Assembly: GCA_950097015.1 (NCBI GenBank)
Contig: CATNEN010000012.1
Location: 434,001 to 498,000 of the forward strand
Reading direction: 5' to 3'
DNA from: Macrostomum hystrix
Lineage: Eukaryota; Animalia; Platyhelminthes
Length of the DNA: 64,000 nucleotides
Position numbers and translations under genes: made by a program. The notes below the pieces were generated by a model that saw only the letters and a program-made list of their open reading frames with translations, was not told where the DNA came from and ran no database searches. Of the stretch, positions 1 to 64,000 are shown in pieces; within the stretch, counting starts at the first letter, position 1; each line of letters begins with the position of its first letter.

Positions 1-252
1 GATTAGAAATTAGGCAGTAAAATGGGCTAAAAATCCACTGTCGCTATGCCAGACTGAGAATGCAGCCCTGTGACAAGCGGCAACCGTCTGCAACCTGTAG
101 ACCAGTAGCAGCAGCAGCAGCAGCAGCTGTTTTGTTCAAGTCTGTCTGTCTAACTGCCCATGCAATCTTGAGTGCTCGCTTTCATTAACAACTGTGTGAC
201 ACATTGAGAAGGGGGAGAAACAGAGAGTCGTCAGCCAGTCCGGTCAGCGACC

Positions 253-1664
<1,412 letters not shown>

Positions 1665-1849
1665 TCAGTCCTCTTAAAGCTGTACTTTTAGTATGAACTG
1701 TTGTCATCTGCATTGCTCCGAGGATATTGTTTAGTAGTTATTGATAGTTGGCTTTACCTGTTTAGGGATTTTCTTTAGGAATCTATATTGGAGCTTTACT
1801 CGAATATGTTTTTTCGGACTTCTCCGTTTGGTGGATATTAAGGCTGCCC

Positions 1850-1985
1850 TTGGATACTGGCTCCTAGGATTTCCCGAGGATACCGGCTCCTAGGATTTCC
1901 CTTGGATACCGGCTCCTAGGATTTCCCTAGGATACCGGCTCCTAGGATTTCCCTAGGATACCGGCTCCTAGGATTTCCCAGGGAT
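1850..1985. repeat. 23-bp tandem repeat
   Basis: GATACCGGCTCCTAGGATTTCCC-type unit, about 6 copies between RPS21 and NACA. Confidence 0.9.
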
Positions 1986-2237
1986 ATGGGATACAGGATT
2001 TTCCTTATTGGTAGATATTTCCCTACCAGTTTTCAAGCTGTTACTGATATTCAAAAGCGAGTCAAGAAAAAATAACAAAACAGAAAGAGAGTTTATCCAC
2101 AGAACTGCACACTCAGCGCATCAACAAGTATAATTAAGCTTTCATTTGTTTAGCAAACAATCGATTCCTCAAGGCGAATTATACTATTCCATCCGTTTCT
2201 TTCAGAAGCAATTAATTCAGTTGCTCATTTAACAAGC

Positions 2238-2495
2238 TCAGGCAGTGCGATTGGTCTCGTCCAGCTTAAGCAGAAACGGCGAAGTGATGTTGCGCTCGTT
2301 CGTTAGCTGATTGAGCGACATGTCGCTCTCGCCGCGACGCCGCACATCGCCGCTGATGTTGAAGATCTTCTTGCCGCCGGTCATGCGGCCGTCAGGATTG
2401 AGCTCGGCGAAGGCCAGCTGAATCGAAGCGTGATCCTTCGGGCCGATGATGCGCTGGGTGGCGTCGCATTTGCGGGGTACAATCGTGTGCTCCAT
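2238..2495 (-). CDS. RPS21: 40S ribosomal protein eS21, divergent, intronless CDS, 85 aa
   Basis: eS21 motifs VPRKC..T.RIIGPKDHASIQ and RRRGESD.SL; N-terminus shorter than canonical. Confidence 0.9.
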   Translation of the reverse strand: MEHTIVPRKCDATQRIIGPKDHASIQLAFAELNPDGRMTGGKKIFNISGDVRRRGESDMSLNQLTNERNITSPFLLKLDETNRTA

Positions 2496-3021
2496 GATTT
2501 ATAATAGGGCTGGCGGATGCTTGAGCTGCAATGCGAAGAGCATCGCGGCTTGGCTAGCTTTCGCTGTTTAAGCTAATTCGGCTTGTTGAAGAGCACTTGC
2601 TACATGTAAGCATAAGGCTCTGTTAACAGACTGGGCCATAATCGTAACAGGCTTCTCTCTAGCTATTATTTAGCCTCTACAAAATACTTCCAAGCCGGTC
2701 ATTACCCAAGAGGTCTTTGCCCTCTCTCCCAGTCACACAAGAGGTCACAGCCCTACCCTAGCCACTATCATTCATTAAAAACCTAATCGCAACAACTAAA
2801 TAGTAAATCTCACTAAAATTTACTGACCAGAAAAAAATAAATAAAAAACTAATAATAAAAGTTTCAATCCAATCGAAACCAGCAAGGACGCAACAGGGAC
2901 CTTGGATTTATTTTCCCTTTGCACGCATCATAATTTCGACAATCTTTGCAACGCCAGTTAAACTTTGTGCACAGGCCCACTAAGGCTTGTGCAGTTCATT
3001 GATCTAGTCGATCATAGGCCT

Positions 3022-3384
3022 TTATTCTCCCTCAACGTTGATGGTCTGCTTGCCCTTGAACTCTGTGCAGGGCACGTAGGTGACGAGGGTGTACAGCTTG
3101 TGAGCGCTGTCCTCGTCTTCATTGCGCTTTCGAGCCAAGCGCACCCGGACACGGAAGGGCACATTGCGCACGCCCTGGCTCCACACAAACTTGTTCAGCC
3201 TGGTGTCCAGCCGAACATCTGGCGTGCCCATCATGCGCTCGGCGAATTTCCGAATCTCCGTCATAGCGCGCGGCGCCCTGCGCTTGAAGCCAATGCCGTG
3301 GATGCGCTTGTGCAGATTGATGGTGTACTCGCGGGTAACCACGTCTTTTAGTGCGCTCTTCTTCTTCTCGCGACGCGGGGCCAT
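3022..3384 (-). CDS. RPL31: 60S ribosomal protein eL31, intronless CDS, 120 aa
   Basis: [26 protein letters not shown]...[47 protein letters not shown] is the eL31 signature; start taken at ATG 3384, downstream of acceptor CCTCAG| (3402). Confidence 0.96.
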
Positions 3385-3559
3385 GCTGCTGCTACTAGGA
3401 GCTGAGGAATTTCGGTAAAATATCTTTAGTAAACACACTAACTACCATACACTAACATTAAGCATAGAAAACTTTTACTGTTTACTAACAATACTTATCT
3501 AGTCAAAAACTTTTTAATTTTTTTACTAAAAAACTTGCAATTTTCTCTTTGTACCTATG

Positions 3560-4470
3560 TGCATAGGACCATTTTTTGTTTTCTTGTGTACCTTCCCATT
3601 TTTTAGATTTGCTCTAATAAGGTCACATATCTAAGTCAGATTTTTAACATTGATATAACATTTAAAATCAAAAGATTTCAAAAGAACCAGTTCCCAATGA
3701 TATGTAATTTACAACTTAAGTTCTAAGCTCAACTTAAATATACCCTAAACAAAACTGATGCTCAATGAACTAATGATTAAATATTGTTTAATGATCATTA
3801 TAAAATATTTGCAAATTAATGAATTTTTGTTGTTCATAAAAACATATTAGACTATATTAACTGTTTTAGTATAGAAGAACCTATTACTCTAATGCAGTAA
3901 TAGGGAAAATCCTAATAGCAATTCAAATGAAATAGCAACAAAACAGTCATGAAAAAGTTCTAAAATAAAGTGAAAGCTCATTTTCAATTTAAAATTGACT
4001 TCACTTAAGTCTTTTTATTGATGCTAGACATAGCCATTTGGTCAACTAGGGTTATAGCATTTGATTCCTATAGATGGTCTGTCTATCAACTTTGCTTTGA
4101 ATAATAATAAAAAACCTTGTCTCCTTATTAACAATGCAATAAGCAAACATTATATATTATTACTATAAGACAATAGCAAATACACAATAGCTTTATATGC
4201 TATCTTGGGCCTTGAATCAGCTATTGCCAGCAAGCAAATAATTGCTAAGTATCAACAAAATGCATACATATATTATACATTTTATTACTATTAGGATAAT
4301 AGCCTTGCATTCAACTTTAGGCCTTATAACAACATTTGCTATACAATGTAGAGCTTTAAAAAGAGCCATAGGCATAAAAGCTTTTACAGTATACAATATT
4401 TATTAATTCTTACTTGAGAACTCAATATACTCAAATTTGTGCAGATACAATTGGCCTTACTTTGTAAAAT
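3560..4470 (-). mobile_element. Possible highly degraded piggyBac-like transposase relic
   Basis: Minus-strand fragments in piggyBac order: FYKVRP (4469-4452), GLKL (~4320), H.F(D)NFF-like (~3960), KKTK(K)W (~3580); many stops and frameshifts, spacing only partly consistent. Confidence 0.35.
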
Positions 4471-5025
4471 ACCAACATACTAACTATAAAAATATTTTTC
4501 TGCTGTTTAAATTAAAGTTCATTGTTTTAAGTAATATAATATTTAGTTTTAATATCACAATAAAATCAATTTAAAAAATGAAATCATAATTAAATTTACA
4601 TGATAATATAGGACTTTAAAACAAAGAATTTATAATTATTACATACATTATGTAATAACCCAAGGATTACATATCCTTGTACAAATTTTTGTAAGAATTA
4701 AGTGGCAAGTGCTACAGTTGGAAATTTTTTAATTGGAACTCTAGCCTATAGACTACAGTTCTGTAATTATTGAGGATCCTAGACACTTCATCATCTTACA
4801 ACTTCGTCATCCAGCCAATTGGCATGCTTTAAAGTTTGGTCAGTTTGTTATCTACTAATAATAAGCAATCAAGTTTGTCATCAATAAAGTGAGGGTGGGG
4901 TAGTGGGGCAGAGTTGTGAACACACTAAAACAGGTGTGTTCACACTCTAAATTGTCAAAAAGAGGTGTCAAAACTGATTTCATTATAAGAGTTAAAAGAT
5001 AGGTGCCAACATGATGTGAGGAGGC

Positions 5026-5254
5026 ATACATGCGCAACCTCCCAAATCTTAGCCGGCCATGCGACTTAGTTTTTGCTCTCATTTGCAACTTAGTTAGTTT
5101 CATTGCTCTATTTACGACTTAGTTTGCTCTCATTTGCTCTCTTTTTCTCTCCCCTTTTTCTTTTTCTTCACGCCTTCCTTTTTTGTCCCTTGGTCCCCCC
5201 TTTGATTTTTTTGCGCTTGGTCTATTGGTTTTTGCGACTTACCTTGCTTGGCCC
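5026..5254 (+). repeat. ~230-bp dispersed direct repeat, copy 1 (copy 2 at 6516-6745)
   Basis: CATACATGCGCAACCTCCCAAATCTTAGCC...ACCTTGCTTGGCCC present twice with few substitutions. Confidence 0.9.
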
Positions 5255-6515
5255 CCAGACTCCGGATGGTATACATGTACGCCGGAAAATTCCGGCGTAC
5301 AGAGGGGTCTGGCATACCCCGTTGGCGTACAGCTTGGCGTACACCCACCTTGGCGTATACCCATCTCTGGCGTAACGGCGTAACTTGGCGTATAGCGTTA
5401 ACGGCGTAACATGGTGTAAGGCGTTTAAAGCACAACATTAACAGCAAACAGAGGAATATTTCTCAAAATTCCACCACTCTGCAAACAACATCACGTCAAT
5501 TTTCAAAAGTGAAGTACTAGCAATTGCTTAAAATTTTTCTTTAAGCCTTTTATTTATTATTTAAATATACAATGTTTGAAAGAGAAAAGTCTTCTTTGGT
5601 AAATTAAATTTTTACCGTCAATACTTTGTTTAATATTGTTAATCAACATCATTTTTTCAAAATCAGTTTTCGGTCTGTCGGGACTCGTAAACTTAATAGA
5701 CTTTATAATTCCGTTAGGCCTATTCCGTCACCGTTGAAATTGAAATAGAATTGTTGAGTTGAACAATTGATGATATCATTGATATGGATCTTGATGCAGA
5801 ATCAACTGACACTGAACCTGAAGTAGAATTGATTGATGCGCAATTGATTGATTGACTTTGTCGGCGCAAAGCATGACTGTTAACTGCCTTTACTGTCTAC
5901 TGAACATAACTATTATTTTGCCAATTTGCCGTACATGCTTCCAGGGACGTCCAGTGTCAGGATAGGTGCTGTGGATTTCTGTGGGAGTGAGAACATAATG
6001 TAAGTGCAAATTTTGCTTGGCGTATTTTCGTGAGCGACATAAATCTGCTGGCGTACATTGGCGTACAGGAGCTAGGGAATCAAATTTCATTCTGGCGTAC
6101 ACCAATACACAATCCTGACACTGGCTTGGCCCTTGTTTCACCCGGCTGGTTCGGCCGGGCCGGCCGGGTGTTGTGCATGTATGTGAGGAGGGGTGTTTCT
6201 CTTCTAACTTTGAAAACTTTTGTTTTATATATGACGAAGTGTCCACAAGTCTAAGTCTCTTCATCATCCACCCTCTAAGATATTGGACAGATCATCATCT
6301 GGATAACAAAGTTGTTAAGATGACAAAGTGTCCAAGTGTACCATTATTGAACACTGGTCAAGATAATTATAGGCAAGCTAAAATTATAATTATGAATGGT
6401 GAATGTCATATAGTATATGTTCTATCTGGCTATAAGATAATAATTCTTTTAAGCAATAAAAATACACAAATAACATGGATCCTGGAATTTTGTCAATTTT
6501 TTGTCAAATGGCCTT

Positions 6516-6745
6516 CATACATGTGCAATCTCCCAAATCTTAGCCAGCCATGCGACTTAGTTTTTGCTCTCATTTGCAACTTAGTTCGTTTCATTGCTCT
6601 ATTTACGACTTAGTTTGCTCTTATTTGCTCTCTTTTTCTCTCCCCTTTTTCCTTTTCTTCACGCCTTCCTTTTTTGTCCCTTGGTCCCCCCTTTGATTTT
6701 TTTGCGCTTGGTCGATTGGTTTTTGCGACTTACCTTGCTTGGCCC
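6516..6745 (+). repeat. ~230-bp dispersed direct repeat, copy 2
   Basis: Near-identical to 5026-5254; the adjoining 6743-6795 also matches 6129-6183. Confidence 0.9.
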
Positions 6746-8184
6746 TCGTTTCACCCGGCCATTTCGGCCGGCTCGGCCGGGTGTTGCGCATGTATGATGG
6801 CCTTGCTTAGCAATGGTGTGTAGCAAGTGAATGTTTGTCAAATTGTTAATAATCATTTAGAATGTAAGACCTTTGTTTTGTTTTCAAGTTACAGATCCAA
6901 TTAATGGTTTTAAAAGAAAAAATCTGAAGGAAATGTTTTAAAATTCTTGGTCACTTTGTGAACTAGACAGAATTCAGATAAACCCATCTTGGTTGTGTCA
7001 ACTAAGATATTGGGATACCTAAAACTTTAAAGCCACAGTACATTTTAAATTAAAAAATGCTCATGAGTCATAGAAACTTAAAGAAGCTCTTATGTATGAA
7101 CTGTATGGATACGATATTTAGTAGATACAATGAAACAGATAAGAATTAAGCACACGAATACAACACGACAATATACGATACAATACAACAATGCTTATAA
7201 TTTACAAGAATCAAAAAGTGCCATGCCAAATGCAAATGCCCAATGGTGCTTTGCAATTTTTATAAATAATCTGTATGCATGATGTCATAATATTAACTGT
7301 TAGAGAACAACAACGATCATGTACAAGTAACATAATGAACATTTTGGAGAATTGAATACTCAGAAATATTACAGCGCTTAAAACACTAAGCACACTATTA
7401 AGTTTATTTCTTATGACTGACACATTCACGGGCGCATATTGCCGCAAAATGTAGTTTAAATCTGCAAAATAAATCTTCCAGTAGCTAAAACTATTTCTCT
7501 TATGAATAAAAGCATCTTTTTATAGCCTGGAAAACGAAACAAAAAGACATTTTCTTTGCTAATTATGTATTCGTCGTTATGCTTTTGTTTGAAATACCGT
7601 CGAAAAAACTAAAAGGATTCACGGTTTTTTTTCTGAAATATAGCTCTTGTAAGTATAAATGAGCTAAAATATATGCGAATTTTTTTCTTGATGTAGTAAA
7701 CCATGTTGCTATTTATATAATTTATAATCCTGATATTTTTAATCACTTCAGGCTGCAGATTTATCAAGCGGAGTTTAGAAAACGTCTGTCAAAAACGCAG
7801 AACTGAGCTAGCTAAGCATATGTCTAGAATATTAAGTATATCTATATATGTCTAGTATTAACTATATAGATATAGATAGATATATAGATATATAGATATA
7901 TATAGAGCTGCTGAGTGAATTCCGGTGAAACTCATGAAAATGAAAAAGCAATAGTTATTTAATTGCTTTATATTCGGTTCATGTGCATATTACAGACATA
8001 TGTTGTAAAAATTATTTTAATTGCAAAAAGTATTCTAAATTAAGCAGGTATGAATCGGGAAAAATAAACGTGAATATAAAAGGTAACATGTGCAAATTTA
8101 AATAGCAAGAAGAGCTTTAAAAATTGCCGCAAAATTACGAATGAGTGCATATAGATATAATTTCAAGGCAAAGATCTATTTCCT

Positions 8185-9339
8185 CTATTTCATTGAAAAA
8201 ATCTGTGCCTCCCGAGCGATGCAGCGCTTGATCTGCTCCTCACGGTGGGGCGTCAACGACTCGATGTCGAGCCGCAGCGGCATCTTGGCGCTGTCATATT
8301 CGCTGTAGAACGGAGGCGCCACCAGCCCGGGATTGTGGTACGCCAGAAAGTAGCACCAACACCAGCGTGATTCGACAGACTCGTCGTTACTCGTGGCAAA
8401 TATTTGATCAGCTGCCGTCGGTGGATCTTGCGGGGAATTCCCCAGTTGCTGTTCGTCTGCCGCCGCAGCAGTTAATAAGTCGACTTCGATGCGCTCCCGG
8501 CTGTAGAGAGTCGGAGCGGACTCGATGTAGTCTAGAAAGACCAGCGCTTGATGCGAGACGCTGAACAGCTCACCGTACACGCGCTGCATCATTTATAAAT
8601 TCGGGGAGGTTGTAAAAGCCTGAAATAAGCTTGGGTGTTTTAGAGCTTTCAGGAATTCGAATCGCGGGAGGTCTTGAGTTTGAAACTCAGCAAATATAAA
8701 ACTTGACAATTTTTCACGAACAAAAATAGTTGAGTAGAAATTTTAGAGTGCTGTGGTACGTACTGTACTGTACAGTACAGTTAGTTGTACTGCACAGCCT
8801 TTGGAATCGGCACGCAAAAGCTGCGGCTGTACATCTGGCCTAACTGAGATATTTGTAAAATATTGTTTCTATTCAATAAATTTTTACAAAAATGTTTCAC
8901 ATCCAAACCTAGAAGTGCAGTTTTTCTTGCTTCTGAATACTTCTACTTAAAGTAGCATTATGGGAACACTATAGTTGTGGGAATAAGACTGACGACCAAA
9001 ATTCCACACTTCGCTTAATTTGATAGCACAAGAGAAATGAAAGCAGCTAGTATAGCTAACCTTGGCGGTGTAGCAAATCTCGTTTATCATGAATGGCACA
9101 TTGTATTCCGTTGCTAGCACAAGTGGGTAGGGATACTTGGTGACTGCCCTGCCAACAACGCAGATGTCCTTGCCCATGTATTCCAATAGGCGGGCATTGT
9201 TAGGCTGTCCAGTCTTCAGCGTGCCGTAGACAAACACTAGCTCTTCACCTGCTGTGGGCAAGCTGTCGGCAGCTAAATTACTACCTGGCCGTGATGTTAT
9301 CGACTGCTTGCTTCCCAGGGCATTTATCAATGCATCCAT
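8185..9339 (-). CDS. GGACT: Gamma-glutamylaminecyclotransferase (AIG2/GGCT-like fold); exons 9339-9061 and 8583-8185; 5' end uncertain
   Basis: LVFVYGTLKTGQPN and YPYPLVLA.EYNVPF in exon 1; RVYGELF...FLDYIESAPTLY.R in exon 2; donor AAG|GTTAGC (9060) and acceptor ATGCAG| (8584) give the in-frame junction YTAK|RVYGE. Confidence 0.82.
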
Positions 9340-10275
9340 CTCGATGGGTCCTTATCGATGTGTCCTTCTCGATGGGTCCTTATCGATGTGTCCTTCTCGA
9401 TGGGTCCTTCTCGATGTGTCCTTCTCGATGGGTCCTTCTCGATGGGTCCTTCTTGCTGTGTCCTTCTCGCTGTGTCCTTATCTATGTGTCCTTATCGACG
9501 TGTCCTTCTCGATGTGTCCTTATCGACGTGTCCTTCTCGCTGTGTCCTTCTCGCTGTGTCCTTCTCGCTATGTCCTTCTCGCTGTGTCCTTCTCGCTGTG
9601 TCCTTCTCGCTGTGTCCTTCTCGATGTGTCCTTATCGACGTGTCCTTCTCGCTGTGTCCTTCTCGTTGTGTCCTTCTCGCTGTGTCCTTCTCGATGTGTC
9701 CTTATCGACGTGTCCTTCTCGATGTGTCCTTATCGACGTGTCCTTCTCGCTGTGTCCTTCTCGATGGGTCCTTCTCGATGGGTCCTTCTTGCTGTGTCCT
9801 TCTTGCTGTGTCCTTCTCGTTGTGTCCTTCTCGCTGTGTCCTTCTCGATGTGTCCTTATCGACGTGTCCTTCTCGATGTGCCCTTATCGATGTGTCTTTC
9901 TCGATGTGTCCTTATCGACGTGTCCTTCTCGATGTGTCCTTATCGATGTGTCTTTCTCGATGTGTCCTTATCGATGTGTCCTTCGAGAAGGAGATTCTCG
10001 CTGTGTCCTTTTGAATGTGTCCTTCTCGATGTGTCCTTATCGATGTGTCCTTCTCGATGTGCCCTTATCGATGTGTCCTTCGAGAAGGAGATTCTCGCTG
10101 TGTCCTTTTGAATGTGTCCTTCTCGATGTGTCCTTATCGATGTGTCCTTCTCGATGTGCCCTTATCGATGTGTCCTTCGAGAAGGAGATTCTCGCTGTGT
10201 CCTTTTCAATGCGTCCTTTCCGATGTGTCCTTCTGAATTGGTCCTTGTCGCTGTGTCCTTCTCGCTGTGCGAATG
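9340..10275. repeat. ~14-bp minisatellite (TGTGTCCTTCTCGC/A family)
   Basis: Tandem variants TGTGTCCTTCTCGC, TGTGTCCTTATCGA, TGGGTCCTTCTCGA; accounts for ORFs 9254-10346. Confidence 0.95.
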
Positions 10276-11059
10276 TGCGCTGCTTATATGCTATTTTAAA
10301 CTCATTTTCGCTTGTCTATAGAATGACTGACATAGACAGTTTGTGATAAATTTCGAATACAATTCGTAAAATGTCTCTTGTAGTTAGCCTACGCGTGTTA
10401 AAACGAGGTTGAAACTAACGGCAGCCCGCCCTCTGCTGTTGTCTGTGGACTGTGGTCGAATTCCATAGAAATGCACAGCGGGCGGGCCGTGAAACGCGTT
10501 GAGGCGTGTAGCCTATCAATATTGGTACATTTTAGTTGTTAGCCCCAAATAAACTTTGCTGAAGACAATCTGTTACTTTTGATGGCATAATAAAATTTAA
10601 TTGAATTGACATAACTGCTTTTTGCTAGACAATCCTAAGATGCCCTGCCTGATAGAGGGCTGAGAAATTACTAATTTACTGTTTAATTTGATTCAAACAT
10701 GCGTAACGAAGCAAAAACTAATCTCAGTGCGTCAGTCACAGACTCACAGCAGACCGTAGCTGGCATAATGCAGGCAATTTTGTCACTGTCAAATCTGTAT
10801 TAGGAACATTGCTGGACAATAGATTAGTCTAAGATGAAACTAACACTTACACAAATACCCATGCAGAGCTGCATGACAGCCTGGCACTGAGTGTCTTAAA
10901 AACGATAGGAGACCAAAATGAAAGTTAGCGAGAAATTGCAATAGATGAGAATTAGGAATATATGCGGAGACTATGGGCAGAGAGGGAGAGAAGACAAGGA
11001 TAATTGTATTAGAAATTGGGACATGAAGAGGACAATGCGGAGAATCGGATAAAAACGGG

Positions 11060-14000
11060 ACGAATTGACTAGGAAAGTGAAAGAATTGACTAAGAAACTG
11101 GGAGAATTGACTAGGAAACTGGGAGAATAGACTAAGAAACTGGGAGAATTGACTAGGAAACTGGGAGAATTGACTAGGAAGGTGGGAGAATTGACTTGGA
11201 AACTGGGAGAATTGACTTGGAAACTGGGAGAATTGGATTGGAAACTGGGAGAATTGGATAGGAAACTGGGAGAATTGACTAGGAAACTGGGAGAATTGAC
11301 TAGGAAACTGGGAGAATTGACTAGGAAACTGGGAGAATAGACTAAGAAACTGGGAGAATTGACTAGGAAACTGGGAGAATAGACTAAGAAACTGGGAGAA
11401 TTGACTAGGAAACTGGGAGAATTGACTAGGAAGGTGGGAGAATTGACTTGGAAACTGGGAGAATTGACTTGGAAACTGGGAGAATTGGATTGGAAACTGG
11501 GAGAATTGGATAGGAAACTGGGAGAATTGACTAGGAAACTGGGAGAATTGACTAGGAAACTGGGAGAATTGACTAGGAAACTGGGAGAATAGACTAAGAA
11601 ACTGGGAGAATTGACTAGGAAACTGGGAGAATAGACTAAGAAACTGGGAGAATTGACTAGGAAACTGGGAGAATTGACTAGGAAGGTGGGAGAATTGACT
11701 TGGAAACTGGGAGAATTGACTTGGAAACTGGGAGAATTGGATTGGAAACTGGGAGAATTGGATAGGAAACTGGGAGAATTGACTAGGAAACTGGGAGAAT
11801 TGACTAGGAAACTGGGAGAATTGACTAGGAAACTGGGAGAATAGACTAAGAAACTGGGAGAATTGACTAGGAAACTGGGAGAATTGACTAGGAAACTGGG
11901 AGAATAGACTAAGAAACTGGGAGAATTGACTAGGAAACTGGGAGAATTGACTAGGAAATTGGGAGAATTGACTAGGAAGGTGGGAGAATTGACTTGGAAA
12001 CTGGGAGAATTGACTAGGAAACTGGGAGAATAGACTAAGAAACTGGGAGAATTGACTAGGAAACTGGGAGAATTGACTAGGAAGGTGGGAGAATTGACTT
12101 GGAAACTGGGAGAATTGACTTGGAAACTGGGAGAATTGGATTGGAAACTGGGAGAATTGGATAGGAAACTGGGAGAATTGACTAGGAAACTGGGAGAATT
12201 GACTAGGAAACTGGGAGAATTGACTAGGAAACTGGGAGAATAGACTAAGAAACTGGGAGAATTGACTAGGAAACTGGGAGAATAGACTAAGAAACTGGGA
12301 GAATTGACTAGGAAACTGGGAGAATTGACTAGGAAGGTGGGAGAATTGACTTGGAAACTGGGAGAATTGACTTGGAAACTGGGAGAATTGGATTGGAAAC
12401 TGGGAGAATTGGATAGGAAACTGGGAGAATTGACTAGGAAAACTGGGAGAATTGACTAGGAAACTGGGAGAATTGACTAGGAAACTGGGAGAATAGACTA
12501 AGAAACTGGGAGAATTGACTAGGAAACTGGGAGAATAGACTAAGAAACTGGGAGAATTGACTAGGAAACTGGAGAATTGACTAGGAAGGTGGGAGAATTG
12601 ACTTGGAAACTGGGAGAATTGACTTGGAAACTGGGAGAATTGGATTGGAAACTGGGAGAATTGGATAGGAAACTGGGAGAATTGACTAGGAAACTGGGAG
12701 AATTGACTAGGAAACTGGGAGAATTGACTAGGAAACTGGGAGAATAGACTAAGAAACTGGGAGAATTGACTAGGAAACTGGGAGAATAGACTAAGAAACT
12801 GGGAGAATTGACTAGGAAACTGGGAGAATTGACTAGGAAGGTGGGAGAATTGACTTGGAAACTGGGAGAATTGACTTGGAAACTGGGAGAATTGGATTGG
12901 AAACTGGGAGAATTGGATAGGAAACTGGGAGAATTGACTAGGAAACTGGGAGAATTGACTAGGAAACTGGGAGAATTGACTAGGAAACTGGGAGAATAGA
13001 CTAAGAAACTGGGAGAATTGACTAGGAAACTGGGAGAATTGACTAGGAAACTGGGAGAATAGACTAAGAAACTGGGAGAATTGACTAGGAAACTGGGAGA
13101 ATTGACTAGGAAATTGGGAGAATTGACTAGGAAGGTGGGAGAATTGACTTGGAAACTGGGAGAATTGACTAGGAAACTGGGAGAATAGACTAAGAAACTG
13201 GGAGAATTGACTAGGAAACTGGGAGAATTGACTAGGAAGGTGGGAGAATTGACTTGGAAACTGGGAGAATTGACTTGGAAACTGGGAGAATTGGATTGGA
13301 AACTGGGAGAATTGGATAGGAAACTGGGAGAATTGACTAGGAAACTGGGAGAATTGACTAGGAAACTGGGAGAATTGACTAGGAAACTGGGAGAATAGAC
13401 TAAGAAACTGGGAGAATTGACTAGGAAACTGGGAGAATAGACTAAGAAACTGGGAGAATTGACTAGGAAACTGGGAGAATTGACTAGGAAGGTGGGAGAA
13501 TTGACTTGGAAACTGGGAGAATTGACTTGGAAACTGGGAGAATTGACTAGGAAACTGGGAGAATTGACTAGGAAACTGGGAGAATTGGATAGGAAACTGG
13601 GAGAATTGACTAGGAAACTGGGAGAATTGACTAGGAAACTGGGAGAATAGACTAAGAAACTGGGAGAATTGACTAGGAAACTGGGAGAAGTGACTAGGAA
13701 ATTGGGAGAATTGACTAGGAAGGTGGGAGAATTGACTTGGAAACTGGGAGAATTGACTTGGAAACGGGGAGAATTAGATTGGAAACTGGGAGAATTTACT
13801 TAGAAACTGGGAGAATTGGATAGGAAACTGGGAGAATTGACTAGGAAGCTGGGAGAATTGGATAGGAAACTGGGAGAATTGGATAGGAAACTGGGAGAAT
13901 TGACTAGGAAGCTGGGAGAATTGGATAGGAAACTGGGAGAATTGGATAGGAAACTGGGAGAATTGACTAGGAAGCTGGGAGAATTGACTAGGAAGCTGGG

Positions 14001-15375
14001 AAAATTGACTAGGAAGCTGGGAGAATTGGATAGGAAACTGGGAGAATTGGATAGGAAACTGGGAGAATTGACTAGGAAACTGGGAGAATAGACTAAGAAA
14101 CTGGGAGAAGTGACTAGGAAATTGGGAGAATTGACTAGGAAGGTGGGAGAATTGACTTGGAGACTGGGATAATTGACTTGGAAACGGGGAGAATTAGATT
14201 GGAAACTGGGAGAATTTACTTAGAAACTGGGAGAATTGGATAGGAAACTGGGAGAATTGACTAGGAAACTGGGAGAATTGGCTAGGAAACTGGGAGAATT
14301 GACTAGGAAACGGGGAGAATTGGATAGGAAACTGGGAGAATTGACTAGGAAGCTGGGAGAATTGACTAGGAAGCTGGGAAAATTGACTAGGAAGCTGGGA
14401 GAATTGGATAGGAAACTGGGAGAATTGGATAGGAAACTGGGAGAATTGGATAGGAAACTGGGAGAATTGACTAGGAAGCTGGGAGAAGTGACTAGGAAAT
14501 TGGGAGAATTGACTAGGAAGGTGGGAGAATTGACTTGGAAACTGGGAGAATTGACTTGGAAACGGGGAGAATTGGATTGGAAACTGGGAGAATTGGATAG
14601 GAAACTGGGAGAATTGGATAGGAAACTGAGAGAATTGACTAGAAAACTGGGAGAATTGACTAGGAAGCTGGGAGAATTGGATAGGAAACTGGGAGAATTG
14701 GATAGGAAACTGGGAGAATTGACTAGGAAACTGGGAGAATTGACTAGGAAACTGGGAGAATAGACTAAGAAACTGGGAGAATTGACTAGGAAACTGGGAG
14801 AAGTGACTAGGAAATTGGGAGAATTGACTAGGAAGGTGGGAGAATTGACTTGGAGACTGGGAGAATCGACTTGGAAACGGGGAGAATTAGATTGGAAACT
14901 GGGAGAATTTACTTAGAAACTGGGAGAATTGGATAGGAAACTGGGAGAATTGACTAGGAAACTGGGAGAATTGGATAGGAAACTGGGAGAATTGACTAGG
15001 AAACGGGGAGAATTGGATAGGAAACTGGGAGAATTGACTAGGAAGCTGGGAGAATTGACTAGGAAGTTGGGAAAATTGACTAGGAAGCTGGGAGAATTGG
15101 ATAGGAAACTGGGAGAATTGGATAGGAAACTGGGAGAATTGACTAGGAAGCTGGGAGAATTGACTAGGAAGCTGGGAAAATTGACTAGGAAGCTGGGAGA
15201 ATTGGATAGGAAACTGGGAGAATTGGATAGGAAACTGGGAGAATTGACTAGGAAGCTGGGAGAATTGGATAGGAAACTGGGAGAATTGGATAGGAAACTG
15301 GGAGAATTGACTAGGAAGCTGGGAGAATTGGATAGGAAACTGGGAGAATTGGATAGGAAACGGGGAGAATTGAAG
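11060..15375. repeat. 21-bp satellite (GGGAGAATTGACTAGGAAACT), about 200 copies, with higher-order structure
   Basis: Direct inspection; identical blocks recur at 252-bp and 399-bp spacing. Confidence 0.97.
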
Positions 15376-16129
15376 AATATAATGCGAAGAATTGACTAGG
15401 CTATTGATAAAATGGAATAGCGTATGGGAGAATCAGATAAATTAGGGAATGCGATGAATCTAAGGGAGAATGGGAAGAATCGCCAAGAAACGGGAAGAAT
15501 CGGATGGGAAATGGGGAGAATCGGATGGGAAATGGGGAGAATCGAAGGGGTAATGGGGAGAATTTCGATAGAGAACTAAGATCATGTGAAACACAATGGA
15601 CACAAGTATAAGCAGGAAGGATTCAAGAGGTCGCGAGGCGGCAAGTTGGTAGGTAAAGTTGGTGTAATGGGATATTCAGTGGCATGCAGAGATTTTCTGG
15701 AAAGAAAGCCAACCAGAACTGTTCTGTTCAGCTGCGTGCAGATGGGATAGCGGCAAAGGGCAGCCAATGGCAATCAATACTGTGACAGTCTTCAAAGAAA
15801 ATTCAAGGCCTACTAAGATTGTCAGTGAGAATGTGTGCAATGAAGCGCTTCATTGACCAACATGTCTGATTTCTCTAGCAGTTCTGGCGAATTCAATGCC
15901 TTGTAATCTGATCTGTACCTTGGCCTTGCAGCAAGACAAAGTGTGACAAGAAGATGCTGCGCTTGGGTCATAAAAAAATAATTTCCCAGATTCTCCCGGA
16001 ATCCAGTGAAGCCGGAGATTCTGTTTAATAATGCGTTTCGTGCATGCGCCATGCCATACTCGTGAGCAGTCGCGTGTGACCTCACTCACTCTGCGCTTTG
16101 ACTAGCTGTGTGCGGCTAGTTTATGAACC

Positions 16130-16580
16130 ACACATTTTGGGATTGGGAAAACTGACTGAATGGGAGAATCTTAATGGGAAGATGGGATGATAGAAAACAT
16201 GTGAGAATCGGAATTGTGATTTATGAATATGGACTAAATGGGAAAATAGAAATGGGAATATTGGAAGATGGACCGAATGGGAGAATTGAAATAGGGATTT
16301 TGGAATATGGAAAATGGGAGAATTCAAATGGGGATTTTGGAATATGGACTAAATGGGAAAACAGAAATAGGAATATGGGAAGATTGACCGAATGGAAGAA
16401 TTCAAATGGGGTTATGGGATAATGGAAAACATAATCCCAGATAAATAATCCCGGAATGGGGATTTAGGAACATGGACTGAATGAGAGAGTTGAAATGGGG
16501 ATATAGAAAATAGACTGAATGGGGAATAAGAATAGGGAACATTCTAAATGGGAGAATGGAAACTAGGAAGCTAGGACTAA
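16130..16580. repeat. Degenerate purine-rich repeat (AATGGGAGAAT-like)
   Basis: Loosely repeated ATGGGA(A/G)AAT motifs resembling the neighbouring 21-bp satellite. Confidence 0.55.
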
Positions 16581-17429
16581 AATATCCCAGCCCCTTCGCA
16601 TTTGGCCCTACTACTAGCAATTGCTAGAATGCAAACGAAATCGCCTAATATTTCCAGTTGTCGGACCGATGCACAATGCGATATAACTGGGTGGCCTCCC
16701 CGCAGGCGCCGACATTCCTCGATTGGTAGGCTGTGATGGATGAGGCGAGGTCCGGAGATCCACTCGACTTGCATATCCTATCCATAGGTAGGAGGAGGAT
16801 GGGGTTGTTTTCACAAAAATCTGAGACCTCAGCCCTCGCCCTGCCCCCCTTCGAGTCGTCCCGATTCTAAATAGTTGCCACGCTGTGCGTTGATGGGGGA
16901 GGCGCGTTGACTAGCCGCCGGGCAAGCCGGGTTCGGGTCGCTGTTTGGAGGCTGAGAATCAATCTTATTAACATATATATCTTTTTTAATTGATGACATC
17001 TCCCATATTTTTTGCAACGTGCTCGATGACATTATCGCATAATAATGTGTATATATACACCCGCCTAATGCATAATGTATCCAAAGCGACGGGACTTTAT
17101 AAACTCAGGCACGATTTAAGTCGTTGTGGTTCGTAAGATTGAATAACTAGATCAAAATATGGTCATTTGTCAATGCCTTTGGGAGCTTTGACAGCCCACT
17201 TCAGTAACCTCCTTGCTAGTCAGATGCTGGTGGTTGCTTTTGAGCACTTAAAAAATAGAGCTACAACCAGAAATCATGAAGTTCCTGAATTCGAAAATCC
17301 CTGATTTTCTAGAAATACTAGAAATTCCTTGAACTACGAGTACATGTAATTCCCGATTTCATGTAAAAACCCTGATTTCCCGAAATTCCTCAAGTCATTG
17401 ACGCGATTTCATAAAGACCCGATTTCTTG

Positions 17430-17492
17430 AAATCCCAGATTTCCTGAAATCCCAGATTTCCTGAAATCCCAGATTTCCTGAAATCCCAGATT
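17430..17492. repeat. 17-bp tandem repeat GAAATCCCAGATTTCCT
   Basis: About 3.5 copies. Confidence 0.85.
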
Positions 17493-17954
17493 TGTGATCA
17501 GTCTTTCACAACTATCCCAGATAGAGAAATCCCAGATACAAATAAAGACTGAGAAAATCGTGCAAGTTTTCAAAGAGAAACTGAAAAATTATTTCATGCC
17601 TATTTCTTGTTTTAAAATAGATTTAATTATGTGCTTTTACTAGCGATACAGTGTATCCGAAGCCAAGCAAATTGCACCTGTCAATCTGGGCCAGCTAATT
17701 CAACGAATTGAATACTGTGGTTGAAAAAAACTCGGTTCAATAATTTTTCTAGCAATAAAACTCACTAGAAAGTTAGTGGCCAATTATACTTTTAGTTGAA
17801 AGGGATGAGATTTTGAGGAATTTATTGCAAGATAATCGCTTTAAAAACAAAGGTATTGCTGCATTCAAAAAGGCAAAAAAATGTAAATGTGAACAGAATA
17901 CTTTCTAAAAACTACGAGCTAAATGAGACGGTACATAACACTAACACAGACTGA

Positions 17955-18480
17955 TGAAGATTGAGATAGAGACTAATGGAGATTGAGATAGAGACTGATG
18001 GAGATTGAGATAGAGACTGGTGGAGATTGAGATTGAGACTGGTGGAGATTGAGATAGAGACTGATGGAGATTGAGATAGAGACTGATGGAGATTGAGATT
18101 GAGACTGGTGGAGATTGAGATAGAGACTGGTGGAGATTGAGATTGAGACTGGTGGAGATTGAGATTGAGACTGGTGGAGATTGAGATAGAGGCTGGTGGA
18201 GATTGAGATAGAGACTGATGGAGATTGAGATAGAGACTGGTGGAGATTGAGATAGAGACTGATGGAGATTGAGATAGAGACTGGTGGAGATTGAGATAGA
18301 GACTGGTGGAGATTGAGATAGAGACTGATGGAGATTGAGATAGAGACTGATGGAGATTGAGATAGAGACTGATGGAGATTGAGATAGAGACTGATGGAGA
18401 TTGAGATTTAGACCGATGGAGATAGAGATAGAGACTGGTGGAGATTGAGATAGAGACTGATGGAGATTGAGATAGAGACA
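17955..18480. repeat. 22-bp minisatellite GAGATTGAGATAGAGACTG(A/G)TG
   Basis: About 24 tandem copies. Confidence 0.95.
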
Positions 18481-19212
18481 GAAAAATGTACAGAGGTTGA
18501 TAGATATTGGAATATAGGCTGATGGAGAAGAAAAAAGAGACAGCTATCTGGTCGGTCAAGATTACCGGGTCCAGTAATAAATAGAATTTTTATAACACAA
18601 AAAATACGAGACTCAATCATTCAATCACTCAATCACTCAGACTCGTAGTTTAACAGCCAAAAAAAAAAAATCAAACCACTTATAAATGATAGAGTTTGAG
18701 CGAAAAATATGCTACACAATCACAGGCAGTTAACATCGCGTGACACCGCCTTCGGGGGACACACGGCATTGTTTAATAAGATGACAGGCGTGAACAAGGT
18801 GGGCGGTGCCAATGCCAGCAACCAGCAATTAGCAATCAGCACATATCGATACTTAAATGTTATAGTCTAACTCAGGTGCGCCCGTAATTCTCAACAATGG
18901 CCCATACGGAACAGCCGAACAAATCACTGCTCGCTAGATTCGATTCAAATTTTCCCATATTTCTCCCGCTCTCGAGATTCGAGAAGGGCGGGTAAAGGAT
19001 CCGAGACGCGGCGAGGGCCGCGGCGGCGGAGGCGGTGGAGGGTGGGGTGGGTGTCCTGGCAGGGTCCAATCAGATTCTTCCCAATCGAACAATTGCGGAG
19101 GAGAGGAGAGTAATACTGTGGGGTCATAAAATGAAAATTGTTATAATACCCGAATCGAGTGTTAGTTTAAGAAAAAAATACGATTGAAGGCGGATGCTCT
19201 CGTGTATCAAGC

Positions 19213-21760
19213 ATGTATCAGATTTCTAGTCCGAGACACGTGACGCATCGGAATTGCCAGCAGCATCAGCATCATCATCAGCAGGAGCAGCAGCAGCAGC
19301 AGCAGCAGCAGTTCAGCCTGGAACTGTTCACGGTCAAGTCTGAAAGTTCCACGCCGAATGACGTGTGAGTTGTAATTGGTTTCTCAATGCTTTAGGAATT
19401 CTCACTGATCATTGTGTTGGTACATGGCAATTGAAAAAGAAGACAAGTATTTTAAATCATAAAAAATCGTCATAATCCTAGTGCTTTTGCTTATTGTCTC
19501 AACTAGGGTTCTGATTCTAAAGGAAGCCTGTTAACTTGAATTCAAAGATAGATTCTAAGAAAGATAGCTGAATTCCAAGAAATGTTGTTAGATTCCAAGA
19601 AATGCTGTTAGATTCCAAGAAATGTTGTTAGATTCCAAGAAATGTTGTTTCATTCCAAGAAATGTTGTTTGATTCCAAGAAATGTTGTTTGATTTCAAGA
19701 AATGTTTGATTCCAAGAAATGTTGTTAGATTCCAAGAAATGTTGTTAGATTCCAAGAAATGTTGTTAGATTCCAAGAAATGTTGTTAGATTCCAAGAAAT
19801 GCTGTTAGATTCCAAGAAATGTTGTTAGATTCCAAGAAATGTTGTTAGATTCCAAAGAAATGTTGTTAGATTCCAAGAAATGTTGTTAGATTCCAAGAAA
19901 TGTTGGATTCCAAGAAATATTGTTAGATTCCAAGAAATGTTGTTAGATTCCAAGAAATGTTGTTAGATTCCAAGAAATGTTGTTAGATTCCAAGAAATGC
20001 TGTTAGATTCCAAGAAATGTTGTTAGATTCTAAAGAAATGTTGTTAGATTCCAAGAAATGTTGTTAGATTCCAAGAAATGTTGTTAGATTCCAAGAAATG
20101 TCGTTAGATTCCGAGAAATATTGGATTCCAAGAATATTGTTAGATTCCAAGAAATATTGTTAGATTCCAAGAAATGTTGTTAGATTCCAAGAAATGTTGT
20201 TAGATTCCAAGAAATGTTGTTAGATTCCAAGAAATGTTGTTAGATTCCAAGAAATGTCGTTAGATTCCGAGAAATATTGGATTCCAAGAAATATTGTTAG
20301 ATTCCAAGAAATGTTGTTAGATTCCAAGAAATGTTGTTAGATTCCAAGAAATGTTGTTAGATTCCAAGAAATGTAGTTAGATTCCAAATAAATGTTGTTT
20401 GATTCCAAGAAATGTTGGATTCCAAGAAATGTCGTTAGATTCCGAGAAATATTGGATTCCAAGAAATGTTGGATTCCAAGAAATGTCGTTAGATTCCGAG
20501 AAATATTGGATTCCAAGAAATGTTGTTAGATTCCAAGAAATGTTGTTAGATTCCAAGAAATGTTGTTTGATTCCAAGAAATGTTGTTAGATTCCAAAGAA
20601 ATGTTGTTTGATTCCAAGAAATGTTGTTAGATTCCAAGAAATGTTAGATTCCAAAGAAATGTTGTTTCATTCCAAGAAATGTTGTTTGATTCCAAGAATT
20701 GTTGTTTGATTCCAAGAAATGTTGTTTGATTTCAAGAAATGTTTGATTCCAAGAAATGTTGTTAGATTCCAAGAAAAGTTGTTTGATTCCAAGAAATGTT
20801 TGATTCCAAGAAATGTTGTTAGATTGTTGCAAAGCTTGCAAGTTTCTAAGAAAGCTTGCTAGTTTCCCATCCAAATTTTGATCCGAAACGCCCTAAATAA
20901 ACCGTAGGAACAGCAGCAGCGGTGCCGGCGGCGGTATTCGCTCAGACTACCTGTGCCGCAAATGCCGCGCGCACGGTCTGAAAGCTCCGGTCCGTCGGCA
21001 CAAGAAGCTCTGCCCCTACCTGGCCTGCGACTGTCCGGCCTGTCGCATGGTGGACCGCAGTCGCCGCGTGGTGGCTAAGCAGATCGCCATGTACCGAGAT
21101 CAGCGCGGGTCGGCTCAGCCGGAGGCCTTGGCTCTGCCGTTGCCTGTGCAGCCGCCTCTGCCAGCTGTCTCGACATCCGTCGGGAGCCTGTCCGCGCACT
21201 GCCGCAAGTGCCGCAACCACGGAGTGTCGGCCGAATGGCGTGGCCACAAGCGGCGCTGCCCGTTCCTTGCCTGCCGCTGCGACGGCTGCGCCCTGATCGC
21301 TGAGCGGAAGCGGACGGAGAAGGCGCTACGGCTGCTGTCAGCGCCTGCCGACACTGCCGCAGCCGAGAGCGCCGACAAAGCCGCATCAACGGCAGAGGGG
21401 GTGGAGGAAACTGGTACAGATGCCGCTTCGCTGCCTAGGCTGCTGTATCACGAGCAGCAGCAGCAGAATCCAGTTCATTTCTACCAGCAACAGCAGCAGC
21501 AGCAGCACCAGAACTGGCTGGACACCCAGCAGCATCAGCTTCATCACGGCCAGACTCAGCCTGGTTACGGCTACGGCTACGGCTATAACGGCTACGCTGG
21601 ATCAACGGCTGGGATTGGCTACCAAGGTGTCGCAGGTGCAAGCAGTCACGAATTTGCAGGAGCAGGCGAAATAGGCGGCGCTGTAAACAGCCCCGGTAGC
21701 TGCTGCATCAGAACAGGCTTCACAGCGTACAGCCATTTCACTGCGACACACTTCTCCTAA
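19213..21760 (+). CDS. Doublesex/mab-3-related (DMRT) transcription factor with two DM domains; exons 19213-19364 and 20908-21760, ~334 aa
   Basis: DM1 CRKCRAHG...RHKKLCPYLACDCPAC...AKQIAMYR (from 20954); DM2 CRKCRNHG...GHKRRCPFLACRCDGC (from 21200). The frame upstream of DM1 has no ATG; phase-2 donor GT|GTGAGT (19365) of a poly-Q exon matches phase-2 acceptor CCGTAG|G (20907). Confidence 0.88.
19572..20822. repeat. 20-bp minisatellite GATTCCAAGAAATGTTGTTA in DMRT intron
   Basis: About 60 copies filling most of the intron. Confidence 0.95.
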
Positions 21761-21802
21761 AGCCCGTGTTTGTTTCGGCCAAAAAATGATTTGCTGCAAT
21801 TC

Positions 21803-21871
21803 GGGAGCACGAGAATTTCCCGCACAAAATTTTCCCGCACGAATTTTCCCCGCACAGAATCTTCCCCTACC

Positions 21872-21915
<44 letters not shown>

Positions 21916-21931
21916 GACACAGGTAGCCAGC

Positions 21932-21967
<36 letters not shown>

Positions 21968-22355
21968 CCGACAGATAGACAGTTAGCAAGGTAAACAGGC
22001 AATCACGAGAAATTTCTTGCGGGAAAATCTTTCTGCGGGAAAAATACTGTACGGGGAAAATTCGTGCGGGAGAATCTCATGCGGGAGAATCTCGTGCGGG
22101 AGAATCTCGTGCGGGAGAATCTCATGCGGGAGAATCTCGTGCGGGAGAATCTCGTGCGGGAGAATCTCATGCGGGAGAATCTCGTGCGGGAGAATCTCGT
22201 GCGGGAGAATCTCGTGCGGGAGAATCTCATGCGGGAGAATCTCGTGCGGGAGAATCTCGTGCGGGAGAATCTCATGCGGGAGAATCTCGTGCGGGAGAAT
22301 CTCGTGCGGGGAAAGCTCGGCGGGAAAAATTCATTTGGGAAATTCTCATAGACCC
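21803..22355. mobile_element. Non-autonomous foldback/MULE-like element with repeat-built inverted arms
   Basis: Left arm TTTTCCCGCAC repeats versus right arm GTGCGGGAGAAT 15-bp repeats; perfect inverted GAGAATTTCCC (21811-21821) / GGGAAATTCTC (22337-22347); ends GGG...CCC; flanking 9-bp direct repeat CTGCAATTC / CTGCAACTC; (CTGT)n(GGCA)n in the loop. Confidence 0.75.
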
Positions 22356-23491
22356 CTGCAACTCCTCATCGATCGAATAGCTGCTGGCCTTATCAAAATG
22401 CTATTTTGCTTAGAAACTCAATCGAAATCAATCGGATTTTAGAATCCCATGCAGAAAAAGTCGTTCAAATCGCGCAAATCATATTTTTTATTTTATTTAA
22501 GCACGCTTTCATCCAAACGCACCACCATTTAGCCTGCAACGAAACCTCCGTATTTGTGAAAACCGTTAGAAGTATTGCTTCACTTGCTTAGCAGTTGCTA
22601 AATATAGTTTTACAATCGAAATACATTGCATCATCCCAAATAGTGCTCGACTCGGTAGCAGAAATGTGTAATTTATGCCATAACAGGTGTTATCCTACCT
22701 TTAATTAGTACACAGCTAAATCGATCGCAAAAGCGGACAGACACTTCGTTCTTTAAGTACAAACGACACAGTCATTAAATACACAATTAACTCCATCCTA
22801 TAAATCAAACAATACTTAAAGTGCACAGTCAATTCATATCTTAAAGTACACAATGTACTCGTCCTTGAAGTACAAAACACTCTTTAAATGATGTCCTGTT
22901 ATATATTACTATATTCATATATGAAATATAATTAATAATTATATATTATATTCATATAGTAATAATTATGACAATCCTGTCATAAAAGTATTATTTATCC
23001 CGTCCTTAAAGTACACAATCCTACTTCATCGTTATAATATACAAAATTTCCCGTGTTTTCGGTACTCGAGCGCATACAGATTTTTAAAAAAAATTAAAAA
23101 GTGCAGCAAGCAATTAAATAGATGGAATAATATATATATATGAATTTAATGACGTCATAAATACTACGAATTCACCAATTTCATTATTCTATAGTTGTTG
23201 CGCACTGAAGCACGATGCTCATAAAGTACTCGAGTATGACTACTACTAGAGTAAAGTAAAATTTTCGTACTAAACAACAAGCCTTTTATTGGCACAAATG
23301 GCACATTACTGTACTGCCTCAGTACAGTAATGTACTGCCCCAAACCTGTTTCAGCTGCTCGCTTGACTCTGCGGGGAGTGGGGTTGTTGCGCTTCTCAGC
23401 GTAGCCTCTCTCTCTACCCCACTGGAATGAACACTCTTGCTTGGCCTGCTGGCCATAATGTACTTTTAACAACCAAATTTCTAAAGCTCTG

Positions 23492-23533
23492 ATTGGCTCA
23501 GTGAAAAGCATATCTTTGCTGCGCTCCTATTGG
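23492..23533. promoter_or_regulatory. Two reverse CCAAT boxes upstream of USP gene
   Basis: ATTGG at 23492 and 23529, about 140-180 bp before the ATG; motif match only. Confidence 0.3.
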
Positions 23534-23670
23534 CCGCAAAAGTGCGTTATCTGAAATAAAACAAAACAGCGAGAATTCGGTACACTTAAAAATAAGATCG
23601 CAATATTTGTCTTACAATATTTTCTTTGATTTATTCATAAAGCACGAAAAGCAAAAAACATTAAATTAGG

Positions 23671-26600
23671 ATGGAATCGTTAGAAGCGACGGTGGCCGAA
23701 ACGGAAATCAAGAACAACACCAACAGTCGGGCTAGAGTCTCAGGCTGCTCAACTCGGGTTGTTGCAATCGCTGTGGACGGCGGCGAACATTCCAAAAGGG
23801 CATTCGACTACTACATGAGGCGCCTGCATCGGCGGACCGATCACGTGACTTTTCTGCACGTGGAAGCGCCGCCGCCAACTGGTCTGTGGACCGACCCCAG
23901 TCAGGTTTGTCCGGGAGTCCCTCGCTAGGGTATCTTTATCGACATCGGGCACTTCTCCAGTTGCTTTCTGCAGTTCACACCCCCTCCTTCTGCAGTTCAC
24001 ACCCCCTCCTTCTGCAAATCACACCCCCTCCTTCTGCAGTTCACACCCCTCCTTCTGCAAATCACACCCCCTCCTTCTGCAGTTCACACCCCCTCCTTCT
24101 GCAAATCACACCCCCTCCTTCTGCAGTTCACACCCCTCCTTCTGCAGTTCACACCCCCTCCTTCTGCAGTTCACACCCCTCCTTCTGCAGTTCACACCCC
24201 TCCTTCTGCAGTTCACACACCATCCTTCTGCAGTTCACACCCCCTCCTTCTGCAGTTCACACACCATCCTTCTGCAGTCCACACACCATCCTTCTGCAGT
24301 TCACACCCCCTCCTTCTGCAGTTCACACACCATCCTTCTGTAGTTCACACACCATCCTTCTGCAGTCCACACACCATCCTTCTGCAGTCCACACACCATC
24401 CTTCTGCAGTCCACACACCATCCTTCTGCAGTTCACACACCATCCTTCTGCAGTTCACACACCATCCTTCTGCAGTTCACACACCATCCTTCTGCAGTTC
24501 ACACACCATCCTTCTGTAGTTCACACACCATCCTTCTGCAGTTCACACACCATCCTTCTGCAGTTCACACACCATCCTTCTGCAGTTCACACACCATCCT
24601 TCTGCAGTTCACACACCATCCTTCTGCAGTTCACACACCATCCTTCTGTAGTTCACACCCCTCCTTCTGCAGTCCACACACCATCCTTCTGCAGTCCACA
24701 CACCATCCTTCTGTAGTTCACACCATCCTTCTGCAGTCCACACTCCCTCCTTCTGCAGTTCACACACCATCCTTCTGCAGTTCACACACCATCCTTCTGC
24801 AGTTCACACACCATCCTTCTGCAGTTCACACACCATCCTTCTGCAGTTCACACACCATCCTTCTGCAGTTCACACACCATCCTTCTGCAGTTCACACACC
24901 ATCCTTCTGCAAATCACACCCCCTCCTTCTGCAGTTCACACCCCTCCTTCTGCAGTTCACACTCCCTCCTTCTGCAGTTCACACACCATCCTTCTGCAGT
25001 TCACACACCATCCTTCTGCAGTTCACACACCATCCTTCTGCAGTTCACACACCATCCTTCTGCAGTCCACACCCCCTCCTTCTGCAGTTCACACACCATC
25101 CTTCTGCAGTTCCACACACCATCCTTCTGCAGTTCACACACCCTCCTTCTGCAGTTCACACACCATCCTTCTGTAGTTCACACACCATCCTTCTGCAGTC
25201 CACACACCATCCTTCTGCAGTCCACACACCATCCTTCTGCAGTCCACACACCATCCTTCTGCATTCCACACACCATCCTTCTGCAGTTCACACACCATCC
25301 TTCTGCAGTTCACACACCATCCTTCTGCAGTTCACACCCCCTCCTTCTGCAGTCCACACACCTTTCCTTCTGCAGTTCACACACCATCCTTCTGCAGTCC
25401 ACACCCCCTCCTTCTGCAGTTCACACACCATCCTTCTGCAGTTCACACACCATCCTTCTGCAGTTCACACCCCCTCCTTCTGCAGTTCACACACCATCCT
25501 TCTGCAGTTCACACACCATCCTTCTGCAGTTCCACACACCATCCTTCTGCAGTCCACACACCATCCTTCTGCAGTTCCACACACCATCCTTCTGCATTCC
25601 ACACACCATCCTTCTGCAGTTCACACACCATCCTTCTGCAGTTCACACACCATCCTTCTGCAGTTCACACACCATCCTTCTGCAGTTCACACCCCATCCT
25701 TCTGCAGTTCACACACCATCCTTCTGCAGTTCACACCCCCTCCTTCTGCAGTTCACACACCATCCTTCTGTAGTTCACACACCATCCTTCTGCAGTCCAC
25801 ACACCATCCTTCTGCAGTTCACACCCCCTCCTTCTGCAGTTCACACACCATCCTTCTGTAGTCCACACACCATCCTTCTGCAGTCCACACACCATCCTTC
25901 TGTAGTTCACACCCCTCCTTCTGCAGTCCACACACCATCCTTCTGCAGTCCACACACCATCCTTCTGTAGTTCACACCCATCCTTCTGCAGTCCACACCT
26001 CCCTCCTTCTGCAGTTCACACACCATCCTTCTGCAGTTCACACACCATCCTTCTGCAGTTCACACACCATCCTTCTGCAGTTCACACACCATCCTTCTGC
26101 AGTCCACACCCCCTCCTTCTGCAGTTCACACACCATCCTTCTGCAGTTCACACCCCCTCCTTCTGCAGTCCACACACCATCCTTCTGCAGTCCACACACC
26201 ATCCTTCTGCAGTCCACACACCATCCTTCTGTAGTTCACACCCCTCCTTCTGCAGTCCACACACCATCCTTCTGCAGTCCACACACCATCCTTCTGTAGT
26301 TCACACCATCCTTCTGCAGTCCACACTCCCTCCTTCTGCAGTTCACACACCATCCTTCTGCAGTTCACACACCATCCTTCTGCAGTTCACACACCATCCT
26401 TCTGCAGTTCACACACCATCCTTCTGCAGTCCACACCCCCTCCTTCTGCAGTTCACACACCATCCTTCTGCAGTCCACACACCATCCTTCTGCAGTTCAC
26501 ACCCCCTCCTTCTGCAGTCCACACACCATCCTTCTGTAGTTCACACACCATCCTTCTGTAGTTCACACCCCTCCTTCTGCAGTCCACACACCATCCTTCT

Positions 26601-27572
26601 GCAGTCCACACACCATCCTTCTGTAGTTCACACCATCCTTCAGCAGTCCACACTCCCTCCTTCTGCAGTTCACACACCATCCTTCTGCAGTTCACACACT
26701 ATCCTTCTGCAGTTCACACACCATCCTTCTGCAGTTCACACACCATCCTTCTGCAGTCCACACCCCCTCCTTCTGCAGTTCACACACCATCCTTCTGCAG
26801 TTCACACACCATCCTTCTGCAGTTCACACCCCCTCCTTCTGCAGTCCACACACCTTTCCTTCTGCAGTCCACACACCATCCTTCTGCAGTCCACACACCA
26901 TCCTTCTGCAGTTCACACACCATCCTTCTGCAGTTCACACACCATCCTTCTGCAGTCCACACACCATCCTTCTGCAGTTCACACCCCCTCCTTCTGCAGT
27001 TCACACCCCATCCTTCTGCAGTCCACACCCCCTCCTTCTGCAGTTCACACCCCTCCTTCTGCAGTTCACACCCCCTCCTTCTGCAGTTCACACCCCTCCT
27101 TCTGCAGTTCACACCCCCTCCTTCTGCAGTTCACACCCCCTCCTTCTGCAGTTCACACCCCCTCCTTCTGCAGTTCACACCCCCTCCTTCTGTAGTTCAC
27201 ACCCCCTCCTTCTGTAGTTCACACCCCATCCTTCTGCAGTTCACACCCCATCCTTCTGCAGTTCACACCCGCCTCATCCCGCAGATGTGGCACTCGGTGG
27301 TGTCGGCGGCCCGTCAGCTGGAGCGCCGAGTCACAGCCGATTGGTGCCTGCCGTACAACCTGACCGACGCTCGCTGGCTGTGCGAGTTCTGCGGTGGCCC
27401 TGGCCCGGCCATTGTGAAGCTGGCTGAGGATCGCGGCGCCGACCTGCTGGTGATCGGTAGCCGCGGCCTCGGCACTTTGAGACGCACGGTGCTGGGCAGT
27501 GTGTCAGCCTACGTGGTGCATCACAGCAGCGTGCCCGTGGTTGTCGTGCCAAGCACCGTTCCGTGCTACTGA
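23671..27572 (+). CDS. Universal stress protein (UspA domain); exons 23671-23904 and 27285-27572, 173 aa
   Basis: [19 protein letters not shown]...VTFLHV and [47 protein letters not shown] (G-2x-G-9x-GS motif); phase-0 intron CAG|GTTTGT ... CCGCAG|ATG. Confidence 0.93.
23968..27270. repeat. 20-22-bp minisatellite CTTCTGCAGTTCACACACCATC filling USP intron
   Basis: Roughly 150 copies (array length / unit length). Confidence 0.97.
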
Positions 27573-28019
27573 CGGCAGTAGTGTGCATGGCGCATTTCTA
27601 TTGAAAACTTTGTAATTTTATAACGACACTTTTGGAGGCAGCTTCGACGTTTTTGAGATCGATATATAAAAAAAATATTTCACTCTGTGCTGCCATTTTT
27701 AATACGAGCCTCGTAAAGACTTGCACCAAATATAAATAAAAAAAATTGCATACGTTTCCATTGTTTTCTATATGCAATCCAAAAAATTTTGTTGGAACGA
27801 TTTCGACTTTTTTAATTTTTTGCTAGTTCGAAGTTGTGCTCTTTGTTTCATTGATGCATGTGTTCAGATTTCGAAATGAGAAACTTGGAACCAGCAGTTC
27901 TGCATTAAATAAATAACATGGAAACCCAGAACTTTCATTCCTGGAACAAAACAAGGAACCCTTAATCCTAGAATCACAGAAAAAAACACGCTGAATCCCT
28001 GATCCAAGAATCCCAGAAT

Positions 28020-28620
28020 ATCAAGGGGAATCTCCGTTACTAGAATCCCCGAACAGCTAGGGGAATCCCCGCCACTAGAGTCTCGGAATAGCAAGGGGAA
28101 TCCCCGTTACTAGAATTTTGCAATAGCAAGGGGAATCCCCGCCACTAGAGTCTCGGAATAGCAAGGGAATCCCCGTTACTAGAATTTTGCAATAGCAAGG
28201 GGAATCCCCGCTACTAGAATCTCGGAATTGCAAGGGGAATCCCCGTTACTAGAATTTTGGAATAGCAAGGGGAATCCACGTTTATAGAATCCTCAAATAG
28301 CTAGTGGAATCCCCGCCACTAGAATCTCGGAATAGCAAGGGGAATCCTAGTTACTAAAATCTTGAAATAGCAAGGGGAATCCTAGTTACTAAAATCTTGA
28401 AATAGCAAGGGGAATCCTAGTTACTAAAATCTTAAAATAGCAAGGGGAATCCTAGTTACTAAAATCTTGAAATAGCAAGGGGAATCCTAGTTACTAGAAT
28501 TTTGGAATAGCAAGGGAATCCCCGTTACTAGAATACGGGATAATCAAGTGGAATCCCCGTTACTAAAATCTTGAAATAGCAAGGGGAATCCTAGTTACTA
28601 GAATCCCAGATAAGCACGGT
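28020..28620. repeat. ~36-bp tandem repeat with GGGGAATCCCC core
   Basis: Unit ~AATAGCAAGGGGAATCCCCGTTACTAGAATCTTG, about 15 degenerate copies. Confidence 0.9.
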
Positions 28621-29371
28621 GAATCTCTGATCGTAAAATCCTAGAAAAACAAGGGCAATCCCCGGTCTAAGCGTCCCAGAGTTACACAGCAGCCATTGGT
28701 TCATCAAGATTATTAAAAAATGGAAACGACCGCGGAATCTCGCTTTATGTGGGGAACCCAGACTAGAAGAATAACAGATAAACACCTTGCTACTGGATCC
28801 CGACTTTGGTCATTCAAAAGATTATTTTAGTCCAAAGCAGGCAACAGTTTCGACTGTAAATTCACTTCTACAGTATATTACTTGCATGAATGACGAATAA
28901 GAAAGCAAGAAAGAAGGAAGAAACAGGGATAGGTAAATTAAAAAAAACTTCCAAAAAAGTTTTGACTGGCTAATTTGGGGAACAAAAAGCGAACGGATTC
29001 GGTTGGGGTAGCGTGTCAGAAGATAATTTTCCCAGCTGCGTATCGCCACTAACAGGAAGGAGACTTTAGCTTCCTATCCAAGTCCCGAATCCGGACCATT
29101 GTGGCTGCGTGGAGGCGGGAAAATGAAACAACGAATACAACATTGGTTTCCAAAAACTAATTTGAAATTCCCAACAAGCTGATGCGCTGGTTCAAGTCCT
29201 TAAAAAAGCAACAACCTCTCTGCATAGGTAACGAGTGCGCCTATCCGATTGTGAATATTTATTAGAATTTTGTCACAAAATAGCGGTCAAAGGCTACTGG
29301 ACACTCGCAAGCCTCTATCAAACAGCCTTCAGAGAGTTTCGCTTCTCACCAACAACCAAACAGTCGATTTC

Positions 29372-29424
29372 AAGGGCTCGACCAATCGGGCCTCGCGGGA
29401 CAGGCTGAGCAGGCTGTCATAAAT
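29372..29424 (+). promoter_or_regulatory. Putative core promoter of neuropeptide gene
   Basis: CCAAT at 29372 and TATA-like CATAAAT at 29418, about 100-150 bp upstream of ATG 29522. Confidence 0.4.
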
Positions 29425-29521
29425 ACTGATTAAGACCGCCACTTCAACTTGGCTGCCGATCTGAGTAAAGAAACTCCTGTAGCTTCGATTGCTCGCCCAG
29501 GCTGGCTATACGTTGGGCAAA

Positions 29522-30211
29522 ATGACAAGTCAATTTTTGCTTCTCCTGACTGCCACCATCGGCATTTTGGCGTCCATAGCAATCTGCGCTCCAGCTGATT
29601 TGGACGAAGCCAATCACACCACTGAGAACATGCTGGTGAGCTTGGAGGATAGTCTTGAAAAGAGGTTTAACGGTGGCATGTTCGGCAAGCGGTTCAACGG
29701 CGGCATGTTCGGCAAGCGGTTCAACGGTGGCATGTTCGGCAAGCGGTTCAACGGTGGCATGTTCGGCAAGCGGTTCAACGGTGGCATGTTCGGCAAGCGG
29801 TTCAACGGTGGCATGTTCGGCAAGCGGTTCAACGGCGGCATGTTCGGCAAGCGGTTCAACGGTGGCATGTTCGGCAAGCGGTTCAACGGTGGCATGTTCG
29901 GCAAACGGTTCAACGGCGGCATGTTCGGCAAGCGGTTCAACGGCGGCATGTTCGGCAAGCGGTTCAACGGCGGCATGTTCGGCAAGCGGTTCAACGGTGG
30001 CATGTTCGGCAAGCGGTTCAACGGTGGCATGTTCGGCAAGCGGTTCAACGGTGGCATGTTCGGCAAGCGGTTCAACGGTGGCATGTTCGGCAAGCGGTTC
30101 AACGGTGGCATGTTCGGCAAGCGATTCAACGGCGGCATGTTCGGCAAGAGGTTTGACGATATGACAGCCAATACTATCAGCTACAGCACACAAAATCCTT
30201 CTCAGGTGTGA
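29522..30211 (+). CDS. Neuropeptide precursor with 18 copies of FNGGMF-amide, 229 aa
   Basis: Signal peptide MTSQFLLLLTATIGILASIAICA, acidic spacer, then KR-(FNGGMFG-KR)x18 (dibasic cleavage plus Gly amide donor); differences among the 27-bp units are synonymous. Confidence 0.93.
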   Translation: MTSQFLLLLTATIGILASIAICAPADLDEANHTTENMLVSLEDSLEKRFNGGMFGKRFNGGMFGKRFNGGMFGKRFNGGMFGKRFNGGMFGKRFNGGMFGKRFNGGMFGKRFNGGMFGKRFNGGMFGKRFNGGMFGKRFNGGMFGKRFNGGMFGKRFNGGMFGKRFNGGMFGKRFNGGMFGKRFNGGMFGKRFNGGMFGKRFNGGMFGKRFDDMTANTISYSTQNPSQV

Positions 30212-30611
30212 GGCCATCAGTCGAGGTATCAGAGACAATACAGGTTGATGTTGGACTCAGTTCTGGACCTTATCAACCTACTCAGCTGTACTAATCCTGA
30301 GGACTGTGTTCTAAGCCATTGTCGCATCAGTTATCCAAGCCCCTCCTTGGCGGAACATAATTTGTTCCTATTTGTAAGAACCTGTGGGCGCCTAAATATA
30401 CAATCCAGATGCATCGCACTTTGCTGGGCGGATGTCTCGAAATGCACTTAAATATAGCAGGAATATGTCAAAACAGATGCGATGCGCATGCGTCTCGATA
30501 CTGATTGCTCTTTGTGTTAAAAATATCGCCGATCGTCTGCGAGCGTACTACGATCGTACCAGTCTAGGAAATCCCATGGGAATAGAAGGCCTATTGGAAT
30601 ATTTTTCAGTT

Positions 30612-30840
30612 GTTGTGTAGCCTAGAGGTTAGAGCGTCGGACTCACGATTTGAAGTTCAGAGGTTCGATTCCTGACTTCACTAGAACAATTTGTGTCCTT
30701 TAGCAAGACGCTCAACTCTGCAATGCTTTAGTTCACTCATCAGCTGGGGTAATTAAGGTTAGGTGTGGCGTCCGTCCAGTTCATGGACTGAGCAGCCGTA
30801 TGCAGCCTTCAGATGCGCCGTGCAATAGCTGCGGCTCGAG
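30612..30840 (+). mobile_element. tRNA-derived SINE with CORE-like central domain (internal deletion)
   Basis: A-box-like TAGCCTAGAGG and B-box GGTTCGATTCC, then TTGTGTCCTTTAGCAAGACGCTCAACTCT; homologous to 40326-40589. Confidence 0.8.
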
Positions 30841-30869
30841 CTACTAGTCCAGCTGCGTCTTCTGTTATG

Positions 30870-32845
30870 GTTTTAGCTTCAGTTTCTGCTGTGATTCAAG
30901 CCACTAGTTCTGCTGTGATTCAAGCCATTAGTTCTGCTGTGATTCAAGCCACTAGTTCTGCTGTGATTCAAGCCACTAGTTCTGCTGTGATTCGAGCCAT
31001 TAGTTCTGCTGTGATTCAAGTCATTAGTTCTGCTGTGATTCAAGTCATTAGTTCTGCTGTGATTCAAGCCATTAGTTCTGCTGTGATTCAAGCCACTAGT
31101 TCTGCTGTGATTCAAGCCACTAGTTCTGCTGTGATTCAAGCCATTAGTTCTGCTGTGATTCAAGCCATTAGTTCTGCTGTGATTCGAGCCATTAGTTCTG
31201 CTGTGATTCAAGTCATTAGTTCTGCTGTGATTCAAGTCATTAGTTCTGCTGTGATTCAAGCCACTAGTTCTGCTGTGATTCAAGCCATTAGTTCTGCTGT
31301 GATTCAAGCCATTAGTTCTGCTATGATTCAAGCCATTAGTTCTGCTGTGATTCAAGCCACTAGTTCTGCTGTGATTCAAGCCATTAGTTCTGCTGTGATT
31401 CAAGCCATTAGTTCTGCTGTGATTCAAGCCACTAGTTCTGCTGTGATTCAAGCCACTAGTTCTGCTGTGATTCAAGCCATTAGTTCTGCTGTGATTCAAG
31501 CCATTAGTTCTGCTGTGATTCAAGCCATTAGTTCTGCTGTGATTCAAGCCACTAGTTCTGCTGTGATTCAAGCCATTAGTTCTGCTGTGATTCAAGCCAT
31601 TAGTTCTGCTATGATTCAAGCCATTAGTTCTGCTGTGATTCAAGCCATTAGTTCTGCTGTGATTCAAGCCATTAGTTCTGCTGTGATTCAAGCCATTAGT
31701 TCTGCTGTGATTCAAGCCATTAGTTCTGCTGTGATTCAAGCCACTAGTTCTGCTGTGATTCAAGCCATTAGTTCTGCTGTGATTCAAGCCATTAGTTCTG
31801 CTATGATTCAAGCCATTAGTTCTGCTGTGATTCAAGCCACTAGTTCTGCTGTGATTCAAGCCACTAGTTCTGCTGTGATTCAAGCCATTAGTTCTGCTGT
31901 GATTCAAGCCACTAGTTCTGCTGTGATTCAAGCCACTAGTTCTGCTGTGATTCAAGCCATTAGTTCTGCTGTGATTCAAGCCATTAGTTCTGCTTTGATT
32001 CAAGCCATTAGTTCTGCTGTGATTCAAGCCACTAGTTCTGCTGTGATTCAAGCCATTAGTTCTGCTGTGGTTTAAGTCATTAGTTCTGCTGTGGTTTAAG
32101 TCATTAGTTCTGCTGTGATTCAAGCCATTAGTTCTGCTGTGATTCAAGTCATTAGTTCTGCTGTGATTCAAGTCATTAGTTCTGCTGTGATTCAAGCCAC
32201 TAGTTCTGCTGTGATTCAAGCCATTAGTTCTGCTGTGATTCAAGCCATTAGTTCTGCTATGATTCAAGCCATTAGTTCTGCTGTGATTCAAGCCACTAGT
32301 TCTGCTGTGATTCAAGCCACTAGTTCTGCTGTGATTCAAGCCATTAGTTCTGCTGTGATTCAAGCCATTAGTTCTGCTGTGATTCAAGCCATTAGTTCTG
32401 CTGTGATTCAAGCCATTAGTTCTGCTGTGATTCAAGCCATTAGTTCTGCTGTGATTCAAGCCATTAGTTCTGCTGTGATTCAAGCCACTAGTTCTGCTGT
32501 GATTCAAGCCATTAGTTCTGCTGTGATTCAAGCCATTAGTTCTGCTGTGATTCAAGCCATTAGTTCTGCTGTGATTCAAGCCATTAGTTCTGCTGTGATT
32601 CAAGCCATTAGTTCTGCTGTGATTCAAGCCATTAGTTCTGCTGTGATTCAAGCCACTAGTTCTGCTGTGATTCAAGCCATTAGTTCTGCTGTGATTCAAG
32701 CCATTAGTTCTGCTGTGATTCAAGCCATTAGTTCTGCTGTGATTCAAGTCATTAGTTCTGCTGTGATTCGAGTCATTAGTTCTGCTGTGATTCAAGCCAC
32801 TAGTTCTGCTGTGATTCAAGTCGTTAGTTCTGCTGTGATTACTGC
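30870..32845. repeat. 24-bp minisatellite GTTCTGCTGTGATTCAAGCCATTA
   Basis: About 82 copies, beginning just after the SINE. Confidence 0.97.
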
Positions 32846-34281
32846 TGCCGCATTCAACGCAGCTTGACACATGTTGATATGGACACTGCTCTGATCCTAG
32901 CTACATCTCCTGCTGACTTGCTGTGGTTGTCTCTCTTTGTGCCTCTAGTTTCGGCTTTGATTTCAAGTGCAACAAGTGTCAGTATTTGAAGGATTTATTG
33001 AATTTAAATCATCCTGCTCGATAGCAATCCGCTCCACTGCCAAAGTGTTGTGACATTGCATTCGCATACCCTCAGTAATATTGAGGCCACAGGTTTCGTA
33101 CCCCAGACAGTGCTAAGAAATCTGCAGCTATTCTAAAAATTTAGAGTAGTGCAAGACTATTCCCATGGCAGTCTTTCATTTCAAAGCGTCAGTCAAGACA
33201 AGCCCAACCCTGCCCCAGTCCTGGCGGTGTTAGCGGCATCAGATTCCAGCAGAGTATTGATATAACGGGGGAAAATCGAGAAAATCGAACCAAAGCAGTG
33301 GCGTGTTTCTATAATAGAATGACGCACTGTGCAGATTGCAGATACAAGAGGGGCGCAGAAACTGAGTTTAGTAGAGAAGCAGACAGAACTCAGAAGACTC
33401 AGCACCTGCATTGCCTCATGAGTATGTTTTCATAAACTGTCTTCTATCTTTGCTAGATTATTAGAGGAAAAGTTTACTCATAAGCCGGGTATGCTACCAA
33501 TGACTGAGCAGCTTCTAACTCATAGCATCGTAGCGCATATTTCTCATAAAGGCCAATAAGTCCGAGGGCCAGGAATAGCTATTGCCAACTTTAATCCCGG
33601 CTTTTAACATCCCAAGGCGGCAAGGAAAGAGGGTGAAGCCACTACTTCACAGGCGTAATTGTGACTGCCTCCCTTAACTCGTATCTCTATAGTTCTCACT
33701 TTGAGCAGGCCAGCCAGCGAGTGAGTCAGGGCGGGGCCAAGTTTCCCATGGGGGATGTCGGTTCCAGGAGGGGAGGTGACTCAAATGAAATAATGTTGGG
33801 ATATTTTTCCCCACTGCAGCTAGGCAAAGTGAAACAAAAGACAAAAGAGAATTTTTATCCCGTAGATAAAAGGTAAGAACATACAGAAATGAAGGAAACC
33901 AAAAAACACAGACAGGAGTGTTTTTGAATAGGGATGTTCAGCCAATGAGCCCTATTGGACAAGTTCAGAATGTTTCAATCTTGTTTCATTATTATTTGAC
34001 GCAGAAACACTGGCGAGTTGTTAGTTGACGCAACACAAATGTATCTGTTGAATATAATTGGCTACCAACGGCTATCATCCTTTATCTGCCTATTTTTATC
34101 AACTGAGAGCTATATAAGAATTTTATTTCTAGAAACCTGGTTGGGGTGCTATGAAAAAAGCACAAGAAATAATTTGTTAGCATTCTATTTTAACTACTAA
34201 GGGCACACAGATGGGCGGGGATTACTATCGCTACTACTTATTAGCGTCTTTTGCGTCAGTAGTATGCAGTGCTAAGTCGGC

Positions 34282-36178
34282 TCAAAGCTTGCTAAGGAGA
34301 CCAGTGCCGGGATTGTAGTTCTTGTTGGGCGCCTCGCGATTCTCTGGCGTGTTGGGCATCGAGCTCAGGTCTGGCTTGTCCGGATCGCCCCGCGGGAAGT
34401 ACAGGCTGATCACCTCCATGGTCCACTCGTCTCTAGGCGGAATCTTCTCGTCAAGCGTCGTCAGATAGGCCTTGGCGGCGTCTCGCACACCTGTTAGGAT
34501 GGTCTGGCTCTTGGCCAGCACCTCGCCCTGGCGCTTCTGCTGCTCATCAATAAGACCGTGCCAGTTCTCCGCGTCGCTGGGGTACGGCACCTGCGAGCGG
34601 CAGCGGGAACGGTTTGAGATTCGGTGAAATCAAGACAACTCTATTGGGGTTCTAACCTGACCTGACTTATTCTAACCTGACTTAACTGTACAATAACCAG
34701 ACTCAACTGTACAATAACCAGACTCAACTGTACAATAACCAGGCTTAACTGTACAATAACCAGACTCAACTGTACAATAACCAGACTCAACTGTACAATA
34801 ACCAGACTCAACTGTACAATAACCAGACTCAACTGTACAATAACCAGACTCAACTGTACAATAACCAGACTCAACTGTACAATAACCAGACTCAACTGTA
34901 CAATAACCAGACTCAACTGTACAATAACCAGACTCAACTGTACAATAACCAGACTCAACTGTACAATAACCAGACTCAACTGTACAATAACCAGGCTTAA
35001 CTGTACAATAACCAGACTCAACTGTACAATAACCAGGCTTAACTGTACAATAACCAGACTCAACTGTACAATAACCAGACTCAACTGTACAATAACCAGG
35101 CTTAACTGTACAATAACCAGACTCAACTGTACAATAACCAGACTCAACTGTACAATAACCAGACTCAACTGTACAATAACCAGACTCAACTGTACAATAA
35201 CCAGACTCAACTGTACAATAACCAGGCTTAACTGTACAATAACCAGACTCAACTGTACAATAACCAGGCTTAACTGTACAATAACCAGACTCAACTGTAC
35301 AATAACCAGACTCAACTGTTCAATAACCAGACTCAACTGTACAATAACCAGACTCAACTGTACAATAACCAGGCTTAACTGTACAATAACCAGGCTTAAC
35401 TGTACAATAACCAGACTCAACTGTACAATAACCAGGCTTAACTGTACAATAACCAGACTCAACTGTACAATAACCAGACTCAACTGTTCAATAACCAGAC
35501 TCAACTGTACAATAACCAGACTCAACTGTACAATAACCAGACTCAACTGTACAATAACCAGACTCAACTGTACAATAACCAGGCTTAACTGTACAATAAC
35601 CAGACTCAACTGTACAATAACCAGACTCAACTGTACAATAACCAGACTCAACTGTACAAAAACCAGACTCAACTGTACAATAACCAGACTCAACTGTACA
35701 ATAACCAGACTCAACTGTACAATAACCAGACTCAACTGTACAATAACCAGACTCAACTGTACAATAACCAGACTCAACTGTACAATAACCAGACTCAACT
35801 GTACAATAACCAGACTCAACTGTACAATAACCAGACTCAACTGTACAATAACCAGACTCAACTGTACAATAACCACACTCAACTGTACTCAAACTCTAAA
35901 GTAGGAGTACAAGCTAAAGCCAGAAAGCACATAAAACTAACCTTAAGCGCTTCGTACTCTTTGCGGAACTTGTCAACCAGGCCTGGACTAGGCACAGTCT
36001 TGCCAAACCGGGCCCAGTCGATGGCGGGCTTGTCAGCAGGCAGGCTGTTCACTCTGGTTACCAGACTTTCGCAGCGTGAGCGCACAGAGCGCATGACATC
36101 AATCTGCTCGGCTGGTGTGTGTTGGGCTAGCCTGGCCCAGTTCACAGCCGATGAACTGACTCGCTTGGCAGCGCACAT
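34282..36178 (-). CDS. ATP5PD: Mitochondrial ATP synthase subunit d; exons 36178-35942 and 34590-34282, 181 aa
   Basis: AVNWARL...LP..KPAIDW...PGLVDKFRKEYEALK|VPYP and PP.DEWTME...FP match ATP5H family motifs; phase-0 intron AAG|GTTAGT ... CTCGCAG|GTG. Confidence 0.92.
34685..35885. repeat. 21-bp minisatellite AACTGTACAATAACCAGACTC in ATP5PD intron
   Basis: About 57 copies with two main variants. Confidence 0.97.
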
Positions 36179-37404
36179 TTATAAGATGCCAGGCTGTAAA
36201 TGTGAAACTCACATATATTGAAATGCACTTCCTTTAAGGACAGCAGTCATTTTAGGTAAAAAAACAAGTATGCAGCATTGTAAATATGGAGTGCTTTTAA
36301 ATGTTTGATCAAATTTGCATTTGAAAAAGCATTCTGTATATTATAAGTTTAATATAGAGATTTTTAAATAACAAAACATTTCTAATTCAAGCATTTATGT
36401 TATGTTCCACTGAGTATATTTGACTTGAATATTTACAGTTTACTATTTTACTAGTCAGTAACTATTACAAATAACAATAGCATTTTTAGTTTAAAGATGA
36501 ACTAGCCAATGTAAATTAAATTTGAATGTTGACTCTCAACATACACATTGATATATTTGCCTGTGGAAATCAAATCTATAAAAAATTAAAACTAGGCACT
36601 CTATGAGAATTATGATAGCAAAGATTGAAAATGAGATAGTTATGCTTAAACCATAATTATGATCAATGGTTAATCAAGAAAGTTAAAATTAGAACAAAAA
36701 CCATTTAAAGCCTTAGGAATATGGAAGTTGGAAAGTCTGTCTAATATTTGTTGAAAGTAGGAAACCTACTAAATATAGATATATATATATATACATGTTG
36801 TAGCTAAATAAAGATTTTCAAAACAAAAGTGAACAATTTTGCATTTTTATTTCTTTATAGCCACCCAAGATACAAGCACATATAATAATGTTTATATTAT
36901 ATAATAGCTAATATTTAAATATAGATGCCATAATATAAAAACAATTAGGACTATATTTTAAGGAAAAAAGTGTAACTAGTGGCTTTTCTTGCCCTATAAA
37001 ATATAGGTTGGATGAGATCCTAATTGCAAGCCTAAAAACCCACAATCCCAATACAAACAACATGAATTTTGGCATATCAATCACAATTAGGAGAAATCTC
37101 ATATTGTAAAGTAAAGGTAGATGTGAACTAGATTCTGAAACATGAAGCCTAAGCTATAAGTTTAAGCCCTCAATAGCTTGCATTTGTAAATCCTTTAGGG
37201 GGGATCTAAAGAATAAATCCTTTATTCTGCATCTGTACCCAAACCACAACCCTTTCAGCTTAATCTGCACAATGGCCGGCCGCCCAGCTGCCCCGACATT
37301 TATTGTCCCACCTAATCAACTGGTCAATGCTGCCAACTTGCTGAATTATACCAAAAGAAATTTTGGTATTCGGGAGATGGTGGAGGCAAGTTGACATAAC
37401 AACC

Positions 37405-38064
37405 ATGAGGTGGATGGCGAAACATCACCTCATTGCCAACCAAGCCACATGTGCACGATGCGATGTGGACATGCGCCTGCAGCGGTACCAAGGGGCAATG
37501 TACGTCGACGGCTACGCCTAGGACTGTCGGCAGTGTCGGGCGCAGCACTCAATCTCACGTGGCTCATTTTTCGCCAATTCACACCTGCAACTGGCCCAGG
37601 TGTTAGAGCTGACATGACGAAGTGAGACATCCACTTTTAAAATGGTGCCAATGATGCGGAATGATGAATGGGAGTTTTCTATGGCCCATAATAGCCATGT
37701 AGAGTTGTTTGGGGCACAGAAATTCGGCTGAGTTTTATTGAGCCCTCACTATATAGTTTGGATTTTATAGCCTTTCGAGACTCTTCTGATTTGCAAATGG
37801 CTGGGCAGCCCCCAAGACCATCATGGATTGTGCCACCAAATGAAGTTCTGCCGACACAGGCACTGATGGAACTAAATATGAATTCAAGGGATCTGATGGA
37901 AGTGACGGCAAGTAAGGCCTACTGACGAGACTATGTGGCATGGCACTAGCGATGCCCTCTTTGAATTGCACATCCAAGAGTATCTATGGCAACGCTGTCA
38001 CCCAGGGCCTGCCAAGGCTTTTGGCAGCATTCTGTACTGGATTCGTCATTATTACCCAGTTTAG
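37405..38064 (+). mobile_element. Merlin (IS1016/IS1595-related) transposase relic
   Basis: MRWMAKHHLIANQATCARCDVDMRL...DGYA*DCRQCRAQHSISRGSFFANSHL (zinc ribbon plus RxGSFF) and C-terminal GTSDALFELHIQEYLWQR...AFGSILYWIRHYYPV*; in-frame stops and frameshifts. Confidence 0.68.
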
Positions 38065-38614
38065 GAATCTGAGACAGTCAGGACTGCATTGAACTGAACT
38101 GAGCAATGCTCAGTGCCATTTAAAAATGTTTCCCACCAGTTGTGTTACCAGTTGACGTTATCCGCTTCATTGTTTAACATTTTAAAAGAAGAAAATAATT
38201 TCGCGAACAAAAGAAAATTTACACCACAATAATATATAATTCAAGGGAATAACAAGGGAATTCAAGGGAAGGTGAAAGGGAATATATATATATATATGCT
38301 TAACTAGTTAGGTTACTTAGCTATACAGGTATTTACATTTATCTATTTTTTACAAGTTATGAAATGAAATATGTGAAACAAACTGCAGCAAGGCCTAAAA
38401 CGAATAATATTGCTCAGATGTAAAAAAACTATTTTTCTGTACTTTAGGCTAAGCGTCAAAGATGCCAAAAAACCACAGAAGCTTAAAACGAATCGATATA
38501 GATTTCTTACTTGGCTTACTATTAGACGTCTAAGGTTATATCGCTTCGTATAAATCATTTATAGATATTTGTAGCATTCAGTACTACTTGATATATAGGT
38601 AAAATTAGTTGAAC

Positions 38615-38688
38615 ACGACTGGCGCCGCGTTTAACTAGCAGATTCGTGACGCCGGTAGACATGTTGTCGCGCGGAGCGGCCCCAGCGG
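38615..38688 (-). pseudogene. Isolated ~74-bp copy of the lectin gene coding sequence (41596-41669)
   Basis: ACGACTGGCGCCGCGT...CATGTTGTCGCGCGGAGCGGCCCCAGCGG matches the lectin CDS with a few mismatches, set in AT-rich DNA. Confidence 0.75.
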
Positions 38689-39554
38689 GGCATAATAATA
38701 AAATTAATAATCGGAAAAGGAGAAAAATCGTAGCTTAAAATTAAAATGAACCTCATTAAAACAAACACAGTTTTTAAAACATTTACTTCTAAAAATTCAC
38801 ATTTTTAAGCAGAACGTTTGTCTCATAAATAAGCTATGCATTTCATTTCGTCATAAATAAATATAATATCTGTGGAATTGTTAGAATGAGCTTCAATCAG
38901 AGGTAAAAAACAAGGGCCACTAGAAAATAACTCTTCTTCTAATATTCCTTGTGCAAGAATTGTAGAAAAATATCGAAAAAAGTTGTTCTTTAAATGATTA
39001 AAATGCTGTAAATGAATTAAATATACTGCAAAAGGAATACAAAATATTTAATTGGCCCATATGTACAGTCGGGAGTACGACAATAGATATTGCTTGAGAA
39101 GATTGCTTGCAGGAATTTAGCCTTGACTAAGTCTGCTTTTGAGAAGTTCGCTTCTATTTTTTGCATTTTCTCTTTGCATGGCTAAGCTTTCAAACTAATC
39201 TTTGAGTTTAATACTAATGATTTGTAATAAAAAATTGTTAATCATTAGCAGCATACATTTTGGTAGTATTTTAATTCAGCACGATTGAACTGGTGTGATA
39301 ATTATAGTAATTCTAATAATAGGCAGAACTATGAGCTAAATTCGAGCTACAATAAGAATTGCTGTCTAGATCAAAAATACTATCAAGAAATGCCAAACGA
39401 TTACTGCGTTTGGATTTAGCATGCAGTCCCTAATTGGACTGAACATATTCGCATGAGTAATAGGAGTAGTAATAGTGGAATTGTACTTGTCACTGAGGAA
39501 GGAGAGTTGCGTGAAGGTGAAAGCAAACTTCGGCAAGCAAATTTTATAGAACCT

Positions 39555-39700
39555 GTACAGCCAGTGGCACAGCCACAGCTATAGCGCAGCACTTGCAAAG
39601 GCTGGGCAGTGTACTGCTGTTCAGTCCATGGACTGGGGAGGCTGTCACATCCAACCTTCTTCTCCAGCTGGTGCTGTGTACCAACGTTGCAGCCAGTGAC
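39555..39700 (-). mobile_element. Diverged 3' part of the same SINE family
   Basis: Shares CAGCTGG...CCCCAGTCCATGGACTGAACAG...GCGCTATAGCTGTGGCTGTG with the 40326-40589 copy. Confidence 0.65.
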
Positions 39701-40325
39701 GTTACCAGACAGAAGCTGCAGAAGCTGCCGGCCTCCATATCGTCGCTGTAGCTCCGGCTTCGAGCTCAGCAGGCTGTGCTGCAGCCGGCGATAGTGAGCA
39801 TAGGCCCGGACGCTCAGCAGTCGCTTGGCCGACCCCTGGCCAAAACCACGTGGTGGTCCAGCTGGGCCCGAATCTGTTAGCGACTATGAAAAACTCGTTA
39901 GTAAGTAAGTAAAACTCTACTGCTAGTAGCTAGGCTCAAGCGCTATGGAAAAAAAGATATTAAACTGTATAAACATCAGTAGAAAAATATCTTTACATCT
40001 AGTGTCGTAGATGTTTATTTTAAGAAATTTCTTCTAATGAAGTAATTTAAGAATATTTTCTTATGGGCATTTATACAGTTTTTGTTGAAATTAGTTTCAA
40101 CACCAAGAAAATATAACAGCGGTATAACATATAACACAGGCAAATTTAAACAAAAAATGCTTTGCAAATAAACAAAAACACAAATCTTTAAACACATGTG
40201 CTTTCAACATTTGGAAAAATATTTAAGATGTAATTGGCTGGGGCTTCTTAGACTGGAGGGCAAATATATATATATACAAATATAAATAGATAATTAATAA
40301 TAATTGATTAACCTGTCCCAATCAG

Positions 40326-40589
40326 GCCAGGTGTGCAGCCGACAGCACAGCCGCAGCTATCGCGCGGCGCATCTGAAGGCTGCGTACAGCTGTTCAGTCC
40401 ATGGACTGGGGGGACGCCACACCCACCTTCAATTATCCCAGCTGATGCTGGTACCCATTTAACAGCTGGGTGAACTAAGCTGGAGAGTTGAGTGTCTTGC
40501 TAAAGGACACAAATTGTTTCAGTGGAGTCGGGAATCGAACCCCCGACCTTCAAGTCGTGAGTCCGACGCCCTAACCACTATGCTACAAC
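40326..40589 (-). mobile_element. tRNA-derived CORE-like SINE, fuller copy
   Basis: Minus strand: TAGCATAGTGGTTAGGG (A box), GGTTCGATTCCC (B box), GTGTCCTTTAGCAAGACACTCAACTCT...CAGCTGTTAAATGGG, palindrome CAGTCCATGGACTG. Confidence 0.82.
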
Positions 40590-41145
40590 CTATAGGCTAT
40601 ACAAATATGCATATAAGTATACATATGATATCCAATAGTCATGCATCGAGGTTGTATCTATACGTACGTGTCCTTTCTTTAAAAAATATATAAATAAAAC
40701 ATTTTCACAGAAAGTTAGAAGGTAAACCAAAGTGTCATTCAGACTCATTCTGTATTTCTTTTATCTAACCTGCTTTAAATTCACGTTTTTTTCATAGAAA
40801 GAAAACATGTAAAATATTTATGTATTTTCAGCTTCAAAGGCTCAACTCCGGAATCATACTCGTATTATCGATTTCATCTCAAGGACCACTAAAGAAGAGA
40901 AGTCACTGATGTCTTGAAGTAAATTGTAACTCAGTAGTTAACTATAGTTTTCAGATTTTTTTAAAAGAAAACAACAAAGCTTGAATTGCTGTCATCATGA
41001 AGTATATTTTAATGCTCTTACAGTTCGTTGCAAATTTTATTGGCTGTCGTTAAAGCAGTAATTTATCTGTCATTACGTGAAGATTTGCCAACGCCAAAGA
41101 AGTATTTTTGAAAAGAATTTATGCTGCCCTCAAATTCTTGGATGT

Positions 41146-41928
41146 CTAGGTCTTTACGAACTTCACCCAGTCAGTGTCCGCCTCGATTTCATTTGCCACA
41201 CTCGCATCGGCATAGTCCAGCATTCGACAACGCATTTGAACAGCATTGAACAGAGTGGCTCGACACTCTTTGCGGCCAACACAGAGTCGCAGGCAGTCCA
41301 GCCAATGAAGGACGGCGACATTCGGTACTTCAGTGTAACAATAGTTCGGGCTGATCTCGCCTAGACGGAGGAAGTCCATACGACGCATTGTTGCGTCATT
41401 GGATTTCCTATTTCCATAAATTACGTAATCCAACTGACAGACAAAGCCATTCGGATTAACGGCTCGTTTATCCGTGAGTCCCTCCGTTCCGACGGTTAGA
41501 AAGTCGTCAGATGCAATGTTGCCATTGGGCCGGTCGATAATCCAATCGGCATCGTCCAGACTGGGGAAGTCGCCATCGACAGTTTGCCATCCAAGACGAC
41601 TGGCGCCGCGTTCCACTAGCAGATCGGTGACGCCGGTCCACATGTTGTCGCGCGGAGCGGCCCCAGCGGCTGCGGCTGCGGCTCGGGCAGCTCGAATTGC
41701 GTGAATGTCGCTGGCCAGCCGACCGCCGCTCATGGCAGCGCACAGAGAGGCTGCCTGGCACCAGTCGAGGTCGGCCGTCCAGTTCGCGTGGACGCAGAGC
41801 GGTCTAGTTGCTAACGGCCCGGCCAAGGGCTGGTAAGGCTGGGGACAGGCCACTGAACAATGCCCCAACAGTAGCGAGAGCAGCAGCAGAAGCAGACATT
41901 GTTCTACACCAGAATTGAATCGCAGCAT
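41146..41928 (-). CDS. Secreted C-type-lectin-like plus PAN/apple-like protein, intronless, 260 aa
   Basis: Signal peptide LLLLLLSLLLGHCSVA; CTLD landmarks W..A...C...GGRLAS, MWTGVTD, W...RPNG, FVCQ; C-terminal C...C.....CRATLFN.....CRML PAN-like pattern. Confidence 0.8.
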   Translation of the reverse strand: MLRFNSGVEQCLLLLLLSLLLGHCSVACPQPYQPLAGPLATRPLCVHANWTADLDWCQAASLCAAMSGGRLASDIHAIRAARAAAAAAGAAPRDNMWTGVTDLLVERGASRLGWQTVDGDFPSLDDADWIIDRPNGNIASDDFLTVGTEGLTDKRAVNPNGFVCQLDYVIYGNRKSNDATMRRMDFLRLGEISPNYCYTEVPNVAVLHWLDCLRLCVGRKECRATLFNAVQMRCRMLDYADASVANEIEADTDWVKFVKT

Positions 41929-42357
41929 GATGTTGTGTTTGATGTTTCATGGAATTATGTTTCTCGGCGTATTAATATAGTCTCTGGGGACTGCGCCTAA
42001 AAAGTTCTCATCGCAGTTTCTGTTCACTAAACTCAACGGAAGCGAATATTTTTTGTTTAGATGAGATCTTTAAAAAGCATCCAAACAATGGATCAGAGAT
42101 CTCACAACGAGAAGCTGAAACGGAAGTCGCATTGTCGAATGCGAGGAAGCCATTTTCTTTTTCTAGTTCTGATTTTTCGCACAAGATCACTCTCACACTT
42201 CGGGCTGAAATCCCAATTAACGTTAATTAAAAACTGCTTGCTGGTAGTAAAGCTAGATTTTTTGTATTTTGAACAAAAGTTGTTTACTTTTTAATATGAA
42301 AAATTAGCTGGAAATGATCCAGCCTTTTTGCCATTTGGTACAGAGGAAAAATAAAAC

Positions 42358-42515
42358 GGAGAGGAGAGGAGAGGAGAGAAGAGGAGAGGAGAGGAGAGGA
42401 GAGGAGAGGGGAGGAGAGGAGAGGAGAGGAGAGGGGAGGAGAGGAGAGGAGAGGAGAGGAGAGGAGAGGAGAGGAGAGGAGAGGAGAGGAGAGGAGAGGA
42501 GAGGAGAGGAGAGGA
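42358..42515. repeat. (GAGGA)n microsatellite
   Basis: About 31 pentamers between the divergent lectin and Wnt genes. Confidence 0.97.
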
Positions 42516-42776
42516 AAGTAAGCTCGTAGAGAAAAGTTTAAGAAGTTTTGCGACCCTGAAAACCGGTGCTGAATTGAAGTGAGAAACATCTGACAAGGTA
42601 CCAATATTGCGCCAGAAAATCTGCACATCACGGCAGCCAATCGGACGCGGAGGTTGAGATGGTTGACCGCCGCCGTGCTAGACAAACAGCAAAAAGCCTG
42701 GCCTAGTGCATGTCTTACACTCTCTCAACAATTTGTGTTTCCACCAAAACTTAAAGAAAATTTATTTAGCAAAAAC

Positions 42777-45700
42777 ATGTCAAGTTCTGAGCGCGAATAT
42801 CGACTGACTCGGTCGGCATTTGTTCCGCTGTTCTGCTGCCTGCTGCTGTTTCTGTCATTGCCCGCTGAAGCTTTCGGGTGAGTTTCTGTGCGCTTTGAGT
42901 TGGGATGAATTTTGTTGGAGAACTTTGAGCACATTGAGCACATTCACTACAACAACTGGAGAGCAGAAATTGAGGTGGGAAGAACAAGTTAATGCATGAC
43001 GAGACAGCTCAGAGTCATGAGAATGACAAGCAGCTCAGAGTCATGAGAATGACAAGCAGCTCAGAGTCATGAGAATGACAAGCAGCTTAGAGTCATGAGA
43101 ATGACAAGCAGCTCAGAGTCATGAGAATGACAAGCAGCTCAGAGTCATGAGAATGACAAGCAGCTCAGAGTCATGAGAATGACAAGCAGCTCAGAGTCAT
43201 GAGAATGACAAGCAGCTCAGAGTCATGAGAATGACAAGCAGCTCAGAGTCATGAGAATGACAAGCAGCTCAGAGTCATGAGAATGACAAGCAGCTCAGAG
43301 TCATGAGAATGACAAGCAGCTCAGAGTCATGAGAATGACAAGCAGCTCAGAGTCATGAGAATGACAAGCAGCTCAGAGTCATGAGAATGACAAGCAGCTC
43401 AGAGTCATGAGAATGACAAGCAGCTCAGAGTCATGAGAATGACAAGCAGCTCAGAGTCATGAGAATGACAAGCAGCTCAGAGTCATGAGAATGACAAGCA
43501 GCTCAGAGTCATGAGAATGACAAGCAGCTCAGAGTCATGAGAATGACAAGCAGCTCAGAGTCATGAGAATGACAAGCAGCTCAGAGTCATGAGAATGACA
43601 AGCAGCTCAGAGTCATGAGAATGACAAGCAGCTCAGAGTCATGAGAATGACAAGCAGCTCAGAGTCATGAGAATGACAAGCAGCTTAGAGTCATGAGAAT
43701 GACAAGCAGCTCAGAGTCATGAGAATGACAAGCAGCTCAGAGTCATGAGAATGACAAGCAGCTTAGAGTCATGAGAATGACAAGCAGCTCAGAGTCATGA
43801 GAATGACAAGCAGCTCAGAGTCATGAGAATGACAAGCAGCTCAGAGTCATGAGAATGACAAGCAGCTCAGAGTCATGAGAATGACAAGCAGCTTAGAGTC
43901 ATGAGAATGACAAGCAGCTCAGAGTCATGAGAATGACAAGCAGTTCAGAGTCATGAGAATGACAAGCAGCTTAGAGTCATGAGAATGACAAGCAGCTCAG
44001 AGTGACACACTTCATGAAAGTGGCAAACAAGAAGACAATGCAACAAGGAGACAAGGAAAATAAGAGAAATTTGTATTAATATTAAACGATGCATAAAATG
44101 ATAGACTGTGAACCATAATAAGATGGCTCCAAGGTAAAAATATGGTAAATAATGTTGTTAAGCATGCTTGAATTATTTGCATGACATGCCGCAACTTGCT
44201 AATATTTTGCAAGTTTCGCTCCAAGCCTTCGTGCAAGGTGCGGAATGTACAAAGTCTTGTATACCTAATAATAATGGCTGGTAACAAGCATCCAACATGT
44301 GAGGATTTATGAAGTATTATATCCAATTAAAGCGACCGAACAAGTCTCTCGACCAACTGTTGAATGTTTTCACCTGGTTACGTAATGACTCGAATGATAT
44401 CGGTGCAAAGAGATCAAAGCAGGTGTTTAGTGTACACGTTGGTTCTACCGACTATTTTCAGATCAAATTATTCTACGGACAAAGTGAAAGCTAATTTTTC
44501 GAGTCAGAAATTTCATGGAAAAGAAACTTGATGTCTTATGCTATCCTGAGCTCGAATCCGCAGCGAGGGGAGGCCAAATTCGTTTTTTGGTTGGTTTTGG
44601 TTCGTTCGTTGGTTCGTTTTTTTGGCAGGCTTTTTGCCGAAAAATGCACTACGGAGATAGAAAATTAGATCATCGATAAGATCGGAAAATTTAGATTCAG
44701 ATGGTAGACTTTCACGAAAATCAGTGATTTGGTTTTGGAGCTATCGTGAAGTAGTGTTTGAAATAGCCCCAGTGATCTTTACCCAGAGGAAGGATAGCAT
44801 GGTGTCTCTATTGTTAAAGTCGAAAAACTATCTAGTGGGTCTTATATAGAAAGATATCGTAAGCTAGTTAATTTGCGCAGAAAAATTGTCTAAGCTCGAA
44901 AAGGGCATCCACTCCGCATGCAGACGCTTGCAGCCCATGGACTCCGCATCCTTCTACCAGCTGCTCACCCGCCAGCCGGAGGAGCTGTGCTCTGCTGATT
45001 CGCTGGCGTCGGCAGAGATCACTCCGCGAGTCCGCAGCTACTGCAACAAAGCCAGCGTTGCCGAGCGCCTGGTGCACTGGGGACTGGTGAACGGTTACAA
45101 GACCTGCCAGGCTTTGTTCCACAATGAGCGCTGGAACTGCAGCTTCCAGGCTGCGTTCCTGGATACCGGTGAGCTCAGGAAGCTGGCGGATTTAATGACG
45201 GAAGCTGGGGACACACTGAGGGAAGCTGGGGATTCAATGAGGGAAGCTGGGGATTCAATGACGGAAGCTAGGGATTCAATGAGGGAAGCTGGGGATTCAA
45301 TGAGGGAAGCTGGGGATTCAATGAGGGAAGCTGGGGATTCAATGACGGAAGCTGGGGATTCAATGAGGGAAGCTGGGGATTCAATGAGGGAAGCTGGGGA
45401 TTCAATGAGGGAAGCTGGGGATTCAATGAGGGAAGCTGGAAATTCAATGAGGGAAGCTGGGGATTCAATGAGGGAAGCTGGGGATTCAATGAGGGAAGCT
45501 AGGGACACACTTAGGGAAGCTGGGAATTCAATGAAGGAAGCTGGGGACACACTGAGGGAAGCTGGGGACACACTGAGGGAAGCTAGGGACACACTGAGGG
45601 AAGCTGGGGACACACTGAGGGAAGCTGGGGACACACTGAGGGAAGCTGGGGACACACTGAGGGAAGCTGGGGACACACTGAGGGAAGCTGGGGACACACT

Positions 45701-48700
45701 AAAGGGAGGCTGGGGACACACTGAGGGAAGCTGGGGACACACTGAGGGAAGCTACGGACACACTGAGGGAAGCTGGGAATTCAATGAGGGAAGCTGGGGA
45801 TTCAATGAGGGAAGCTGGGGATTCAATGAGGGAAGCTGGGGATTCAATGAGGGAAGCTGGAAATTCAATGAGGGAAGCTGGGGATTCAATGAGGGAAGCT
45901 GGGGATTCAATGAGGGAAGCTGGGGACACACCGAGGGAAGCTGGGGACACACTGAGGGAAGCTTGGAATTCAATGAGGGAAGCTGGGGACATTGAGGGAA
46001 GCTGGGGACACTGAGGGAAGCTGGGGACACACTGAGGGAAGCTAGGGACACACTGAGGGAAGCTGGGGACACACTGAGGGAAGCTGGGGACACACTGAGG
46101 GAAGCTGGGGACACACTGAGCGAAGCTGGGGACACACTGAGGGAAGCTAGGGACACACTGAGGGAAGCTGGGGACACACTGAGGGAAGCTGGGGACACAC
46201 TGAGGGAAGCTAGGGACACACTGAGGGAAGCTAGGGACACACTGAGGGAAGCTGGGGACACACTGAGGGAAGCTGGGGACACACTGAGGGAAGCTGGGGA
46301 CACACTGAGGGAAGCTGGGGACACACTGAGGGAAGCTGGGGACACACTGAGGGAAGCTGGGGACACACTGAGCGAAGCTGGGGACACACTGAGAGAAGCT
46401 GGGGACACACTGAGGGAAGCTGGGGACACACTGAGGGAAGCTGGGGACACACTGGTAGCAGGCGCAAATAGTGCATGGAGAATGAAGGTAAAACCAAAGC
46501 CATGGCGGTGCTGGATACCCTATATTTCCTTCGCGGTCTTGTGGCATTAGCTGTGTCGCCGTTCTTCAAAGATACCGCGTAGCTGAGGTTTGTGAAGTGT
46601 TCGCAACAATTGCTTCGGACCATTTTAAATACGGTAGGAGTAACAGACAGAGTCACCACTGTGACGTAAAAGCATTGTGATTAATGCAGCCATTTTCATT
46701 CAGGAATTCCACAATAGTTCAGTCCTTTTCTATGCAAATTAAACTTAGAAATGCAGTCAGGATGTCAGCAATTCATGCCGCCAAGGGCTGGTCTGACAAA
46801 GACATTAGTTGTTTGATGTTGCACAAGACTTATGAAACTGATGGGGAAATGGAAACTAATTAAAGAAATTCTTTTTTGTAACAGTAAACAGGCTGAGTTA
46901 CAAAAATGAATTACGGAGTGACAGTAGAATTGGTTGTGGAGTGACAGACTAGAATTGGGTGAGGAGTAACAGACTAGAATAGGGTGAGGAGTGACAGAGA
47001 AGAATAGGGTGAGGAGTGACAGAGAAGAATAGGGTGAGGAGTGACAGAGAAGAATAGGGTGAGGAGTGATAGAGTAGAATTGGGTGAGGAGTGACAGACT
47101 AGAATAGGGTGAGGAGTAACAGAGTAGAATAGGGTGAGGAGTGACAGTAGAATTGGGTGAGGAGTGACAGAGAAGAATAGGGTGAGGAGTGACAGAGAAG
47201 AATAGGGTGAGGAGTGATAGAGTAGAATTGGGTGAGGAGTGACAGACTAGAATAGGGTGAGGAGTAACAGAGTAGAATAGGGTGAGGAGTGACAGTAGAA
47301 TTGGGTGAGGAGTGACAGAGTAGATTAGGGTGAGGAGTGATAGAGTAGAATTGGGTGAGGAGTGATAGAGTAGAATAGGGTGAGGAGTGACAGAGAAGAA
47401 TAGGGTGAGGAGTGACAGAGAAGAATAGGGTGAGGAGTGATAGAGTAGAATTGGGTGAGGAGTGACAGACTAGAATAGGGTGAGGAGTAACAGAGTAGAA
47501 TAGGGTGAGGAGTGACAGTAGAATTGGGTGAGGAGTGACAGAGAAGAATAGGGTGAGGAGTGACAGAGAAGAATAGGGTGAGGAGTGATAGAGTAGAATT
47601 GGGTGAGGAGTGACAGACTAGAATAGGGTGAGGAGTAACAGAGTAGAATAGGGTGAGGAGTGACAGTAGAATTGGGTGAGGAGTGACAGAGTAGATTAGG
47701 GTGAGGAGTGATAGAGTAGAATTGGGTGAGGAGTGATAGAGTAGAATTGGGTGAGGAGTGATAGAGTAGAATTGGGTGGGGAGTGATAGAGTAGAATAGG
47801 GTGAGGAGTGATAGAGTAGAATTGGGTGGGGAGTGATAGAGTAGAATAGGGTGAGGAGTGATAGAGTAGAATTGGGTGGGGAGTGATAGAATAGAATAGG
47901 GTGAGGAGTGACAGAATAGATTAGGGTGAGGAGTGACAGACTAGAATTGGGTGAGGAGTGACAGACTAGAATTGGGTGAGGAGTGATAGAGTAGAATTGG
48001 GTGAGGAGTGATAGAGTAGAATTGGGTGAGGAGTGATAGAGTAGAATTGGGTGAGGAGTGATAGAGTAGAATTGGGTGGGGAGTGATAGAGTAGAATAGG
48101 GTGAGGAGTGATAGAGTAGAATTGGGGGGTGACAGACTAGAATTGGGTGAGGAGTGATAGAGTAGAATTGGGTGAGGAGTGATAGAGTAGAATTGGGTGA
48201 GGAGTGATCGAGTAGAATTGGGTGAGGAGTGATAGAGTAGAATTGGGTGAGGAGTGATAGAGTAGAATTGGGTGAGGAGTGATAGAGTAGAATTGGGTGG
48301 GGAGTGATAGAGTAGAATAGGGTGAGGAGTGACAGACTAGAATTGGGTGAGGAGTGATAGAGTAGAATTGGGTGAGGAGTGACAGACTAGAATAGGGTGA
48401 GGAGTGACAGAGAAGAATAGGGTGACGAGTGACAGAGTAGATTAGGGTGAGGAGTGACAGACTAGAATAGGGTGAGGAGTGACAGACTATAATAGGGTGC
48501 GGAGTGACAGACTATAATAGGGTGCGGAGTGACAGTATTTCTCAAGCTCAGCTGCAGCATCCAGTGTCATTTACATGCGAACCACCCAAGGCTATCCGCA
48601 GGCCGGTTTTGTGTGGGCGATGGCGGCGGCCAAGGCGGTGGAGGAGCTCGCGCTGGCCTGCAGGCGGGGCGAGCCCGGACTCAGCTGTCCGTGCCACGTG

Positions 48701-51231
48701 GACTCGGCTCCCATGGTGCTGTCAGCTCCCGAGGACCCGCTGCCCACAGGTGTGTCGGCCGAGCCATTTCACTTTGAGCAGTGTTGCTTACCCACTCAGA
48801 CAAAATGTATTCTTAATCTTGAAAAGAGATGTTCCAGATCCCATTTTCATGTGCACAACCGCAGATACTATTCTAATGAGCGAGCCAATATCCCATTCCT
48901 ATATGAGATATCCCAGATCCCATTCTTAGAGAGATATTCCAGATCCCATTCTTATATGAGATATCCCAGATCCTATTCTGATATGAGATATCCCAGATCC
49001 TATTCTGATATGAGATATCCCAGATCCTATTCTTATATGAGATATCCCAGATCCCATTCTTATATGAGATATCCCAGACCCCATTCTTATATGAGATATC
49101 CCAGATCCCATTCTCATATGTGATATCCCAGATCCCATTCTTAGAGAGATTTTCCAGATCCCATTCTGATATGCGATGTCCCAAAAAGCATTCTTCGCAC
49201 ACACTCTGATCCACAGATGGTCCGCTGAGAAGCCGTCGCAGCGCTTTCGATCCTGCTCAACTGTCCTCATCATCAGCCAGTTTCTCAACCGAGCAGAGAC
49301 AGCAGTTGAGATCCATCAGCCCAGAGTCGATCAGCCAGAAGTACGGCAGCCTGGCGCTGCCATCCTGCGACGACAACCTGCGGCTGGCAAGCCGGCGGGT
49401 TCGCCAGTTCTTCGCCGACACCCGGGCGGGCCTGCGAGCCGCTGGGCAGCCGCCGCAGCTGCCGCTGCTGGTCAACCTGCACAACCTGCGAGCTGGCCAA
49501 ATTGTGAGTCAGGGAGCTCAGCATGATGAGCTGCCGATTAGATCTGGGATCAACGGCTCAGGCCCACGAGATTAACAGCAATTATCCAAAGAAATTACCA
49601 TCAGATACCAAGAATTATATAACCAGATAGATTAGCCAACCAAGACGACCAACAATCACCTATCGCAATATCTGCGCAAACCTGACCGGATTACCAGCAA
49701 TCCCAGTCAATGGTATTAGCATCCCATCAGTCAGTGAGATTAGCATCCCATCAGGCAGTGAGATTAGCATCCCATCAGTCAGTGAGATTAGCATCCCATC
49801 AGGCAGTGAGATTAGCATCCCATCAGTCAGTGAGATTAGCATCCCATCAGGCAGTGAGATTAGCATCCCATCAGTCAGTGAGATTAGCATCCCATCAGGC
49901 AGTGAGATTAGCATCCCATCAGTCAGTGAGATTAGCATCCCATCAGTCAGTGAGATTAGCATCCCATCAGGCAGTGAGATTAGCATCCCATCAGGCAGTG
50001 AGATTAGCATCCCATCAGTCAGTGAGATTAGCATCCCATCAGGCAGTGAGATTAGCATCCCATCAGGCAGTGAGATTAGCATCCCATCAGGCAGTGAGAT
50101 TAGCATCCCATCAGGCAGTGAGATTAGCATCCCATCAGTCAGTGAGATTAGCATCCCATCAGGCAGTGAGATTAGCATCCCATCAGGCAGTGAGATTAGC
50201 ATCCCATCAGTCAGTGAGATTAGCATCCCATCAGGCAGTGAGATTAGCATCCCATCAGTCAGTGAGATTAGCATCCCATCAGGCAGTGAGATTAGCATCC
50301 CATCAGCCAGTGAGATTAGCATCCCATCAGTCAGTGAGATTAGCATCCCATCAGGCAGTGAGATTAGCATCCCATCAGTCAGTGAGATTAGCATCCCATC
50401 AGGCAGTGAGATTAGCATCCCATCAGGCAGTGAGATTAGCATCCCATCAGCCAGTGAGATTAGCATCCCATCAGTCAGTGAGATTAGCATCCCATCAGGC
50501 AGTGAGATTAGCATCCCATCAGGCAGTGAGATTAGCATCCCATCAGCCAGTGAGATTAGCATCCCATCAGGCAGTGAGATTAGCATCCCATCAGGCAGTG
50601 AGATTAGCATCCCATCAGGCAGCGAGACTATACCAACCGTCTGAATCCGCAGGCGGCCCGCCGCAGTCAGGTGAAAATTTGCCACTGCCTGGGCGTGTCC
50701 GGCTCGTGCGCCAAACGGGTGTGCATCAAGGGCATGCGGCGTCTGTCCGGAAAGCTGGAGGCCAACATTCGCCAGCTGTTCCTGGATAGTCGCCTGGTTC
50801 AGCTGGCAGCCCCAAAGCATCGTCGGCGTCAGAGAGAGCGGCAGCGACGTCGCCAGGGGCAGAGAAGGCCCAGCGGAGCCGGGTCAAACAATCTGATTCT
50901 CGCCGACGATGGCAGCGACGGCAACAGCGGACGGAAGCGACGTCGTCGGGCGCCAAAAAAGAACATGGTGCACTGGAGACGCGCGCCGGACTTTTGCGAC
51001 GCCGACACGGACGAAGGTCGTTACGGAGTGCAGAACCGGGTCTGTAACGCCACCAGCGCGGCTGCTGACCAGGCCGACTCGTGCGCCAGGCTGTGCTGCG
51101 GCCGCTACAACTTCGCTGCCCAATACGTCACGAGGCGGGAATGGTGCCGCTGCCAGCTTTTGTCCAATCCAATCAGGGTTGACTGTCAGCTGTGCGAGAA
51201 TCGGCTGCTCACGCATCGGTGTCGCGTATAA
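42777..51231 (+). CDS. Divergent Wnt ligand; exons 42777-42877 (signal peptide, linkage uncertain), 44881-45168, 48591-48749, 49217-49503, 50653-51231
   Basis: CQALFHNERWNCS; AGFVWAMAAA...ACRRGE...CPC; SCDDN; LVNLHNLRAG; CHCLGVSGSC; APDFC; RVCN.TS; C.RLCCGR. Phases of the last four exons are consistent (1,1,0); subfamily not assignable by eye. Confidence 0.9.
43000..44003. repeat. 26-bp minisatellite GAATGACAAGCAGCTCAGAGTCATGA in Wnt intron 1
   Basis: About 38 near-identical copies. Confidence 0.97.
44538..44840. mobile_element. Possible Helentron-associated (HINE/DINE-1-like) element
   Basis: Inverted 10-mers ATGCTATCCT (44538) / AGGATAGCAT (44791) enclosing a GGTT/CGTT microsatellite; 3' hairpin not clearly preserved. 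Confidence 0.35.
45190..46452. repeat. 21-bp minisatellite GAGGGAAGCTGGGGA(CACACT/TTCAAT) in Wnt intron 2
   Basis: Two variants arranged in blocks. Confidence 0.96.
46910..48535. repeat. ~25-bp minisatellite GGGTGAGGAGTGACAGAGTAGAATA in Wnt intron 2
   Basis: About 65 copies. Confidence 0.96.
48835..49170. repeat. 27-bp repeat ATATCCCAGATCCCATTCTTATATGAG in Wnt intron 3
   Basis: About 10 degenerate copies. Confidence 0.9.
49718..50625. repeat. 24-bp minisatellite ATTAGCATCCCATCAG(T/G)CAGTGAG in Wnt intron 4
   Basis: About 38 copies. Confidence 0.97.
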
Positions 51232-51494
51232 GCCGAGGCTCCTGTGAAACTCTGAGACTGTTTGAGCTCTCTTAAACTGCAATGCTTCATCTCTTTAAAA
51301 AGGAAAACTCGAAAAAACGGGGACCAAAGTCGGAGTCCGATAATCGCTTTGAGAAGCTGGCAGTTCCTCATGAACTTTGTAAAAATTGTCGCATCACACG
51401 GCCGAGTAATACGCCAGTGCTTGTACATTTCAGTGCTGATTCTTGAAGAGTACTTGATGATAGTGATGATTTATTCGAGTACTTTTGTGCTCGA

Positions 51495-51778
51495 TCACTT
51501 GAGTGCTTGAGTACTTTAGTGCTTGAGTACTTTAGTGCTTGAGTACTTGAGTGCTTGAGTACTAGAGTACTAAGCGCTTCAGTACTAAGCGCTTGAGTAC
51601 CAAGCGCTTGAGTGCTTGAGTGATTGAGTGCTTTTTAGTGTTAGAGTGATAGAGTACTTTAGTGCTTGAGTACTTTTGTGCTTGAGTACTTGAGTGCTTC
51701 AGTACTTGAGTGCTTGAGTACTTGAGTGCTTGAGTACTTTAGTGCTTGAGTACTTTAGTGCTTGAGTACTTTAGTGAC
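51495..51778. repeat. ~15-bp repeat GTGCTTGAGTACTTTA
   Basis: Degenerate tandem copies downstream of Wnt. Confidence 0.85.
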
Positions 51779-52444
51779 TTAATTAATTGATTATATGCAT
51801 ATTGTCGCAGAGATAAAGAAATATTATGCCATTACTCATGCCATTATTATTCGTGCCATTTTTAAACGAACAAGACTTGTGCGAAGCGTTACTTTTAAGC
51901 TTTCAAACTGATTAGTTACCTAAGATATATAGTATCGATTTCTAGCCGAAGAAGTTTTAAATTGTACAAGATGGTACATACTTTTATTTTGCGATTTTAC
52001 TGCACTATTTCTTTTTTGTCACAAAAATGGAATAATTTAATTACTATGTATCATGGCTGACTAAACATAGTACCGCTTGTAAGCCATGATAGAAAGGCGT
52101 CCTATCAATGATCAGTCACGGGTCACCAACAAATTGTTGGAATTTAACACAGCTACGAATACAAGCATGAATGACCTCTATCTAGTCAGCCAGGACGGCT
52201 GAGATACTACTTAACATCCCACTACTTAACATACTTAACGGACCAGTTTTACTACTTAACAACGGTTTTCAATACAGATTTCAAAATATTTCCTTTGCTA
52301 TTAGTTCGTAACAAACCTGGTTCAGGATCCGTGCCTAGCTTAAAGTAATGAATTTCGGGCGCAAAAACTGACAAAATTTGTTGTTTCTGAAATTTCAGAA
52401 ATCTCTTTGATTGTCACATGACAGAAGGTAAGGACGGCTAATGC

Positions 52445-52840
52445 AAGCACGTGACTGAACTAAACGATGCGTGTGGTACATAAAATCACGTGACAGAATC
52501 AAATGAGGCGGGCTGTAAATACAGTCACGTGACTGAATAAAACCATGCAGGCAGTAAATAAAGTTGCGCGACTGAATTAAAAGATGCAGGCAGTAAAAAT
52601 AGTCACGTGACTGAATTAAACGATCGGGGTAGAAAATATAGTCACGTAACTGAATTAAATGAGGTGGGCAGTAAATATAGTCACGTGACTGAATTAAATG
52701 AGGTGGGCAGTAAATATAGTCACGTGACTGAATTAAATGAGGTGGGCAGTAAATATAGTCACGTGACTGAATTAAATGAGGTGGGCAGTAAATATAGTCA
52801 CGTGACTGAATTAAATGAGGTGGGCAGTAAATATAGTCAG
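52445..52840. repeat. 39-bp tandem repeat containing GTCACGTGAC
   Basis: About 10 copies, the last five nearly identical. Confidence 0.92.
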
Positions 52841-52876
52841 CGCCTATATAGTAAATGAAGTGAATATTGTGCTAGA

Positions 52877-53117
52877 CCGATTTCAGTTTGTGTTAGGCGG
52901 ATTTCAGTTTGTGTTAGGCGGATTTCAGTTTGTGTTAGGCGGATTTCAGTTTGTGTTAGGCGGATTTCAGTTTGTGTTAGGCGGATTTCAGTCTGTGTTA
53001 GGCGGATTTCAGTTTGTGTTAGGCGGATTTCAGTTTGTGTTAGGCGGATTTCAGTTTGTGTTAGGCGGATTTCAGTTTGTGTTAGGCGGATTTCAGTTTG
53101 TGTTAGGCGGATTTCAG
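52877..53117. repeat. 21-bp repeat GATTTCAGTTTGTGTTAGGCG
   Basis: About 11 copies. Confidence 0.95.
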
Positions 53118-53884
53118 CGTTTGTTAGTCAGGCTGACCCTCTGTTCGGTTGCCGGCAGAACTTTGAAGTACCTTGAAGCAGGAAATGTTTCAATAAACAG
53201 GTTAAATAAACTCCCGACACAGCTAACGCGTGAAGGAAGCAGATCCAGCGTGGCGATCGGTCTGACCGCAAGCTGCAGACTAAATATTCTAGCAATTCCT
53301 GCATCCGGTTCCATGCACCAAACCTTATCTACTGCTGGCTGCACCTGCCAGGTGAATTGGCAATATTAATGACCCGGCCATCAATTCATGTCAACACGCA
53401 GGCTGGCCTCGTAGATTAGTTTAAAACCAGCAGCCTGATTGATGAAGCCCTCTGGAAGACTTTGTGAGGCGGAGATGTTCAGCAACGGCCTGGGCTGCGG
53501 GTTCGCTGTCTTTTAGTGATTTCCGATTAATCCGGAAATATTTCACCGAATATCCCGCGAAAGGAATGCTGCTATCATTAATCACTGGAAGAAGGAGATT
53601 AATAACTACTTTTCTATTCCTTCGAGTAGGCACTGTAGATAAGGATTTTTTCAGCTGATCAACGATCACCACAATCAATTAAATGTGGTGATCAGACCTT
53701 TTTATTTTACAAGTAAAGACAGAAAGCTCATACATGCGCTACCACTATGTTCACAACTACTAACACATAGAAGTACTTTAGTCTAATAATCAGTAAACCG
53801 CTCATTCAAAGCAGTTTAAATTTTACTGCAGAGTATTGTACGCCAAAATTCGCCCAACGAGGTCTTCAAGCAATGAATATGAAT

Positions 53885-55328
53885 TGGATTCGCATCCCAT
53901 CAGGGAATGCAAAATGGGATTCGCATCCCATCAGGGAATGCAAAATGGGATTCGAATCCCATCAGGGAATGCAAAATAGGATTCGAATCCCATCAGGGAA
54001 TGCAAAACACATGGATCACGCATGGATTCTGTAGAATGGGATTCGGATCATACATGGACTCTGTAGAAAGGGATTCGGATCATACATGGATTCTGTAGAA
54101 TGGGATTCGGATCACACAAGGATTCTGCTGAATGGGATTCGGATCATACATGGTTTCTGTAGAATCGGATTCGGATCATACTTGGATTCTGTAGAATGGG
54201 ATTCGGATCACACATGGATTCAGTAGAATGGGATTCGGATCATACATTGATTCTGTAAAATCAGATTCGGATCATACATGGATTCTGTAGAATGGGATAC
54301 GGATCACACATGGATTCTGTAGAATGGGATTCGGATCATACATGGATTCGGCAGAATGGGATTCGAATCACACATGGATTCTGTAGAATGGGATTCGGAC
54401 CACACATGGATTCTGTAGAATGGGATTCGGATCACACGTGGATCCTGTAGAATGGGATTCGGATCATACGTGGATCCTGTAGAATGGTATTCGGATCATA
54501 CGTGGATCCTGTAGAATGGTATTCGGATCATACATGGATCCAGTAGAATGGGATTCGGATCATAGATGGATTCTGTAGAATGGGATTCGGATCATAGATG
54601 GATTCTGTAGAATGGGATTCGGATCATACATGGATTCTGTAGAATGGGATTCGGATCATACGTGGATCCTGTAGAATGGTATTCGGATCATACGTGGATC
54701 CTGTAGAATGGTATTCGGATCATACATGGATCCAGTAGAATGGGATTCGGATCATAGATGGATTCTGTAGAATGGGATTCGGATCATAGATGGATTCTGT
54801 AGAATGGGATTCGGATCATACATGGATTCTGTAGAATGGGATTCGGATCATACGTGGATCCTGTAGAATGGTATTCGGATCATACGTGGATCCTGTAGAA
54901 TGGTATTCGGATCATACATGGATCCAGTAGAATGGGATTCGGATCATAGATGGATTCTGTAGAATGGGATTCGGATCATAGATGGATTCTGTAGAATGGG
55001 ATTCGGATCATACATGGATTCTGTAGAATGGGATTCGGATCATACGTGGATCCTGTAGAATGGTATTCGGATCATACGTGGATCCTGTAGAATGGTATTC
55101 GGATCATACATGGATCCAGTAGAATGGGATTCGGATCATAGATGGATTCTGTAGAATGGGATTCGGATCATAGATGGATTCTGTAGAATGGGATTCGGAT
55201 CATACATGGATTCTGTAGAATGGGATTCGGATCATACGTGGATCCTGTAGAATGGTATTCGGATCATACGTGGATCCTGTAGAATGGTATTCGGATCATA
55301 CATGGATCCTGTAGAATGGTATTCGGAT
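53885..55328. repeat. 32-bp satellite CATGGATTCTGTAGAATGGGATTCGGATCATA with 192-bp higher-order repeat
   Basis: Six-monomer block recurs at 54481, 54673, 54865, 55057, 55249. Confidence 0.95.
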
Positions 55329-56083
55329 GGCACAATCCATAAGAAGGAGACTACAAAGCTTTTAAGCTGAATATTACGTCAAAGCTCGACAGTAGTAAAG
55401 TTTTTTATTTGCGAATATCTTGCTGGTTAAATTTATAACGAAGCCTGCAATTATATATAGAAAGGTTAATTGTTACATTGTAACTGCTGTTCTTGAGGGT
55501 AAATTAGAGCTGCGCGTTACACTATTAAAAATAATTTACCAATTAGTCAATTTGGACGCTAAGACAATAAAGTATCAGTTGAGTAATTTAAAAACAAAAA
55601 TTTCCTGACAAGCAACACACTGACTTCATTTGTGTGATTAGAAAACAACAGACGGTATTTTAGCTCGGTATAATATATAATGGACAAAAACAATACCAAT
55701 TCTACTAGAAGCTAGATGACTGAAGGAAAAAAGACTAGTAACTAAAGAAGAAAAGTGCTTGGCAGGTCGCAGTACGCAATTTAAATATGATTTGTTGATG
55801 CTTGTATGATCTGCGTTGGTTTAACAAATAACTGGCTACTCACTCAGCATAAGAGGGGAACTACTTTGAACAATAAAGGTGCGATATTTTATCATAGAGT
55901 ATGCTGATTTATATTTTAAACAATTGATAATGAATATTTTCGTCGAAGGTCAAGCCGCACAGATGCAATGAAAAAATACAAGCTAGGACCTTTGCTACAC
56001 CAGCTTGCCACACTACTCACTACTGAGGGCATCTGTTAAGCGCACGACTGTCTGAAAATGACAGCGTGTTTCAATACTCAGCC

Positions 56084-59000
56084 TCAGTCGGTCTCGTTCA
56101 GGCAGGTGGTGCGCACCAGCATCTCGGTGACAGAGTAGGGGTCGCAGTTCGAGGACGGGCGGCGGTCCTCGATGTAGCCGCAGCCGTCGTCGCTGCACTG
56201 GCGCGGAATGCGGATGGAGGAGCCGCGGTGGGCCACGCCTAGTGGAGTGCGGAGGTTAGTAGAATTATTATCGGCCATGCAATACTTGGACCGACTGTGA
56301 TTGGCTGAGCTCAGTCACGTGCTTCAGTTTCAAGTCAAGTGCTTGAAAGAGATTTTTTAATGGCTTTCAGCTAATAAAAATTGATTTACAACCAAGTTTT
56401 TTTTTCAATTAGTGCAGCACTGCAGTGAAGAGAAGTGAAATTAATTAGTTGAATTGGTTCCTCTAGTTGTACACAACGAACGCTCGATATCCACCGACCC
56501 AAGGACTACTAAAGTAGAACGACAAAAAATTGAATCGCGGTAAATTTGTTGAAGGCCGATTTTGAGCAGAAATTCGAGAGGAATTTTCTACGCATTGAGT
56601 CTTGCGTTCTTTTACTTAAGTAGCATATACTTTTTAAAGCAATGCGAAGCCGAACTCACCATAGCTGAACTGGTCGATGCTAGAGGTCTCGTGCCTGCCA
56701 GTAAGGCGCCTGCGGTTGTCGGCGCCGCCCTTGGGATCGTAGGCCTTGATGTGGGTGGCGTGCCGCTTGCCCAGCTTCTCGATGGCCTCGATCATGGCCT
56801 TCATGCCGCCTGGCTCGCGCATCTCCTTGGTGCTGTAGTTGGTATGGGCGCCAGCGCCGTTCCAGTCGCCTGGCATCGGCTTGGGATCGAAGGAGACCAC
56901 GACACCGAAGTCCTCGGCCACGCGGTGCAGCAGGAAGCGAGCGACCCACAGGTGGTCGCCCATGCTGATGCCCTCGCAGGGGCCAATCTGAGCGGTGGCA
57001 GGGTGATGGTTAACAGTAGAAAGAGCACGCTATTTCACCACTGGGGAGTATTTAAAATGCCCATGTGGTCAACATTTTCCGATCTTTACGATGAACTAAC
57101 TAACTTTCAAAGCCGTCCGAGTTAGTATCGTCGAGATAATCAGCGATTCTTGTCGAAGACCCTGGTGACAAGAACAACAAACATTTCTCTGTATAAACCT
57201 CTATGGCAATTCCATTTTGGCTCAATAATATATCTACAAGAATAGCCGACAGGCATGCTTACATGATAAAACTTTGTGAGCAGAAATATTATGCCTATAT
57301 TGGTGGTCTTTGCCACCAGACACCCCGACAAGAATCGTTGACTATCTCGACGATGCCGATTTTTGCGATTCTGGATGTTGTTTCATCGGATAGAGCCTAG
57401 ATTTTCATGGCGATCGGTTGAAGATTTTGGGACATGCAGAAAAAATATGTGGGCAATTGAAATTATCCCGTGGTCCTCTGTACTGTTAATCAAGTTCAGA
57501 TTGAAAAGGCTAACGGACACACGGAAGCAGACAATTTAAATTCTTTGATATTGTATATTTCTTTAACACTCACCTGGAACTCCCATTGAGCGGGCATGAC
57601 CTCCGCGTTCTCGCCGGCGATCTTGATGTCAGAGTACAGGCAGGCGCGGTAGTGTGCCTCGACAACGTCGCGACCGTAGACCTTGTTGGCGCCAACGCCA
57701 GTGTAATACGGACCCTGGGGTCCCGGAAAGCCGTTCTTTGGCCAACCGAACGGATGCATGTCAGTGTCCAGCAGCGTGTACTCCTGCTCAATGCCGAACC
57801 AGGGAATGAAATCCTTGGCCTGCTCCATCACTTGGTTGCAGGAGTGTCGCTTGTTGCTCGGATGGACGGTGTTGTCGTGGCGGTAGGTCTCGCACAGCAC
57901 CAGCTTGTTGTTGTTACCACGGAAGGGATCTTTGAACAGCGCGACTGGGTGGATCATGACATCCGAGTTGTGACCCTCCGCCTGCCACGTGCTGGAACCG
58001 TCGAAGTTCCAGATGGGCAGGTCTGTAAAAGTTGTTGCGGAGATTAAATAGCATTTCACTAGGCCGTCAATTCTGCACTCCGTCATTTCGAGCCACTGTC
58101 TGCTGCTAAGTAACAGTGAATCAATGTCAAGTCTGGCCATCAGCATCACTAGATATGTCATTTAACAACGTTCCCTCAAGTCAGGTCATCGGTATTACTG
58201 GATCTGGTCATTTAGCGACGTTCCCTCAAGTCTGATCATCGGTATTACTGGATCTGGTGATTTAGCGACGTTCCCTCAAGTCTGATCATCGGTATTACTG
58301 GATCTGGTGATTTAGCGACGTTCCCTCAAGTCTGATCATCGGTATTACTGGATCTGGTCATTTAGCGACGTTCCCTCAAGTCAGGTCATCGGTATTACTG
58401 GATCTGGTCATTTAGCGACGTTCCCTCAAGTATGGTCATCGGTATTACTGGATCTGGTCATTTAGCGACCTTCCCTCAAGTCAGGTCATCGGTATTACTG
58501 GATCTGGTCATTTAGCGACGTTCCCTCAAGTATGGTCATCGGTTACACTGGGTCTGGTTCTTTACCAGCACAAAAGTTGTACCGTTACAGCAGGGGTCGG
58601 CAAACTCCGGCCCGCGGGCCAGATGCGCCCTCGAAGCCCCTAAATCTGGCCCGTTGCCCCTTCCACCACCTATAGTATCCTATCTCATCTCTCCAGTGTC
58701 TTATCTGTCCTGTGTCTAATTATCTCTCCCCTGTCTCATCTCTGCCGTGTCTCCCGTCTCTCTCCAGTCTTATCTATTCTCATCCCTGGCTCATCCCTCC
58801 CCTGTCTCGTCTATCCGGTGTCTCATCTCTCCCATTTCTCATCTATCCTGTGTCCAATCTCTCCCATTTCTCATCTCTCCCATTTCTCATCTCTCCCATT
58901 TCTCATCTCTCCCATTTCTCATCTCATCTATCCTGTGTCTCATCTCTCCCCTTTCTCAAATTCCTACAGTTAATACGGCCCGCTGTCGTCCTATAGGTTC

Positions 59001-60073
59001 TCCCCGTGGCCCGCTCGCTAAAAAGTTTGCCGACCCCTGCGTTACAGCCACATTCTCAAAGAATTTCGCGATTGTTTTACTAGCAGTAGGTGGTAAAAGA
59101 TATTGAAACAATAAAAAGATCGGATTGTAAATTGCAAAGAATAATTTGAAGAAAGTGCACGGAGCTAAAGTTTGCCCAGCTTGGGTGGAAGGGGAAGGCC
59201 GCAAAACAAAAACTGACACGGCCTGGCGGAATGGCAGTTGAGGACAAGGTAAAGCCAGCAGCTTAAAGTGCGAATGACAGTGCGTGCGCGCTGATCACTG
59301 CAAGGGAAACCAGTTAAAACCAGTTCGATTGGAAGTCCCAGCCAGTGCAGAGAGAGATATGTGATAGTCTGCACACCCTGAACCATTTCGTTTCGTTTAA
59401 TCGGAAAGGAACAGCTGGCCTGGACAAGGTTGCAGACTTATTGGCGCCAGAACTCGAAAAATAGCAAAATAGCATTTCTTGCTTTCCAGCTTTAGCCAGT
59501 GGGGTGGCTGTCTGTCTGCCCAACCCCAAAAACCTCCTGCTAGAGGGCCGCGCGCCTACAAACTCTCTGTGTATTGCTACTTGTGTTGGAAAAACAGCAG
59601 ACAGGTTAAAACTGGATTTCCCATTCAGGACCAATTCCGCGATGCATGCACACTGACACTGAACATAGCTTAAACTAATGCGATTAGCAGTAGCTCCGGT
59701 GTCAAGGTCAAGGTGGATTTTTACTATGGAGAGCCTTATTTTTCTTATGCTGTTTACACTTTTTTCCTCAGAAATTTAGTAAAACAAACACAGAAGCGTA
59801 AGCTTGCGGCAATTACCAGAGGCCTTCTTCGGTACAAAATCTGAGGTCCTAGTCTTGGCTCGCAGGTTTTCGCCTGTACCATCAATCCAGATGTACATGC
59901 ACTGCACCTTGTCTTCTGGCTGAGGCAGTGCTAGGTACCTCTGCAATATAACGATTATTATAATGAAACTAATTTATAAGCTAGTTACTAGAAGATTTTA
60001 GCAGACTTCATTTAAACAATAATACACTCACCATAAGGCTAGTCTTGTTCGTTGTCTGCGTAATGCCAAGCAT
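56084..60073 (-). CDS. GLUL: Glutamine synthetase (type II); exons 60073-60032, 59940-59817, 58022-57574, 56987-56660, 56238-56084; 365 aa
   Basis: [48 protein letters not shown]|[41 protein letters not shown]; all introns GT-AG with consistent phases (0,1,0,1). Confidence 0.97.
58160..58550. repeat. 50-bp tandem repeat in GLUL intron 2
   Basis: TTTAGCGACGTTCCCTCAAGTCTGATCATCGGTATTACTGGATCTGGTCA, about 8 copies. Confidence 0.95.
58591..59039. mobile_element. hAT-family MITE (449 bp) in GLUL intron 2
   Basis: Perfect 15-bp TIRs CAGGGGTCGGCAAAC / GTTTGCCGACCCCTG; perfect 8-bp TSD CGTTACAG (58583-58590, 59040-59047); CT-rich interior. Confidence 0.92.
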
Positions 60074-60654
60074 TTTGTTTTAATAAAATTAATAATTAAT
60101 AATATAACAAAAGGTTATTGGTGCTGACACTGCGATATAAGAACTGGTAGAGAGACAGGCAGTGAGTCTTCCTCAGCCGGTGACAAAAATGCTGCGCTTT
60201 ATACTGACTGGCCCGTGCCAGAATGAATTGGGACTGAAAGCTCTCCGGTTTCATTGGTTCAAGCTGTACGAGCAGGGAATGCGTGACTGGAGAACCGGAT
60301 TGGGGCGGCTCCAGGCCTGGCTTTGTGGAACACGGGCAGGGGCTGGGGTGGGTGCGGCGGCAGATTGCTTATCAGCTGATTTGAAAGTTAAAGGACCATA
60401 GCCTTCACATTTTTTAAGATGTTCACTTAATTGATCGCTCTGCACAAGATTATGAGCTCGGTTGACGTCAGGACATTTGTTCGATTCTATTGATTTATTA
60501 CGACTGTGCAATATGTCTAACTGTAGATAGCACGATAAAAAAGGAAAGAACACAACACACAAGTTGTGCATTTGACCATAGCTAGGTGCACACTCACTGT
60601 GCCTCGCCGGGTTGTTGGAACTGCGCAACATGCCCGCACCTCGCTCGCACGGAG

Positions 60655-60890
60655 CCCACCTGTTAGACACGGCTCCAACCTGTTAGACACGGCTCCAACC
60701 TGTTACAAATGTCTATAACCTGTTAGACATGGCTCCAACCTGTTACAAACGGCTCCAACCTGTTAGACACGACTCCAACCTTTTAGACACGGCTCCAACC
60801 TGTTAGTCATGTCTCCAACCTGTTAGACACGGCTCCAACCTGTTACAAATGGCTCCAACCTGTTAGACATGGCTCCAACCTGTTAGACAC
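60655..60890. repeat. 20-bp repeat TGTTAGACACGGCTCCAACC
   Basis: About 11 copies upstream of GLUL. Confidence 0.93.
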
Positions 60891-61439
60891 GATAAATGAA
60901 CTATTTATTAAGCATGACCCCGACCAGCAAGCAAAAAAAGCAAACAATCAAGCAGATTTGCCAGCAAAGGACGGGGCCCTGGATCCAATGTATCAGAACC
61001 AGCTGTAGTTGTCAAGGGCACAACCCCAGATAATGTTGCTAATCGGTTTGCTAAAACTATTGCAATGCAGATAAACCCAAGCGCTTCTCCAGCTCATTGC
61101 TTCTGGTTTCCCATGTTTCTCTTTACTCCGATAAGCTTTCAGGCCTTTTAAAAATAGTCAAGTCATTGCGTTGGGTTCAGCTGGTCTGAGGACCGATGCG
61201 AATTCGCTGTTTAGCCGCCGAGTTAAACAAAATTCACCGCAGAATGAAACTTTAGGAGTGGCACATGCGCGCAGCTCCGAAATCTGCATTGATAACAGAG
61301 CCCTTGAATTATTGAGCACATGAGTGCTTCACTGCACTCATTATCTATTTAATTAGAAAGTCAAATGCTCATAACTCGAGTTGAAATGTAACTCCCGTTA
61401 ATGCATTTCTGCATGTAACTATAGAATATTAATAAAGTA

Positions 61440-63700
61440 AAGGATTCAGGGGAAGAAAGGAAGGGATATAGTGAAGGATCAGGGGTAGAAAGGAAATGAT
61501 ATAGTGAAGGATCAGGGGTAGAAAGGAAAGGATATAGTGAAGGATCAGGGGTACAAAGGAAGGGATATAGTGAAGGATCAGGGGTAGAAAGGAAAGGATA
61601 TAGTAAAGGATCAGGGGTAAAAAGGAAAGGATGTAGTGAAGGATCAGGGGTAGAAAGGAAGGGATATAGTGAAGGATCAGGGGTAGAAAGGAAAGGATGT
61701 AGTGAAGGATCAGGGGTAGAAAGGAAGGGATATAGTGAAGGATCAGGGGTAGAAAGGAAAGGATATAGTGAAGGATCAGGGGTAGAAAGGAAGGGATGTA
61801 GTAAAGGATCAGGGGTAGAAAGGAAATGATATAGTGAAGGATCAGGGGTAGAAAGGAAAGGATGTAGTGAAGGATCAGGGGTAGAAAGGAAAGGATGTAG
61901 TGAAGGATCAGGGGTAGAAAGGAAAGGATGTAGTGAAGGATCAGGGGTAGAAAGGAAAGGATGTAGTGAAGGATCAGGGGTAGAAAGGAAGGGATATAGT
62001 GAAGGATCAGGGGTACAAAGGAAGGGATATAGTGAAGGATCAGGGGTAGAAAGGAAAGGATATAGTAAAGGATCAGGGGTAAAAAGGAAAGGATGTAGTG
62101 AAGGATCAGGGGTACAAAGGAAGGGATATAGTGAAGGATCAGGGGTAGAAAGGAAAGGATATAGTGAAGGATCAGGGGTAGAAAGGAAGGGATGTAGTAA
62201 AGGATCAGGGGTAAAAAGGAAAGGATATAGTGAAGGATCAGGGGTAGAAAGGAAAGGATATAGTGAAGGATCAGGGGTAGAAAGGAAGGGATGTAGTGAA
62301 GGATCAGGGGTAGAAAGGAAAGGATATAGTGAAGGATCAGGGGTAGAAAGGAAGGGATGTAGTGAAGGATCAGGGGTAGAAAGGAAGGGATGTAGTGAAG
62401 GATCAGGGGTAGAAAGGAAAGGATATAGTGAAGGATCAGGGGTAGAAAGGAAGGGATGTAGTGAAGGATCAGGGGTAGAAAGGAATGGATGTAGTGAAGG
62501 ATCAGGGGTAGAAAGGAAAGGATGTAGTGAAGGATCAGGGGTAGAAAGGAAGGCATGTAGTGAAGGATCAGGGGTAGAAAGAAAAGAATGTAGTAAAGGA
62601 TCAGGGGTAGAAAGGAAAGGATATAGTGAATGATCAGGGGTAGAAAGGAAAGGATGTAGTGAAGGATCAGGGGTAGAAAGGAAGGGGTGTACTGAAGGAT
62701 CAGGGGTAGAAAGGAAAGGATGTTGTAAAGTATCTGGGGTAGAAAGGAAAGGATATAGTGAAGGATCAGGGGTAGAAAGGAAAGGATGTAGTGAAGAATC
62801 TGGGGTAGAAAGGAAAGGATATAGTGAAGGATCAGGGGGAGAAAGGAAGGGATGTAGTGAAGGATCAGGGGTAGAAAGGAAGGGATGTAGTGAAGGATCA
62901 GGGGTAGAAAGGAAGAGATGTAGTGAAGGATCAGGGGTAGAAAGGAAGGGATGTAGTGAAGGATCAGGGGTAGAAAGGAAGGGATGTAGTGAAGGATCAG
63001 GGGTAGAAAGGAAGGGATGTAGTGAAGGATCAGGGGTAGAAAGGAAGGGATGTAGTGAAGGATCAGGGGTAGAAAGAAAAGGATGTAGTGAAGGATCAGG
63101 GGTAGAAAGGAAGGGATGTAGTGAAGGATCAGGGGTAGAAAGGAAAGGATATAGTGAAGGATCAGGGGTAGAAAGGAAAGGATATAGTGAAGGATCAGGG
63201 GGAGAAAGGAAAGGATATAGTGAAGGATCAGGGGTAGAAAGGAAAGGATATAGTGAAGGATCAGGGGTAGAAAGGAAAGGATGTAGTGAAGGATCAGGGG
63301 TAGAAAGGAAAGGATATAGTGAAGGATCAGGGGTAGAAAGGAAGGGATGTAGTGAAGGATCAGGGGTAGAAAGGAAGGGATGTAGTGAAGGATCAGGGGT
63401 AGAAAGGAAAGGATGTAGTGAAGGATCAGGGGTAGAAAGGAAAGGATATAGTGAAGGATCAGGGGTAGAAAGGAAGGGATGTAGTGAAGGATCAGGGGTA
63501 GAAAGGAAGGGATGTAGTGAAGGATCAGGGGTAGAAAGGAAGGGATGTAGTAAAGGATCAGGGGTAGAAAGGAAGGGATGTAGTGAAGGATCAGGGGTAG
63601 AAAGGAAGGGATGTAGTAAAGCATCAGGGGTAGAAAGGGATGTAGTGAAGGATCAGGCCTAGAAAGTAAGGGATTCAGTGGAATCGAGAATTCATCAGTG
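61440..63700. repeat. 33-bp minisatellite GTGAAGGATCAGGGGTAGAAAGGAAAGGATATA
   Basis: About 68 copies; accounts for the 763-aa minus-strand ORF. Confidence 0.96.
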
Positions 63701-64000
63701 AAAGGGTACTTAGAATGCATTCAGTGTTTAATAAGGATCAGGGGTAAATCTAAGCTGATAGATGCTATGATACGGCACGCCCGTATTTCAAGTGTGTTCC
63801 GTGTCATCCCTGTCATAGATCAGTGGCATCTTATTTGTGCATGGGCAAATCTTTATTTGTTTGCTCTTCAAAGTACAACGTGGACTGCCGATTGGTTAGA
63901 AATATATTTCAATAATTTTTTCTCTTCCTCAGTCAGGTCAGCTATTTGTCTAAAGTACACGGACAAATTAAGTACACGGGCTGCTATACATGAAGCCATA

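What the first reader, a model, noticed from the sequence alone, without database searches (positions are those of the whole stretch)
29522..30211. FNGGMFamide neuropeptide precursor with 18 identical copies
Seen: signal peptide plus 18 x FNGGMF-G-KR. Unlike the neighbouring satellites, all differences among units are synonymous (GGT/GGC, AAG/AAA, CGG/CGA/AGG, TTT/TTC), which marks this repeat as coding. From recall, the peptide resembles the C-terminus of C. elegans NLP-10 (AIPFNGGMYamide, GGxYamide group). Inference: a possibly undescribed lophotrochozoan counterpart of that family; copy number may vary like a VNTR and tune peptide dose.
Basis: partly seen in the sequence, partly recalled or inferred. 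Interest (0 to 1): 0.75.

Follow-up and report, generated by a model that had tools for sequence, protein, structure and literature searches.

The report
Flatworm 18-copy FNGGMF-amide neuropeptide gene
This is very probably a real single-exon gene of a Macrostomum flatworm whose secreted product is cut into 18 copies of a six-residue amidated signalling peptide that looks like insect SIFamide and nematode NLP-10; it is a new member of a known kind.

Summary
Window 29522-30211 (+) is a 229-codon ORF: hydrophobic signal peptide, spacer ending EKR, 18 identical FNGGMF-G-KR units (29666-30151) and a 19-residue tail. All five variable DNA columns are synonymous.

The genome is a Macrostomum-type flatworm. 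The M. lignano orthologue (GenBank "hypothetical protein" BOX15_Mlig004279g2) shares synteny, a CCAAT/TATA promoter block, the signal peptide, the peptide and the tail. Flank dS is about 1.7, yet the unit stays 9/9 identical. The M. lignano loci hold 28 and 31 units; the annotated 5 is a false-intron artefact.

This genome has two paralogues, 14 x FNGGMF and about 29 x QYNGGMF. This scan already reported both on other DNA (s1-395450, s1-358479).

The peptide matches Drosophila SIFamide (...PPFNGSIF-amide) at 4 of 6 residues. It is identical to the C-terminal hexapeptide of a Diploscapter nematode precursor. Published work classes NLP-10 as the SIFamide-type ligand of NPR-35.

Two NPFF-receptor-like GPCR genes exist in this genome, but receptor orthology stayed unresolved. 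I found no transcript for this gene itself, and no held paper prints the peptide. Within-species copy-number variation and dose tuning are untested.

Verdict: real gene, new member of a known kind, moderate interest.

The parts
29376..29404 (+). Conserved upstream block containing a CCAAT box (29382-29386), about 140-146 nt before the ATG
   Evidence: It is the only non-coding stretch upstream that BLASTN aligns with both M. lignano loci, and it sits at the same distance from the ATG.
29418..29425 (+). TATA-like element CATAAATA, about 100 nt before the ATG. The inferred transcription start is about 30 nt downstream.
   Evidence: M. lignano has TATAAATA about 10 nt nearer its ATG, after the shared CCAAT block. 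Its function as a promoter is inferred, not shown.
29522..30211 (+). Complete single-exon coding sequence, 229 codons plus stop
   Evidence: The start, the frame and the position of the stop after ...TQNP(S/T)Q-x are conserved in the M. lignano orthologue.
29522..29596 (+). Signal peptide. Hydrophobic core is residues 5-16; likely cleavage is after residue 22 (AIC|A) up to residue 25.
   Evidence: Mean Kyte-Doolittle value is 2.57 over 12 residues, and small residues sit at -3/-1. The same layout is seen in the orthologue and both paralogues. No dedicated signal-peptide predictor was available.
29597..29665 (+). Acidic spacer propeptide ending in the dibasic site E-K-R
   Evidence: It has diverged from M. 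lignano (N-terminal region overall: 18 of 45 aligned residues identical, dN about 0.53, dS about 1.7).
29666..30151 (+). Eighteen tandem 27-nt units, each encoding FNGGMF + Gly (amide donor) + Lys-Arg (convertase site)
   Evidence: Only this frame gives one single unit type. The singleton variants lie in units 1, 9, 17 and 18.
30152..30208 (+). C-terminal tail peptide of 19 residues with the conserved motif TQNP(S/T)Q
   Evidence: Alignment with the M. lignano orthologue.
27282..27573 (+). Context only: last conserved exon of the upstream universal-stress-protein (Usp) gene, used as a synteny anchor
   Evidence: 85% nucleotide identity to the Usp gene (PF00582) that lies 1.5 kb upstream of the M. 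lignano orthologue on the same strand.

Best explanation
Window 29522-30211 is an intact, intronless gene of a Macrostomum-type flatworm for a secreted prohormone.

Inferred route: the signal peptide takes the protein into the secretory pathway. A PC2-type convertase cuts after each Lys-Arg, a carboxypeptidase trims the basic residues, and peptidylglycine alpha-amidating monooxygenase converts the exposed Gly into a C-terminal amide. This releases 18 copies of FNGGMF-NH2 per precursor (calculated [M+H]+ 671.297), plus an acidic spacer and a C-terminal tail peptide.

The gene is one of three paralogues in this genome, all making xNGGMF-amides. The peptide most likely acts as a neuropeptide on a rhodopsin-type GPCR. 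The best candidate family is the NPFF/SIFamide receptor family, which would make this the flatworm counterpart of arthropod SIFamide and nematode NLP-10/SIFP-1.

Shown here: the sequence anatomy, purifying selection on the peptide, orthology and synteny with M. lignano, and the presence of processing-enzyme families and of NPFF-receptor-like genes.

Inferred: expression in neurons, the processing steps, the receptor pairing, and homology with SIFamide. I put real secreted amidated-peptide precursor at about 0.9 and SIFamide-type ligand at about 0.5.
For: Anatomy:
- Signal peptide, EKR, then 18 x FNGGMF-G-KR.
- All five variable columns are synonymous.

Orthologue:
- P0005, M. lignano BOX15_Mlig004279g2, E 5e-36.
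- It has the same upstream Usp gene.
- It shares the CCAAT block at -140 and a TATA-like box, and the tail motif.
- Flank dS is about 1.7 and dN about 0.53, while the 9-residue unit is identical and its DNA consensus differs at 1 of 27 nt.
- The M. lignano GenBank annotation is built purely from RNA-seq (PMC5730564), so that orthologue is transcribed.

Paralogues at G000 C2:8570273-8570671 and C34:4066259-4067170 keep NGGMFGKR with mostly synonymous change: 4 of 6 and 4 of 5 variable columns, each array holding one unit with a replaced residue (FNGGVF; YNGGLF).

Processing machinery: Cu2_monooxygen (PHM-type) and convertase P-domain genes are present. A PC2 homologue expressed in a pattern suggesting nervous-system specificity is published for M. 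lignano (PMC4490696).

SIFamide link:
- Drosophila SIFamide is AYRKPPFNGSIFa (PMC4022047).
- Diploscapter precursors carry ...PFNGGMF-GKR.
- NLP-10 = SIFP-1 is the ligand of NPR-35 = SIFR-1 (PMC11004728, PMC11532408).

Receptor candidates:
- G000 C38:8646828-8647568 plus 8650074-8650295, and the M. lignano protein P0156, which G000 C5:4726657-4732055 matches at 76-80%, have human NPFFR2 as their best solved relative. The C5 gene itself was not searched against solved structures. Scores are 120 vs 96 bits for the next family, and 161 vs 151.
- A SIFa/NPFF receptor is reported in a monogenean flatworm (PMC9645230).

The nearest language-model neighbours are all multi-copy neuropeptide precursors, which is weak evidence.
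Against: - No transcript or protein record for this gene or its paralogues was found in the collections (one search used a wrong start codon and is void). Expression in this species is therefore not shown here.
- No canonical AATAAA/ATTAAA lies on the + strand between the stop and 36514.
- The peptide lacks the proline-containing N-terminal extension of SIFamide and of the nematode peptides.
- It is present in 18 copies, against one copy in arthropods.
- Six residues can converge.
- The nematode hit is only E 5.5e-3.
- Reciprocal receptor evidence conflicts. An arthropod 'SIFamide receptor-like' protein (P0172) matches a different, QRFP-receptor-like four-gene group best, and a small tree left it unresolved.
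- Pfam has no family for the protein.
Confidence: 0.8

Rival explanations
1. It is a genuine neuropeptide precursor, but of a family confined to Macrostomum or macrostomorph flatworms. Its hexapeptide converged on the FNGxxF-amide ending and signals through a receptor unrelated to the NPFF/SIFamide family.
For: - Only Macrostomum proteins are true relatives in a full HMMER scan of 1.84 billion representatives.
- No similarity to SIFamide or nematode precursors exists outside the short peptide.
- The architecture differs: 18 copies and no Pro extension.
- Receptor orthology is unresolved.
Against: - The peptide is 6/6 identical to the C-terminal hexapeptide of a nematode precursor.
- Four residues are shared with arthropod SIFamide (F-N-G and the final F) and the I/M difference is conservative.
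- NPFF-receptor-like genes are present in this genome and in M. lignano.
Confidence: 0.35
2. It is a secreted amidated peptide made by non-neural gland cells, for example a prostate or seminal, adhesive, defensive or pheromone product, rather than a neuropeptide.
For: - No expression data were obtained here.
- Very high copy numbers and rapid copy-number change (14 to 31) are also typical of exocrine peptide genes.
- The spacer and signal regions evolve fast.
Against: - The strict conservation of a six-residue amidated peptide across species and three paralogues fits receptor-ligand constraint.
- The same hexapeptide ends a nematode precursor of NLP-10 type, and NLP-10 is a neuronal peptide in C. 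elegans (PMC11532408).
Confidence: 0.08
3. It is a non-coding 27-bp minisatellite that happens to be open in one frame.
For: - About a third of the window is tandem repeat.
- Four of six frames are open through the array.
- The array DNA is unusually similar between species.
Against: - There is an in-frame ATG with a signal peptide, and Gly-Lys-Arg in every unit.
- Variation is synonymous only, and only this frame is conserved across species and paralogues.
- The stop, tail and promoter block are conserved, and the locus is syntenic.
- The orthologue is an RNA-seq-derived gene model.
Confidence: 0.02

Closest known systems
Macrostomum lignano BOX15_Mlig004279g2 (P0005; GenBank/UniProt 'hypothetical/uncharacterized protein')
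   Same: Orthologue. It has the same upstream Usp neighbour, the same CCAAT block and a TATA-like box about 10 nt nearer its ATG, a signal peptide, the identical FNGGMFGKR unit and the tail motif TQNP(S/T)Q.
   Different: Its genomic arrays hold 28 and 31 units, against 18 here. The deposited 114-aa product shows only 5 units, because two or one 26-nt units (a G-run one base short) break the frame and a false intron skips about 700 bp. Signal and spacer are only about 40% identical.
Two paralogues in the same genome (G000 C2:8570273-8570671, 14 x FNGGMF/FNGGVF; C34:4066259-4067170, about 29 x QYNGGMF/QYNGGLF)
   Same: Same design: signal peptide, spacer, then tandem xNGGMF-G-KR units, in a single exon. 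Unit DNA consensus is nearly the same.
   Different: Signal peptides, spacers and tails are unrelated. The C34 peptide carries an N-terminal Gln (probably pyroglutamate) and Tyr in place of Phe. This scan already reported both (s1-395450, s1-358479).
Nematode NLP-10 / SIFP-1-type precursors (Diploscapter pachys PAV77688.1, PAV84654.1 = P0002, P0003)
   Same: Several copies of peptides ending in PFNGGMF-Gly-Lys-Arg, so the last six residues and the processing signals are identical. C. elegans NLP-10 is the ligand of the SIFamide/NPFF-type receptor NPR-35 (PMC11004728).
   Different: The nematode has four copies of 11-16-residue peptides with a Pro-containing extension, separated by spacers. The flatworm has 18 bare hexapeptides back to back. 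That the Diploscapter proteins are NLP-10 orthologues rests on my own knowledge of the C. elegans sequence, which the held papers did not let me verify.
Arthropod SIFamide (AYRKPPFNGSIF-amide)
   Same: C-terminal F-N-G-x-(I/M)-F-amide, with a Gly amide donor and a dibasic site (PMC4022047).
   Different: SIFamide is a single 12-residue peptide directly behind the signal peptide, with a conserved basic Pro-Pro N-terminal half. It has Ser-Ile where the flatworm has Gly-Met.
Spiralian SIFamide/FFamide precursors (annelid, nemertean, phoronid)
   Same: These are the expected orthologous family in the flatworm's own superphylum (PMC3890597; bioRxiv 10.1101/2021.03.03.433790).
   Different: Their sequences are not printed in the held main texts, so no comparison could be made. 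I found no flatworm member recorded in the papers I read, and no search could test that directly.

Membership tests
Multi-copy amidated neuropeptide prohormone (general class) | N-terminal signal peptide | tested here: met
   Hydrophobic core at residues 5-16 (mean KD 2.57) and small residues at -3/-1 around residues 20-25. The same holds in the orthologue and paralogues. This is a simple rule, not a trained predictor.
Multi-copy amidated neuropeptide prohormone (general class) | Peptide copies bounded by dibasic convertase sites, with a C-terminal Gly as amide donor | tested here: met
   EKR stands before the first unit, and G-K-R ends all 18 units.
Multi-copy amidated neuropeptide prohormone (general class) | Purifying selection on the mature peptide, with relaxed spacers | tested here: met
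   The unit is 9/9 identical between species and 8-9/9 among paralogues. N-terminal dN is about 0.53 and dS about 1.7.
Multi-copy amidated neuropeptide prohormone (general class) | Processing enzymes encoded in the genome (prohormone convertase, amidating monooxygenase) | tested here: met
   PF01483 P-domain and PF01082 Cu2_monooxygen matches exceed the cut-offs. This is family level only, since PF01082 also covers dopamine-beta-hydroxylase-type enzymes.
Multi-copy amidated neuropeptide prohormone (general class) | Transcription in neurons and detection of the mature peptide | not testable with these tools
   No transcript record was found for this species. There is only indirect evidence, from the RNA-seq-built M. 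lignano gene model.
SIFamide / NLP-10 (SIFP-1) / NPFF-type ligands | C-terminal F-N-G-(S/G)-(I/M)-(F/Y)-amide core | tested here: met
   4/6 identical plus I/M against Drosophila SIFamide, and 6/6 against the Diploscapter peptides.
SIFamide / NLP-10 (SIFP-1) / NPFF-type ligands | Proline-containing N-terminal extension before the core (KPPF... in arthropods, (I/L/M)PF... in nematodes) | tested here: not met
   Each flatworm peptide starts at Phe directly after Lys-Arg.
SIFamide / NLP-10 (SIFP-1) / NPFF-type ligands | Precursor layout: one copy right behind the signal peptide (arthropods) or four spaced copies (nematodes) | tested here: not met
   There are 18 contiguous copies after a spacer of about 23 residues.
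SIFamide / NLP-10 (SIFP-1) / NPFF-type ligands | An NPFF/SIFamide-family receptor present in the same genome | tested here: inconclusive
   Exon 1 of the C38 gene and M. lignano P0156 (which the C5 gene matches at 76-80%) have NPFFR2 as best solved relative. However, an arthropod SIFamide-receptor-like protein matches a QRFPR-like four-gene group better, and the tree is unresolved for lack of reference sequences.
SIFamide / NLP-10 (SIFP-1) / NPFF-type ligands | The peptide activates that receptor | not testable with these tools
   This needs a heterologous receptor assay.
Echinoderm SALMFamides | S-x-(L/F)-x-F-amide C-terminus | tested here: not met
   The last five residues are N-G-G-M-F, with no Ser at -5 and no Leu/Phe at -3.
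Allatostatin-A / buccalin | (Y/F)-x-F-G-(L/I)-amide, or ...GG(L/I)-amide, C-terminus | tested here: not met
   It ends in G-M-F-amide. There was no Pfam Allatostatin match, only a weak language-model neighbour.

The most novel reading that the evidence does not exclude
These three genes are the long-missing SIFamide-type ligands of Platyhelminthes. The flatworm keeps the ecdysozoan-like F-N-G-x-x-(F/Y)-amide core, implying this was the ancestral protostome SIFamide ending. It has turned a one-copy hormone gene into a three-gene family with 14 to 31 copies per precursor, whose array length changes quickly between species and homeologous copies. Ligand dose per transcript would then be an evolvable trait.
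Probability: 0.35. Interest if true: 0.55.

Novelty: new member of a known kind. Interest (0 to 1): 0.4.

Why it matters
In the papers I read, flatworm SIFa/NPFF-type signalling appears only as a receptor in a monogenean (PMC9645230), and I did not come across a flatworm ligand; no search tested that directly. A conserved hexapeptide with a simple predicted mass, in a transgenic-capable model genus, makes the pairing directly testable by receptor assay, RNAi and peptidomics.

It also gives a clean example of a coding minisatellite whose copy number shifts between close relatives. And it flags that the public M. lignano protein record is truncated by an annotation artefact.

It does not reveal a new kind of molecule.

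Tried and rejected
- **Pfam:** the scan of the protein found no family.
- **Full-text searches:** FNGGMF, NGGMF and GGMF gave no relevant paper. 'MFamide' with 'flatworm' gave only misspelt FMRFamide or SALMFamide hits.
- **McVeigh et al. 2009** (PMC2749192), the flatworm neuropeptide catalogue, is not held, so I could not check whether an M. lignano EST of this gene was listed there.
- **Exact-product look-ups** for this gene and both paralogues found nothing on record. One search used a wrong start codon and is void.
- **Big HMMER scan:** the top 150 were swamped by periodic or low-complexity proteins and unrelated multi-copy precursors. Only P0005 was a true relative. Weak true relatives such as the nematode proteins (34 bits) cannot be seen in that list.
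- **Poly(A) signal:** no AATAAA/ATTAAA lies downstream. The bacterial promoter/terminator scan is irrelevant for this eukaryotic gene.
- **C. elegans NLP-10 sequence:** it could not be verified in the held papers.
- **Receptor orthology:** the Pfam 7tm_1 sweep, PDB best-hit typing, a reverse search with a Thrips SIFamide-receptor-like protein and a quick ML tree did not resolve which Macrostomum receptor is the SIFa/NPFF orthologue. The first tree run did not finish its careful search. The two-exon C38 receptor was searched exon by exon, by reference only. Its exons were not joined, so no full-length model was searched.
- **Paralogue promoters:** they do not share the CCAAT/TATA spacing.
- **Splice donor at the stop:** a possible donor at CAG|GTGTGA was rejected, because the stop position is conserved and M. 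lignano has no GT there.

Full report
**Observation.** The stated coordinates are exact. The + strand has an ATG at 29522 and a stop at 30209-30211, giving 229 codons. The product has four parts:
- a hydrophobic N-terminus;
- an acidic spacer ending Glu-Lys-Arg;
- eighteen consecutive 27-nt units (29666-30151), each reading FNGGMF-G-K-R;
- a 19-residue tail.

Tandem Repeats Finder reports the same array (period 27, 18.3 copies). Five columns vary among the units and all five changes are synonymous. Only 21% of random single-base changes would be synonymous, so the naive chance is about 4e-4.

I add two cautions. Four of six frames are open through the array. The antisense frame that shares wobble positions is also nearly invariant within the array. 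The in-frame signal peptide, the Gly-Lys-Arg sites and the comparisons below do.

**Organism and orthologue.** The window is G000:C12:434001-498000 of a 220-Mb assembly. A word search with the first 84 residues found one protein, M. lignano BOX15_Mlig004279g2 (P0005; E 5e-36), annotated only as hypothetical.

Its two genomic loci (L012, L013, assembly GCA_002269645.1) carry a Usp gene 1.5 kb upstream on the same strand. The exons of that gene match window 23747-23906 and 27282-27573 at 81-85%. So the loci are syntenic and the genome is a Macrostomum-type flatworm other than M. lignano.

Upstream, a 29-nt block with a CCAAT box lies about 140 nt before the ATG in both species. It is followed by CATAAATA here and TATAAATA in M. 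lignano. The stop falls at the same place, after TQNP(S/T)Q-x.

In the N-terminal 45 aligned codons dS is about 1.7 and dN about 0.53. Yet the nine-residue unit is identical and its DNA consensus differs at one base. Across species and paralogues the antisense reading changes while the sense peptide does not.

This is strong evidence for a coding gene under purifying selection on the peptide.

**The public M. lignano record is truncated.** The M. lignano loci contain 31 and 28 unit starts. Two (L012) and one (L013) of these units are 26 nt long, with a G-run one base short. The deposited 114-residue product, with five units, spans a 965-1045-bp gene range. A false intron therefore bridges the frame breaks.

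The assembly is PacBio/Canu-based, and the annotation was built only from RNA-seq and a de novo transcriptome mapped back to the genome (PMC5730564). That fits collapsed repeats and homopolymer errors, although real frameshifts are not excluded.

The same paper makes the gene model indirect evidence that the orthologue is transcribed. For the window's own gene I found no transcript or protein record, so expression in this species is not shown here.

**Family within the genome.** A six-frame search of G000 found two paralogues:
- C2:8570273-8570671 (-): 207 aa, 13 x FNGGMF and 1 x FNGGVF.
- C34:4066259-4067170 (+): about 364 aa, 28 x QYNGGMF and 1 x QYNGGLF.

Both have their own signal peptides and G-K-R sites, and variation among units is again mostly synonymous. 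Other matches in that search are satellites with stops or without cleavage sites. This scan had already reported both paralogues on other DNA (s1-395450, s1-358479). The present gene is the third member.

**Relatives elsewhere.**
- Pfam has no family for the protein.
- The word search with the whole protein found a single cluster. It holds Diploscapter pachys PAV77688.1 and PAV84654.1, plus matching ENA contigs.
- These are 143-154-residue nematode precursors with four peptides ending ...NGGMF-G, three of them ...PFNGGMF-G(KR).
- A full HMMER scan of 1.84 billion representatives returned P0005 as the only true relative among the best 150. The rest were periodic proteins or unrelated multi-copy precursors.
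- Language-model neighbours are all neuropeptide precursors, at scores that count only as a lead.

**What it is like.** Published reviews class C. elegans NLP-10 as SIFP-1, the ligand of NPR-35/SIFR-1. NPR-35 belongs to the bilaterian NPFF/SIFamide receptor family (PMC11004728, PMC11538413, PMC11532408).

Drosophila SIFamide is AYRKPPFNGSIF-amide (PMC4022047). FNGGMF-amide shares F-N-G and the final Phe-amide with it and has Met for Ile. It is identical to the last six residues of the Diploscapter peptides.

The differences are clear:
- there is no Pro-containing extension;
- there are 18 back-to-back copies, rather than one (arthropods) or four (nematodes).

So it works like, and may be, a SIFamide-type ligand. 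Two features of that family were tested and not met, and a hexapeptide can converge. I therefore do not file it as a proven member.

**Receptor side.** G000 has more than 150 rhodopsin-type GPCR matches.

One two-exon gene has human NPFF receptors 2 and 1 as its best solved relatives. It lies at C38:8646828-8647568 plus 8650074-8650295. The score is 120 bits, against 96 for orexin receptors. Only exon 1 was searched, by reference, and the exons were not joined.

Its M. lignano orthologue (P0155) and a paralogue (P0156) exist. P0156 corresponds to G000 C5:4726657-4732055, and its best solved relative is again NPFFR2 (161 vs 151 bits).

Against this, a Thrips 'SIFamide receptor-like' protein (P0172) matches a different, intronless four-gene group better. 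The best solved relative of that group is the QRFP receptor. A quick tree with the few references available left P0172 unresolved.

The literature notes that NPFF/SIFamide and QRFP receptors have an affinity to each other (PMC6188537). It also reports that a monogenean flatworm has a SIFa/NPFF-clade receptor (PMC9645230).

In short, plausible receptors exist, but orthology and pairing remain open.

**Processing machinery.** Convertase P-domain and Cu2_monooxygen genes are present. A PC2 homologue whose expression pattern suggests nervous-system specificity is published for M. lignano (PMC4490696).

**Copy number.** There are 18 units here, 28 and 31 in the two M. lignano copies, and 14 and about 29 in the paralogues. 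Singleton variants lie in units 1, 9, 17 and 18, three of them at the array edges, as expected for unequal exchange with homogenisation. This supports rapid evolutionary change in array length. Polymorphism within the species and any dose effect were not testable.

**Verdict.** This is a real, single-exon prohormone gene for 18 copies of FNGGMF-amide. It is conserved in the genus, is one of three paralogues, and is probably a SIFamide/NLP-10-type signal. It is a new member of a known kind. It is of moderate interest, mainly because it makes the flatworm SIFamide question testable.

Noticed in passing
window 23747-27573 (+): The upstream universal-stress-protein (Usp) gene has two exons conserved with M. 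lignano (23747-23906 and 27282-27573). The intron between them is filled by a 3.3-kb array of a 22-bp satellite (23966-27268, about 150 copies). In M. lignano the matching stretches lie only about 480 bp apart.
   Followed up: partly
L012 4001-5045 and L013 4001-4965 (M. lignano NIVC01001722.1, NIVC01000162.1): The public M. lignano protein BOX15_Mlig004279g2 (114 aa, 5 units) under-reports arrays of 31 and 28 units. Units of 26 nt (TTCAACGGGGAATG..., one G short) break the frame, and the gene model skips about 700 bp as an intron.
   Followed up: yes
window 29666-30151 vs L012/L013 arrays: The array DNA is about 93% identical between the two species, and the unit consensus differs at 1 of 27 nt, although synonymous sites in the flanking coding sequence are saturated (dS about 1.7). 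Strong codon preference, an RNA-level constraint or the small number of sites could explain this. I did not resolve it.
   Followed up: partly
G000 C38:8646828-8650295 (+) and C5:4726657-4732055 (-): The C38 gene (exon 1) and the M. lignano protein P0156, which the C5 gene matches at 76-80%, have the human NPFF receptor 2 as closest solved relative; the C5 gene itself was not searched. M. lignano orthologues are P0155 and P0156. Unnamed relatives at 40-46% identity occur in ENA and Logan assemblies (P0157-P0169).
   Followed up: partly
G000 C37:2820380-2821828, C3:5239719-5240894, C34:5030503-5031735, C39:11103196-11104350: Four intronless paralogous GPCR genes. The one tested (C37, L042) has the QRFP receptor as closest solved relative, and all four are this genome's best matches to an arthropod SIFamide-receptor-like protein.
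   Followed up: partly
whole window: Roughly a third of the 64 kb is tandem satellite with 14-50-bp periods. Large arrays lie at 11053-15373, 23966-27268, 30884-32840 and 61436-63674, with about ten more of 0.5-1.6 kb. Most have strong strand skew in G/C. The neuropeptide array is the only one with a signal peptide and cleavage sites in frame.
   Followed up: no
L009-L011 (ENA assemblies ERZ23140454, ERZ23140456, ERZ23184192): Short contigs in three ENA assemblies encode a 154-aa protein that sits in the same 90%-identity cluster as the Diploscapter pachys precursors but is 11 residues longer at the N-terminus. So a Diploscapter-like nematode is present in those samples. In this nematode lineage the NLP-10-type peptides end in Phe, not Tyr.
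   Followed up: no
window 30209-30216: The stop codon sits inside CAG|GTGTGAGG, which resembles a 5' splice donor. M. lignano has no GT there and stops at the same position, so I read it as chance.
   Followed up: yes

Follow-up and report, generated by a model that had tools for sequence, protein, structure and literature searches.

The solved canonical Wnts (XWnt8 with the Fz8 CRD, 4F0A; WNT3, 6AHY; WNT3A with WLS, 7DRT; WNT7A, 8TZO) have in common with the protein described here a two-domain fold, made of a saposin-like NTD that bears the thumb and a cytokine-like CTD that bears the finger. In XWnt8, the Trp and tandem Cys-Cys of the index finger constitute site 2 (PMC6040091). Mouse Wnt3a mutants F331A, W333A and C335A retained most of their in vivo activity in zebrafish, and such activity was not kept by S209A or by bulky substitutions of V337; in vitro, W333A nearly abolished binding to the Fz8 CRD (PMC4068752). 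Wnt hairpin 3 is reported to play a greater role in Frizzled binding than in secretion, and the Drosophila WntD protein carries no lipid modification and is independent of Evi/Wls (PMC10112924). In planarians, wnt11-2 RNAi yields tailless animals and wnt11-1 RNAi yields short tails (PMC4661829), which are the phenotypes of positive posterior signals, and wnt11-2 is treated as part of the canonical pathway, with Fzd4-1 as its proposed receptor (PMC7830089). Finally, a preprint on M. cliftonense and M. hystrix gives the name WntM to several Wnt copies that are confined to Macrostomum and belong to none of the bilaterian families (Gasiorowski, Tripathi, Bavafaye Haghighi & Rink, bioRxiv 10.64898/2026.07.29.741434). 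The text of that preprint does not mention cysteines, the index finger or acylation, and our literature search found no statement of finger-cysteine loss in flatworm Wnt11 or WntM.

We analyzed a 64-kb stretch of DNA (the window) from a Macrostomum flatworm, in which positions 50653-51231 form the terminal exon of a five-exon Wnt gene. By position, this gene corresponds to its M. lignano orthologue Mlig029070 (BOX15_Mlig029070g1, 'Protein Wnt', referred to here as P0001). We favor, at a probability of roughly 0.6, the reading that it is an intact, transcribed Wnt from a fast-evolving Macrostomum-only clade, encoding a ligand with a remodelled site 2 that acts as a signal and not as a decoy. 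The protein has in common with the solved canonical Wnts the Ser-Gly thumb hairpin, 11 of 12 cysteine pairs, a long disulfide-stapled finger and a CN.TS glycosylation sequon, but it is devoid of the site-2 Trp and Cys-Cys, carries an insert in place of the W-loop and breaks the WNT motif twice. WntD, whose N-terminal domain (4KRR) was among the fold matches, is another lineage-specific and atypical Wnt; unlike WntD, the protein retains the acylation Ser-Gly and the hairpin disulfides. As a single-gene result this is modest: the gene has an already annotated flatworm Wnt as its orthologue, from which it has diverged, and it is probably among those that received the name WntM in 2026.

Gene structure and transcription

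Profile searches were run exon by exon, and the full-length orthologue P0001 served as a proxy for whole-protein analyses. All five exons are colinear with P0001. The features of the gene are as follows.

42777-42877, + strand, exon 1: ATG followed by a signal-peptide-like hydrophobic core AFVPLFCCLLLFLSLPAEA (42816-42872), colinear with P0001 exon 1
Exon 1 donor, + strand: GG/GTGAGT, phase 2
44924-45168, + strand, exon 2: N-terminal Cys pair and CQALFHNERWNC (45105-45140) with an NCS glycosylation sequon
Exon 2 donor, + strand: CCG/GTGAGC, phase 1
48591-48749, + strand, exon 3: YPQAGFVWAMAAAKAVEELALACRRGEPGLSCPC, helical core
49217-49503, + strand, exon 4: Ser/Arg-rich insert (49228-49350), LALPSC (49351-49368) at the place of WxWGGC, and NLHNLRAGQ (49474-49500)
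50653-51231, + strand, exon 5: thumb hairpin CHCLGVSGSCAKRVCI, Arg-rich linker, CTD/index finger and TAA stop (51229-51231)
50698-50700, + strand: acylation-position Ser, equivalent to Wnt3a Ser209 (the palmitoleoylation position), next to a conserved Gly
50818-50949, + strand: Arg-rich NTD-CTD linker with dibasic RQRR, RKRR and RRRR
51145-51195, + strand: index-finger hairpin CRCQLLSNPIRVDCQLC, with the tip turn SNPI (51163-51174) in place of W-C-C
51232-51463, + strand: 3' UTR up to the limit reached by RNA-type contigs, those of runs X2, X3 and X4 stopping at 51448-51463

The introns are of the GT-AG type and the reading frame is unbroken across the five exons. Transcript support covers the exon 4/5 junction, exon 5 and the UTR, and exons 1-3 were placed from the sequence. 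Part of a 470-nt RNA-type contig aligns to 50653-50760, and the 30 letters before that part are the end of exon 4 (49474-49503), which makes 50653 the exact splice acceptor. RNA-type contigs covered exon 5 and the 3' UTR at 99-100% identity, and none was seen in the exon 4/5 intron. A 16-bp repeat array runs from 51477 onward, so the true end of the 3' UTR is not fixed; no AATAAA or ATTAAA polyadenylation hexamer occurs in 51232-51520. A long 24-bp repeat is also found inside 48536-51476.

In exon 1, the hydrophobic core is followed by AEA, read from the sequence as a putative secretion signal. Exon 2 joins exon 1 in frame from acceptor 44923/44924 only; it matches the Pfam wnt profile at positions 4-47 (E 8.9e-06, 25.9 bits) and is 60% identical to P0001. 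A read-through of this exon into a 21-bp repeat array (REAGDSM units, frame open) was dropped in favor of the GTGAGC donor at 45169. Exon 3 has PQAGF where RE.AF is usual. Splicing at 48590/48591 keeps it in the frame of exon 2, and the resulting junction FLDT-G-YPQAGFVW matches FLNTGYPQAGFVW of P0001; an alternative acceptor at 48601/48602 was rejected because it would break the frame that leaves the exon 2 donor. Exon 4 gave a weak match to Pfam wnt at profile positions 103-150. For exon 5, the score of 79.1 bits (PF00110, E 5.6e-22, profile positions 157-305, gathering cut-off 20.3) places the Wnt match far beyond chance, and HMMER also matched this exon to the PDB sequences of Wnt3a, Wnt3 and Wnt7a.

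Orthologues, selection and phylogenetic placement

The gene order AAA-ATPase, Wnt, glutamine synthetase is common to the window and M. lignano contig L001. The Wnt gene is 60-64% identical to P0001, with exon order and neighbours alike, and 36-43% identical to two M. lignano paralogues, Mlig015547g1 (P0151) and Mlig003032g1 (P0152). In the M. lignano orthologue, the counterparts of exons 3 and 4 are fused, without intron 3. All four sequences contain C[HN]CLG[VI]SGSC, C-I for TCW and [LI]P[ST]C for WGGC. The Ser/Arg-rich insert, the Arg-rich linker and the finger CxCxxxxNPIRVxCxxC are also common to the gene and its M. lignano relatives, although the insert and linker differ in sequence; it is the basic character of the linker that P0001 and P0151 have in common. 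These relatives, 444-492 aa long, appear in their source records only as 'hypothetical protein' or 'Protein Wnt'. A HMMER search of 1.84 billion cluster representatives returned only two relatives with E < 1e-13, both from M. lignano.

Calculated against P0001 from summed per-exon counts, dN/dS was about 0.23 overall, and 0.06 for exon 3 (85% identity). The gene is under purifying selection and is not decaying. A pseudogene, decaying or evolving neutrally, could account for the many altered near-invariant Wnt residues and for the very long branch, as well as for an identity of 64% to the orthologue where glutamine synthetase, encoded next to it, mostly reaches 62-93% in its tblastn segments. 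However, this explanation is scarcely credible for a gene with an intact frame over five exons and GT-AG introns, a dN/dS of 0.23, 22 of 22 framework cysteines, a spliced transcript recovered in several runs and two paralogue groups retained in M. lignano.

In our careful phylogenetic tree, from which the sponge Sycon WntM was left out, the gene and three M. lignano proteins formed a clade (100/100 support) on a stem of 3.49 changes per site, outside Wnt2, 4, 7, 10, 11 and 16. A quick tree had united this clade with Sycon WntM, a grouping that was flagged as long branches meeting. With the earlier quick-tree data set, a tree uniting the Macrostomum clade with flatworm Wnt11 was 56 lnL better than the quick tree, and an AU test with the tip columns removed gave p 0.30 (lnL -7.2) for that union, which these data neither support nor reject, long branches being in play. 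Our tree agrees with the WntM preprint on a Macrostomum-only clade outside the bilaterian Wnt families and, judging from its position in the tree, this clade most likely corresponds to WntM as defined by Gasiorowski et al. (2026).

An earlier, preliminary description of the last exon had asked for such a phylogeny, which returned the Macrostomum-only clade outside the labelled families. It had also named an alternative exon restoring WCC, a lack of transcription and neutral evolution as refutations of its reading. Neither a WCC-restoring exon, nor any other Wnt-like exon, nor a canonical C.C..WCC..C..C hairpin was found in any frame of the 64 kb. The gene is transcribed, as shown by the spliced RNA-type contig in which 49503 is followed directly by 50653, and its dN/dS relative to the M. 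lignano orthologue is not that of a neutrally evolving sequence.

Cysteine framework, thumb and index finger

The mature protein contains 22 cysteines, where the Wnt framework has 22-24. In an alignment of 54 Wnts including this one, C10, C12, C19, C24, C115, C131, C144, C148, C149, C165, C167, C178, C181 and C190 were invariant, as was the Ser column S16, with G14 and G17 nearby. Over the region of exon 5, every Cys column was invariant across the 54 Wnts except the pair at the finger tip. The two missing tip cysteines form a pair of their own, so their loss deprives none of the remaining cysteines of its partner.

Several motifs are altered around this framework. The thumb hairpin CHCLGVSGSCAKRVCI (50680-50727) reads CHCLG in place of CKCHG, and VCI and LPSC replace TCW and WGGC, respectively. 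Compared with the PROSITE-type motif for Wnts given in PMC12371475, C-[KR]-C-H-G-[LIVMT]-S-G-x-C, the sequence C-H-C-L-G-V-S-G-S-C departs at positions 2 and 4 and retains Ser, Gly and all three Cys. With the motif broken at two positions, PORCN acylation of this protein is an assumption. Every sequence feature that the preliminary description listed could be found: CHCLG and VCI are present in exon 5, the acylation-site Ser is retained at 50698-50700, and the basic linker is made of HRRRQRERQRRRQGQRR (50818-50868) and RKRRRR (50932-50949). The Ser-rich insert of about 45 aa and the LPSC that it reported are real too, but they fall outside its coordinates, both belonging to the upstream exon 4 (49228-49368), the insert covering 49228-49350. 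Its central observation, the replacement of the WCC hairpin, was confirmed with a small correction: CRCQLLSNPIRVDCQLC, which aligns with CRCVFHWCCYVSCQEC of Wnt3a, starts at 51145, and 51142 is the preceding Trp codon.

At the finger, the usual CxCxFxWCCxVxC is replaced by CRCQLLSNPIRVDC. In the HMMER alignment to PDB Wnt3a, CRCVFHWCCYVSCQEC stands opposite CRCQLLSNPIRVDCQLC, the loop is one residue longer than in canonical Wnts and a Val remains at the position of Wnt3a V337. The protein retains this Val as well as the acylation-position Ser, the two positions at which Wnt3a mutants lost activity, and also the Gly. The NPIRV tip is identical in the window gene, P0001 and P0151/P0152, at overall identities of 36-60%. 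An AF2 model of exon 5 had a mean pLDDT of 82.5, with values of 95-98 for the finger strands (residues 154-170 and 175-190, the turn being residues 171-174) and 56-71 for the linker. The top eight Foldseek matches of this model were all Wnts (Wnt7a, Wnt3, Wnt3a, Wnt8a, XWnt8), each with a probability of 1.00. The full-length model of P0001 reached a pTM of 0.75 and TM-scores of 0.65-0.74 to Wnt structures (same chains), and its counterpart of the exon 4 insert had a pLDDT below 50, which suggests that the W-loop insert is probably disordered. In these models, the Wnt fold is kept and the predicted finger tip is rebuilt as a conserved Asn-Pro turn (SNPIRV).

The preliminary description had implied that the loss of WCC was unique to this gene. 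On the contrary, the trait is shared across the flatworm lineage: WCC, the Trp of TCW, and WGGC are missing throughout the Wnt11 clade of flatworms (Smed-wnt11-1, Smed-wnt11-2, and the Wnt11 of Dendrocoelum, Schistosoma, Fasciola and Echinococcus). Their tips carry no W-C-C (for example CGCFIDDKFKIQCDDC and CNCRMANGFKVQCDEC), and the trematode tip N-G-F-K-V resembles the Macrostomum N-P-I-R-V. VCF or VCY stands for TCW, WxWGGC has degenerated to LLFAGC, FYHSSC or FYWAGC, and neodermatan Wnt11 has large inserts at the WxWGGC position, as does the Macrostomum clade. However, flatworm Wnt11 retains CKCHG and CCGRG, the Macrostomum clade being more derived, and flatworm Wnt11 nests within Wnt11 (100/100), a family outside which the Macrostomum clade falls. 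In vertebrates, Wnt11 signalling is for the most part non-canonical. The finger-tip WCC is also absent from Sycon WntM and an ostracod Wnt; with these and flatworm Wnt11, WCC is a near-universal feature of Wnts and not a strictly defining one. The WCC-less protein is an interesting variant and not a new kind of molecule, the same loss being found in other flatworm Wnts, planarian ones that work as normal signals included. Among these Wnts, the Macrostomum clade goes furthest and has a new conserved tip.

Receptor engagement and alternative readings

Given the effect of W333A on Fz8-CRD binding, canonical site-2 binding has very probably been lost in this protein. We propose that the protein would be secreted and acylated by PORCN, would engage a Frizzled CRD through its lipid at site 1, and may present a site 2 remodelled to match flatworm receptors that evolved along with it. 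On this view the protein would be a signal, by analogy with the WCC-less planarian Wnt11-1 and Wnt11-2. As these two planarian Wnts act as positive signals, the best reading is that of a ligand whose Frizzled site 2 has been remodelled, although the Macrostomum clade stands alone on a stem of about 3.5, apart from Wnt11, and the analogy may thus rest on convergence.

The preliminary description had proposed either altered receptor specificity or an antagonist binding through the lipid only. The former agrees with the evidence, as the site-2 Trp and Cys-Cys have given way to a conserved NPIRV in an expressed gene under selection. The latter would be a natural decoy that fills the lipid groove of Frizzled and, deprived of a functional site 2 and of co-receptor surfaces, competes with true Wnts. 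The absence of the site-2 Trp and tandem Cys-Cys, the near loss of Fz8-CRD pull-down in W333A and the behavior of the V337R finger mutant, which binds but is signalling-dead and could compete for receptor engagement (PMC4068752), are consistent with such a role, as are the low-confidence, probably disordered inserts predicted in place of the W-loop and in the linker. Nevertheless, we consider a decoy unlikely and unsupported: NPIRV, the Val equivalent to V337 and the other finger disulfides are conserved at 36-60% identity, which is not expected of a decaying or irrelevant finger. Moreover, the WCC-less planarian Wnts are positive posterior signals, and the Wnt3a site-2 alanine mutants signalled in vivo (PMC4068752).

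A tip that is non-canonical yet conserved, an Arg-rich linker in 3/3 clade members, and the same finger loss in a flatworm clade nested in the Wnt11 family could also point to a receptor other than Frizzled (the Ryk/Derailed WIF domain, Ror or PTK7 type) or to a heparan sulfate-dependent ligand, for which the finger and polybasic linker would form a new binding surface. This seems quite unlikely, as the thumb with its lipid position, the main contact with the Frizzled CRD, is retained and planarian wnt11-2 is genetically tied to Fzd4-1 and the canonical pathway (PMC7830089). A broader proposal is that in flatworms as a group, in both flatworm Wnt11 and the Macrostomum clade the site-2 Trp/Cys-Cys contact was replaced by a conserved tip N-x-hydrophobic-basic-V, the Macrostomum W-loop and WNT motif being remodelled as well, which would amount to a new docking mode. 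We regard this proposal as doubtful. If true, Wnt-receptor docking here would be unlike any solved complex, with a co-evolved Frizzled CRD pocket or another receptor as partner, and the Macrostomum clade might yield a lipid-anchored modulator instead of a classical agonist. Frizzled recognition is held to depend universally on the Trp and tandem disulfide of the index finger, and yet a whole animal branch has expressed, selected Wnts with neither, planarian Wnts with clear RNAi phenotypes among them. These WCC-less Wnts are a natural experiment on the need for site 2 in signalling and on Wnt-Frizzled co-evolution, and M. lignano is tractable for transgenics and RNAi, making a direct test possible.

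The linker and insert suggest a further possibility, in which proprotein convertases would cut the linker at RxKR/RRRR (and the insert at RSRR), separating or loosening the NTD and CTD to give a two-chain Wnt. RQRR, RKRR and RRRR occur in the linker and RSRR in the insert, linker and insert alike show low pLDDT in the models and probably are exposed, and the linkers of P0001 and P0151 are Arg-rich too. We nonetheless view such processing as very unlikely: its basis is motif matches, whose positions differ between orthologues, and Arg-rich low-complexity sequence is frequent in GC-rich coding DNA here. A processed Wnt would in any case be compatible with the remodelled-ligand explanation and would not exclude it.

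Gene structure and transcription

The Wnt gene model comprises five exons separated by GT-AG introns, all in frame, the last of which is a single open frame of 192 codons with the stop TAA. We searched the exons individually rather than as a joined protein, and all were colinear with the 444-aa Macrostomum lignano protein P0001 (BOX15_Mlig029070g1). The acceptor of exon 3 was placed at 48591 because the junction FLDT-G-YPQAGFVW agrees with P0001.

Exons of the Wnt gene and surrounding minisatellites
42777-42877, +, exon 1: ATG and signal-like hydrophobic core
44924-45168, +, exon 2: CQALFHNERWNC; Pfam wnt, E 8.9e-06
48591-48749, +, exon 3: helical core
49217-49503, +, exon 4: Ser/Arg-rich insert, LPSC, NLHNLRAGQ
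50653-51231, +, exon 5: thumb hairpin, linker, finger, stop
42996-44003, 45196-46454, 46915-48535, 48890-49183, 49715-50627, 51477-51776: minisatellites in the Wnt introns and past the 3' UTR

Long minisatellites, with 16-27-bp units in as many as 65 copies, were observed in every intron and just past the 3' UTR. The 21-bp array at 45196-46454 is open in the Wnt frame (REAGDSM units), yet lies behind the exon 2 donor. The predicted intron 3 (48750-49216; 467 nt with GT..AG ends), which carries a 27-bp x 11 minisatellite, is absent from the M. lignano orthologue (contig L001, 15777-16178), where exons 3 and 4 are a single exon; this difference suggests that an intron was gained or lost within the variable Ser-rich insert.

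RNA-type contigs from four of five runs (two studies), which are uninformative on expression level, strand and tissue, were compared with 50600-51476. All four runs gave contigs with 99-100% identity within 50653-51463: runs X2-X4 jointly span exon 5 and the UTR, while X1 contributes one 247-nt piece (50837-51083). No contig lay inside the intron in these four runs over the region compared. In a 470-nt contig matching 50653-50760, the preceding letters are the final 30 bases of exon 4. Therefore, the gene is transcribed and spliced exactly at 50653, the start proposed in the preliminary description, which had named a lack of transcription, or an alternative exon restoring the WCC (Trp and tandem Cys-Cys) of the index-finger tip, as grounds against its claim. 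Neither a further Wnt-like exon nor a canonical finger hairpin was found in six frames of the whole 64 kb, and thus WCC is not restorable by an alternative exon within the window.

Index finger and cysteine framework

In a profile search, exon 5 matched Pfam wnt (E 5.6e-22, profile positions 157-305), and the solved structures that it matched were Wnt3a, Wnt3, Wnt7a and Wnt5a. The alignment to Wnt3a places CRCVFHWCCYVSCQEC opposite CRCQLLSNPIRVDCQLC: the Trp and both tip Cys are absent and the loop has one extra residue, in agreement with the WCC loss initially read from the sequence. The changes of CKCHG to CHCLG and of TCW to VCI, two polybasic stretches and a retained Ser at the acylation position (50698-50700) were likewise confirmed. 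The LPSC replacing WGGC and the Ser-rich insert are also present, but in the upstream exon and not within 50653-51231, where they had been placed.

Over the exon 5 region of a 54-sequence Wnt alignment, all Cys columns except the tip pair are invariant, including in the window Wnt; the acylation Ser is invariant and the finger Val nearly so. The mature protein has 22 Cys. In Wnts, the finger-tip Cys are disulfide-bonded to one another, and since both members are lost, no unpaired Cys is left. AlphaFold2 modeled exon 5, with its alignment, at a mean pLDDT of 82.5, the finger strands (154-170 and 175-190) reaching 95-98 around the turn S171-N172-P173-I174; the best eight PDB matches of this model were all Wnts. 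The full-length P0001 model (pTM 0.75) had TM scores of 0.65-0.74 to Wnt chains, with pLDDT below 50 for the Ser/Arg-rich insert (residues 158-197) and about 60 for the linker. Hence, the predicted structures retain core, thumb and finger, with inserts that are probably disordered. Cleavage of the polybasic linker by convertases, which would be compatible with the ligand function favored below, appears very improbable.

Orthology, selection and phylogenetic position

A HMMER search of 1.84 billion cluster representatives returned 343 Wnts, of which only two were close relatives: P0001 (60% identical) and P0002 (43%), the cluster of which contains M. lignano Mlig015547g1 and Mlig003032g1. P0001 and these two proteins share with the window Wnt C[HN]CLG[VI]SGSC, C-I, [LI]P[ST]C, the insert, the Arg-rich linker and the tip NPIRV. 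Downstream, on the other strand, there is a glutamine synthetase (~56087-59943, -), and upstream a fragment of an AAA-ATPase, as at the M. lignano P0001 locus; these shared neighbors make the window Wnt the positional orthologue of P0001. The main tblastn segments of the glutamine synthetase show 79-93% protein identity to the M. lignano neighbor, indicating that local gene order is kept, and the AAA-ATPase match (~39746-39841) shows 82% over 33 aa. Compared with the M. lignano coding sequence, dN/dS was 0.23 (Nei-Gojobori, counts summed exon by exon), an approximate value as dS (~1.3) is near saturation, with 0.06 for exon 3 and 0.21 for exon 5. Neutral evolution was thus not observed, and a pseudogene, given also the spliced transcript, is hardly credible.

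In a careful IQ-TREE analysis of 58 rows, run without the tip columns, the window Wnt formed a clade with the three M. lignano proteins (100/100). This clade had a stem of 3.49 changes per site and fell outside the labeled Wnt2, 4, 7, 10, 11 and 16 groups, and flatworm Wnt11 was nested in Wnt11 (100/100). An AU test did not reject a tree joining the Macrostomum clade to flatworm Wnt11 (p 0.30), and with the larger set of sequences used for a quick tree, the joined topology exceeded the free-search tree by 56 lnL. The clade may be either an orphan, as WntM, or a runaway flatworm Wnt11 offshoot. The preprint describing the macrostomorph-specific WntM (Gasiorowski et al., 2026, bioRxiv 10.64898/2026.07.29.741434) mentions neither cysteines, finger nor acylation. 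Although divergent, the window gene is an ordinary representative of a flatworm Wnt group that was recognized before.

Probable signaling by Wnts with a rebuilt finger

The WNT motif is broken at two positions in the window Wnt (PROSITE-type motif quoted in PMC12371475), and single substitutions in it are reported to reduce function without abolishing it; judging from the sequence, the protein may well be acylated. The index finger reportedly counts more in binding Frizzled than in secretion (PMC10112924), so export should not suffer. In mouse Wnt3a, F331A, W333A and C335A lose reporter activity, and W333A nearly all Fz8-CRD binding, yet the three mutants keep most zebrafish-embryo activity, unlike S209A and bulky V337 substitutions (PMC4068752). 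The window Wnt keeps exactly the Ser, Gly and Val. In planarians, wnt11-2 RNAi gives tailless animals that lose posterior markers and wnt11-1 RNAi short tails (PMC4661829); wnt11-2 is assigned to the canonical pathway, and Fzd4-1 has been suggested as its receptor (PMC7830089).

These planarian data bear on the window Wnt through the flatworm Wnt11 set (P0163, P0164, P0028, P0165-P0175, P0045; wnt11-1 and wnt11-2 of planarians, Wnt11 of trematodes and cestodes), to which a search with the Dendrocoelum protein as query added Smed-Wnt11-2, Smed-wnt11-1 and many neodermatan Wnt11. Every member with its C-terminus present lacks WCC, e.g., CGCFIDDKFKIQCDDC and CNCRMANGFKVQCDEC, so that the loss is not peculiar to the window gene. 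In these proteins TCW reads VCF or VCY, WGGC is degenerate, frequently with large inserts ahead of it, and the trematode tip N-G-F-K-V resembles the Macrostomum N-P-I-R-V. No published statement of these Wnt11 features was found in the literature searched. It may merit specialist attention that the "universal" site-2 tip is missing from flatworm Wnt11-type ligands, some of which have been studied functionally.

The RNAi phenotypes and the canonical role indicate that a WCC-less finger is compatible with a positive signal. The preliminary interpretation, an altered-specificity ligand or an antagonist binding through its lipid only, is supported in part. We favor, with a probability of roughly 0.6, a secreted, acylated ligand that would dock on the Frizzled CRD via its lipid, with a rebuilt, selected site 2 fitted to flatworm receptors. 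The lipid-only antagonist is unlikely, and a ligand of a non-Frizzled receptor quite unlikely.

Among the 150 best matches, 30 lacked the canonical hairpin; most were truncated fragments, and about nine had a finger that was complete but rebuilt. Those of the nine that are named are flatworm Wnts, one sponge Wnt and one ostracod Wnt. The latter two, Sycon ciliatum SciWntM (P0142) and a Notodromas monacha protein (P0148), are independent non-flatworm Wnts without the tandem tip Cys-Cys.
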